Assembly: GCA_964534285.1 (NCBI GenBank)
Contig: CAZHQV010000001.1
Span: 6,856 to 45,824, forward strand
Direction of reading: 5' to 3'
Length of the DNA stretch: 38,969 nt
Source: an uncultured Dehalococcoidales bacterium
Lineage (GTDB): Bacteria; Chloroflexota; Dehalococcoidia; GIF9; AB-539-J10
Within the stretch, counting starts at the first letter, position 1. The number at the start of each line of letters is the position of its first letter. Below are positions 1 to 38,969 of this stretch, one piece after another. The notes beneath the pieces are model-generated. The model was not told the origin of the DNA. It ran no database searches and saw only the letters and a list, made by a program, of their open reading frames with translations. The position numbers and the translations under genes were made by a program.

Positions 1-395
1 CCTGGTTTCGACAGGATAACCATCCTGCCGCTTCAACCGGTATCTGAACAGCCAATCGGCGTTATTCAGCGAGCCAGCGTGTGAATACCGGAGCATCAGG
101 ACTCTGCTCTAGGGGGTAGACACGTCGTTCTACCCCCTTCTTCTGAAAGACAAGAAAGGCCTTTCTTGGCGACGCCCTAGCCAATCGTCGTATTAGCTGA
201 GCGTCCTTCTGCTTGGTGGATTGAGTTCCATTTGCTTGGCACCTCAGGTTCTGTTGCTTCATTGACTCACCGAATCCGCTGGTTGCGCTAGGGCTAAGTC
301 TCGAGTCCGTTGCAAGGGGTGGCGTCTTTCCGACGAGGCACAGTGCTCTACTCGCTTGGCCACCCTATTAGGCCCTGGCTCTTTCAGACCTTTGA
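1..395 (+). ncRNA. Structured non-coding region whose first bases resemble the 5' tRNA-like part of tmRNA (ssrA). It is truncated by the window edge and no canonical T-arm/CCA end was found.
   Basis: Bases 1-15, CCTGGTTTCGACAGG, match the conserved tmRNA 5' motif GG(A/U)UUCGAC(A/G)GG. Nested helices follow at 37-91 (CCGGTAT/ATACCGG enclosing CTGAA/TTCAG and GCC/GGC), which looks like pseudoknot 1. There is a 9-bp hairpin at 112-138 (GGGGGTAGA/TCTACCCCC) and an 18-nt perfect palindrome at 151-168. The only listed ORF (62-262, minus) is not protein-like. Against the call: no GGTTCGAnTCC T-loop anywhere in 230-395. Frame 1 is also open from base 1 to the TGA at 82-84, so this could instead be a protein C-terminus followed by terminators. 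Confidence 0.3.
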
Positions 396-1496
396 CTAAA
401 CCGCTTCCCTTTGAAAAGAGCGCCAATACTTAGCCTGAATCTCTGTCACCCTGGTGAGAATACTCTCCACACGCTGTGCAATCTGATCAGATTCCTGTCT
501 CGTCCCATAGGGGTCATCAAGTTGGAAGTCGTCATATTCAGCCAAGGTCAGAGTGATGGAATAGGAGGAGGTATCTGCTACTTTGAGGTCATAGCCTCCC
601 CCAAGCTCTACCAGCAACTTTCCGCCACAGAGTTCATTTGCCACGTCGCTGATGACCTTGGCTATCTTGGGGTAGCATTGGAGGTCAATACCCATATTGG
701 TCAAGGGGTCCATGAAGTGATTGTCCCCGTTGATGATTGCCAGGATAAGGTCAGGCCGAAATTCGCGAGCTAGCGGGGGAAAAATGTCTTCCAGAGCTGT
801 AAGGTAACTGGGGCAGGTAGTACCCGGGGAAAGTGGCACATTGACATTGTAGCCCTCCCCTTTACCTGTTCCTACCTCTTCAGCATATCCCATAGCACCT
901 GGGTACAGCGTGGCAGGGTCCTGGTGTAGGGAAACATAAAGGACTGAGGAATCATCATAGAAAATGTCCTGGATGCCATTTCCGTGGTGGCAGTCACAGT
1001 CTATGACAAGAGCCTTCTTGATATAACCCTGTCTCTGAAGGGCGCGCAAGGTTATTGCCTCCTGGTTGAAGTAGCAAAAGCCGAAGGTTATCCGCTCGTG
1101 ACGGCGCATGGCATGGTGGCCCCCAAAGGCAATAAGCTGGATGGCGCAGTCGCACTTGCCTTCCATGACAGCCTGAGCTCCATAAAGCAAGCCGCCGGCT
1201 TGGAGGCAGGCCCGTCCGTAGGTGCCACGAGGGAGAGGTGTGTCGCCATCGAGTCTACCCCCAGTCTCACTAATCTTCTTGATCGTATCGAGGAGCGACG
1301 GGTCATGGACTGCAAGAATATCCCCATCGCATACTCTGGCTTCAGGACTGACCACCTCTATCGCCAAGTTGTCCAGGAGGCCGCTAGACCGCAGGCGGTC
1401 AATATAGAGGGTTAACCTCTCTTTGCGCAGTGGGTGTGCAGGCCCGAAATCATGCTCAGCCACTTCTTTCTGAAAGACAATCCAGACGTTCTTCAT
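396..1496 (-). CDS. Histone deacetylase-family (AcuC/acetylpolyamine amidohydrolase-like) Zn-dependent deacetylase
   Basis: 366-aa ORF with the HDAC signature DCDCHHGNGIQDIFYDD plus GGHHA. ATG start preceded by AAGGAG. Confidence 0.85.
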   Translation of the reverse strand: MKNVWIVFQKEVAEHDFGPAHPLRKERLTLYIDRLRSSGLLDNLAIEVVSPEARVCDGDILAVHDPSLLDTIKKISETGGRLDGDTPLPRGTYGRACLQAGGLLYGAQAVMEGKCDCAIQLIAFGGHHAMRRHERITFGFCYFNQEAITLRALQRQGYIKKALVIDCDCHHGNGIQDIFYDDSSVLYVSLHQDPATLYPGAMGYAEEVGTGKGEGYNVNVPLSPGTTCPSYLTALEDIFPPLAREFRPDLILAIINGDNHFMDPLTNMGIDLQCYPKIAKVISDVANELCGGKLLVELGGGYDLKVADTSSYSITLTLAEYDDFQLDDPYGTRQESDQIAQRVESILTRVTEIQAKYWRSFQREAV

Positions 1497-2134
1497 ACTC
1501 CTGCTTCTCCTTGTTTGTTCGCTTCCAAATCGGCCTGACCAGCCGAGTCTGACGCTATCAGCTAGCGCTTGACGAAGCTGACTATCAGTTCACCAGGCTC
1601 TCTTCATTTAGTTGAGTCTCGCCCGCCAGCTGGTCAAGTCAAACCCCTGATCAGGTTTAGGAGCGTTGGTCCCTTTCGAGTCCTCTCAGAACCAGCGCGG
1701 CTGATGCCCATCAGGCAAGGCATACATCCCAGCCGTTATTGTAGCACTTGCACAGGAATTGCCGTATCGGTGATGTAGCAGGGTACAAAGAGTCGCCGCC
1801 CCATTCTTCAAGCTAACTGACCACAAGATAACTCGTTGTCCGAGCAAGCTGAATCTCCCCGTCCTATCTAATCCCGTAGGTTTCGGTCGCGGCATCTCCA
1901 AAGATGGGCAGTTGCGGAGGAAAGAAGGTGAACACGCCAACACCGACCTTTTCATACCCGCTATTGTAGCCATACTTCCCGTGGTGATGGTAAGCATGGC
2001 TGTCTGGCCATGCTCCTGTGATAGCGCCGGCCCAGCTTGTAAGACTGATGTCTGCGGTCAGTCTACAGAAGGTCATTAGACCGCCGCCGCATCATGGCCT
2101 TCAAGGACAAGCCCTGCTGGGACGAAAGAAGGTG

Positions 2135-2509
2135 CTATCGGTTCTGCCTGGAAAGTCGCCAGGCGCTGAGGATTAGTATGCCAGCGACGAGATAAGGCAA
2201 GCCGATTATCGACCAGGCAAGGACATGACTGTGCCCGGCGAAACAGCCTATGTGTAAGCCGAAGCCGATAGAAGTCAGAACCAGAAGTATGCCAGCAGTC
2301 ATATCCCGCCACTAGGATACAGTACAACCAGCCAAGGCAAGTGCTGCAAGTAAGACTAGTGTGACGCTTTCCGTAGTCACTGGTCCCACGCCCTCAGATA
2401 GGGCTGAACCAATCAACATGCCCACAAAGAAAACGGCAGCAATTGTCCCGATGGCACGTGCTGCCCATCTTGATAGTCTGGCTAGACGATAAGGCTCGCG
2501 TTCCAACAT
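2135..2509 (-). pseudogene. Small 4-TM membrane protein frame interrupted by an in-frame TAG at 2312-2314. Alternatively two adjacent 2-TM genes.
   Basis: The listed 65-aa ORF (2312-2509) has two hydrophobic helices. I translated the same frame by hand past the TAG and obtained WRDMTAGILLVLTSIGFGLHIGCFAGHSHVLAWSIIGLPYLVAGILILSAWRLSRQNR, two more TM helices, ending at the TAG at 2135-2137. Confidence 0.4.
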
Positions 2510-2613
2510 CTGTCACATTCCTGCATCAACTGAGAACTTGTCTAGCTCTGCCGATTGTGAGATTTGATGGTATGTTCCCGGTGATTCCTGGGCAATTCGA
2601 CTCTTGTTCGGGA

Positions 2614-3201
2614 TTAGGCATCAGGTGCCACCTGGAATCTTCCTTTGTACTCTGATTTGCTCTCCAAATGCTCGATTTCTTTCAGGCCAGCGTTGGAAAA
2701 AAGGGTCTGTATTTCGCCTACAGGCATGCCGTGGGATTTCTTGATTGGCTCCCTCACAAAGGCGGTGCCATCCTTTTTCAGCAGCCGCGAAAGCGCAGCC
2801 ACGGTATCCTGCCTGTCTATGGGAGCAATATCATGGATGACATGGAAAATGGATATAACATCAAAAGAGTCAGCAGGCATATCTAACGCTCTTATATCAC
2901 CTGCTATGCATTTCACATTAACGTATTTTCTAAGCCTTTTCCGGGCTTTGTTTATCCAGTGATTTGATACATCAATACATATTAAATGTCCATTCCTATT
3001 CAGTAACTGAGCGAGACAGCGAGAACCAGCCCCACCTCCACATCCAAAGTCGAGCACCTTCTCATCTCCCTTCAGCTCGAAAGTCCTATAATACGGACTA
3101 TATAAGAGAGGACCGCCGATAAGGGCCTTGAGTATATCTTCCAGGATAAACAGCGCTGAGGGATTCTCAAAGTCCACTTGCTTGAACTCATGTTCGTTCA
3201 T
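2614..3201 (-). CDS. Class I SAM-dependent methyltransferase
   Basis: 195-aa ORF with motif I, VLDFGCGGGAGS, and a Methyltransf_11/25-like layout. Confidence 0.8.
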   Translation of the reverse strand: MNEHEFKQVDFENPSALFILEDILKALIGGPLLYSPYYRTFELKGDEKVLDFGCGGGAGSRCLAQLLNRNGHLICIDVSNHWINKARKRLRKYVNVKCIAGDIRALDMPADSFDVISIFHVIHDIAPIDRQDTVAALSRLLKKDGTAFVREPIKKSHGMPVGEIQTLFSNAGLKEIEHLESKSEYKGRFQVAPDA

Positions 3202-3606
3202 TGCTACTCACTCCATCATATTGTTAACATCGGGATGCGCGTTACATTATGACAGAAATGGAGATAGTGGCTCCATAGCATGTAAGGCGAAAACCACTGC
3301 TCCCTGGAGGCGCATTCCATTTTTTTCTCAGCATTTTCACGAAAGCTGAGCGCCCCGGGGGCGTAGCGCCTAATTCCAATGAATGACGAGGAATTGCCCA
3401 AATTCATTCGCCGAGCGACAAACCAATACTAAGTGAAGCCTGTCGTGAGTATCGACCGCTTCCTCACGGCAATACCTTTTTGCGGAGCAGCCTAACAATG
3501 GATTGATAGCCACCACCTACGCAATAGTTGTAAACTTAGATGGGAGCATTCTATCCGAAAGTAGAGCTAATCCTCGTAATGAGATGCTGACAGAAGGATT
3601 GTAGCA

Positions 3607-4056
3607 ATGGATACCCTAGCCGAGTCCATGGATTTAGTGGGACACCTATTGGCATCAGAGCGGCTTGCCGTGCTTTCGACGCAGTATGGTGGGCAGCCAT
3701 ACAGCAACCTTATAGCATTTGCCTATACAGATAACCTGAAATATCTAATCTTCGTGACTAGTCGCAACACGCGCAAGTATGGCAATGTGTTGGCAGACAA
3801 AAGAGTGGCGGTTCTGGTTGATAGCAGGAAGCACGATACATCTGATTTTAAAGGTGCGATGGCAATAACGGCTCTAGGCACTGCGGAGGAAGGCACAGGC
3901 AGCGAAAGGGAGGAACTCTTGCGAGTGTACCTTGCCAAACATCCCCATCTGGAAGGCTTCGCGAACAACAGATCTAGTGCCCTCATTAAGATAAGCATAA
4001 GTGACTATATCATTGCACGTTTCGACAGTGTGCGCACTCTGCACATCAGCGATTGA
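3607..4056 (+). CDS. Pyridoxamine 5'-phosphate oxidase-family (FMN-binding split-barrel) protein
   Basis: 149-aa ORF. The N-terminal LAVLSTQYGGQPYSNLIAF and the later RKYGNVLADKRVAVLV are typical of PNPOx-like split-barrel proteins. Confidence 0.7.
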   Translation: MDTLAESMDLVGHLLASERLAVLSTQYGGQPYSNLIAFAYTDNLKYLIFVTSRNTRKYGNVLADKRVAVLVDSRKHDTSDFKGAMAITALGTAEEGTGSEREELLRVYLAKHPHLEGFANNRSSALIKISISDYIIARFDSVRTLHISD

Positions 4057-4080
4057 GGCTTGTCCTGTTGTCGCAGCCAG

Positions 4081-4989
4081 ATGAAAATAGGATACCCATG
4101 TATTAACTGGACCATTGGATGTAAGGGCGACCGTACGTTCCGTCTGAAATCGTACTCCGAAATGCGTCTCATAGATACGGCTGCTAACAACCTCAACTGC
4201 CTGCTCCAGATGCTCAGGTTCAATGTAGACCATGACATCCTGTTCTTCAGAATCACCTCTGACCTTATTCCCTTGGCCTCACACCCTATCTGCCAATTTG
4301 ACTGGCCCACTTACTTCCGAGACAAGTTGGCTGAAATTGGTGCTTATGTCAGGGCACACCATATAAGGATCTCTATGCACCCGGGCCAATTCGCTGTCAT
4401 CAATAGTCCGGTTGATGACGTATTTGAAAACACCATCAAGGAACTGAGGTACCACGTAAAGGTTCTTGATGCCATGGGTCTGGATAGCACGGCCAAAATA
4501 CAGCTCCACGTCGGCGGGGTCTACGGGAATAAAGAAGGGAGTATTTGGCGCTTTGTCCAGCGGTACGATAGCCTTGACGAAGCGATCAAACGCAGGCTCG
4601 TTATTGAAAATGATGACCGAGCCTATACGGTAAGGGATTGTCTCCGCATATACGCTGAGACCGGTGTGCCTATTCTCGTAGACGTTCTCCACCACGAACT
4701 GAATAGCTCTGGAGAAAGCATTGCACAGGCGATCACGCGCCTCAGCAGGACATGGGGAGAAAAAGCCGGCATACTCATGGTTGACTATAGCTCACAAAAG
4801 GGAGGTGGTTCTAGAGGCAGCCATACTGACTCAATTGATCTTGCCCATTTTGAACGTTTTCTCAGAGAGACACAACCAACTGATTTTGACATCATGCTAG
4901 AGATCAAAGACAAGGAAAGAAGCGCGTTTAAGGCAGTGCCAGTGGCCAGGAAGGATCAGCGGTTCTTCACAGGGCTAGAACGGTGTTAG
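4081..4989 (+). CDS. uvsE: UV DNA damage endonuclease (UvdE/UvsE)
   Basis: MKIGYPCIN... N-terminus with a TIM-barrel UVDE-like sequence throughout (HPGQF, IENDD, DVLHH). The ORF track begins at a TTG at 4060. The ATG at 4081 gives the canonical N-terminus. Confidence 0.85.
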   Translation: MKIGYPCINWTIGCKGDRTFRLKSYSEMRLIDTAANNLNCLLQMLRFNVDHDILFFRITSDLIPLASHPICQFDWPTYFRDKLAEIGAYVRAHHIRISMHPGQFAVINSPVDDVFENTIKELRYHVKVLDAMGLDSTAKIQLHVGGVYGNKEGSIWRFVQRYDSLDEAIKRRLVIENDDRAYTVRDCLRIYAETGVPILVDVLHHELNSSGESIAQAITRLSRTWGEKAGILMVDYSSQKGGGSRGSHTDSIDLAHFERFLRETQPTDFDIMLEIKDKERSAFKAVPVARKDQRFFTGLERC

Positions 4990-5273
4990 GCAACCTGCTG
5001 CTCTTATCCACCACGTAGGATTGAAGTCGCCAGCCACCTCCGTGTTTCAAGGATTGATGCCGAAGTATTGTCGCCAGCGTGGATGTGTGTTCCCGTGGCG
5101 GCACACCCCTAATGCGTACCATATCATGGGTTCAGAACTCATACGGCAAGTCGCCCTTGCCCCCAGATATCCAAAAAGATAGCTCCATAGATATCGTAAA
5201 GACATAACTAGCATCAAATAAGTGTGCGAACAGCAGTACTTGATATGGTGGTTCAGCTTGCTTTCTTCAGAGT

Positions 5274-5735
5274 CTAGAGGTATTCTGCCGGTGTTCCCCA
5301 ACGCTCTCTAACATCGTAACGTGGCTCCTTCGCATGGAAATGGACTACTATCGGGGCAGAGTCAAGAGCTGGGTGAGCATCAAAGAAATGTCGATCGCCG
5401 AAACGGAATGCCTCCAAAGCACCAGATAACTCCCTCCTGAATATTGCATCACGTAGCTTGGCCGGACCGAAGACCAGCCCTCCACTAACATGGCAGTGTA
5501 GCGCAAGGATCGGCTCACCCTGGTCTGTCTGCCATTCAGCCAGCACTTCGTCGCGCATCAACCGTGTATACCACCCGGAGACCTGGCGACGGTCGTAGTC
5601 CCTCCCGATTGTCAGGTACAGATCACCCGTCAAATCAGAGTGGGTGAGGGTATAGCGGCGGGGTGTGACCGGGCCATCTTCACCAATCCCTGGTAGGTAC
5701 CGTGTGCGCAGTTTCTCGGGACGGAGACGACTCAA
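5274..5735 (-). CDS. Staygreen (SGR) family protein, a Mg-dechelatase homologue
   Basis: 153-aa ORF with a TTG start preceded by GAGGAA. The sequence RYTLTHSDLTGDLYLTIGRDYD...WYTRLMRDEVLAEW...LHCHVSGG matches the Staygreen domain as I remember it. Confidence 0.7.
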   Translation of the reverse strand: MSRLRPEKLRTRYLPGIGEDGPVTPRRYTLTHSDLTGDLYLTIGRDYDRRQVSGWYTRLMRDEVLAEWQTDQGEPILALHCHVSGGLVFGPAKLRDAIFRRELSGALEAFRFGDRHFFDAHPALDSAPIVVHFHAKEPRYDVRERWGTPAEYL

Positions 5736-5792
5736 TTTGTTCCTCTTCCCTATCTAGAGTTGGACGCTGATACATACGCAACAAGCGCGGGC

Positions 5793-6284
5793 TCAGGGAT
5801 TCAGCACTAGTATAGACCCATTGAGGACCGTTGCGAAACTCACCCAGAGAATATAGGGCACTAGGAGTGCTCCTGCTATTGTAGAAATGCGGAAGAACTT
5901 AATTATCGTTACCAGGATCGCGATCCACAGAGCTATTATCACAATTAAGCCGTACAGGGGAGACTGGAGTCCAAAGAAAGCTATTGACCAAAGGGCATTA
6001 AGAATCAATTGTACCAAGAAGACCATCAGGGCTGTTCTGGTCTGGCGGTTCTCCAGGCCAGTGCGCCATACTAAGAACGCTGATACCGCCATTAGCAGAT
6101 ATAGTGTGATCCAGGCAGGTGCGAATAACCAGTTGGGTGGTGCAAATGGCGGCTTTTGCAGCGTTGCGTACCAGGTTGGAATAGCCCCCATGGTGAAAAT
6201 CGAACCAACGATGCCAGCGCACTGACAGGCGACAATGCTTATTACTAGTCTAACGATGTCCTTTGACCTCTTATTCCCAAGCAT
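5793..6284 (-). CDS. tspO: TspO/MBR tryptophan-rich sensory protein (tetrapyrrole-binding, 5 TM)
   Basis: 163-aa hydrophobic, Trp-rich ORF (PPFAPPNWLFAPAWITLYLLMAVSAFLVW, LILNALWS). ATG preceded by AGGAGAG. Confidence 0.85.
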   Translation of the reverse strand: MLGNKRSKDIVRLVISIVACQCAGIVGSIFTMGAIPTWYATLQKPPFAPPNWLFAPAWITLYLLMAVSAFLVWRTGLENRQTRTALMVFLVQLILNALWSIAFFGLQSPLYGLIVIIALWIAILVTIIKFFRISTIAGALLVPYILWVSFATVLNGSILVLNP

Positions 6285-6372
6285 GTTCGGTCTCTCCTGT
6301 GGTCACCTCATTCCTTTCCGCCACTAGCTGCCGCAGGTCGTCGTTATTACATTCCATTTGGCTCTGAAGTGT

Positions 6373-6495
6373 CTATCCAATTTTCTCCATGTCCTGACCG
6401 CAGCAGACAAGAGTACCGCCACCAACCTTGGTTACTGTCACCTCATTGCCGCACACGTTGCACCTGTACCTCTCGCCGACTTTTTCGACTGCCAT
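6373..6495 (-). CDS. Desulforedoxin (small Cys4 iron protein)
   Basis: The internal ATG at 6495 gives 40 aa, MAVEKVGERYRCNVCGNEVTVTKVGGGTLVCCGQDMEKIG. It has CxxC and the adjacent CC, matching the classic desulforedoxin pattern. A strong SD (AAGGAGG) lies 7 nt upstream. The longer 67-aa listed ORF has a non-protein-like N-terminus. Confidence 0.8.
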   Translation of the reverse strand: MAVEKVGERYRCNVCGNEVTVTKVGGGTLVCCGQDMEKIG

Positions 6496-7182
6496 CTGTT
6501 CACCCTCCTTTTCTCTCCCAGACCGGGAGTTCACTCCGCCCGCTCTCAACACCCGGGCTGCCCCGGATGTCCACAACAGCTCTGCCGCTTCACTATCTTT
6601 ATGAGATTGTTGCGGAAGACCAGATAGAGTTTCCTGTGAACAGGCATGGGGACTGACATATTAGTGAAAAACGCCCTTACACTTGGCATGTTAGCTTGTC
6701 ACCACCCTACTTGAATATACTCTATCTATTGTAGCATCTATGTCTACAATCTGGTACGTTGGAGTGCTTAGCGCTGGAAAGCCGGTCCTTTCTGGCTATG
6801 ATTTCCTGTGCTCAGGCTGTATGCCGGCCAACGAGGTTAATGTCTCCAACTTCCTGTTGATGACTTTGGGTGCCATATCTCTCAATCGTCGCCGTGGTAG
6901 ACTAAGCCTATGTCCATCTCCTTCACCTTCAGGTCCGAAACAGGGAATACTAATATGGGTGGAAATAATGGTGAAGGTGGTTCCGGTAATGGTAACGAGG
7001 CAGCGACTCTCGCAAAGTAGCGAAGCTGCGCAGACTCTAGTTGAACAGGCTGAAAGGCCAGCCCTGCAATGACGCAAGCGACATCGCGATTCCAGAAACT
7101 GGAATCGTTGCACCCGCTGCCGAGACTGCGTGAGGGTCGAAACGCGCTGAGGCTATCTGTGGATGACCCCTCTGCTTATCTC

Positions 7183-7947
7183 TCATTGAAGCAAATCGAG
7201 CACGGTCGTGTGGAGTCTTCCATTAGAGAACAGCAGGTCGCTTGTTTCTGGTTTCCATGGATGGCCGTCGAAATCGGTTACCTTTCCCCCTGCCTCTTGA
7301 ACCAAGAGCACCCCCGGGGCCACATCCCAAGGTTCGATCCTGGTTGTGAAGTAGGCCTCCCCTCTTCCAGCAGCTACCCATGAGGTTTCCAAGCCAGCTG
7401 AGCCAAGTTTCCGTATGTCCATAGCTTTCGGGTAGACCTTGCTCAAGATGCTGCCGGTTCTCATTCTATCCCTCTCCCCACCCTCGCAGTAGAATAGATA
7501 ACTGTGCCCAAGATCGGAAGTCTCAGAAACGTGAATCCTTCTTCGATTGAGATAGGCGCCACCTCCTTTTTCTGCCAAGTAGAATTCCCTGATTGCTGGC
7601 GCGTAGACTGTGCCTAGAATAAGCTCTCCCTTGTGCATCACCGCTATACAAACCGAAAACAGGGGATTTGAATTGGCAAAACCGCTAGTGGCATCGAGGG
7701 AATCCACAATCCAAAGCCAGTTGGGATCCCTCTTCAGCAGACCGCTCTCCTCCGTCAGCAAGCTGTGGTGGGGATACCTCTCCCTGATTTCTTGAACGAT
7801 GAGATCATCTACCATCTTGTCATATTGAGTTATGGCTTCCTTGACTGAATGGCGTTCTTTGAGCAATTGCTCATCTTTTCCGAAATGCGACAGCAGTGTG
7901 TCACCTGCTCGCTTGGCTAACTCCTCGATGAAGTCTATCATTGACAC
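7183..7947 (-). CDS. Inositol monophosphatase / FBPase-family phosphatase
   Basis: 254-aa ORF with LTEESG, WIVDSLDATSGF (the WxxDPIDGT-type motif) and WDVAPG. Confidence 0.85.
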   Translation of the reverse strand: MSMIDFIEELAKRAGDTLLSHFGKDEQLLKERHSVKEAITQYDKMVDDLIVQEIRERYPHHSLLTEESGLLKRDPNWLWIVDSLDATSGFANSNPLFSVCIAVMHKGELILGTVYAPAIREFYLAEKGGGAYLNRRRIHVSETSDLGHSYLFYCEGGERDRMRTGSILSKVYPKAMDIRKLGSAGLETSWVAAGRGEAYFTTRIEPWDVAPGVLLVQEAGGKVTDFDGHPWKPETSDLLFSNGRLHTTVLDLLQ

Positions 7948-8546
7948 ACTCCAATTTCGACAGCATGTTCATCACACGGCAGCCGTACTTCGGCTTGCCA
8001 TGCGATTGCTGAATGCACTATCCTCTTTTCTAGCCTTCTTAGTCGCCCTGATGAGCTTATGGCTTTCCCTTTGCACCCCTGTAGGCCGCTGGGCTGGTTG
8101 GCTCTTATTTTACAGCCTGTGACAACATCAACAAAACATTGCACTGTTACCCTAGCATGTGCAACTGAGGCACTAGTTCCTCATCTGTCTCTGGTATTGT
8201 GCTTTCCCATCGTTGCGGCGCATGATTGGGCGTTCCCAGTATTGGGGAAGAAGATAAACCTCTCGTCCTCTGGTCGGTCGGGGGAGTTCACCAAGATACG
8301 GCCGTCATTGAATGGCTAGAGTCAAATCATGTGCTGCTGTACCCGCCTGCTAATAGGGCCATTGGCGTACTCTCCCCCTCCACAAATACACCGTAATGAG
8401 TAATGGGTTTGAGGTATGATCTAACCTTCAGGCCAAGCTGATTGTTTCCACGGGGTCAAGCAAGAATCGTAGACAATGCCGTGCCTTCAGAGCTACTGAA
8501 GGGCATGACTGACGACGTCACGGACTGGTAGCTATTCATTCTCTTG

Positions 8547-9182
8547 CTACTCTTCATGTGACGAGACTGCTTCAGGGATTTCAGCCGCTTCTTTGGCTAT
8601 GACCTCCTCCTCTATCTTCTCTTCAGGCCGTGAGGTGATTCTCACTACCACCAGCTCTGGGTCGTTAAGAACAGCAATCTCCTCGCCCACTTCAACGTCT
8701 CCTGCTCGTATCACTTGCTCCGGATCGGTGAGGGCACTGAGATCCAGTTCTACGCTGGCGGGAATTTCTGATGGGAGACACTCGACAGTCAGAGTGTTGA
8801 GCTCCTGCAGCAGCGTATTACCTCTTGCCCTCGACGCTGGTGCTTCTCCGACTAAAACAACGGGAACCTCTACCTTTATCTTTTCCGCCATTCTAACCTG
8901 GTAGAAGTCTACGTGGAGTAGTTCGCCCCGTCGCGACCCTCTCTGAATTTCACGAACCACAACGCTCCTCTGACTTCTGTCGTTACCGAGCTTCAGAGCG
9001 ACAAGAGCCGCGTGCCCCGATTGAGCCAACACGCGCTGAAGCCCGTCGGTGTCACACTGCAATGCCAGTGACTTGATGTCGCGGCCAAAAAGGTGCACCG
9101 GCGTAATCCCTTGTCGGCGCAGGAACCTGACTTTTTTGCCCAGGATTTCCCGTTTGCTAACCTCCAACTCTACTTGGTCCAT
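8547..9182 (-). CDS. rplY: 50S ribosomal protein L25 / general stress protein Ctc
   Basis: 211-aa ORF with a long-form L25/Ctc layout (RRQGITPVHLFG..., HVDFYQV, acidic C-terminal tail). SD TAAGGGGG. Confidence 0.85.
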   Translation of the reverse strand: MDQVELEVSKREILGKKVRFLRRQGITPVHLFGRDIKSLALQCDTDGLQRVLAQSGHAALVALKLGNDRSQRSVVVREIQRGSRRGELLHVDFYQVRMAEKIKVEVPVVLVGEAPASRARGNTLLQELNTLTVECLPSEIPASVELDLSALTDPEQVIRAGDVEVGEEIAVLNDPELVVVRITSRPEEKIEEEVIAKEAAEIPEAVSSHEE

Positions 9183-9788
9183 TCTAGCCCCCTTAAGAGT
9201 CGACGCGCTTCTATATGAGGTCGTACTCCCATTTGTGACTTGGCATGCCTCGTCGGCCTTCCTGCATCCTTGACCTTCGTAGCACTCCCCCTGAGAGACA
9301 CTATCTAGGCCTCTTGCCCCCGTTCTCTGCCGACTTCGCAGATCTCACCTTCGCGGAAGACAGCGCACACGTCCCGGGCTATTTCGGGGAAGTCCTACCG
9401 ACGTGATGAACTTAGGCCAGGCCTGCCTGGTGTGTGACGACAATAATAGCAGACAAGGGGCTTGCGGGCAAGATAGCTCGCTGTTTTGGCTCTTTGACGA
9501 CTGTGGTTCTCCTCTGGCGTGGTTACTGTTCTGGTGGAAGAACTTGAGCCGTGTCATGTGGTGGGGGTATTGGCATGATTGGTGGCCAGCGACAACGTTT
9601 CCTCATCGGCTAGCCAAGAAGACTGCTGCAACTCAACTAGGTCGAGTTGCCTGCTGCTTTTCAGCCGTCTGGGATTGAAGAATAGTGAGCCTTTTCGGTG
9701 TCTTGAGCAGTTCGGCGCATGAGACTACAATATTATACTTGGCACAGAAGGCGAATGCTTTCCACGATAAGCTGGTAGGTGATATCAG

Positions 9789-11516
9789 GTGGGTATGTCC
9801 GGCAAGAACCGAAGGGTGGCACCGGAGCCGTCAAATGAGTCGCGAAGGGCAGGCTTGCAGGATACAACTGCATGGGTGCAGGCGGACATGGAGATGCTCA
9901 TCGACATCCTGGAGACGCTGAGTGAGAGCGGGAGTATGAATGAATGCCTAGAGCGGCTGGTGGAGCATGTAAGGGACTATTCAGGATGTGGCTGTGTGGG
10001 GATCCGGCTCTTGGATGACGAGGGGAATATTCCTTACGCTTCTGCCATCGGTTTCAGTCCGGAGTTTCACGAGAGTGCAAGTCCTATATGTATCGAGTCC
10101 GACAAGTGTCTGTGCGCTAATGTGGTAATGGGCAACGTTGCTCTTGGGCCTCCGTTCCATACTGATGGTGGCTCCTTCCTAACCAATGGTATGACGGGGT
10201 TTCTTTCTTCGGCCCCCGAGGAGACCGGGGCCTGGAGGGGGAATGTGTGTAGCCAATGTGGCTATGAGTCCGTGGCGCTTGTGCCGCTGAGACATAAAGA
10301 CAGAACCTTAGGTCTAATCCACCTGGCTGATCAAATGGAAAACAAGATTCCCGTGGAAAAAGTTCGATTTCTGGAGCGGGTAGGGGCCTATGTTGGGGAG
10401 GCCCTGCACACCTTCATGGCTGATGAGGCGCTTCGAGAGAGCGAAGAGCGTTACCGGACTCTCTATGAAGACGCCCCTGTTGCCTACTTCTCCGTTGGGG
10501 GAAACAACTACATTGAGCGGGCTAACCGCAGTGCTACGGAACTACTTGGCTATAGCTTGGATGAGCTGATTGGGCGACCGGTGTTTGACCTGTATGCTGA
10601 TACGCCAAATGGGAAGGCGAAGGCACAGGAGCTGTTTCGGTGGTTTCTCGCTGGCGAAGAGATATGCGACCAAGAGCTGGAGATGTGCCGCGCCGACGGC
10701 AGTAACGTTTGGATTAGTCTGTCAGTGCGGCCGATTCGCGACAAAGAAGGACGGGTTGTGGCCAGCCGCTCGGCGATAGTGGATATCAGCGAGCGCAAGA
10801 AACTGGACGAGATGAAAGACGACCTTATCGGCCTTGTGTCCCATGAACTGCGTACGCCCTTGACTGTGATCATGGGCTCTCTGAATACGGTCTTAAGCGA
10901 GGGAGAACGTCTATCTGCGGAGGATACACAGCAGCTTCTGCAAGACGCAGCCCAGGAGACGGAGTCGTTGTCTCATCTGTTGGGAAATTTGCTTGAGCTG
11001 TCCCGTGCTCAGGCCGAGCGGTTGTTTCTTTACACCGAGCCAGTCAGCATCCAAAGCGTCATTGAAGAAACCGTTAGCAACATTAGCCGCCAATCTCCGA
11101 CACATCAGTTTGCAATAGACCTCCCCAAGCAACTTGCTCCGGTTGACGTTGACGCGTTGAGACTGGAGCGTATCTTGCTCAACCTCCTGCAGAATGCGGT
11201 CAAATACTCGCCCTCTGGCAGCCAGATAAGGGTCTTTGCCAAAGGGGAGAGAGAGCATTTGGTTGTTGGAATCAGCGACGAAGGCAGTGGTATATCTCCC
11301 CGCGATCAAGCCAAGCTATTTAGACCCTTCGAAAGGCTTGAAAGCTCAGAACCCGGCAGAGCTAAAGGGATTGGGCTGGGGCTACTAGTGTGTAAGAGGC
11401 TCGTGGAGGCCCATGGTGGCCAGATCTGGGTCGAGTCGGAACCTGGCCAGGGTTCTACCTTCTTCTTCAGACTGCCTTTCAGCCGCAGAGAAAAGGACGG
11501 CCACATTCCTTCTTGA
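9789..11516 (+). CDS. Sensor histidine kinase (Cys-rich GAF, PAS, HisKA, HATPase_c). No adjacent response regulator.
   Basis: H-box SHELRTPLT, N-box LLNLLQNAVKYS, G-boxes DEGSGI and GIGLGL. PAS segment after ESEERYRTLYEDAPVAYF. The start is uncertain (GTG 9789, ATG 9795 or the downstream MEML). Confidence 0.85.
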   Translation: MGMSGKNRRVAPEPSNESRRAGLQDTTAWVQADMEMLIDILETLSESGSMNECLERLVEHVRDYSGCGCVGIRLLDDEGNIPYASAIGFSPEFHESASPICIESDKCLCANVVMGNVALGPPFHTDGGSFLTNGMTGFLSSAPEETGAWRGNVCSQCGYESVALVPLRHKDRTLGLIHLADQMENKIPVEKVRFLERVGAYVGEALHTFMADEALRESEERYRTLYEDAPVAYFSVGGNNYIERANRSATELLGYSLDELIGRPVFDLYADTPNGKAKAQELFRWFLAGEEICDQELEMCRADGSNVWISLSVRPIRDKEGRVVASRSAIVDISERKKLDEMKDDLIGLVSHELRTPLTVIMGSLNTVLSEGERLSAEDTQQLLQDAAQETESLSHLLGNLLELSRAQAERLFLYTEPVSIQSVIEETVSNISRQSPTHQFAIDLPKQLAPVDVDALRLERILLNLLQNAVKYSPSGSQIRVFAKGEREHLVVGISDEGSGISPRDQAKLFRPFERLESSEPGRAKGIGLGLLVCKRLVEAHGGQIWVESEPGQGSTFFFRLPFSRREKDGHIPS

Positions 11517-11745
11517 CCTAGACGAGACTCCAATGCGTATGCTTTGGAGGGCCGTTACTCTCCTTGGTTCAATTGACCTCTAGAGGGATTGACTTCTGTC
11601 ACTGCTCAGCTCTCCGCCCGGTGAGCAAGCTACGCATTGAGATATTAGCTCAAGTCACTAAGCTTTCGGTGAGTATCTTTTTGGTGCGTTCGCATCACCT
11701 ACTGGCTTGGTGATGGGTACTGCAGAGCTACCGCGTGGTATCTGG

Positions 11746-12309
11746 CTACACAAGCTGCTGACCGAGACGGAAGGCATCTCGCAAAGCTGTAGGGTGCTCC
11801 TTGATTTCCGCCTTGCCATCAATTCCTCTAATCAACAAATCACCAGTATATCTCACCCCGATGGCATCAAAGAAATACTTCACGGTGAGCACCGCGCCAT
11901 CAAACAGCTTGCTGCCTCGAGTAGCACCAACCGAGATGAATACTCCTCTCCGTATTCGATTGTCTTCCTTTCCCATACCCAAAACATGTCTCCTTACCCA
12001 AAGTGCCTGGCACCTATCCACTACTGCCTTTGCCTGGCTGGTGAGCCCGTAGAAGAATATCGGCGAGGCGAAAACGATGTGGTCTGCTTGGAGGATTCTT
12101 TCGTACAGCCATTGCATGTCATCCTTGATTGCACAGTCCCCGTCTTTGAGACAGGCGTATATCTCCCGACACGGGGAGACTTTGAGTTCCGATACAACCA
12201 CTTTCTCCACTTCTGCCTCTATTTCTTTGGCACCTGCCAGTGCTGAATCAAGAAGGATTTCGGTGTTGCTTTGCCTTCTGGGGCTGCCCATGATACCTAA
12301 GATTCTCAT
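11746..12309 (-). CDS. Flavodoxin-fold NADPH-dependent FMN reductase / iron-sulfur flavoprotein-like protein
   Basis: MRILGIMGSPRRQSNTE... N-terminus and IVFASPIFFYGLTSQAK are typical of the FMN_red family. I use the internal ATG at 12309. The upstream 59 codons of the listed ORF overlap the decayed Hsp20 frame. Confidence 0.75.
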   Translation of the reverse strand: MRILGIMGSPRRQSNTEILLDSALAGAKEIEAEVEKVVVSELKVSPCREIYACLKDGDCAIKDDMQWLYERILQADHIVFASPIFFYGLTSQAKAVVDRCQALWVRRHVLGMGKEDNRIRRGVFISVGATRGSKLFDGAVLTVKYFFDAIGVRYTGDLLIRGIDGKAEIKEHPTALRDAFRLGQQLV

Positions 12310-12310
12310 A

Positions 12311-12843
12311 TCACTCACTCCGCTTGAGAAGGGGGCCGCAATTACCAGATAATGGCAATGCTGGCATCGAGTTTGCGTTCCGCGATCTTGTGGCTTTGCT
12401 TTCCGGAATACTGTTGCCGTACCCAGCCTCCGCATCGCCGGGTTCCATGGCGGTAGTTGCGGAAAGCGATCTCTCGAACATGCCATAGCAGTGGCCCCAC
12501 AGATGGTGATTCTCCCCCTTGACCGCTTCCGGAGCTTTCTTTTGCCCCTTGATAGTCAAGGCATCTCCCATGGCCGAGACGTAAATCTCATCTTTCTCCA
12601 GTCGTGCCGGTTCGCCTTTAATGTTGTATTCCTTTCAGACCGTTCCCGGGATGGCAACCGCACCCTTACTGCAGGAAATCGCTCTTGCGCTATTGCAGGC
12701 GAAAGTCGGCTGACCATGTCTCTAGGCTGGCCTTCCATCTCGTCGAATTCTCTGCCCATCGCCCTAACACGTGTCCAGAAGATAGACTCTGGACCACTTC
12801 TTTCCCGTGCCGTACAACAATTCCTTCTGTGAGTCTTGATCAC
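12311..12843 (-). pseudogene. Hsp20/alpha-crystallin small heat-shock gene broken by frame changes
   Basis: Two consecutive overlapping ORFs lie in different frames. ORF 12556-12843 carries an N-terminal-like FDEMEG...FPAVRV. The next frame reads KEYNIKGEPARLEKDEIYVSAMGDALTIKGQKKAPEAVKGENHHLWGHCYGMFERSL, which matches the ACD core (LTIKGE...GExxxxERxYGxFxRS). A TGA lies immediately 5' of KEY in that frame. The C-terminal ...VFRKAKPQDR continues in a third frame. Confidence 0.55.
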
Positions 12844-13440
12844 CGTTGCGAGTCCTGCCTCTGTACTGGTGCACTGCCTATCTTAACACTGAACAAAGAG
12901 AATCCAAAGGCCATACCTATTTCCCAGTATCGGTGAGAGCTCAAGAAAGGACGCGAATGCTTTGTGAACAAGCCTTTCCTCGATGTCAGACACTGACATT
13001 CTTCGGCTACGTCGGTTGCCGTGCCAAATTGACCTGTGTTCTTGAGATGGCATCTGGCTGTTGCCACCATGACTGCCCTGCAACGCGTTTCAAGGGTAAA
13101 CCCGTGTTTTGCGAGGTCATGTCCAGTAATCCGTGGGCTTGGCCGCCAATGTTATTGGTGTCTGTGTCGCCAGACATGTGGACACAGTGGGAATAATGCC
13201 CCAGGAAACAATGCCGCCGCTCTTGATGAATTCGGCGGCCCTAGTAGTCTGGCTAGTCCATGGCCTGTGTCCCCGAGGGAGATCAGACGGTTCCTCATAA
13301 GGTCTTACGTCCTCACCCCCCACGAAGCTGCCCAGACTTTCTGTAGAGCGCTCAGGGTTTCTGGCGCCGGCTCGGCAGCTGATAGGCGTGGAAGCTTCTC
13401 CGCAGGATTGAAGATTACGGTGTGATTGGGTTTGGCTATT
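12840..13440 (-). pseudogene. Degraded remnant of a MetE-C-terminal/URO-D-like (cobalamin-independent methyltransferase fold) gene
   Basis: Protein-like fragments are spread over three frames: AAEFIKSGGIVSWGIIPTVS..., VATARCHLKNTGQFGTATDVAEE, and VSDIEERLVHKAFASFLEL. No intact ORF and no start codon. The family assignment rests on remembered motifs only. Confidence 0.3.
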
Positions 13441-13860
13441 TCATTCACCCATAATTTGAAGCATAATTTCTCGTGACCGCGGCCGGTTGTCGAAATCAAC
13501 GAACACTATTTGCTGCCAAGTGCCCAGGGTTAGTCTCTTGTCTACGAAAGGTATCGTCAGCGAAGCCCCGAGCACAGAGGCACGCACATGAGAATGGCCG
13601 TTTCCATCCCCCCAAGTTTTGTTGTGCTCATAGGGAAGGTTTTGAGGTATTACCCTGTCCCACATGTCTTTGAAATCGCTGACAAGCCTGGGCTCATATT
13701 CAATAGTGGTCATGCCGGCTGTTGAGCCTGTTATGAACAAAGTGACTGTACCATTGCTTATCCCTGACTGATTTACCTTCTCCGCAACCTCAGACGTTAT
13801 ATCGATAATGTCGCAGTTCCCCTTTGTTTGGATCGTGGTGCTCTTGGTAATTATGTTCAT
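13441..13860 (-). CDS. yjbQ: YjbQ/UPF0047 family protein (secondary thiamine-phosphate synthase)
   Basis: The internal ATG at 13860 gives 139 aa, MNIITKSTTIQTKGNCDIIDIT...GNGHSHVRASVLGASLTIPF...LGTWQQIVFVDFD, typical of UPF0047. The upstream part of the listed ORF is the translated repeat element (HCERSEAIS). Confidence 0.8.
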   Translation of the reverse strand: MNIITKSTTIQTKGNCDIIDITSEVAEKVNQSGISNGTVTLFITGSTAGMTTIEYEPRLVSDFKDMWDRVIPQNLPYEHNKTWGDGNGHSHVRASVLGASLTIPFVDKRLTLGTWQQIVFVDFDNRPRSREIMLQIMGE

Positions 13861-13879
13861 ATTCTCGTCTCCTCTCAAA

Positions 13880-13907
13880 GAGATTGCTTCACTTCGCTCG
13901 CAATGAC
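13880..13907 (-). repeat. Short hairpin repeat, GTCATTGCGAGCGAAGTGAAGCAATCTC (copy A)
   Basis: Read on the minus strand in the pyrK-yjbQ spacer. It has an ATTGC/GCAAT stem and is related to copy B at 20713-20746. Confidence 0.7.
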
Positions 13908-13918
13908 GGAATGATCGT

Positions 13919-14773
13919 TCATATTCGTACCTCCCTCCATATGATATCGTCCAATTCAAATATTGGCCCATCGCGGCATACCTGTTTTAGCCCTTTCTTA
14001 GTCTTCACGGTACAGGCATAGCAAGCTCCTATGCCGCATCCCATCCTTACTTCTAGCGAAACCTGGCATTTCTTAAGCTTGTCGTTTGCCGAGTCTGTCC
14101 TGACCCGGGTTGCCTGGCCGTTCTGCTCCCTCGGAATGACGCGAAGCGAAGGGCCCTGGGTGACAATCTGGTCTGCCATTGCTCTGTACATATCGACTGG
14201 TCCGCAGGCACATATTTGGTCGGCCCAATCCAGGAAATGAGGCAAGACATCGGTTACTATGCCCTTTTGGCCCATGCTGCCATCCTCCGTAACCGGGACG
14301 AATCGAACTAGCTCGGGCAAGGACTGTTGCTGGCAGAGACGAGCAGCCGTGGTTGCTCCGTGAATGAGAGTTACTGAGTGTTGTGCTGAACCATTCTGGG
14401 CCAAGAAGACAATAGGAGCAATGCCTATGCCTCCAGCCACCAGCAGCAAGTTGGTAGCTTCCCGGTCTATGCTGAACCCCTTGCCCAAGGGCCCAAGAAT
14501 GTCTATCCTGTCTCCTCTCCTGAGCTGTGAGAGCCAAAGAGTGCCTCTGCCCACTATGTTGAATAGTAGAGCAACTTGAGATTGATTCGCTTCACTTACA
14601 ATAGCAACTTGGTGTATGCTGAAAGGGCGACGGAGTGCCAGCCCTTCGCAGCGCACGGTAATAAATTGCCCTGGTTGTGCTGCCATGGCAATGTCTGGCG
14701 CCTCTATCCACATGATGTTCACACCAGGCATGAGTTCTGTATTGGAGTTGACAGCGGCGAGGAGCTGCTTCAA
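13919..14773 (-). CDS. pyrK: Dihydroorotate dehydrogenase (class 1B) electron-transfer subunit PyrK
   Basis: 284-aa FAD/NAD-binding ORF with the C-terminal 2Fe-2S motif CGIGACYAC...CRDGP. Its TTG start overlaps the carB stop (TTGA). Confidence 0.85.
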
Positions 14774-17700
14774 TTGGCCTTTTGCAAGGTTAGATATTCC
14801 CTGAGTGGTTGGATAGTGAAAATCTGATCAACGTTCGTCAGCGCTTCTATGGCGGCCCAGGCGGTATCTAACGAGGTGAAGCACGGTATTCTCTTTTCTG
14901 CAGCAGCACGCCTGATATCAAACCCGTCCTTTAGTGGGATACGCCCTCCGGTTACGGTATTGGTCACTCCATTCACAGAGTTGTCGCGGATAACATCAAC
15001 CACATTCGGGTGTCCTTCGCTCAGTTTCTTCGTCACCATTTTCACTGGAAGCCCTATGGCCTCAATCATAGCCGCAGTCCCTTCCGTGGCGTAAAGCCCA
15101 TAGTCAAGTGAATGTAACTCTCTGATCAAGGGCAGCGATTCAGCCTTGTCTCTGTCTGCAATGCTAAGGAGGAGACTGCCCTTTGGAGGCAGCATGAGTC
15201 CGGCGGCTGTAAGCGCCTTCAGTAAGGCAGGCTTGAAGCTGTAGTCGATGCCCATGACCTCACCTGTGGATTTCATCTCAGGGCCGAGGTAATTGTCCAC
15301 GCCGGTTAGCTTGGACATGGAGAAAACAGGAGCCTTTATCCCCACAAGTTTTTGTCTCTTCCATAATCCACCTTGATAGCCTTGTTTTTCGAGGCTCACG
15401 CCGGCCATTACTTTGGTGGCGATTCGGACCATAGGCACGCCAGTCACCTTGGAGATGAAGGGCACGGTTCGACTGGCACGAGGATTCACTTCGAAAACGT
15501 ATACCGATGAATGCCCATTTTCTCTCATGATCACCATTTGGACGTTCATTAAGCCCTTGATTTGCAGAGCCAATCCTATTCTGGTGGCGTAATCCCCCAC
15601 GGTCGCTACCTCTTGTTCAGTCAAATTCATCCCAGGGTAGATAGCTAGGGCGTCCCCACTGTGCACCCCAGCCCTTTCTATATGCTCCATTATGCCTGGG
15701 ATAAGCACCTGCTGCCCGTCACCAATAGCATCTACCTCGACTTCTTTACCCTGCAGGTATTTATCAATGAGAACCGGGTGCTGGCTATCTAGCTCCAGAG
15801 CCAATGTCAGGTAGCGAATTAGTTCAGTCTCCCCGTGGACAATCTCCATAGCCCTACCACCCAGAACATAGCTAGGGCGAACCAGCAATGGATAACCTAA
15901 GGACTTGGCTACTTTCAGTGCTTCTTCAATCGACGATACACCAGACCCCGGAGGCTGGGGGATACTCAACCTGTCTAGGAAATCCTCAAAGCGATGGCGG
16001 TCTTCAGCTATGTCTATAGCTTCGGCGCTGGAACCAAGTATGGGCATGCCGTTACGAGCTAGAGGCTGAGCCAGGTTGATAGGCGTTTGTCCACCAAGTT
16101 GAACAATAGAGGGGGGAGCAAGGTCGCCATGGCTTTCGTTCTCAAGTATATCTCGAACGCTCTCTTCATCCAGAGCTTCGAAGTAGAGGCGGTCGCTGGT
16201 GTCAAAATCGGTAGAGACTGTTTCCGGATTGGAATTCACTAAGATGCTCTTGACGCCCACTTCCTGAAGCGCCCAGGCTGAGTGCACGCAGCAATAGTCA
16301 AACTCAATCCCTTGTCCAATTCGTATGGGGCCACTGCCGATAACTACAGCCTTCTTGCCCCTCAAGGGTTCAGCTTCATTCTCCTTCTCATAAGTACTGT
16401 AGAAGTAAGGAGTCTCAGCATCGAATTCCGCAGCGCAGGTATCCACCATTTTGTACACCGGGCGAATTCCCCACTGACGGCGAATTTGCCTTACCTGCTC
16501 CGGTAGTCTGTCGGCAAGGACGCCAGCTTGTTCATCACTGAAGCCCAGCCTCTTTGCCTCCCATAGGAGTTCTGGCTTCAACGTCTCAGAGAGAAGTCGG
16601 CTTTCCATGTCAACGATGTTCTGAAGCTTATAGACAAACCACGGGTCTATGCCGGTGAGGCGAGAGAGCTCTTCAGGCGTGGCTTCCCTTCTTAGCGCTG
16701 CCATGATGGCCCAAATCCGCAAGTCATTGGGATGCAGCGGGTAGGAATCCATCCCTTCGCCCTTGCTCCAAGCGGGGTCTTCCCAGAGAAGAGTTCGGTT
16801 GCCAAATTCCAGGGAGCGGACTGCCTTTTGCACGGCAGCCTCAAAACACCTGTCAATTGTCATTACCTCGCCGGTGGCTTTCATCTGGCTGCCGATTGCG
16901 CGATCGCCCAAGGCGAATTTGTCGAAAGGCCACCTTGGGATTTTGACCACGCAATAATCCAGAGCGGGCTCAAAAGACGCCAGCGTTTTGCCTGTGACTT
17001 TGTTGGGTATCTCATCAAGCCTTTTGCCTATAGCTATCTTGGCAGCGACTCGAGCGATGGGGTATCCCGTGGCTTTGCTCGCCAGAGCTGAGCTGCGGCT
17101 GACGCGCGGATTGACTTCAATTACGTGATATTGGCTTGCTGCAACTCCTTTCTGGTCTGGAGCCCACTTTTCAGCAACTACTGGGTGAGGAGTGAGGGCA
17201 AACTGTATGTTGCAGCCACCCTCAACGCCTAGAGCCTTTATGATTCTCAGGCTTGCTGACCTAAGCATCTGATATTCCTTGTCGGTGAGGGTTTGACTGG
17301 GAGCTACCACAATGCTGTCGCCGGTATGGACCCCCATAGGGTCAACGTTCTCCATATCACAGACGGTAATGCAGTTGTCGGCGGCATCTCGCATAACTTC
17401 ATATTCAATTTCTTTCCAGCCCAGAACGCATTGCTCCACCAGGACTTCATGGCTCATGCTGCTATCCAGGCCATTTGCCACTATGGCCTCTAGCTGATTC
17501 ATGGTGTGGGCAATGCCGCCGCCAGTACCACCCAGGGTATAGGAAGGGCGGACGATGAGAGGCAAGCCGATAGACCTCGCCAGCTCTGCAGCTTCCGCCA
17601 CCGATTTCACTGTGGCGCTCTGTGGCACAGGCTCGCCAATATCGATAAGAAGTCTCTTGAACAAAGACCTCTCCTCTGCCTTCTTTATCGTTTCCACAGG

Positions 17701-18045
17701 CGTGCCCAGAAGCTTTACGTCGTACTTGTCAAGTATGCCGGCGTCGGATAACTCCACCGCCAGGTTTAGACCCGTCTGACCTCCAAGAGTGGGCAGCAAT
17801 CCGTCGGGACGCTCCCTCTCAATCACGCGGGCCAGGACTTGCACGGTGAGAGGCTCAATGTAGACGATGTCAGCAATGCCCTCATCGGTCATTATGGTAG
17901 CAGGGTTCGAGTTCACCAGGACTGTGGTGACGCCTTCTTCCCTCAGGGCCCGGCACGCCTGAGTTCCTGAATAGTCGAACTCGGCCGCTTGGCCGATGAT
18001 TATCGGTCCCGAGCCTATGACTAAGACTTTAGATATTTTGGACAT
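14770..18045 (-). CDS. carB: Carbamoyl-phosphate synthase large subunit
   Basis: Duplicated ATP-grasp architecture plus an MGS-like C-terminus. Canonical N-terminus [27 protein letters not shown] from the ATG at 18045. The listed ORF adds 17 non-conserved codons. Confidence 0.95.
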
Positions 18046-18049
18046 ATTC

Positions 18050-19138
18050 TCACTGCTCACTAGATTCCATCTGTTGGCATAGAGCCATAACAGCATCTTG
18101 AAAGTTCCTTAGATTTTCTGCTTCCGTAAGAACCATTGTTGTTATACCAGGGAATTTACCGATGCTTACAACCTCTTCACGGATGTTAATACCCGGAATC
18201 TCATTTAATTTTGCTCTGAAGGATTCTAAAATCACTTCTTTTACGTTTGTGCCTTTCATTTGTCCAAAGTTGAGCCAAATCCAACCATCGGACTGAACTG
18301 TGAAAATTGAGACCAAGATTCCAAATCTTAGCTTGCGAAAGGTGAACGACCCTACCAATGCTCCGGTCCCCCAAGATGTCTTATCTGCGTTGCTCTTGGT
18401 GAAGTCATATAGTTCCTTAACGGTATTTACTGCCTCTTCCTCACATTTTCCTTCTAAATCGGTGAAGAACCTTTCCTCATCCCAATGCTTTCTTTTCTCG
18501 CGTGTTTTGGTAATTCTAGTAGCATATCCAAATAATGATGGGATTAAAATGCTCCTCGACCTACTTTCCTCGAAGCTACTTACCTGGAGAAGCAGAATAT
18601 CAAAATTACTGTAGGAATTAAGGAAGGTAACGGTTGCCCTGAGCGGCTCAACAAGCTCGTCTACTGCTATAATGCATCGTATTTTACCGTCTATTAGGTT
18701 CTGCTCGATGTTAGACCTGAAATCCTCAGCCAAAAATTCCTCTTCACTCCTTTCCCCTATAATTTCATCAAGATTCGATTTTAGGTAACCGTTGGCCACT
18801 CTATAGACATCATCTGCCGTCCACTTCGATATGTAAGAGGCGTATTCTATGATCTGTCCAATAACTGTGCGGCGTGCCTCAGGATTTCTAGCCAACTTAG
18901 TCTCTATTACAGTTAGAAGCCCATCTTTATCAATAAAGAGTAAATCTATAGACCCTGAAGGAACACCGACTTCCCTCCCGATGCATAGAAGGTCAGAGGC
19001 ACCCTCTACTATTTCCCCTAGCGGGATTAAAGACGGATACTTCTCCAGATAATCCTGCAACTTACCCTCCTCAGTGAATCTAGTCTTGTCTAGGGGTGTT
19101 GCTTTGTCTCCTTCAATAACCAGTATCATTCCCATCAT
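18050..19138 (-). CDS. Hypothetical protein with an N-terminal PD-(D/E)xK (NucS/DUF91-like) nuclease domain and an unrecognised ~230-aa C-terminal region
   Basis: 362-aa [19 protein letters not shown]...[54 protein letters not shown] fits the RecB-like nuclease pattern (D...D...ExK...Q..Y). The DNA is AT-rich compared with its flanks. Its stop lies 4 nt before the carB ATG. Confidence 0.6.
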
Positions 19139-19172
19139 GACTATTCGTGGCCCAAGTCTTCTTGAGCACTCT

Positions 19173-19580
19173 TCATTGACTCTTCTCTATTACACAAGCA
19201 GCTATGCTAGGGAAGGGGTCAGGGTACAATTCGTTCACGTATCCCCATACTACGACTTTGTCCCCATCGGATAGCTTACGACATGCTGAGTTAACCCATT
19301 TTCGCCAAGGCGAATTCGTAGTCACCTTGTAAATGTGACCGTCTCTACCATACAGGTAGAACTCATAATGATCTTCGATGTACCACAAGTCAGAAATCGT
19401 GCCGTAAACGTACACATCATCCATAAAATACAAATCTGGCAACAATACCAAGGCACTCCAATTAGCCTCCACTGCATCGCTTTTGTCATATTTCAGTCCA
19501 GGCTGACTTAACCACCACACCCCCACTACTATGAGCCCAATCACCACGGCTGCTATCAAAACATACTTCCAACGTTTCAT
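19173..19580 (-). CDS. Hypothetical membrane-anchored protein (one N-terminal TM helix plus a ~100-aa soluble domain)
   Basis: The internal ATG at 19580 (GGAAGGGAA upstream) gives MKRWKYVLIAAVVIGLIVVGVWWLSQPG... The longer listed ORF would overlap the carA 3' end. AT-rich like its neighbour. Confidence 0.5.
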   Translation of the reverse strand: MKRWKYVLIAAVVIGLIVVGVWWLSQPGLKYDKSDAVEANWSALVLLPDLYFMDDVYVYGTISDLWYIEDHYEFYLYGRDGHIYKVTTNSPWRKWVNSACRKLSDGDKVVVWGYVNELYPDPFPSIAACVIEKSQ

Positions 19581-19599
19581 TTCCCTTCCTTCATGCCTT

Positions 19600-20712
19600 T
19601 CACCTCCCAACCATTTCCAGAAACCTCTCAAATAGACACATATTGTCATAAGGGCCGGGGCAAGCTTCTGCGCTGTACTGAACAGACAGAATGGGCAAAT
19701 CCCGGTGGCGGAGACCCTCCACCGTGCCATCGTTCAAGTTCATGTGGCTAACCTCAAGTCCTCCTTTCAAAGTATCGGCGTCTATGGCATAGCCATGGTT
19801 CTGGGCAGTGATGTGGATCTTGCCAGTGACCAAGTCTCGCACAGGATAGCTGCCTCGATGCCCGAACTTGAGCTTCATGTTTTTCGCACCAAAGGCCTGA
19901 CCAATCAGATTGAGCCCCAAGCCAATACCCAGTATTGGCTTTTTCTCGAGAAGTTTTTCTATTGTCTTCACCACATAATCGAGCAGACCGGGGGTGCCTG
20001 GACCAGATGACAGTACAATACCATCGGCAGCTAGAGTCAGGATGTCTTCTCCTGAGCTGGTGTATGGGACAACAGTCATTCGACAGCCAAGTTGGCTCAA
20101 GATGCGCAGTATGTTGTATTTCAAACCCAGATCAACAACTACGAGGTGGATGCCATTTGGCTGCTTGCTCCCAGCCAATAGCGGTCGGTCATCACCCTCA
20201 CGAGGCTGCCACTCGTATGAGTTCTCGGTGCTAACTTGACGGACAAGGTCAAGTGAGGCATAGGTGGGCAAGCCTCTCAGCTCTTCTAGTGCCTCTTCAG
20301 CTGTTACTTCCGAAGTGAGGATACCCATCATAGCTCCTTCCGAGCGTATGTGGCGCGTCAAAGCGCGTGTATCTATGCCACTAATTCCGGGAATGCCGTA
20401 AGCAAGCAGAAATTCGTGTAGAGTGCGGGTGCTTTGCCAGTGACTGGGTTGGAAGCAACATTCTCGGACAGCTAGACCTCTTACCTGGACTCCCCCGGAT
20501 TCGAAATCCATTTCATTGATGCCGTAGTTGCCCACCAAAGGATACGTAGGAACTAAGATTTGGCCAGCAAACGAGGGATCTGTGAGCATCTCCTGATAGC
20601 CTGTCATGCTAGTGTCGAAAACAACCTCACCACAGGCTGTGCTCTGGGCACCAAAGGCATCCCCTTCGTAAACTGAGCCATCCTCAAGAACTAGAATAGC
20701 TTTCTCAGTCAT
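19600..20712 (-). CDS. carA: Carbamoyl-phosphate synthase small (glutamine amidotransferase) subunit
   Basis: 370-aa ORF with the CarA N-domain MTEKAILVLEDGSVYEGDAFG and a class I GATase C-domain (ILGIGLG, HRGSYPV). Confidence 0.95.
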   Translation of the reverse strand: MTEKAILVLEDGSVYEGDAFGAQSTACGEVVFDTSMTGYQEMLTDPSFAGQILVPTYPLVGNYGINEMDFESGGVQVRGLAVRECCFQPSHWQSTRTLHEFLLAYGIPGISGIDTRALTRHIRSEGAMMGILTSEVTAEEALEELRGLPTYASLDLVRQVSTENSYEWQPREGDDRPLLAGSKQPNGIHLVVVDLGLKYNILRILSQLGCRMTVVPYTSSGEDILTLAADGIVLSSGPGTPGLLDYVVKTIEKLLEKKPILGIGLGLNLIGQAFGAKNMKLKFGHRGSYPVRDLVTGKIHITAQNHGYAIDADTLKGGLEVSHMNLNDGTVEGLRHRDLPILSVQYSAEACPGPYDNMCLFERFLEMVGR

Positions 20713-22114
20713 CAGATTGCGTCGTCACTGCGCTCCTCGCAATGACAGGGGGCAAATCCGTGTAGACTATCTTGCCGTTGACTATGGTTGCCATTACCTT
20801 GCCCTTGAATTTGTAGCCGTCAAAAGGAGTGTTCCTCCCCTTGGAAGCAAAGTCGCCGCTGTTCACCACCCATTCTCGGTTGGGGTCTAATATAGTGATG
20901 TTGGCTGGAGCGCCCACTTTCAAACTGCCCAATTGACTGCCTTTGCCAATGATTCTGGCTGGCTCACGAGTCAGCTTGGAAATCAGCGTAGCGAGGCTTA
21001 TTTCCCCTTTGTGCACCAGGTTCATGAGGCAACCAAAAGCAGTCTCAAATCCGCTAATGCCGAAAGCGGCCAACTCTAGCTCACAGTCCTTGTCCGCAAA
21101 TGTATGCGGCGCATGGTCCGTAGCAATAGCATCAATCACGCCATCCTTGAGTGCCTCAATTAGGCACTCCACATCATCTCTAGTCCTCAGGGGCGGGTTT
21201 ACCTTGGCATTCGTATCGTATCGAGCTCGCTTCGCTGCTGTCGCAAGGGCGTTATTGTCTTTGCGCCGGTCCTTCCCCATTATTCTCTCCTCGGTCAAGG
21301 TTAGATGATGGGGGGTAACCTCAGCAGTTACCGAAATGCCATCTTCCTTAGCCCGCCGTATGAGTTCCACTGAACCACGGGTGCTTACATGGGCGATATG
21401 AAGCTTGGCTCCAGTCAGTTTGGCCAAAGCTAGGTCACGGGCCACCATGCTCTCCTCAGCCGCTGCGGGGATTCCTTTCAAGCCCAGCCTACTAGACACC
21501 CAGCCGTCGTTTATTATCCCATCCTTGCTCAGTGCTTCGTCTTCGCAGTGGTCTATTATGGGCAGTCCTAATGTATGGCAATAGTCTAGGGCACGGCGCA
21601 TGACTTCTGAGTTGGATACCGGGCTGCCGTTATCGCTGAAGGCAATGGCCCCCGCTTCTGCTAGCTCAGCAAAGTCACAAATCTGCTCACCTTTTCTGCC
21701 CTTGGTGACGCAGCATATGGGAAGAACGTCGACAGAGCCTTCTTTGCTCGCCTTCCGTTTCACCCAATCTACAACAATTGGGTTATCCAGTGGCGGGTTG
21801 GTGTTTGCCATGCAACAAATGGTAGCGAAGCCACCTATAGCGGCTGCCCTTGTTCCTGTGGCGATTGTCTCTTTATCCTCAAAGCCAGGTTCACGAAGAT
21901 GGCAGTGAAGGTCTACGAATCCAGGACAGACTACAAGCCCTGTGGCATCAATTACTGCTCGGTCAGGCTGAATCGCTATTTCCCCTCCCGCCGCCTCGAT
22001 ATTGCCTTTGTACACAAGAAGGTCACTAACCTGGTCTATAGCTTGGCAGGGGTCAACGATACGCCCGTGGCGGATAAGCAAAGGGAGTGATTCGGCATCT
22101 ATTGTTCCTTTCAC
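20705..22114 (-). CDS. pyrC: Dihydroorotase
   Basis: 469-aa amidohydrolase ORF with DLHCHLREPG and DHAPH motifs. Its last ~15 residues are encoded by repeat copy B. Overlaps the carA start by 8 nt. Confidence 0.9.
   Translation of the reverse strand: MKGTIDAESLPLLIRHGRIVDPCQAIDQVSDLLVYKGNIEAAGGEIAIQPDRAVIDATGLVVCPGFVDLHCHLREPGFEDKETIATGTRAAAIGGFATICCMANTNPPLDNPIVVDWVKRKASKEGSVDVLPICCVTKGRKGEQICDFAELAEAGAIAFSDNGSPVSNSEVMRRALDYCHTLGLPIIDHCEDEALSKDGIINDGWVSSRLGLKGIPAAAEESMVARDLALAKLTGAKLHIAHVSTRGSVELIRRAKEDGISVTAEVTPHHLTLTEERIMGKDRRKDNNALATAAKRARYDTNAKVNPPLRTRDDVECLIEALKDGVIDAIATDHAPHTFADKDCELELAAFGISGFETAFGCLMNLVHKGEISLATLISKLTREPARIIGKGSQLGSLKVGAPANITILDPNREWVVNSGDFASKGRNTPFDGYKFKGKVMATIVNGKIVYTDLPPVIARSAVTTQSDD
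20713..20746 (-). repeat. Short hairpin repeat, GTCATTGCGAGGAGCGCAGTGACGACGCAATCTG (copy B)
   Basis: Read on the minus strand, with an ATTGCG/CGCAAT stem. It lies inside the last codons of pyrC (translated as VIARSAVTTQS) and ends immediately 5' of the carA ATG. Confidence 0.7.
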
Positions 22115-22159
22115 TACTCTTCGTCAAGCATGCTTCAATGATGGACCGCGAACATAGCT

Positions 22160-24209
<2,050 letters not shown>

Positions 24210-24227
24210 TTAGCATGTCTCCCCTTG

Positions 24228-24257
24228 CCAGCCTCACTGGACTGATTTAAAGGCTGG
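24228..24257 (-). promoter_or_regulatory. PyrR-binding RNA stem-loop (pyr attenuator binding loop)
   Basis: Minus strand reads CCAGCCT-TTAAATCAGTCCAGTG-AGGCTGG. It contains UUUAA and CAGUCCAG(u)GAGGCU, which differs from the remembered PyrR box consensus ARUCCAGAGAGGCU at one position. It lies ~85 nt upstream of pyrR. Confidence 0.7.
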
Positions 24258-24353
24258 AGTATTTTAGCACAGTTGCGGCTGGCCTGCAAATTCCCTGGTT
24301 GAGCCTTGACATAGGCTCCAACTGACATTATTGTAAATGGGGAACTGGGGATA

Positions 24354-24941
24354 ATGGGTGATAATAGGGTCAAACAAGATGTGGAGAGGTTAAGACGAAG
24401 TCTGGGTGATTTGCCCCGACCTCAGATAGAGCCTCCGCTTATCGTAGTTAGCGGCTTGCCTGGGACAGGAAAGTCTTTTCTCTGCCGCACGTTGGCTGAA
24501 AGGCTCGATTACCTCGTTCTATCCAGTGATTCTTTGCGCCAGACGCTATTCCTCCAGCCAAAGTATGATGATGATGAGAATAGGCAGCTTTTTGCGGCTT
24601 GTCATGCCTTGATCGAGGGGCTTTTGAAAACGGGTATTCCCCTCATCTTCGATGCCACAAACTTGCTGGAGCGACACAGGGAACCGCTTTACCATATTTG
24701 CGACAAAGCAGGAGCAAAGCTCATCTTGGTTAGCGTTGAGGCCCCCGAAGAGCTGGTTCAAGAACGCCTTCTTGGTCGCGATAGTGGGACCGATGCAGAG
24801 GATAGATCACGAGCAGGTTGGGAGGTGCACCAGAGGATGAAATATCGGAAAGAGAAGATACCCCGCAACCATTTCGTTGTTGATACATCCCGAGACATCA
24901 ATGTGGCGATCGACAAGATTGCCAGGGCAACAAGGAAATAG
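24354..24941 (+). CDS. P-loop NTPase / AAA_33-type kinase-like protein
   Basis: 195-aa ORF with Walker A GLPGTGKS and a small kinase-like layout. Function unknown. Confidence 0.65.
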   Translation: MGDNRVKQDVERLRRSLGDLPRPQIEPPLIVVSGLPGTGKSFLCRTLAERLDYLVLSSDSLRQTLFLQPKYDDDENRQLFAACHALIEGLLKTGIPLIFDATNLLERHREPLYHICDKAGAKLILVSVEAPEELVQERLLGRDSGTDAEDRSRAGWEVHQRMKYRKEKIPRNHFVVDTSRDINVAIDKIARATRK

Positions 24942-25019
24942 CTGGGCTTTCTCCAAATCCCTTCCGTTCCGCGTTCAAATGAGCTAGAATTAGGGGAAAT
25001 TCGTCCGAGTCATACACTG

Positions 25020-26540
25020 TTGAACACGGAGTTGGAAGTCAGAGTCGTAAGTGGTGACATAACTCAGGTTGAGGCTGATGCCATCGTGGTCAATCTTTTC
25101 GAAGGGGTGGGGGAACCTGGTGGTGCTTGTGCTGCTGTAGATAGGGCGTTAGGTGGAGGTATTAGCAATCTTATCGGCACAGGTGAGTTCAAGGGCAAAT
25201 TTGGAGAGGTCGGCATAGTCCATACGCTGGGCAAGTTGGCGGCGAGGGTGGTCGCTGTTGCTGGGTTGGGCAAACAGGAGGATTTCAATGTGGATAAGAT
25301 TCGTGGGGTAGCGGGGGGATTCTGCCGCTCCTTGCGGAAGCTAAACTGTCACCGGATAGCCACAATACTCCATGGTGCCGGAGTGGGAGGAGTTGAGCCT
25401 GAGGCGGCAGGGGAAGCGGTAACGGAAGGTGCTCTCCTCGGGCTCTACAACTTCAGCAGATACAAGAAGCCGGACTATGGGGATGTTGCGGAAATGTTGA
25501 TAGTACAGAGGGAGGAAAAGGGGAGACTAGTGCTGGAGCAAGGAATTCGGAAGGGGAGAATAATGGCGGAAGCCACTTGCCTAGCTCGTGACATGGTCAA
25601 TGAACCGGCCAATTACATGACGCCTAGTCGGATGGCTGACATAGCCGGGGAGATAGCCGACAGGCATGGGTTGGAGCTTACCGTTTTTGGCTCAGATGAC
25701 ATGGAGGCGATGGGGATGGGAGCACTTCTGGGAGTGGCTAGAGGAAGCAAGGAGCCGCCAAAGCTTGTAACTCTTAGCTATAAGGGAGACGAACGTTCTG
25801 AAAAAGCTGTCGGCTTTCTAGGTAAAGGCATAACCTTTGATTCTGGTGGCATTTCTATCAAGCCGTCGGAGGGCATGGGTGACATGAAGGACGATATGGC
25901 GGGTGGTGCAGCAGGCATAGCAGCACTGAGCGCTATCGCTCAATTGAAACCTGCCGTCAACGTGACTGCTGTTATTCCGGCTACTGAGAATCTGCCCAGC
26001 GGTACCGCCTTGAAGCCTGGAGATGTACTGAAGGCGATGAATGGCAAGACTATCGAGGTCATAAGCACCGATGCCGAAGGAAGGCTTATTCTAGCCGACG
26101 CCCTAAGCTATGCCGTGAAACAAGGGCTGTCTCCGCTAGTTGATTTGGCTACCTTAACTGGAGCGTGTCGCATTGCTTTGGGCGATGGCTACAGTGGGGC
26201 TTTTAGCAACAATCAGGAGCTGTTGAACGAGGTTGTCAAAGCAGCCGACAAGGCGGGAGAAAAGTTGTGGCAGATGCCTATGCCTGAGGAATACAAGGAG
26301 CAGAACAAGAGTGAGATTGCCGATGTTAAGAACACAGGGAATAGGTACGCTGGAGCCATAACTGCTGCCCTTTTCCTAGGTGAGTTCGTTGATAGTACCC
26401 CTTGGGTGCACATCGACATTGCTGGCACCTCACTTAGCAGCAAAGAGAGTGGCTACATGGTGAAGGGGGCCACCGGGGTCGGTACAAGGACCTTGATTGA
26501 ACTGGCTTTACTCTTGGGTAGCCGGGAAAGGACCAGATGA
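25020..26540 (+). CDS. pepA: Leucyl aminopeptidase (M17)
   Basis: GKGITFDSGG and STDAEGRLILADAL (the NTDAEGRL signature). TTG start. Confidence 0.9.
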   Translation: MNTELEVRVVSGDITQVEADAIVVNLFEGVGEPGGACAAVDRALGGGISNLIGTGEFKGKFGEVGIVHTLGKLAARVVAVAGLGKQEDFNVDKIRGVAGGFCRSLRKLNCHRIATILHGAGVGGVEPEAAGEAVTEGALLGLYNFSRYKKPDYGDVAEMLIVQREEKGRLVLEQGIRKGRIMAEATCLARDMVNEPANYMTPSRMADIAGEIADRHGLELTVFGSDDMEAMGMGALLGVARGSKEPPKLVTLSYKGDERSEKAVGFLGKGITFDSGGISIKPSEGMGDMKDDMAGGAAGIAALSAIAQLKPAVNVTAVIPATENLPSGTALKPGDVLKAMNGKTIEVISTDAEGRLILADALSYAVKQGLSPLVDLATLTGACRIALGDGYSGAFSNNQELLNEVVKAADKAGEKLWQMPMPEEYKEQNKSEIADVKNTGNRYAGAITAALFLGEFVDSTPWVHIDIAGTSLSSKESGYMVKGATGVGTRTLIELALLLGSRERTR

Positions 26541-27184
26541 TTGTAAAGTGGTTAGGGCATGCTTCCTTCATGATTACCTCTAAGTCGGGGGTAAAGATAA
26601 TCACCGACCCTTATGCTGTCGGTGGAGGCATCAGTCACTCCTCAATCAAGGAGGCTGCTGATATTGTCGTTGTTAGCCACGACCATAGCGATCACAACAA
26701 TGTTTCAGCAGTCCAAGGGAAGCCAGAGGTAGTCAAGGGTGCTGGGGTGAAGACGGTCAGGGGAATTCAGTTCAAGGGGGTCGCCACTCATCATGATGGC
26801 TCCAAGGGTAGACTTAGGGGGGCCAACACTGTTTTCTGCTTCACTGTAGATGACATAAGACTCTGCCATTTGGGTGATTTGGGACATATGCTTAGCCAGT
26901 CCCAGATGGAGGAAGTTGCTGCTGTAGACGTGTTGTTTATCCCTGTCGGTGGCGTTTTCACCATTGATGCGGTGGAGGCGGGCCAAGTATGTGACCAGTT
27001 GAAGCCGAAGCTGATTATCCCCATGCATTTCAGGACGCCGAAGTGTGCTTATCCTATAGCGAGCGTTGCTGACTTTGTCAAAGGCAAGAAGAACGTAAGG
27101 AAGCTGGAGTCTAGTGAAATGGAGTTGGAATTAGAGAGTCTCCCAGTCGGCAGTGAAATCGCTTTGTTGGAACCGGCTTTGTAG
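26537..27184 (+). CDS. MBL-fold metal-dependent hydrolase (UPF0173-like)
   Basis: 215-aa ORF with VVSHDHSDH (the HxHxDH motif). ATGA overlap with pepA. Confidence 0.8.
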   Translation: MIVKWLGHASFMITSKSGVKIITDPYAVGGGISHSSIKEAADIVVVSHDHSDHNNVSAVQGKPEVVKGAGVKTVRGIQFKGVATHHDGSKGRLRGANTVFCFTVDDIRLCHLGDLGHMLSQSQMEEVAAVDVLFIPVGGVFTIDAVEAGQVCDQLKPKLIIPMHFRTPKCAYPIASVADFVKGKKNVRKLESSEMELELESLPVGSEIALLEPAL

Positions 27185-27228
27185 TCAGCGAAATCGAAGC
27201 ACTAGGCAGATCCGATAGACTGGACAGC

Positions 27229-27963
27229 ATGATTTTTGAAGATTCAGAGTTTGTTTTCGCACCGCCGCCTCAGCTTTTGACCGCGAGGCGCGTCCTAATC
27301 AAGCCTTGTGCCGGTTACTCTCTGCCGTATCCCGTAACAACCAGCCCTGAAATCCTGAGGAATATTGTGGAAGGGATCAGGAAAGTCAGCGATGCTGATA
27401 TCATCATTGCTGATGGAACTCCCAGTGGGGAATCGATCTACCCTGTGTATCAGGAGTTAGGATATGAATTCCGTCATGTACTTATGCTTGATATCAGAGA
27501 TTCCATCTTTGTGGAGGTTGAGAATCCTCTGTCGCAGTTCCTCGCTCTGCCAAACTTCTGGATACCCAATGTGGTCTTGCGCAGTGACTTCCTTATCAGC
27601 GTGACGCCTTTCAAGGTCTGTCGCGGTACTGCCCATTTGAGCATAGCGAACCTTCTGAGTCTCCTCCCGGTGACGAAATACCAGAAGGATAAACTGGGTG
27701 GTTGGGGGGCGTTACATGAACTAGGTATGGAGAAGGTGTTTGCTGACCTCTACTTCACCATACCTTTTGACCTGGGCATCGTCGAAGCACGTCAGAAGCT
27801 TTTCTATACTGATGATCCGGCGAAGGGGAGGGTGGAGGAGTCTGGGAAGATCTGCGTCGGCGAGCCATACGAAATTGATTGCGAGGCTTCACAACTAGCT
27901 GGCCTTGAGCCCGAGCATCTAAGACTCATCGAGGAAACCAAAGGCCAACTGGAGGATTTATAG
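27229..27963 (+). CDS. DUF362 domain protein
   Basis: RVLIKPCAGY..., ISVTPFKVCRGTAHLSIANLLSLLP and the C-terminal ...GEPYEIDCEASQLAGLEPEHLRLI follow the DUF362 pattern as remembered. Confidence 0.6.
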   Translation: MIFEDSEFVFAPPPQLLTARRVLIKPCAGYSLPYPVTTSPEILRNIVEGIRKVSDADIIIADGTPSGESIYPVYQELGYEFRHVLMLDIRDSIFVEVENPLSQFLALPNFWIPNVVLRSDFLISVTPFKVCRGTAHLSIANLLSLLPVTKYQKDKLGGWGALHELGMEKVFADLYFTIPFDLGIVEARQKLFYTDDPAKGRVEESGKICVGEPYEIDCEASQLAGLEPEHLRLIEETKGQLEDL

Positions 27964-29892
27964 TTAGCTGAGTTTGCTCCAGGCGAACCTATCCAAATTC
28001 AATTCCTTCAGTTTTTCTTCTCTAGGTAGTGCTGTTGTTGGATCCCAATTCCGGACTTCGTAGTACTGATCTAAGACTTCGTTTACTTTGTCCTCGTCCA
28101 ATTTTCTTCCTTTGATAGGCGCGTTATAGAATTTTGGAGCAAACTTGATGTCCTCCCTTTTCTCTCCTGCCTTGAAATTGAAGATTCTCTGAATGTTGGT
28201 TATCCTCTCTCCTGCTTTTCTAACATCCTCAGGTGAGAATTCGATGCCGGTGAGAGTGGTCAGGAGTTTCGCATGGAGAGTGGGACCCAAGGACCAAAGG
28301 ACTGGCGGCCTAATGCAGGTACCAGCGGCGTTCACGATATTTGCCAAGTCTTGCGACCAAGCTGCCATATGTGGAATGCTAACGGTCCCGTTGTTGAAGT
28401 CGAACACTTTCTCTTTCCAATCATCAAGGATGTCAACCTTAGCCACGGCTTTCTCAGGTGGACTGAATTCGTAGGAGTATTCCCCCTCAGGAGCTGATTT
28501 TCGTAGGTTCTCTGCGGGGGACTGTACGCCCATATGGTCTCCCCCACGACCATGGAGCAGATATCCGAAAGACCATACATCCCATCTGCACCTTGGATCT
28601 CGAGAGTTTGTCTCTAACCCCCTGGTGGTGGTCAAATACTGCTCAGAACCCCTCCCTATTCTTCGGGCCATCTCCACAGGGCCATCAGCAAGGAGGTCTC
28701 CGAAGCCTTCTCGATAAGCTATCTTCCTCATGAGTTCGAAGATGAGTGCCTCATCTCCCCAATTTAGTTCTAGGCCATCAGTGTCTGCCTTGGATATTAT
28801 GCCTTTTTGAAACAGCTCAGTAGCAAAGGCTATAGAAACAGCAGCACTAGTACCGTCGATTCCATATCTATGGAAGAGTTCCGTGGCTTTCGCTATAGCA
28901 CCAAGGTTCCTGATGCCAAGCCTCGCGCCAAACTCCATTGTAGGCGTTATTTCAATGCCCTTCAGCTTGAGGCCCTTGTAAGGACCTTCATCGATTTCCA
29001 CCCAAGGGCCACAGGCGAGGGGGCAGCCAGAACACGCTATGCTTCTCTTCTTGTATTTCAACAAGTTCTCCTTGCCCATGGCTTGGATGAAATCTTCCTT
29101 TGTCTCCTCACTTTGATTGTAGCCAGTCACTACCCCCAGATCGTAGTATATGTCCACAGCGAGCATGGAACCGAATTGCCTCCATGGCTGGTAGGCGGGA
29201 TGGTTAACTACTCTTTCCGTTGCCTCATCTGCGGCATCGAGAAACCCTTTGGGGTCAAATACAGTTATGTCCTTGTACCCTCTTAAGGCAATAGCCTTTA
29301 CATTCTTTGAACCCATTACGGCTCCCGGTCCTGTCCTAGCCCAGCCGGAACCAAAGCCATTCTCAACGGCGGCAAACTTCACCAATTTCTCTCCCCCCAC
29401 ACCGATGCAGGCAACTTCTACCTCCTCGTTTCTGAGTTCGTTCCTAATAGCTGTTACTGTATCCCAGCTATCTTTGCCCCAGAGATGCTTGGCGTCGAGG
29501 ATGTTCACTTTGCCGTTATCAATGAAGATATACACAGGATCTGGTGATTTTCCCCTAAGTACCAGATGGTCATAGCCGCATGATTTGAGCTTTGCGCCCC
29601 AGAAGTGGCCGCTGCTTGTACTTCCCAGTAACCCGGTGAGTGGCGATTTTGCAGATATGGAAGTCCTGCTAGCTGCTGGGGCTAATGTACCCACTAACGC
29701 CCCAGGGCCAAAGCACAACACATTACCTTCACTGAGTGGATCAATCATAGGATCTATCTTGTCTAGCAAGATCTTAGCGTTCATCCCCGACCCACCAATG
29801 AACTCAAAGCAATCCTCGGCCCTGAGTTCCTCCTCTGAGACTTCTCTGTTGCTCAAGTCTATCGTCACAATCTTTCCAGCATATCCAAACAT
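27964..29892 (-). CDS. Aldehyde:ferredoxin oxidoreductase family (tungsto/molybdopterin) enzyme
   Basis: 642-aa ORF with the AOR N-terminus MFGYAGKIVTIDLS and AFOR_N/AFOR_C-like sequence throughout. Its stop codon directly abuts the stop of the convergent DUF362 gene (TAG|TTA). Confidence 0.85.
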   Translation of the reverse strand: MFGYAGKIVTIDLSNREVSEEELRAEDCFEFIGGSGMNAKILLDKIDPMIDPLSEGNVLCFGPGALVGTLAPAASRTSISAKSPLTGLLGSTSSGHFWGAKLKSCGYDHLVLRGKSPDPVYIFIDNGKVNILDAKHLWGKDSWDTVTAIRNELRNEEVEVACIGVGGEKLVKFAAVENGFGSGWARTGPGAVMGSKNVKAIALRGYKDITVFDPKGFLDAADEATERVVNHPAYQPWRQFGSMLAVDIYYDLGVVTGYNQSEETKEDFIQAMGKENLLKYKKRSIACSGCPLACGPWVEIDEGPYKGLKLKGIEITPTMEFGARLGIRNLGAIAKATELFHRYGIDGTSAAVSIAFATELFQKGIISKADTDGLELNWGDEALIFELMRKIAYREGFGDLLADGPVEMARRIGRGSEQYLTTTRGLETNSRDPRCRWDVWSFGYLLHGRGGDHMGVQSPAENLRKSAPEGEYSYEFSPPEKAVAKVDILDDWKEKVFDFNNGTVSIPHMAAWSQDLANIVNAAGTCIRPPVLWSLGPTLHAKLLTTLTGIEFSPEDVRKAGERITNIQRIFNFKAGEKREDIKFAPKFYNAPIKGRKLDEDKVNEVLDQYYEVRNWDPTTALPREEKLKELNLDRFAWSKLS

Positions 29893-29970
29893 AATCTTTC
29901 TCCTTACTTGGATCCCAACCAGCAGTATGATTTCGATGTCTGTCCTCTTTCCATGGCTTTTAGCAAGTAT

Positions 29971-30450
29971 CTAGGCAATTTGCTTCAATGCCTGTGCCAG
30001 CTTGTCTGTTCCTGCTCTTCTTTTCATAGAAGCTACTTCATCCGCCTCAACGAATTGAAGGGCACCGAATTCGCAATGCTTAACACATTGTGGGTCTCCT
30101 CCACACAAATCACACTTCATTATAGTCCCCGTGTGAGGGTTTATTAGACAGCCTGCAAGAGGACAAACAGTCACGCACATCTTACAGCCGATGCATAGGT
30201 CGGCGTCCAGCACCATCGCCCCAGTCTCTTCATTGCGCGATATAGCTCTTACGGGACAAACATCTGCACAAAGAGGCTTAGTACACTGTTGGCAGAACAT
30301 TGCCACATTCATCCCTACTTCTGGGATTGATATGACTCCTATCCTTGCTTTCTCCAAGTTGAATACCCCCTCCTTAGCAAGAGAACAGGCTAACGCGCAT
30401 CTCCGGCATCCAGTGCACTTGTCAGGATCAAACAATATCAGTTTGTGCAT
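29971..30450 (-). CDS. Poly-ferredoxin-like electron-transfer subunit with four [4Fe-4S] motifs (AorA-like partner of the AOR)
   Basis: Four Cys clusters: CTGCRRCALAC, CQQCTKPLCADVCP, CIGCKMCVTVCP and CDLCGGDPQCVKHC. Lies directly upstream of the AOR gene. Confidence 0.8.
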   Translation of the reverse strand: MHKLILFDPDKCTGCRRCALACSLAKEGVFNLEKARIGVISIPEVGMNVAMFCQQCTKPLCADVCPVRAISRNEETGAMVLDADLCIGCKMCVTVCPLAGCLINPHTGTIMKCDLCGGDPQCVKHCEFGALQFVEADEVASMKRRAGTDKLAQALKQIA

Positions 30451-30797
30451 ACTGGTAATCCCCCTTCTAATTTGACGTCTTGTTTGCTGGAATGTTCCAT
30501 GACACCGCGGGTTCTTGACAGAAGATCTATATTACATGCAACCTCTGGGATCTACTGTCCCACTACAATACCTTCTAGTACTACAGAATCATGACCTGCG
30601 ATTTCAATCTGCCATTTGGCGCCATAGCTATGAAGAGCTCTTGTCCCATATTCAAGGCGAATGCTGCGTATTGGGTCTTACCTCCACCCGTCTGTGGCGA
30701 CATTTGTAGCGCTGGCACTCTCATTGATTCTGATTGTCGCGTGAGTTGACACCTCAATGCCTCAGTTCCCGCCGGTCTTCGTAGCAGACTTCTCTGC

Positions 30798-31304
30798 TCA
30801 GTGCTTTGCCTCATGACTTCCCACCACCTGTTCCAATTGTGACCGTGAGGCTTCGCTCAATCCATATCGCCCAAGGGAACATCCTACCAGTATTTGTGTT
30901 CGGCATCGTGGACATAGCAGGAGCACAGAAGACAAATCCATTCCTCTCTTCTCCCTAATCAGATCTTCTATCTTTGTGACCATGGGCTTCGGGGCGAAAG
31001 CTGAGCCACAACGCTCACATATTTGAAGCTCGATCTTCACTTTCTCTTCTACTCTAACTGAAGTTGAGAAGCTAACGGGTTCCAGCACCGCCGTGAGCTT
31101 CACAGCATCTTCGGGGCAAGTAAAGGAGCACCTGCGACAGTAGAGGCAAAGAGCAGAGGCATAGGTGATGCTTTCAAATCCTTGATCCTTGGTTACTCGA
31201 ATGGCATGTCGGGGACAGATAGCGGCACAAGCTTCACATCCTATACATTTCATTGGATCAAAGCTTATATCACTCCTAACCTCCAACATTGCGGATGGAC
31301 TCAA
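30798..31304 (-). CDS. 2x[4Fe-4S] ferredoxin-domain protein with a C-terminal CxxC...CxxC (zinc-ribbon-like) extension
   Basis: CIGCEACAAICP and CLYCRRCSFTCP, followed by CERCG...x38...CPRCR. Confidence 0.7.
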   Translation of the reverse strand: MSPSAMLEVRSDISFDPMKCIGCEACAAICPRHAIRVTKDQGFESITYASALCLYCRRCSFTCPEDAVKLTAVLEPVSFSTSVRVEEKVKIELQICERCGSAFAPKPMVTKIEDLIREKRGMDLSSVLLLCPRCRTQILVGCSLGRYGLSEASRSQLEQVVGSHEAKH

Positions 31305-31750
31305 GCGCCAACCCCGTTTTGGTATTGTGGCTTCGGGGGCGAGTAATTATAACTGGTGGCGGGTTAGATGTAAAGTCAGAGTCTCTTCCAATACAAGATG
31401 AGCGTAAAGACGGCGCGGATTTCACTGCCCCTGGCCGATGAGCCCAGAGCTGGTTTGCTGGCAGACGACCTTGGAGCTTAAGGAACTGCCTCCTGCCCCA
31501 GGCACAACACCTAAGGTCCATATAACCTGGGGCGGTACCTAAGCCATCTGCTCTTCTGTGTATGTACGCCTGTGATCTTCAACTCGTAGGTAGCGAATCG
31601 AACCAGGAGGCGGGGGCAGGTTTCTGGCGTGACGCCTACATTACCTCTCGCTGTATCGGTCTCCGTGCACCCCCATGTGATCTATGCTATGGACCGTTGC
31701 TTGCAAGCAAAAGCAATCAGCAAAACAGACTTCAGCGGTGAACAACCCCC

Positions 31751-33079
31751 CTATTTATGGACTTTGAGAATGGCGACCAGACCGTGCCCGCATCCTTGTC
31801 CCCGTTGCAAGTCCATCTCGAGCTGCCTCAAACAGTAGCATAGTTGGGGTTCGATGATATCAGCTCGCGGGTCAGCAATGTCGAGTCCACTCGCAGCCGT
31901 CACAACCCTCTCCATCTCGAGCATCGCTTTTCTCAGCGCTGGCTCTGCGGTGACTGCTGTGCTAGCTTGAGAGGAATTCTCGAGGGAGGAGGCAGGAACG
32001 CGCTCGGCACGGCGCAGGAAGGAAGGGACATCGAGTGCCTCACCACCAGCTGCTAGCAAGTGGCTAAGTTCCGCAGCATCGAAACGAGGAAGTAGCTCCA
32101 TAGTATATCTCACCAAGGCATTCCAGCATGTTTCCAAATTCTGATAGAAATCATTGAGTTCTGGAAAACCTTCTTTGGGGACATACTCTACTATGAGGTC
32201 GTCGATGTTGGTGCGAATATTGGGCTCGAGAAGGGAGTTTAAGGTCCTTCTCACTGGCTTGCAGTTGGGGTTGTACTGGGCGGTGTCTATATGGCGTCCC
32301 ATGAAGATTGATCGATCAAACAACTCCGCTGGCTCTACCTGCACCTGTGCCGCTCGGCTGCTTTCGTCAACGATTGCCAGTGTCTCTTCTGAACTGAGGA
32401 GCCTTAGCGGAAACGAGGTGATTTCGTTTTCGCTCTCCTGACCATCAGCGTAGATGTAAGAAATCAAGTAGTCTATGGTCTTGTTCTCTGCCATGTCTTT
32501 CGTCCATAGCGGTTGCCATTCATAGGAATAGCGGCCCAGCCAATCGCAGAGTATGATGGAGCCATCCCTAGAATGCTTGGCGATATGGCTGAGAAGCCTG
32601 ACCGTCTCCTCGTCCGTGTTGTGAGAGAGGGTGCCATAGCCAGCGAAATAGAGATCGTAGGCTGGCTCTTCAACAAATCTAGAGGGTAAGTGGTTAAAGT
32701 CCATCTCCTCGAACACAACTCCGGGGCTGGCATTATGGATGGCGTTGGCTTGAGCAACAAGGCTTGGGTTCATGTCGAGCCCCAGGTATGCGTCAAGGTT
32801 GTCTGCGTTTATCACGTTTACGCAGTGCTCAGAGCTGGTCACGTTCTGGCGCCTTATCCCTAGCAACAGGTCGTAGCCGTCTCCGCTGCCGCATCCAAGG
32901 TCAAGGACGCGTAGCTTGTTCCCCGCTGCTACCAACCTTTCCAGATAGGGGCTCAGCAGCATGCCTGTAACCTCGTCTTCCCACAAGCGCCGCACATTAT
33001 CATACTTGCCAATCAAACCGGAAGGGTGCTCATATCTACCAGTGCTTATAGCCTCATCATATGCATTCTTTTCCATCAT
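31751..33079 (-). CDS. Class I SAM-dependent methyltransferase with a long C-terminal extension (GNMT/glycine-sarcosine N-methyltransferase-like core)
   Basis: 442-aa ORF. Motif I is VLDLGCGSGDGYDLL. YGTLSHN and CDWLGRYSYEW recall the GNMT-type NSFxHL/DxRNYD motifs. It starts 17 nt after the corrinoid protein gene, so it is part of the same operon. Confidence 0.65.
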   Translation of the reverse strand: MMEKNAYDEAISTGRYEHPSGLIGKYDNVRRLWEDEVTGMLLSPYLERLVAAGNKLRVLDLGCGSGDGYDLLLGIRRQNVTSSEHCVNVINADNLDAYLGLDMNPSLVAQANAIHNASPGVVFEEMDFNHLPSRFVEEPAYDLYFAGYGTLSHNTDEETVRLLSHIAKHSRDGSIILCDWLGRYSYEWQPLWTKDMAENKTIDYLISYIYADGQESENEITSFPLRLLSSEETLAIVDESSRAAQVQVEPAELFDRSIFMGRHIDTAQYNPNCKPVRRTLNSLLEPNIRTNIDDLIVEYVPKEGFPELNDFYQNLETCWNALVRYTMELLPRFDAAELSHLLAAGGEALDVPSFLRRAERVPASSLENSSQASTAVTAEPALRKAMLEMERVVTAASGLDIADPRADIIEPQLCYCLRQLEMDLQRGQGCGHGLVAILKVHK

Positions 33080-33096
33080 TCCTCCTTCTGCCTATT

Positions 33097-33783
33097 CTAT
33101 TCGGCCAGTTCCTCCACGAGTCTCACGGCGTGAAAGCCATCAGTGCCATAGGCGTCTGCCCCTATTCCATCGGCAAAATCTTGTGAGACTGCGGCCCCCC
33201 CGACCAAAACCTTGACCTTATCTCTCAGGCCGGCCTCCTCTAAGCTGACAATGGTCTCCCCCATCATTCTCATCGTAGTCGTGAGCAGGGCAGAGAGACC
33301 CAAGAACTGGGGACTACCTTCCCCAACAGCATTCACAATTCTCTCTGTGGGCACATCATTACCCAAGTCTATCACCTGGTAGCCTGCTCCCTTCAGCAGG
33401 AGGCCGACGATATTCTTGCCTATGTCATGCAAGTCCCCCTTGACTGTGGCTAGGATGATCTTTCCCTTGGAAGTGATTCCAGATTCCGCCAGATGTGGCT
33501 CCAATATCTCCATAGCTGTTGCCGTTGCCTCGGCTGAGGCTAGCATGTCGGGGATGAAATACTCCTTTGCTTCGTATTTCTCGCCTACCACATTCATTCC
33601 AGCCGTTAAGCCCTCCATTATTATCGTCTTAGGGGCGATGCCAGCTCGAATAGCTGCCTCAGTCAATTCCTTTGCCCCGGGCACGCCAACCATCCCATCC
33701 ACTATACCCTCATCATTCTTGTCCCTCCTGCCCTGAATGATATTCTCCTTAAGCAGCTGAATTAGCTCTTCGTTTGCCATCAT
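33097..33783 (-). CDS. Methyltransferase cognate corrinoid protein (B12-binding cap plus Rossmann domain)
   Basis: DLHDIGKNIV (DxHxxG), SALLTT and VLVGGAAV motifs. ATGA overlap with the upstream MttB gene. Confidence 0.9.
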   Translation of the reverse strand: MMANEELIQLLKENIIQGRRDKNDEGIVDGMVGVPGAKELTEAAIRAGIAPKTIIMEGLTAGMNVVGEKYEAKEYFIPDMLASAEATATAMEILEPHLAESGITSKGKIILATVKGDLHDIGKNIVGLLLKGAGYQVIDLGNDVPTERIVNAVGEGSPQFLGLSALLTTTMRMMGETIVSLEEAGLRDKVKVLVGGAAVSQDFADGIGADAYGTDGFHAVRLVEELAE

Positions 33784-35303
33784 TTCTCCTGTTCATGAAT
33801 ATTTAGACGGGGCAATAACCCTGGAATCTCGTTGTATATTCTACTTATGTTGTCCTTGCTGAGGTGCTTCGCAGGGAGAGAGAGCAGTTCCTGCATGCGC
33901 TGTGATGCCTTGAACAGCACCTCGTCGCTGATATCCTTGCTCTCGAAGGGGTATGGGGCTGTGATCTCCCCAGCATGCAGTCTAGGTCTGACGTAGCGGA
34001 CAAACAGTTTATGCGTGCTATTCATAACCTGTCTTACTTGATCAAGAGAACTTGAGATGCCTCTTGAGTCAATATTTGGTTCCCTCAAGAATGACTTCAC
34101 CATTTGAATATGGGCATCATCGAGAACCGCTTGTAGAGGACAGAAAGTATTGGTGCGATCCAGGAGCCCAAAAGCATAGTGGAGGTAATGCGGTCCGCTT
34201 AGGGAAACGAGGATATGGGAAAACAACTTCTCTACGGACGCTTGGATTCCGGGGACCTTCACATCGGCGACTCCGGCGGTAGAGTAGCAGGGCAGACCGT
34301 AGAATCGCGCCATTTGTACGCAGTCGATATTGTACTGATTGAATTCGGGCACGCCGTAGGACTCGTTCAGGTCATCCATGCGAGCCCTCGTGGGAACACT
34401 GCCATAAAGCACTGGTGACCCCTTACGGACCAGTTGTGTTAGTGCTATACCACACAGGATCTCGGCATTTATCTGAGCTACCATGCCATCCTCTGTGATA
34501 GGGGCAGTTGAACCACCTTGAGGTGAGCTTGACATTACTAAGGGTATCCCTCTTCGTGCTATTTCCATCAACTTCTGCGTGGTATCATCCACCAACTGCA
34601 AAGGGCTCTTAACAGCACAGGTGATGAAGGAAATTATGGGGTTATCCTCTAGCCTCGCCCCAGCTATTATTTCCGCCATCCTGATCACGGAATCAAGCTG
34701 GCCCAAGTCCGTCAGTCCCGACATCACATGCTTCGTCGTGTTATCCAAGGAGGCAAAGAACTTGTTAACGTCCTTGTTCTCCTCGGTAATGTCCTCGTCT
34801 TGGATATTCACCGGGCGGATAAAGGCATCCAAGCTGTCCAGGTACTCGCAGAGGTGGGCTGCCTGACAGAGATCATTGACCATCCCCCGCCGTGGGTGAA
34901 AAGCAGGCAATTCAACCTGGAATTCAGGATGGTTCTTGCTAACGTAGGTGGAGAAATCGACATCAAGCCAAATATTCGATTCGGAGCCAGAGGCGAAATG
35001 CAATCTGGGTTCCTGTCCATCCAATATCAGGCTATTGTCATCATTCCTGGCCGCCAGTTTGACAACCTTTGGTGCAGTTTCAATGGCCGTCAGAACGAGC
35101 TTCTCAGGTATTCGCAATAGCCACCAATTGCCATCTGAAGGGACAACTTCAGCCCCGTTGGCAAGGAATACGTCTGCTGCCTCCCGGTTGTAGCAGATGA
35201 TACCCGGATCCTTTAGGATCTGCATGGAAGCATTATGGATTTGCTCCACCTGCTCCCGGCTTATCCGTTCATAGGGTTTGACCAGGATGCCCCTTCTCGA
35301 CAT
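33780..35303 (-). CDS. MttB-superfamily (trimethylamine methyltransferase family) protein, non-pyrrolysine type, paralogue 2
   Basis: 507-aa uninterrupted ORF. The N-terminus ...ISREQVEQIHNASMQILKDPGI and the internal FFASLDNTTKHVMSG...IRMAEIIAG are typical of PF06253. No in-frame TAG. Confidence 0.85.
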   Translation of the reverse strand: MSRRGILVKPYERISREQVEQIHNASMQILKDPGIICYNREAADVFLANGAEVVPSDGNWWLLRIPEKLVLTAIETAPKVVKLAARNDDNSLILDGQEPRLHFASGSESNIWLDVDFSTYVSKNHPEFQVELPAFHPRRGMVNDLCQAAHLCEYLDSLDAFIRPVNIQDEDITEENKDVNKFFASLDNTTKHVMSGLTDLGQLDSVIRMAEIIAGARLEDNPIISFITCAVKSPLQLVDDTTQKLMEIARRGIPLVMSSSPQGGSTAPITEDGMVAQINAEILCGIALTQLVRKGSPVLYGSVPTRARMDDLNESYGVPEFNQYNIDCVQMARFYGLPCYSTAGVADVKVPGIQASVEKLFSHILVSLSGPHYLHYAFGLLDRTNTFCPLQAVLDDAHIQMVKSFLREPNIDSRGISSSLDQVRQVMNSTHKLFVRYVRPRLHAGEITAPYPFESKDISDEVLFKASQRMQELLSLPAKHLSKDNISRIYNEIPGLLPRLNIHEQEK

Positions 35304-35308
35304 TGGTC

Positions 35309-36112
35309 CTACTCCTTGAATGCCCCTCTGCGGTGAGCGGCAAGGTAGTCTTTGCAGAATGGATCCCTACCAAGCAGCATTTCTCCCACCTTGATGGAGT
35401 TCGTTAGTTTGCTATCCAGCGGATCCACGATTGCAGCGTCTAGGCCGGCATACATGGCCATTATCAAGAACATCTGATTTACTATCGTCCTATTAGGAAG
35501 ACCGTAGGAGATATTGCTTAAGCCTACGGTGGACCTTGCTTCCGGGTATCTTGCTTTGAGCTGCCTGAGCGTGTTCAGAGTTGTCACTCCAAGTCCGCTG
35601 TCAATGCTGATGGGAAGGACTGCGGGATCGAACAGTATCCTGTGCGTGGGGATGCCATGGGCACTCAATGTCTCCAGAATTCGATCACAAGCATTGATGC
35701 GCCCCTCAACACTGTCTGGTATTCCAGTCTCATCCATGGCAAGAGCGATGACCTCGGCATCGTAGGTCGCTACCAGAGTCGAAAAGGCTTCCAGCCTCTT
35801 TGGTTCGGCGGTAATGGAATTGACGGTCACTGTCCTGTCCCGACATCTTCTTAGGCCAGCCTCAACTACCTTGGGGTCCGCGCTGTCTATGACTAGTGGT
35901 TTATTGCTGGTAGCTTGGACAGTATCTATCAGCCACTCCATGATCTCCTCTTCGCTATCACTTCCGCCTGCGCCAGCATTTACGTCGAGCGAGTCCGCTC
36001 CAGCGGCAATCTGAGCCCGAGCCAGATCCTGGATGAAAAGGCTGTCCCTTTCCCTTATCGCCTGCGCTACCCTCTTATTGGTAGCATTGATTCTCTCTCC
36101 GGTTATCAACAT
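35309..36112 (-). CDS. Pterin-binding methyltransferase (methylcorrinoid:tetrahydrofolate methyltransferase, MtgA/AcsE/MetH pterin module-like)
   Basis: MLITGERINATNKRVAQAI...AGADSLDVNAG...VNSIT...GLSNISYGLP is typical of the Pterin_bind (DHPS-like) domain. Confidence 0.85.
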   Translation of the reverse strand: MLITGERINATNKRVAQAIRERDSLFIQDLARAQIAAGADSLDVNAGAGGSDSEEEIMEWLIDTVQATSNKPLVIDSADPKVVEAGLRRCRDRTVTVNSITAEPKRLEAFSTLVATYDAEVIALAMDETGIPDSVEGRINACDRILETLSAHGIPTHRILFDPAVLPISIDSGLGVTTLNTLRQLKARYPEARSTVGLSNISYGLPNRTIVNQMFLIMAMYAGLDAAIVDPLDSKLTNSIKVGEMLLGRDPFCKDYLAAHRRGAFKE

Positions 36113-36116
36113 AGCA

Positions 36117-37556
36117 TCAATCCATTATGCCCGGGATTTCTGATAACACTTTCTTCCTAACAGAAGATGGGAGTCTGAACTCATGTTCGGAAAGGAGTTG
36201 CGAAACCCTCTCCTTTGCTCTCCTACAGGCATCCTTCCTCCCTTCGCTCTCCCATTGCTCCCTGGTGAGTCGGTCACTCAAGCTAGGGTAGTAATGCTCA
36301 CTGCGCATGTGCTTCCTGGTATGCGCGGAGGAGATAAAGTGCCCTCCTGGGCCCACCTCCTTAATGACATCAAAGGCAAGCGTATCGTCATCCACCTTTA
36401 CGCCCTCCACTGCACGCATGACCATACCCAGAATCTCGTTATCTATGACATACTTCTCATAGCTCACACTGAGGGCGAATTCCATCATGCCGGCAGCGTC
36501 GTGAATGAAGTTAGCGCCTGCCAAGGCGCAAAGAAGGCTAGTGAGAGCCGACTCATAGCCGCACTGAGCATCAACGACCTTGGCATCGGACATCCCAGCG
36601 GTGGCATAGAACGGGAGCTGGTAGAATTGGGCCATCTGAGCCGCGGCGGCGTTCAACAAGCCCATTTCAATGGAGCCTGTTACATACTTCAAATCTCTTA
36701 GGTCTGTGTTGCTGGCCACAGAGCCATAGATTACAGGTGTGCCTGAATTGACAATCTGAGTCACCAGCACCCCGGCGAGGGAGTCCACATTCTGTATCAC
36801 CAGAGTTCCTGCTAAGGTTACTGGAGACGTGGCTCCGCACAGCGGCTCTGCCGGGCACACTACCGGCACCCCTGCTTTGGCGATTTGCACGAGCATGTCG
36901 CCATAGAGCCCGTCTATCTTCAGGGGACTTATGCTGCAGGTTATCATCGAGATGAGTGGCCTGCGGCGAAGTTCCTGTGGCGAACCGCGGATGATCTCTG
37001 CCATCCTTATGGCTTGCCTTATGCCGTCGAGCGTGTAGACGCCTCCCATAACATGCTTGGTGGTGTTGTCCAGTGCAGCGAAGAAACGGTTGACATCTAC
37101 GTGTTCAGGAGTAACATCACTCGGATAAACAGGGAGCATGAAGAGGTGGATGTTCTCCAGCTTGTCTACAAGCCGAGTTATGCGCTTGAGGTCGTCGAGG
37201 GTTGCCTGCCTGCTCAGACCTGTGTCTGAATCAACGATGTTGAGTGCGGTGCCACCGGTCCCTGCGTAGACCTTGGTACCACCCAACAGAACATCATGGT
37301 CTTCATCTTGACCGCATAGTCTAACCTGGGACGGGGCTGTACTCAGGAGATCCATAACCATCCGCGAAGGCATCCTCACGATACGCCTTTCGCTATCAAC
37401 CCAAGCTCCTGCCTGGCTGAAGAGACCGAGCGCGGTTTCCGAGTTTACCTCGAAGCCTACTTCCTCGAAGACCCTTAATGAAGCTTGGTGGATTTTGTCT
37501 ATGGATTCTTGAGAGAGGGGTTTATAACTACCCCCCTCCAAGCCCTTTCGACTCAT
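36117..37556 (-). CDS. MttB-superfamily protein, non-pyrrolysine type, paralogue 1
   Basis: The ATG at 37556 (ATGA overlap with the upstream gene) gives MSRKGLEGGSYKPLSQESIDKIHQASLRVFEEVGF... The internal FFAALDNTTKHVMGG...IRMAEIIRG matches the family. Uninterrupted frame. Confidence 0.85.
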   Translation of the reverse strand: MSRKGLEGGSYKPLSQESIDKIHQASLRVFEEVGFEVNSETALGLFSQAGAWVDSERRIVRMPSRMVMDLLSTAPSQVRLCGQDEDHDVLLGGTKVYAGTGGTALNIVDSDTGLSRQATLDDLKRITRLVDKLENIHLFMLPVYPSDVTPEHVDVNRFFAALDNTTKHVMGGVYTLDGIRQAIRMAEIIRGSPQELRRRPLISMITCSISPLKIDGLYGDMLVQIAKAGVPVVCPAEPLCGATSPVTLAGTLVIQNVDSLAGVLVTQIVNSGTPVIYGSVASNTDLRDLKYVTGSIEMGLLNAAAAQMAQFYQLPFYATAGMSDAKVVDAQCGYESALTSLLCALAGANFIHDAAGMMEFALSVSYEKYVIDNEILGMVMRAVEGVKVDDDTLAFDVIKEVGPGGHFISSAHTRKHMRSEHYYPSLSDRLTREQWESEGRKDACRRAKERVSQLLSEHEFRLPSSVRKKVLSEIPGIMD

Positions 37557-38257
37557 AACCTTCTGCTGGGACAGTCCGTCTTGTTGCAGAAAAGACAGGG
37601 AGAGAGGGTTATAGAGGGATCGAAGCCTATGCCTATGATCCCGGAGATAGATTTCCTGGGCATCATTAGGCAATCCTCAGTCAATTCAACTCCTTGCAAA
37701 TCTCCATCGAGAGCATTGAATAGCACCTTCTGCTGTCTGATGTCCCAATCGCAGTAGCCTGGGCTATAGCGCAGGCTTACGTCGGCGCCGCTTGCCGCAG
37801 CCGTCTCCCTGACGCTTCCTTCAAGCCAACAAGCCAGCTCCTCAACTGCTTCACTGCCTACAGCATCCAATACTGCGCCTTTGAGTATTTCGCCGGCATC
37901 CATTAGCCGTAACACCCTATCCTCTAATCTCGGTCCGATCGTGGTCAAGAATATGGCCGCTTTGGAGCACTTGGAGAGTATTCGCCGGGCGATTATGTTG
38001 CTGCTAAATACTATGTTGGTTCCCCTCACTGATATGCGAGAACCGTCAACACTGTCTACCTCTCTGATTACACATGAATACCAAGGCTGGATAAGCCCAT
38101 AGGCTTCCGATATTTGTTCATCTATTACCGAAGATATATGTGCTGTAGGTTCCCTCTCGGCCGCATAGCCCAAATATCTATGTACTTCCCTTCTGTCGAT
38201 ACTTATTTTGTCTGTTGCTAAGGTGCGCACCACCGAATTCCCTTGGTATTTTCTCAC
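37553..38257 (-). CDS. Stand-alone vitamin-B12-dependent methionine synthase activation-domain (SAM-binding reactivation module) protein
   Basis: 234-aa ORF with a GTG start. ...LRYSPGYCDWDIRQQKVLFNAL...GVELTEDCLMMPRKSISGIIGIG matches the Met_synt_B12 (PF02965) pattern RxSPGY.DW...Q..lf. Confidence 0.7.
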   Translation of the reverse strand: MRKYQGNSVVRTLATDKISIDRREVHRYLGYAAEREPTAHISSVIDEQISEAYGLIQPWYSCVIREVDSVDGSRISVRGTNIVFSSNIIARRILSKCSKAAIFLTTIGPRLEDRVLRLMDAGEILKGAVLDAVGSEAVEELACWLEGSVRETAAASGADVSLRYSPGYCDWDIRQQKVLFNALDGDLQGVELTEDCLMMPRKSISGIIGIGFDPSITLSPCLFCNKTDCPSRRL

Positions 38258-38511
38258 ATTTCCGCCATCATTTCAAGTCTGTGTGCTGGCCCTTAATCCG
38301 TGGATCGATGAGGATTCTCCAGAAGAAAGGGGTTCCATCAATGCCTGACCCTGGTCAATCAACCCTGGTAAAGCAGGAAAGGCGAGGTTCTTAGACTTCA
38401 GCGCTGGTTTTGCCGCAGTTAGCGCTGATGGACCAGACATGCGGGCTGGGAAAGACAGATAGTACACCTGTCGGGGGCATCATCGCCGGGAGGTAAGAAA
38501 GGAGATATAGA

Positions 38512-38969
38512 TTAGCCTGAGCCAGCCAGGCCTAAGGCCAATATCCTGTAGTAGGCTGGGCCAATTAGTCCTTCCCAGGCACGGCTGGCAATACCAAGTA
38601 ATGCTCTTCCAGCATGGTTTATCACCCGACGAAACTGAGTGAAGACGGCAAACCTGAGTCTTTTTGGCCGAGCGGCAGCGTACTCTTGGGATAGCGCTAC
38701 CGCTTTGAGTAATTGAAGCAGGTTATGTGTTAGTACCTGTATCCTGAGCCAGGCAGCATTAGCACCATGTTTGGTATTGGGATAGACACGGGCGGCCAGT
38801 GCGTTGTCCAGGATGTCATGAATACGCTCAATATATTCCTTCTCATAGATGACCTTCAGCTTCTTCTTGCCATAGCAGGGGGATCTCTTTCTGAAGCGTC
38901 TTATCCTGTCTTCTTGGATGAGGGTCACTTCCCAGTGCCTCTTACGATGGGGAGCTCTAGACCTATCAG
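38512..38969 (-). mobile_element. DDE transposase 3' fragment (IS1380-like C-terminus). The frame stays open to the window edge.
   Basis: ...YPNTKHGANAAWLRIQVLTHNLLQLLKAVAL...RPKRLRFAVFTQFRRVINHAGRALL resembles the conserved IS1380-family C-terminal region. The N-terminal part in view (RFRKRSPCYGKKKLKVIY) looks like a different IS family, so the copy may be chimeric or degenerate. Confidence 0.5.

Follow-up and report, generated by a model that had tools for sequence, protein, structure and literature searches.

A desulforedoxin-TspO-Staygreen gene block in a Dehalococcoidales genome and the light/UV-response neighborhoods of Staygreen homologues

Organization of the block

The stretch of DNA that was analyzed, referred to below as the window, is 39 kb long. 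On its minus strand, reading from 6495 to 5274 and covering 1222 bp overall, lie genes for a desulforedoxin (40 aa), a TspO protein (163 aa) and a Staygreen (SGR) homologue (153 aa), and this block is headed by a small ORF of 47 aa (MPSVRAFFTNMSVPMPVHRKLYLVFRNNLIKIVKRQSCCGHPGQPGC; 6546..6689, minus strand). A spacer of 50 nt separates the small ORF from the desulforedoxin gene, one of 88 nt the latter from the TspO gene, and one of 57 nt the TspO gene from the SGR gene. An earlier note on this DNA had described three same-strand genes within 1.2 kb and had named them as desulforedoxin, TspO and Staygreen. The coordinates and the shared strand are borne out, and the three identities proved to be right when judged by profile and structure-sequence matches.

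The SGR gene (5274..5735, minus strand) begins with TTG and encodes a homologue of the Staygreen-family Mg-dechelatases. Its product matches PF12638 over profile positions 2-147 of 147 (E 8.7e-46, 155.8 bits, cut-off 27). An ungapped alignment of 152 residues, with an identity of about 60%, was obtained with PDB 7Y5Y (E 5e-57). The latter is AbSGR-h of Anaerolineae bacterium SM23_63 (KPK94580), a protein of the same Pfam family that also comes from non-phototrophic Chloroflexota. Mutagenesis of AbSGR-h has shown that D34 and D62 are essential for catalysis, and R26, Y28, T29 and D114 for structure (PMC8531759). In the ungapped alignment all six of these residues are kept in the window protein, and they are invariant or nearly so across 26 relatives. 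The activity of AbSGR-h has been assayed, and Mg-dechelation by the window protein is predicted from this resemblance.

The SGR and SGRL proteins of plants belong to the same enzyme family and presumably carry out the same chemistry, the removal of Mg from chlorophyll a or chlorophyllide a. The plant protein, however, works in the PAO/phyllobilin breakdown pathway, whereas the window offers no chloroplast or photosystem context, and the ORFs of its 39 kb, which are part of a genome, include none of the Pfam families of a PPH or CLH dephytylase, PAO or RCCR. Around the window gene lie genes for stress and repair functions in place of catabolic enzymes.

The middle gene (5793..6284, minus strand) encodes a tryptophan-rich sensory protein of the TspO/MBR family. 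It covers 142 of the 145 positions of PF03073 (E 6e-50, 169.2 bits, cut-off 24), so that both of the families that the earlier note had put up for an HMM check were matched, and it also matches structures of Rhodobacter sphaeroides TspO (chains 8E7X and 4UC1) with E values from 5e-22 to 2e-20. Against NF047825, the alphaproteobacterial equivalog, it scores 137.4 bits (E 4e-40), below the cut-off of 180; by these profiles it is a member of the TspO family that falls outside the alphaproteobacterial orthologue group. Bacterial TspO proteins, including those of R. sphaeroides, Bacillus cereus and Chlorobium, bind porphyrins, and some promote the light/oxygen-dependent degradation of protoporphyrin IX; tetrapyrroles are the best-known ligands of the family. 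The window protein shares with them a full-length TspO/MBR domain, and porphyrin binding is predicted here as well. The settings differ, in that the R. sphaeroides gene lies in the photosynthesis gene cluster of a phototroph, where its product down-regulates pigment genes, whereas no photosynthesis genes are seen in the window, where TspO is accompanied by a predicted dechelatase.

The first of the three genes (6373..6495, minus strand) encodes a stand-alone desulforedoxin with the Fe(Cys)4 motif CxxC...CC. It matches PF06397 (E 1.1e-17, 63.8 bits, cut-off 23), TIGR00319 (E 1.1e-12, 47.4 bits, cut-off 36) and the Desulfovibrio gigas protein 1DXG (E 8.7e-9), with the ligands C-N-V-C ... C-C aligned, and resembles the D. 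gigas protein in its small size, ligand pattern and Pfam domain. The 88-nt spacer follows on its stop codon, so that no superoxide reductase domain is joined to it, nor was one found within the window. A Shine-Dalgarno sequence, AAGGAGG, lies 8 nt ahead of the start. A longer protein of 53 or 67 aa was considered; an in-frame upstream start is present both in the window and in a related genome (L001) that has ACG in place of the ATG used here. The ACG counts against the 40-aa form, which is nevertheless favored by the 41-aa orthologues at two other loci (L084 and L102) and by the strong Shine-Dalgarno sequence.

The small ORF is conserved in L001 and belongs to a family of 47 protein clusters with 67-87% identity that returned no match in Pfam and NCBIfam searches. 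Summed entropies at codon positions 1, 2 and 3 are 37.5, 27.2 and 62.5, and since the third position varies most, the ORF is, on the evidence of its codon pattern, translated. For the same reason, and with no match in Rfam, the roughly 230 nt upstream of the desulforedoxin gene were rejected as a known RNA element. The ORF also stands ahead of serpin, DUF1330-like, Lin0512, methyltransferase, GreA and GGACT genes, and so cannot serve as a specific marker of TspO or SGR. Between it and the desulforedoxin Shine-Dalgarno sequence lies a short GC hairpin, CTCCC-GGTCT-GGGAG (6515..6529, minus strand), which is found about 17 nt past the small-ORF stop in most copies; compensatory changes at two of the four predicted pairs lend it weak support, and the minimum-energy fold of the window sequence differs.

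Upstream of the small ORF there is a promoter-like region (6719..6746, minus strand) that includes an extended -10-like element, TGCTACAAT (6736..6728). This is a match to consensus alone; hits in the region are no more frequent than shuffling would lead one to expect, and TGCTACAAT is kept in L001 yet absent upstream of the other copies of the small ORF. No intrinsic terminators or stable structures above shuffled controls were detected in the spacers or after the SGR gene, nor any terminator-like sites in the spacers, in a promoter and terminator scan that ran at chance level; the phylum may use other signals.

The other ORFs of the window encode an HDAC, methyltransferases, a PNPOx-like protein, UvdE, IMPase, L25, a GAF-PAS kinase, pyrimidine biosynthesis enzymes, an M17 peptidase, AFOR, ferredoxins and MttB with corrinoid proteins. 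The earlier remark that the segment has no photosynthesis genes holds within the 39-kb window, as surveyed by Pfam and other profiles of its ORFs.

Conservation of the gene order

A search for SGR relatives found 443, and gene neighborhoods were surveyed at 80 SGR loci from other species and around the 80 closest relatives of the window TspO. The complete trio was seen again in one close lineage only (L001/L162, about 77% nucleotide identity), in which the block and some 230 nt upstream of it are kept between unrelated flanks. On a contig of 92% nucleotide identity (L161) the TspO-SGR pair recurs, and similarity to the window stops directly after the SGR stop codon. The earlier note had staked its proposal on co-conservation in a related genome, and this is what the intact block of the one lineage and the gene pair of the other provide. 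A widespread linkage, which it had suggested looking for around bacterial SGR homologues, did not emerge: a canonical TspO gene is nearby at 3 of the 80 SGR loci, a desulforedoxin gene at one, and no SGR gene was seen beside any of the 80 TspO relatives surveyed. These counts rule out the trio as a widespread conserved module. Gene order is conserved within a narrow lineage and not across the family, and of the dedicated module that had been proposed, recurrence in that lineage stands and generality does not.

Genes of the wider TspO family nevertheless recur next to SGR. At one locus (L018) photolyase, TspO and SGR genes follow one another on a single strand, with the canonical TspO gene adjoining SGR, and a canonical TspO gene is also near SGR at L028; these two loci belong to distant SGR clades. 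In seven further loci SGR has as its direct same-strand neighbor a member of a distant TspO/MBR family, for which three of four members match PF03073 (best E 3e-7). In all, a TspO or distant TspO-like gene is beside or near SGR in 10 of the 80 loci, among them the locus whose SGR is identical to AbSGR-h.

The two loci with 41-aa desulforedoxins (L084 and L102) have the order TspO, tRNA, desulforedoxin. Because they pair TspO with desulforedoxin, the latter appears to be an older neighbor of TspO rather than of SGR. On its other side the SGR gene is convergent with a gene for a UvdE UV-damage endonuclease (4060..4989, plus strand; PF03851, E 2e-62; TIGR00629, E 7e-59), and the same convergent pair is found in two related loci, L009 and L012. 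The trio can thus be read as a merger of an older TspO-desulforedoxin pair with an SGR gene that was convergent with UvdE.

Such a history raises the question of whether the block is anything more than a neutral juxtaposition, produced by a rearrangement in one Dehalococcoidia lineage without functional coupling, so that TspO, desulforedoxin and SGR would serve separate processes. The rarity of the linkage in both directions of the survey fits this explanation, as do the different order in which desulforedoxin and TspO are neighbors elsewhere, the SGR-UvdE convergence without TspO at L009 and L012, and the presence of the leading small ORF ahead of genes such as those for serpin, GreA and a methyltransferase. 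It is harder to reconcile with a block that has remained intact despite different flanks, with short spacers on a shared strand, and with the repeated placement of TspO-family genes beside SGR in distant clades, at 10 of 80 loci where we estimate, from assumed genome sizes and for a gene that is single-copy or present in a few copies, that chance would account for well under one. We regard neutral juxtaposition as rather unlikely.

SGR genes in light/UV-response neighborhoods

The survey gave a stronger signal than the trio, in that SGR homologues are embedded in light/UV-response neighborhoods. At 37 of the 80 loci SGR has, no further than 6 kb away and mostly on its own strand, a gene for heliorhodopsin, photolyase, a CarH-like B12 regulator or UvdE; the 80 loci are related by descent and are not independent. 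Heliorhodopsin accounts for 16 loci, with 15 on the same strand and 14 within 2 kb, photolyase for 14, the CarH-like regulator (MerR with a B12 domain) for 10 and UvdE for 6. Other recurring neighbors are a small AhpC/TSA-like protein (14 loci), SDR-DUF2867 (12) and DUF523/DUF1722 (10). Gene density less than 2 kb from SGR exceeded that at 2-6 kb by a factor of 8.4 in the case of heliorhodopsin and of 21 in that of the TspO-like family, values that are partly circular because the families were picked for their recurrence near SGR; ABC ATPases, which served as an internal control, gave a ratio of 1.0 and no strand bias. Also frequent as same-strand neighbors elsewhere are genes for MFS transporters, seen at 21 of the 80 loci, and for alpha/beta hydrolases (an Abhydrolase_5 type at 9 loci and a 331-aa type at 12). 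The hydrolases were examined as candidate chlorophyllase- or pheophytinase-like enzymes, and this identification was dropped when they matched generic esterases, meta-cleavage-product hydrolases and one uncharacterized structure.

The UvdE gene of the window fits this pattern and is the sole representative there of the light/UV set, no heliorhodopsin, photolyase or CarH-like gene having been found in the window. Directly upstream of it is a gene for a PNPOx-like split-barrel protein of the FMN/F420 type (3607..4056, plus strand; PF01243, E 5.6e-10), homologues of which, with 35-55% identity, occur at five SGR loci (L012, L022, L041, L058 and L074) and four TspO loci (L087, L100, L101 and L144). 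Some close relatives of the window TspO adjoin genes for pyrimidine-dimer glycosylase, DUF523/DUF1722, photolyase or UvdE.

The families around SGR recall the heliorhodopsin, photolyase and CarH/LitR light-response operons known from monoderm bacteria and overlap with the gene groups published as flanking heliorhodopsin. Those groups take in photolyase and MerR regulators as well as SDR oxidoreductases and alpha/beta hydrolases (PMC11109279). Heliorhodopsin has been tied to light-induced oxidative stress (PMC8612252), which is also in keeping with the neighborhoods seen here. Staygreen, chlorophyll dechelation and TspO are not mentioned in the main text of either paper. More generally, the belief expressed in the earlier note that the linkage was undescribed agrees with our literature search, which found no paper linking TspO or heliorhodopsin with bacterial Staygreen.

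A possible role in handling photosensitizing tetrapyrroles

The interpretation that we favor, tentatively and at a little less than even confidence, is that the small ORF, desulforedoxin, TspO and SGR genes form a lineage-specific operon of non-phototrophic, anaerobic Dehalococcoidia-like Chloroflexota, which lies in a light/UV-stress neighborhood and would handle photosensitizing tetrapyrroles. The block would then be one local version of a wider pattern, by which the Mg-dechelatases of the SGR family, in Chloroflexota as in Bathyarchaeia, are tied to light/UV-stress neighborhoods. SGR would strip Mg from chlorophyll-type pigments, a reaction demonstrated for its about 60% identical homologue AbSGR-h. 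These pigments would have to come from outside, as the cell presumably makes none of its own. The membrane protein TspO, to judge from its counterparts in other bacteria, could bind the free-base tetrapyrrole and aid its light/oxygen-dependent breakdown or its removal. The desulforedoxin might conceivably supply or buffer electrons for oxidative-stress defense. The net effect would be to limit photosensitized damage, alongside the UvdE repair enzyme encoded next door. It counts against this interpretation that pheophytin and pheophorbide, to which Mg removal leads, are photosensitizers in their own right, so that dechelation by itself is no detoxification, that the exact trio is limited to a single narrow lineage, and that homologues of a dephytylase, PAO or RCCR were not found in the window.

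A broader conjecture, which we hold to be doubtful, would make light-response enzymes of the SGRs found in non-phototrophic Chloroflexota and Bathyarchaeia, co-expressed with and perhaps directly controlled by photoreceptors of the heliorhodopsin or CarH type. They would disarm chlorophyll pigments acquired from phototrophic neighbors, a TspO-family membrane protein would pass the demetallated product on to light-driven destruction or export, and the block in the window would be the minimal form of this arrangement. If this were true, it would show how non-phototrophs that live among phototrophs handle chlorophyll as a photosensitizer, would add a new client to the heliorhodopsin-associated enzymes, and would suggest an ancestral protective function for an enzyme that plants came to employ in the senescence of their leaves. 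Bacterial Staygreen homologues matter because the plant enzyme is thought to be derived from such proteins, and the gene neighborhoods give the question of their role a concrete, testable form.

It may be instead that these genes belong to a general light/oxidative-stress regulon with no common substrate, the true substrate of SGR being something other than chlorophyll, with dechelation as a side activity and TspO as a membrane protein of general stress or redox function. What bacterial SGR homologues do physiologically has been stated to be unknown (PMC8531759), and their activities, in the part of a preprint that summarizes earlier work, are described as highly variable and read as promiscuous (bioRxiv 10.64898/2026.03.19.712979). 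Sensors, regulators and DNA-repair genes outweigh tetrapyrrole enzymes among the neighbors of SGR, and the window holds no further chlorophyll-catabolic enzyme. On the other hand, AbSGR-h outperforms the plant enzymes in activity and distinguishes chlorophyll derivatives according to the substituents on the ring (PMC8531759, PMC11006732), the residues required for activity are kept in the window protein, and the membrane proteins that recur beside SGR are of the TspO family, with its tetrapyrrole ligands. A regulon of this kind seems to us unlikely. Nutritional salvage, in which a corrinoid-dependent anaerobe would import and process chlorophyll or porphyrin from outside to obtain tetrapyrrole, Mg or carbon, in a manner unrelated to light, is very improbable: the window does encode corrinoid-dependent MttB methyltransferase systems, and MFS transporters and alpha/beta hydrolases are common near SGR elsewhere, but no ring-opening or corrinoid-remodeling enzymes are linked, the block itself has neither transporter nor hydrolase, and photoreceptors and photolesion-repair genes are the commonest specific neighbors of SGR.

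One surveyed locus, L055, encodes an SGR that is 100% identical to the assayed AbSGR-h. Unlike the window it has neither a canonical TspO nor a desulforedoxin gene, and upstream of its SGR gene lie a distant TspO-like gene and genes for DUF4345, a 224-aa membrane protein, SDR-DUF2867 and DUF1475.

The desulforedoxin-TspO-SGR block

The block on the minus strand consists of a desulforedoxin gene (6495..6373; 40 aa, with an AAGGAGG ribosome-binding site), a TspO gene (6284..5793; 163 aa) and a Staygreen (SGR) gene (5735..5274; 153 aa, TTG start). These are the three reading frames that the earlier note had described, and each matched its Pfam family (PF06397, E 1.1e-17; PF03073, E 6e-50; PF12638, E 8.7e-46), with concordant NCBIfam assignments for the first two. 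The TTG start of SGR is shared with its closest relative and aligns with residue 1 of the crystallised homologue. In a search of solved structures, SGR matched 7Y5Y, a "Staygreen domain-containing protein", without gaps (E 5e-57), TspO matched the Rhodobacter sphaeroides TspO structures (E 5e-22), and the structural match of the 40-aa protein was D. gigas desulforedoxin, with the CxxC...CC ligands present. Mutagenesis of the Anaerolineae SGR had assigned a catalytic role to D34 and D62 and a structural one to R26, Y28, T29 and D114 (PMC8531759); alignment to 7Y5Y reveals that all six are kept in the window SGR. As proteins, all three are unremarkable members of families already known.

The extent of conservation was judged from the best 80 of 443 SGR relatives, one genome per species (54-72% identity; mostly Chloroflexota and Bathyarchaeia), by searching all reading frames of these loci with the three window proteins. 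Canonical TspO lay within 6 kb of SGR in three of the 80 loci (L001, L018 and L028) and desulforedoxin in L001 only. In the reverse set, the 80 metagenomic TspO relatives of highest similarity (54-75% identity), SGR was near TspO in none of the loci, and desulforedoxin was present in two, both times downstream of TspO with tRNA genes or PlsY in between. The trio therefore does not form a general module, yet in its own lineage it does behave as one block. L162, nearly identical to L001, shares with it the gene order of the window, and both resemble the window (~77% of nucleotides) from ~230 nt upstream of desulforedoxin to shortly past SGR, while the flanks outside this stretch have nothing in common with the window. 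In a further relative, L161, TspO-SGR is 92% identical to the window and the similarity stops directly after the SGR stop codon. The nearest relatives of the block carry the label Dehalococcoidia. Of the dedicated tetrapyrrole-handling module proposed in the earlier note, what stands is a block kept in one lineage, the only one with the full trio among the loci searched; its generality does not.

In L001 the desulforedoxin ATG (window 6493-6495) is replaced by ACG with the Shine-Dalgarno sequence retained (L001:3626-3640), and each of the two genomes has an in-frame alternative start 13-14 codons upstream, an ATG in L001 and a GTG at 6534 in the window, so the true start in L001 is uncertain.

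Gene neighbourhoods of SGR

The family-wide pattern of SGR neighbourhoods is of greater interest than the trio itself. For each of the 80 loci, the three genes flanking SGR on either side were clustered, the clusters were annotated by Pfam, and all ORFs were searched again with the cluster HMMs. Heliorhodopsin was found in 16 loci (15 on the same strand, 14 within 2 kb), DNA photolyase in 14 (all on the same strand), a CarH/LitR-like MerR + B12-binding regulator in 10 and the UV-damage endonuclease UvdE in six; at least one of these four was present in 37 of the 80. Other recurrent neighbours were an MFS transporter (21 loci), DUF1475 (16), a small AhpC/TSA-like protein (14), SDR-DUF2867 (12), DUF523/DUF1722 (10) and alpha/beta hydrolases of the 331-aa (12) and Abhydrolase_5 (9) types. 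As an internal control, match density in DNA up to 2 kb from SGR was compared with that 2-6 kb away. For families picked for their recurrence near SGR, in loci related by ancestry, this near/far ratio was 21 for the TspO-like family, 8.4 for heliorhodopsin, 7.8 for the MFS transporter and 4.8 for the CarH-like regulator, versus 1.0, with no strand bias, for ABC ATPases put through the same procedure. On a neighbour-joining tree of SGR these neighbour families are scattered over all clades. In the window's own clade, SGR is convergent with UvdE in L009 and L012, as in the window (UvdE at 4060..4989, plus strand), and in L002 with an HhH-GPD DNA glycosylase, a photolyase lying 1 kb off.

The three canonical TspO-SGR juxtapositions sit in three distant SGR clades, and L018 has a co-directional photolyase-TspO-SGR run. 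In seven further loci a family of 261-290-aa membrane proteins adjoins SGR on the same strand. Three of four members match PF03073 (best E 3e-7), and profile-profile comparison aligned the whole TspO domain (E 1.7e-4, probability 49%); we treat this family as a presumptive distant relative of TspO. Both kinds together place a TspO-family gene near SGR in 10 of the 80 loci. Our estimate of the chance expectation is well below one locus, assuming genomes of a few Mb with one or a few copies each. L055 (3874-6459, plus strand) encodes an SGR with 100% identity to AbSGR-h, the enzyme that was assayed and crystallised. This SGR stands last in a one-strand run, after SDR-DUF2867, DUF1475, a 290-aa ORF, the TspO-like gene, DUF4345 and a 224-aa membrane protein; in the related L065 there is a photolyase in addition. 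Among the closest TspO relatives, some immediately precede a pyrimidine-dimer glycosylase or DUF523/DUF1722 gene, or have photolyase and UvdE nearby. SGR is statistically associated with photoreceptor, photorepair and TspO-family genes.

In L029 (heliorhodopsin 5155-5955, PF18761 E 1.5e-100, NF038020 375 bits; SGR 6001-6456) and 15 further loci, among them L007, L010, L017, L021, L030, L035, L037, L038, L045 and L064, heliorhodopsin generally precedes SGR immediately and in the same orientation, and the two genes are often less than 100 nt apart. The heliorhodopsin neighbourhood papers (PMC8612252, PMC11109279) make no mention of this pairing.

A possible role in limiting photodamage

We classify the locus as a light/UV-stress gene neighbourhood that includes a Mg-dechelatase; the gene context appears to be its new element. 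Bacterial TspO proteins bind porphyrins. AbSGR-h is highly active in stripping Mg from chlorophyll derivatives (PMC8531759, PMC11006732), and published work connects heliorhodopsins with the oxidative stress that light induces and with the control of neighbouring enzymes (PMC8612252, PMC11109279, PMC9769723). We favour, with no more than moderate confidence, a role in which the block, as one predicted transcription unit, would limit damage from photosensitising tetrapyrroles, with SGR supplying TspO and desulforedoxin perhaps acting in redox defence. The weak points of this mechanism are the rarity of the exact arrangement and the phototoxicity of Mg-free products. That the linkage was undescribed, as had been supposed, agrees with the literature searched, in which no paper joined bacterial Staygreen with TspO, heliorhodopsin or light responses; gene neighbourhoods are outside the analysis of a 2026 preprint on prokaryotic chlorophyll degradation (10.64898/2026.03.19.712979).

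A 47-aa ORF upstream of the block

Judged from its sequence, the conserved stretch upstream of the block is a translated, Cys-rich 47-aa ORF (6689..6546, minus strand), in which variation falls mostly at third codon positions. Its family comprises 47 protein clusters (67-87% identity; consensus ...FFTNMSVPMPLHRKLYLVFRNNxIKIxKRQSCCGHPGEPGC), among them a Dehalogenimonas lykanthroporepellens "conserved hypothetical protein". No Pfam or NCBIfam model matched it, and it appears confined to Dehalococcoidia-like genomes. Copies outside the window (L002, L089, L094, L107, L112 and L163-L176) are always just upstream of a same-strand gene whose identity varies by genome: SGR alone in L002, TspO alone in L089, L094 and L112, and elsewhere serpin, methyltransferase, GreA and others, with several copies around TspO in L107. 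The ORF is not specific to tetrapyrrole genes. A short GC hairpin (6515-6529, minus strand; weak covariation support) follows the stop codon in most copies, its 5' arm bearing an anti-Shine-Dalgarno-like sequence. The ORF looks like a portable leader cassette and may act as a leader or arrest peptide.

The ~440 nt (6740-7183) between the promoter-like region of this ORF and the IMPase gene have no conserved counterpart in L001. None of their ORFs, among them one of 110 aa (plus strand) and one of 105 aa (minus strand), could be annotated, and they contain one terminator-like hairpin (6773-6796, plus strand).

Other features of the window

As the earlier note had stated, there are no photosynthesis genes among the window's other ORFs. 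These include aldehyde:ferredoxin oxidoreductase, ferredoxins, MttB-type methyltransferases with corrinoid proteins and a pyrimidine biosynthesis cluster, and the gene content looks like that of an anaerobe. Inside an MttB-family ORF (36117-37673, minus strand) lies a match to PYLIS_3, the Rfam pyrrolysine insertion sequence of mttB (36494-36593, minus strand; 54 bits, gathering score 38, E 1.7e-8). The same cluster encodes another MttB homologue, a corrinoid protein and a pterin-binding methyltransferase, a hint of methylamine metabolism linked to pyrrolysine in a genome of the Chloroflexota. A PNPOx-like split-barrel gene (3607-4056, plus strand) stops 4 nt ahead of the same-strand UvdE ORF, and homologues (35-55% identity) occur in several SGR and TspO loci (L012, L022, L041, L058, L074, L100, L101 and L144). 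Some members of this superfamily have haem or biliverdin as substrates. Finally, G+C dips to 0.42 at 18001-19000, against ~0.52 elsewhere, across two minus-strand ORFs without a Pfam match (18050-19138 and 19173-19730) between carB and carA.

Follow-up and report, generated by a model that had tools for sequence, protein, structure and literature searches.

In the pyr operon of an uncultured Dehalococcoidales bacterium, carA and carB, which encode the small and large chains of CPSase, are separated by two open reading frames (ORFs), raising the question of what these ORFs encode and how they came to lie there. We analyzed the whole stretch of DNA carrying the operon (38,969 nucleotides of contig CAZHQV010000001.1), referred to here as the window. 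The operon is on the minus strand, in the order pyrR-like, pyrB/I, pyrC, carA, a 135-amino-acid (aa) ORF (small135), a 362-aa ORF (nuc362), carB, and pyrK, and the features relevant to the question are as follows (window positions).

24142-24257, minus strand: putative PyrR-binding leader RNA of the pyr operon (Rfam RF00515, below threshold)
23553-24161, minus strand: PyrR-like phosphoribosyltransferase gene, the first of the operon (Pfam Pribosyltran, 6e-23; UPRTase, 3e-6)
19600-20712, minus strand: carA, CPSase small chain and upstream flank of the hotspot described below (Pfam CPSase_sm_chain, 5e-53; GATase, 1e-38)
19600-19602, minus strand: carA stop codon TGA, read in the sequence
19581-19599, minus strand: 19-nt spacer between carA and small135, containing a purine-rich ribosome-binding site (GGAAGGGAA) and forming the left edge of the conserved module
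19173-19580, minus strand: small135, 135 aa, whose N-terminal transmembrane (TM) helix spans about 19509-19565 and whose C-terminal part is beta rich and possibly OB like (hydropathy and alignment)
19206-19552, minus strand: hypervariable middle of small135, the predicted ectodomain (comparison with locus L081)
18050-19138, minus strand: nuc362 ORF, 362 aa, stop codon TGA
18524-19138, minus strand: N-terminal PD-(D/E)xK nuclease domain of nuc362, residues 1 to 205 (PADLOC PDC-S11, Foldseek, and invariant residues)
18944-18946, 18902-18904, and 18896-18898, minus strand: catalytic codons for D65, E79, and K81, respectively (alignment)
18053-18517, minus strand: C-terminal domain of nuc362, residues 208 to 362, variable across the family and with no significant PDB match
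18046-18049, minus strand: 4-nt spacer (GAAT) between the nuc362 TGA and the carB ATG
14770-18045, minus strand: carB, CPSase large chain (Pfam assigned), with its ATG at 18045

The carA-carB distance is 1,554 bp, and the three spacers in the insert measure 19, 34, and 4 nt. Sliding-window GC is 0.39 to 0.46 over positions 18000 to 19650, compared with 0.50 to 0.59 in carA and carB (flanks, approximately 0.52). These values bear out the initial annotation, which had estimated the gap at 1.55 kb, described the insert as AT rich, and counted 19 nt from the carA stop and 4 nt to the carB ATG; the GC dip is real. The insert is an AT-rich two-gene accessory module between translationally tight neighbors. 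It is not an assembly artifact, because independent assemblies (loci L081 to L083) show the same nuclease-GAAT-ATG(carB) junction; the junction reads AAAT rather than GAAT in L090 and L092, and a GAAT/AAAT junction is also present in L101. An integron cassette array was considered and rejected, since spacers of this length leave no room for attC sites; the operon also carries no integrase. On the minus strand of the insert, we found neither a sigma-70-like promoter nor an intrinsic-terminator-like site. At the head of the operon, directly upstream of the PyrR-like gene, the putative PyrR leader matches the full RF00515 model (positions 1 to 115; E = 3e-4) with 46.7 bits, against a gathering score of 54. 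We infer that the module is expressed by read-through as part of a PyrR-led pyr transcript.

The product of nuc362 is a predicted cytoplasmic PD-(D/E)xK nuclease of the NucS/Shedu fold with intact catalytic residues: D65, E79, and K81, together with Q95/E98/Y99, are invariant in an alignment of 39 homologs. The NucS-type module that had been read from the sequence alone was recovered by structure comparison, with NucS/EndoMS (5gke and 2vld) as the top Foldseek match (probability, 0.99), albeit with low TM-scores (0.19 to 0.30) and a whole-protein model of moderate quality (pTM, 0.50). The two proteins share the RecB-like PD-(D/E)xK domain and the D...ExK and QxxxY motifs. In contrast to NucS/EndoMS, nuc362 lacks the N-terminal DNA-binding domain (no match to the NucS N-terminal domain in Pfam or NCBIfam; in the model, the nuclease core begins after only about 45 residues), has an additional 155-residue C-terminal domain, and shows a patchy, accessory distribution. 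Its match to Pfam NucS_C is below the cutoff (E = 0.023), and it scores 19.9 bits with the NucS equivalog model NF003270, far under the cutoff of 216. SduA of Shedu, a system of one gene whose accessory domains vary, and HamA of Hachiman share the nuclease superfamily fold and likewise reside in defense islands. However, no Shedu or Hachiman HMM matched nuc362 in the PADLOC search, the structural similarity is weak (TM-score, 0.21 to 0.25; SduA 8ps4, probability 0.75 and TM-score 0.25; 8vx9, probability 0.20), and the accessory domain of nuc362 is C-terminal and has no significant match in the PDB.

The closest described family is PDC-S11, a phage defense candidate family of PADLOC. The PADLOC model PDLC04916 matches residues 8 to 230 of 362 (E = 3.8e-23), with model positions 10 to 216 of 358 aligned, which makes this a partial rather than a full-length profile match; four further PDC-S11 models match at 3.6e-15 to 5.7e-9 (five in all), and homologs of the nuclease in L139, L142, and L170 also match PDC-S11. 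The resemblance covers the nuclease domain (the N-terminal two-thirds), the length (about 350 to 380 aa), and the frequent occurrence as a stand-alone gene. PADLOC PDCs are 145 candidates that were defined by their location within systems of the BREX, DISARM, and type I restriction-modification kinds (10.1101/2024.01.29.577857), whereas nuc362 lies in a biosynthetic operon with recurrent partners. It also differs from PDC-S11 in its C-terminal domain, which the profile does not reach (the match stops at about residue 230). Modeled alone with AlphaFold, this domain gives a pLDDT of 94.4 and a pTM of 0.88; its best Foldseek match in the PDB is not significant (E = 0.18), and sequence or profile searches of Pfam, PHROGs, NCBIfam, and the PDB returned nothing significant. 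At least three divergent C-terminal variants occur among the aligned nuclease homologs. A phage origin of the nuclease was rejected, as no copies were found among viral contigs or phage records; the sole viral fold match is gp54 of Bacillus phage G.

The partner protein has one N-terminal hydrophobic helix, as first described (Kyte-Doolittle 19-residue maximum, 2.65, residues 7 to 25), and the bulk of it is probably outside the cytoplasm, as predicted from sequence. A family alignment revealed the invariant elements MKR.KY, VYV.G, C100, VWG, and IEK; Pfam OB-fold matches are subthreshold only. The 19-nt spacer and the first 28 nt of the small135 gene are 92% identical to L081, in which the spacer-like sequence precedes a 156-aa small135 homolog that follows HicB in place of carA. 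The middle of the gene has no detectable DNA similarity to L081, whereas the flanks on both sides are 90 to 92% identical; the small135 proteins are 37% identical and the adjoining nucleases 88%. By this comparison, small135 is a mosaic gene. All 15 small135-like loci identified with an HMM adjoin a nuclease homolog, in either gene order, and small135 was never found without the nuclease. Insofar as the two genes are linked, the initial view of a two-gene module holds; however, the pairing is not obligate, and most often the nuclease is encoded without small135.

A survey of 71 related Dehalococcoidia genomes placed the insert in a wider context. The carA-carB gap is ≤120 nt (adjacent genes) in 36 genomes and 143 to 4,006 nt in the other 35. 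The GC content of nearly all of these inserts is below that of the flanking DNA, their genes are cooriented with the operon, and 34 of the 35 occupied junctions hold unrelated cassettes without the nuclease, which is found in 1 of the 71 representative genomes. Their cargo, much of which carries domains of classes i to iii below, includes the following: (i) toxin-antitoxin genes (HicAB, MNT/HepT, and VapBC-like); (ii) abortive-infection and TIR genes (AbiJ_NTD4, HEPN_AbiU2, and CAP12/Pycsar TIR); (iii) a restriction-modification pair (N6_N4_Mtase with EcoRII-C); (iv) further domains, i.e., Hypoth_Ymh, GIY-YIG, DUF559, and PDC-S35; and (v) the nondefense, bicarbonate-related genes for carbonic anhydrase and phosphoenolpyruvate (PEP) carboxylase. 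Judged from these cargo domains, the carA|carB junction is a lineage-wide hotspot of defense-type genes in Dehalococcoidia, with the variable cargo and conserved flanks (36 empty and 35 occupied junctions) of a core-gene-flanked defense hotspot. The insert, initially taken for a singular event, is one tenant of this clade-wide site.

Traces of cassette entry are preserved at the carB side. The carB protein is 84 to 92% identical across loci, compared with only 59 to 72% for carA in the same loci. Copies of the carB 5' end left as orphan stubs extend to +17, +28, +35, +37, +59, +63 to +68, +71, +79, and +110, and in every case an older cassette lies on one side of the stub and a newer one on the other (L137 has three cassette layers); no carA 3' orphans were found. 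These scars suggest that new cassettes enter beside carB through carB-anchored recombination. A single fixed crossover in carB, as in site-specific recombination, was rejected after a DNA-level search found stubs of 17, 28, 35, 37, and 110 nt. The first stubs, detected with tblastn, had clustered at +60 to +80, several of them next to GAG|TT; this clustering plausibly reflects a detection limit plus long-repeat instability, and a site preference could be hidden in it.

Comparable arrangements have been described elsewhere. Type VI secretion system (T6SS) immunity genes of Vibrio cholerae form sequential displacement arrays, for which homology-facilitated illegitimate recombination (defined in PMC3240628) was invoked (PMC5361080). 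These arrays share with core-flanked islands and the present junction a variable cargo, conserved flanks, and stacking or displacement that leaves orphans. The carA|carB hotspot differs from defense islands and the V. cholerae arrays in its location, between the genes for two subunits within an essential operon for biosynthesis, in having entirely promoterless and cooriented cargo, and in its scars, which are 17- to 110-nt duplicates of the 5' end of the downstream gene. In Pseudomonas aeruginosa and Xanthomonas citri, an unrelated ORF is cotranscribed between carA and carB (PMC4619228); that ORF is single and small and was not reported as variable, AT rich, or defense related.

The distribution of the nuclease itself was assessed among 75 lineages (95% clusters), of which 42 are car flanked, 6 are elsewhere, and 27 have an undeterminable context; thus, 42 of the 48 determinable lineages are at carA|carB. 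The initial annotation knew of no described system with this architecture, but the wider nuclease family comprises 7,305 representative clusters and overlaps the candidate PDC-S11. Relatives outside the car locus have defense-island-like neighborhoods with restriction-modification genes, a PycTM protein, and DUF6946, and they usually adjoin a PolB-exonuclease-like partner. This exonuclease-like gene is next to the nuclease in 16 of the 17 loci having it. In L142, the exonuclease-like gene reads through in frame into that of the nuclease, and a read-through between the two is noted for L156 as well; in some loci, this DEDD-type exonuclease-like protein may form a fusion with the nuclease. The nuclease is also tolerated alone, since at least 33 car-flanked lineages have neither small135 nor the exonuclease-like partner. 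Family members also occur on plasmids. Two annotated plasmid neighborhoods are accessory regions with transposases.

The GC content of the nuclease gene is consistently 10 to 14 points under that of the flanks and follows that of the host at a constant distance, and the divergences of nuclease and carB are moderately correlated (rho = 0.58). Long-standing residence combined with loss, rather than active flux, could therefore account for much of the distribution. In L155 and L166, the carB 5' DNA is 90% identical, whereas the nucleases are only 39% identical. Among 26 dereplicated loci, no near-identical nuclease was found in diverged flanks; nuclease identity exceeds carB 5' DNA identity by 0.07 to 0.08 at most. 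Sequence comparison thus suggests that divergent nuclease alleles have replaced one another within near-identical flanks.

Three other explanations deserve consideration. One of the two readings originally offered, a free-standing, homing-endonuclease-like selfish gene, would have the nuclease cut an empty carA|carB junction or the carB 5' end and be copied by double-strand-break repair, with other cargo merely hitchhiking. Free-standing homing endonuclease genes, such as seg and mob of phage T4, place a nuclease gene in a short slot between conserved genes, and nuc362 resembles them in its intergenic slot, patchy distribution, and low GC; the concentration of lineages at one junction, the conserved stop-GAAT/AAAT-ATG boundary, the rarity of the gene, and its intact catalytic site are also in keeping with homing. 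We nevertheless regard homing as unlikely. The site is not reserved for the nuclease as its specific occupant but is shared by dozens of unrelated nuclease-less cassettes; the spread of orphan breakpoints reveals no single cut or insertion point; the 26 dereplicated loci bear no sign of a recent horizontal sweep, showing allele exchange within near-identical flanks instead; the family is large and widely nonhoming, with members on plasmids and in defense-island contexts with an exonuclease-like partner; and no viral copies were found.

It is slightly less probable still that the genes form a toxin-antitoxin or addiction module, in which a nuclease toxin is neutralized by small135 or another neighbor and the pair is kept because its loss is lethal, with no antiphage role. 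Toxin-antitoxin pairs are plentiful at the hotspot, and small135 is confined to loci with the nuclease; however, the many car-flanked nucleases without either partner and the varying gene order are at odds with a neutralizer, and a membrane-anchored protein with its mass probably extracytoplasmic would be an atypical antitoxin for a cytoplasmic nuclease. Least probable is a vertically inherited housekeeping role, as a NucS-like repair or nucleotide-salvage nuclease within pyrimidine metabolism: persistence in pyr operons (even in L095 and L139, which lack carA), the tracking of host GC, codivergence with carB, and the presence of metabolic (bicarbonate-related) cargo at the junction are compatible with it but are countered by the near absence of the gene from related genomes, half of which have carA and carB directly adjacent, by the missing NucS domain and low equivalog score, by the GC deficit relative to the flanks, and by the exchange of divergent alleles.

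The reading that we favor, with moderate confidence, is the other one originally proposed, a defense module: nuc362 and small135 would constitute a defense-type accessory module residing in the lineage-wide carA|carB hotspot and read through from the pyr operon. The PDC-S11 match, the defense-type neighbors of relatives, and the abortive-infection, toxin-antitoxin, TIR, and restriction-modification cargo at the junction fit it better than they fit homing. The initial interpretation is, overall, partly supported, and none of the findings that the initial annotation had listed as refuting it turned up. Cassettes would arrive by recombination anchored in the highly conserved carB 5' region, possibly through illegitimate joins facilitated by homology or through Campbell-type reinsertion of circles that had looped out; with such an anchor, new arrivals would stack proximally to carB, each bringing a fresh carB start. 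Because carB must be read through, only promoterless, terminator-free, and cooriented cargo would survive. The most likely activity of nuc362 would be the degradation of invading DNA (phage or plasmid), with its swappable C-terminal domain setting specificity or control; small135 may act as an optional sensor or modulator in the envelope, and the PolB-exonuclease-like protein may fill the partner slot in other loci.

A more far-reaching proposal, which we put forward tentatively and consider doubtful, is that the junction is a new kind of immune locus, i.e., a promoterless, carB-fed cassette stack whose rotating set of defense genes is expressed in step with the degree of pyrimidine starvation, and that the nuclease with small135 or the exonuclease-like partner is a new two-component system on a PDC-S11 scaffold. 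The operon is essential and would be PyrR attenuated, and phage infection would itself bring about pyrimidine starvation. If this is true, an essential biosynthetic operon would be the landing pad of a pan-immune gene pool and would also drive its expression, with read-through selecting what is kept and the conserved start of a gene anchoring recombination. PDC-S11-like candidate nucleases would gain two concrete partners, namely, a membrane protein whose ectodomain is swappable and a DEDD-type exonuclease-like protein. Dehalococcoidia have small, streamlined genomes and are difficult to manipulate genetically, and where their immune genes are located and how these are exchanged have so far been poorly known. 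The carB 5' stub would provide a simple scar for dating and ordering acquisitions in metagenomes.

The nearest carA genes to that of the window all come from Dehalococcoidia MAGs (≤72% identity), which assigns the source to a Dehalococcoidia bacterium. Two open reading frames (ORFs) lie between carA and carB in its pyr operon:

23553-24161, minus strand, PyrR-like gene, operon head
22160-23569, minus strand, pyrB/I fusion
20705-22114, minus strand, pyrC
19600-20712, minus strand, carA
19173-19580, minus strand, 135-aa ORF (small135)
18050-19138, minus strand, 362-aa ORF (nuclease)
18045 (ATG) to 14770, minus strand, carB
13919-14773, minus strand, pyrK

After the carA stop come 19 nt with GGAAGGGAA and then the ATG of small135; the small135 and nuclease genes are 34 nt apart, and only GAAT separates the nuclease TGA from the carB ATG. 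The GC content of the insert is 0.39 to 0.46 versus 0.50 to 0.59 for carA and carB (300-nt windows), and no promoter-like or terminator-like sites were found on its coding strand. All that the initial annotation had described here (a two-gene insert between carA and carB, its 19- and 4-nt outer spacers, and its low GC) was upheld. An assembly artifact is ruled out because this nuclease-to-carB junction recurs in assemblies made independently (L081-L083, L090, and L092; L numbers denote carA/carB or nuclease-homolog loci from other genomes). Two more GC dips (0.43 to 0.46) occur at 22050-22500 (3' part of the pyrB/I fusion) and 13650-14100 (around the pyrK/UPF0047 boundary). Elsewhere in the window, the Rfam model PYLIS_3, for the mttB pyrrolysine insertion sequence, has a hit at 36494-36593 (minus strand; 54 bits, above the gathering score of 38) within a 518-aa ORF (36117-37673) that stays open across this stretch, with no in-frame UAG evident there.

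Because the insert has no signals of its own and lies 5' of the presumably indispensable carB, it must be read through. The PyrR-like gene, first in the operon, is directly preceded by a hit to the PyrR-binding RNA model RF00515 (46.7 bits, E = 3e-4) that spans the whole model but falls below the gathering score of 54; since these two features head the operon, it is plausible that the cassette is expressed in step with pyrimidine status.

Of 71 Dehalococcoidia loci in which both genes are present, carA and carB are separated by ≤120 nt in 36 (mode, 21 to 26 nt) and by 143 to 4,006 nt in 35, and nearly all of the 35 inserts have GC below that of their flanks and credible genes in the operon's direction. 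The site is thus a hotspot rather than the scene of one lone insertion. Its cargo includes toxin-antitoxin-type genes (HicA/HicB, MNT with HepT/NTase_sub_bind, and VapBC-like pairs); AbiJ_NTD4, CAP12/Pycsar-type TIR proteins, Hypoth_Ymh, and HEPN_AbiU2; an N6_N4 methyltransferase with an EcoRII-C nuclease (in a Dehalococcoides mccartyi MAG); GIY-YIG, DUF559, PDC-S35 (PDC, PADLOC phage defence candidate), and a PolB-exonuclease-like protein; and many proteins without a family match. A nuclease homolog occurs in only one of the 71 genomes (L006). Two gaps hold a putative carbonic anhydrase (L004, 3630-4061; Pro_CA_2, 2e-53) and an archaeal-type PEP carboxylase (L031, 9734-11254; PEPcase_2, 1e-194); as carbamoyl-phosphate synthase uses bicarbonate, the presence of these two enzymes may reflect functional coupling instead of defence. 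GC-rich palindromic repeat units, which recur at gene ends (window positions ~20705-20750, at the pyrC 3' end, and ~13861-13971) and in the gaps of L052, L055, L057, L063, L070, L118/L119, and L137, look like REP/MITE-type elements; they translate as ...RSEAIS..., ...ARSAVTTQS..., or ...SLRGAQRRSNL..., and in L118 and L119 a hairpin, ccccttcccctt...aaggggaagggg, directly follows carA. P. aeruginosa and X. citri are also known to have an unrelated ORF in the carA-carB interval (PMC4619228).

Several gaps contain stubs, i.e., orphan copies of the first 17 to 110 nt of carB, each with an older cassette on its carA side and a newer cassette plus intact carB on the other:

L084, carB stub to +17
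L137, carB stubs to +28 and +59
L055, carB stub to +35
L157/L167, carB stub to +37
L095, L166, and L168, carB stubs to +63 to +68
MNT cassette lineage in L002, L025, and L126, carB stub to +71
L154, carB stub to +79
L025 and L174, carB stub to +110

In L137, three layers are stacked, in the order carA, nuclease, stub, small135, stub, GIY-YIG, carB. Analogous 5' stubs derive from the nuclease (L106) and the exonuclease-like gene (L110, L111, and L143), and no carA 3' orphans were found in the loci examined. In L084 (6001-7107), carA lacks its own stop and extends 33 nt into the nuclease gene (402 aa). At its 3' end, the nuclease gene is joined to a tandem copy of the carB start, 17 nt long. Protein identity across loci is 84 to 92% for carB versus 59 to 72% for carA, and we infer that carB is the homology anchor for cassette entry. 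Incoming DNA would recombine homologously within carB and form an illegitimate join upstream of it, in the manner of homology-facilitated illegitimate recombination (for a definition, see PMC3240628); alternatively, a circle looped out between stub and carB could be reinserted by a single crossover. By either route, the newest cassette would adjoin carB and supply it with a new start. The scatter of breakpoints speaks against a single fixed crossover point in carB. A comparable sequential displacement with orphans is proposed for Vibrio cholerae T6SS immunity arrays (PMC5361080).

A nuclease-centered survey of 100 loci, clustered at 95% identity into 75 lineages, placed 42 lineages next to carA and/or carB and 6 clearly elsewhere, with 27 on contigs too short to tell. 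Even homologs of only 34 to 40% identity, in hosts of 68 to 70% GC, reside at the carA-carB junction, and the nuclease gene is always ~10 to 14 GC points under its flanks, tracking host GC with an offset. Because nuclease divergence correlates only moderately with that of carB 5' DNA (Spearman, 0.58), alike flanks hold divergent alleles (L155 and L166 share 90% of carB DNA and only 39% nuclease identity), and no pair of near-identical nucleases in diverged flanks was found, the pattern fits long residence with allele replacement among relatives and not recent sweeps. Neighbors in the non-car lineages (an N6_N4 methyltransferase with a BsaWI-type nuclease, a PycTM protein, DUF6946, IS110, and an integrase fragment) look like a defence island. 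In L095, which has the nuclease after pyrC and no carA, an IS200/RAYT-like Y1 transposase ORF (1737-2441; judged from motifs) has an orphan carB 5' stub on one side and, on the other, a carB paralog of only 46% identity.

Eight residues (E56, D65, E79, T80, K81, Q95, E98, and Y99) are invariant in a 39-sequence alignment of the nuclease and correspond to a PD-(D/E)xK site plus a RecB-type QxxxY motif. Matches to NucS were weak (Pfam NucS_C, E = 0.023; NCBIfam NucS, 19.9 bits versus a cutoff of 216), and PADLOC returned a clear PDC-S11 match (PDLC04916, E = 3.8e-23; residues 8 to 230, profile positions 10 to 216 of 358), which by catalytic domain places the protein in this catalogued candidate family. 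The PDCs number 145, all untested candidates that were recognized because they lie within BREX, DISARM, or type I restriction-modification operons (10.1101/2024.01.29.577857). The whole-protein AlphaFold model (pLDDT, 79.8; pTM, 0.50) best matches NucS/EndoMS (5gke and 2vld; probability, 0.99), more weakly Shedu SduA (8ps4, 0.75) and Hachiman HamA, and also Bacillus phage G gp54 over 297 columns. Residues 208 to 362 form a separate domain, which is modeled with confidence on its own (pLDDT, 94.4; pTM, 0.88) and has no significant match in the PDB (best E = 0.18); family members differ in it, with at least three divergent forms. This is a large family, for which an exhaustive profile search retrieved 7,305 representative clusters with E ≤ 1e-3 (835 with E ≤ 1e-30), mostly full-length matches of 350 to 390 aa; relatives of 25 to 30% identity are present on Rhodococcus, Escherichia, haloarchaeal, and other plasmids, and none were found on phages.

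The initial annotation had offered a homing-type element or a defence module. The most likely explanation, favored with some reserve, is that the insert is a defence-type nuclease module and that its hotspot lies embedded in the operon. A homing-endonuclease-like selfish element seems unlikely, a toxin-antitoxin or addiction module, such as other gaps carry, slightly more so, and a housekeeping or repair function improbable. In the literature, we found no description combining membrane or exonuclease-like partners, a carA-carB hotspot, and carB-stub scars.

The small135 protein has an N-terminal transmembrane helix and belongs to a tiny family (six clusters in a large database) conserving MKR.KY, VYV.G, one Cys, VWG, and a terminal IEK. 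Its homologs, detected by HMM in 15 loci, immediately adjoin a nuclease homolog in all 15, either 5' (the window, L081, L114, L124, L139, L174, and L106/L107) or 3' (L137 and L175-L178). Identities are shuffled: 80% for small135 with 51% for the nuclease, and 37% with 88%. Between the window and L081, DNA identity is ~90% over a stretch that begins with the final 33 nt of small135 and continues through the nuclease into carB, and it is 92% over the ribosome-binding site plus the initial 28 nt of small135; because the ~350-nt middle between these flanks has no detectable similarity, the predicted ectodomain is a swapped, hypervariable segment. L139 carries both genes (4573-6134) after pyrC at the operon end, followed by convergent ThiS/ThiF-like genes; as this locus has neither carA nor carB, the pair can travel as a unit outside the junction. 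The two-gene module of the initial annotation thus stands in one direction, small135 depending on the nuclease, whereas the nuclease has other partners or none and occurs more often without small135, which at least 33 car-flanked lineages lack. One such partner, a PolB-exonuclease-like protein (PF10108/PF13482, DEDDh-like), occurs in 17 loci and adjoins the nuclease in 16, usually just 5' of it outside the car junction and 3' in L006 and L154. In L142 (4473-6098) and L156 (878-2068), the two genes form one ORF with no intervening stop, possibly a natural fusion; if so, the exonuclease-like protein and the nuclease would be functionally linked.
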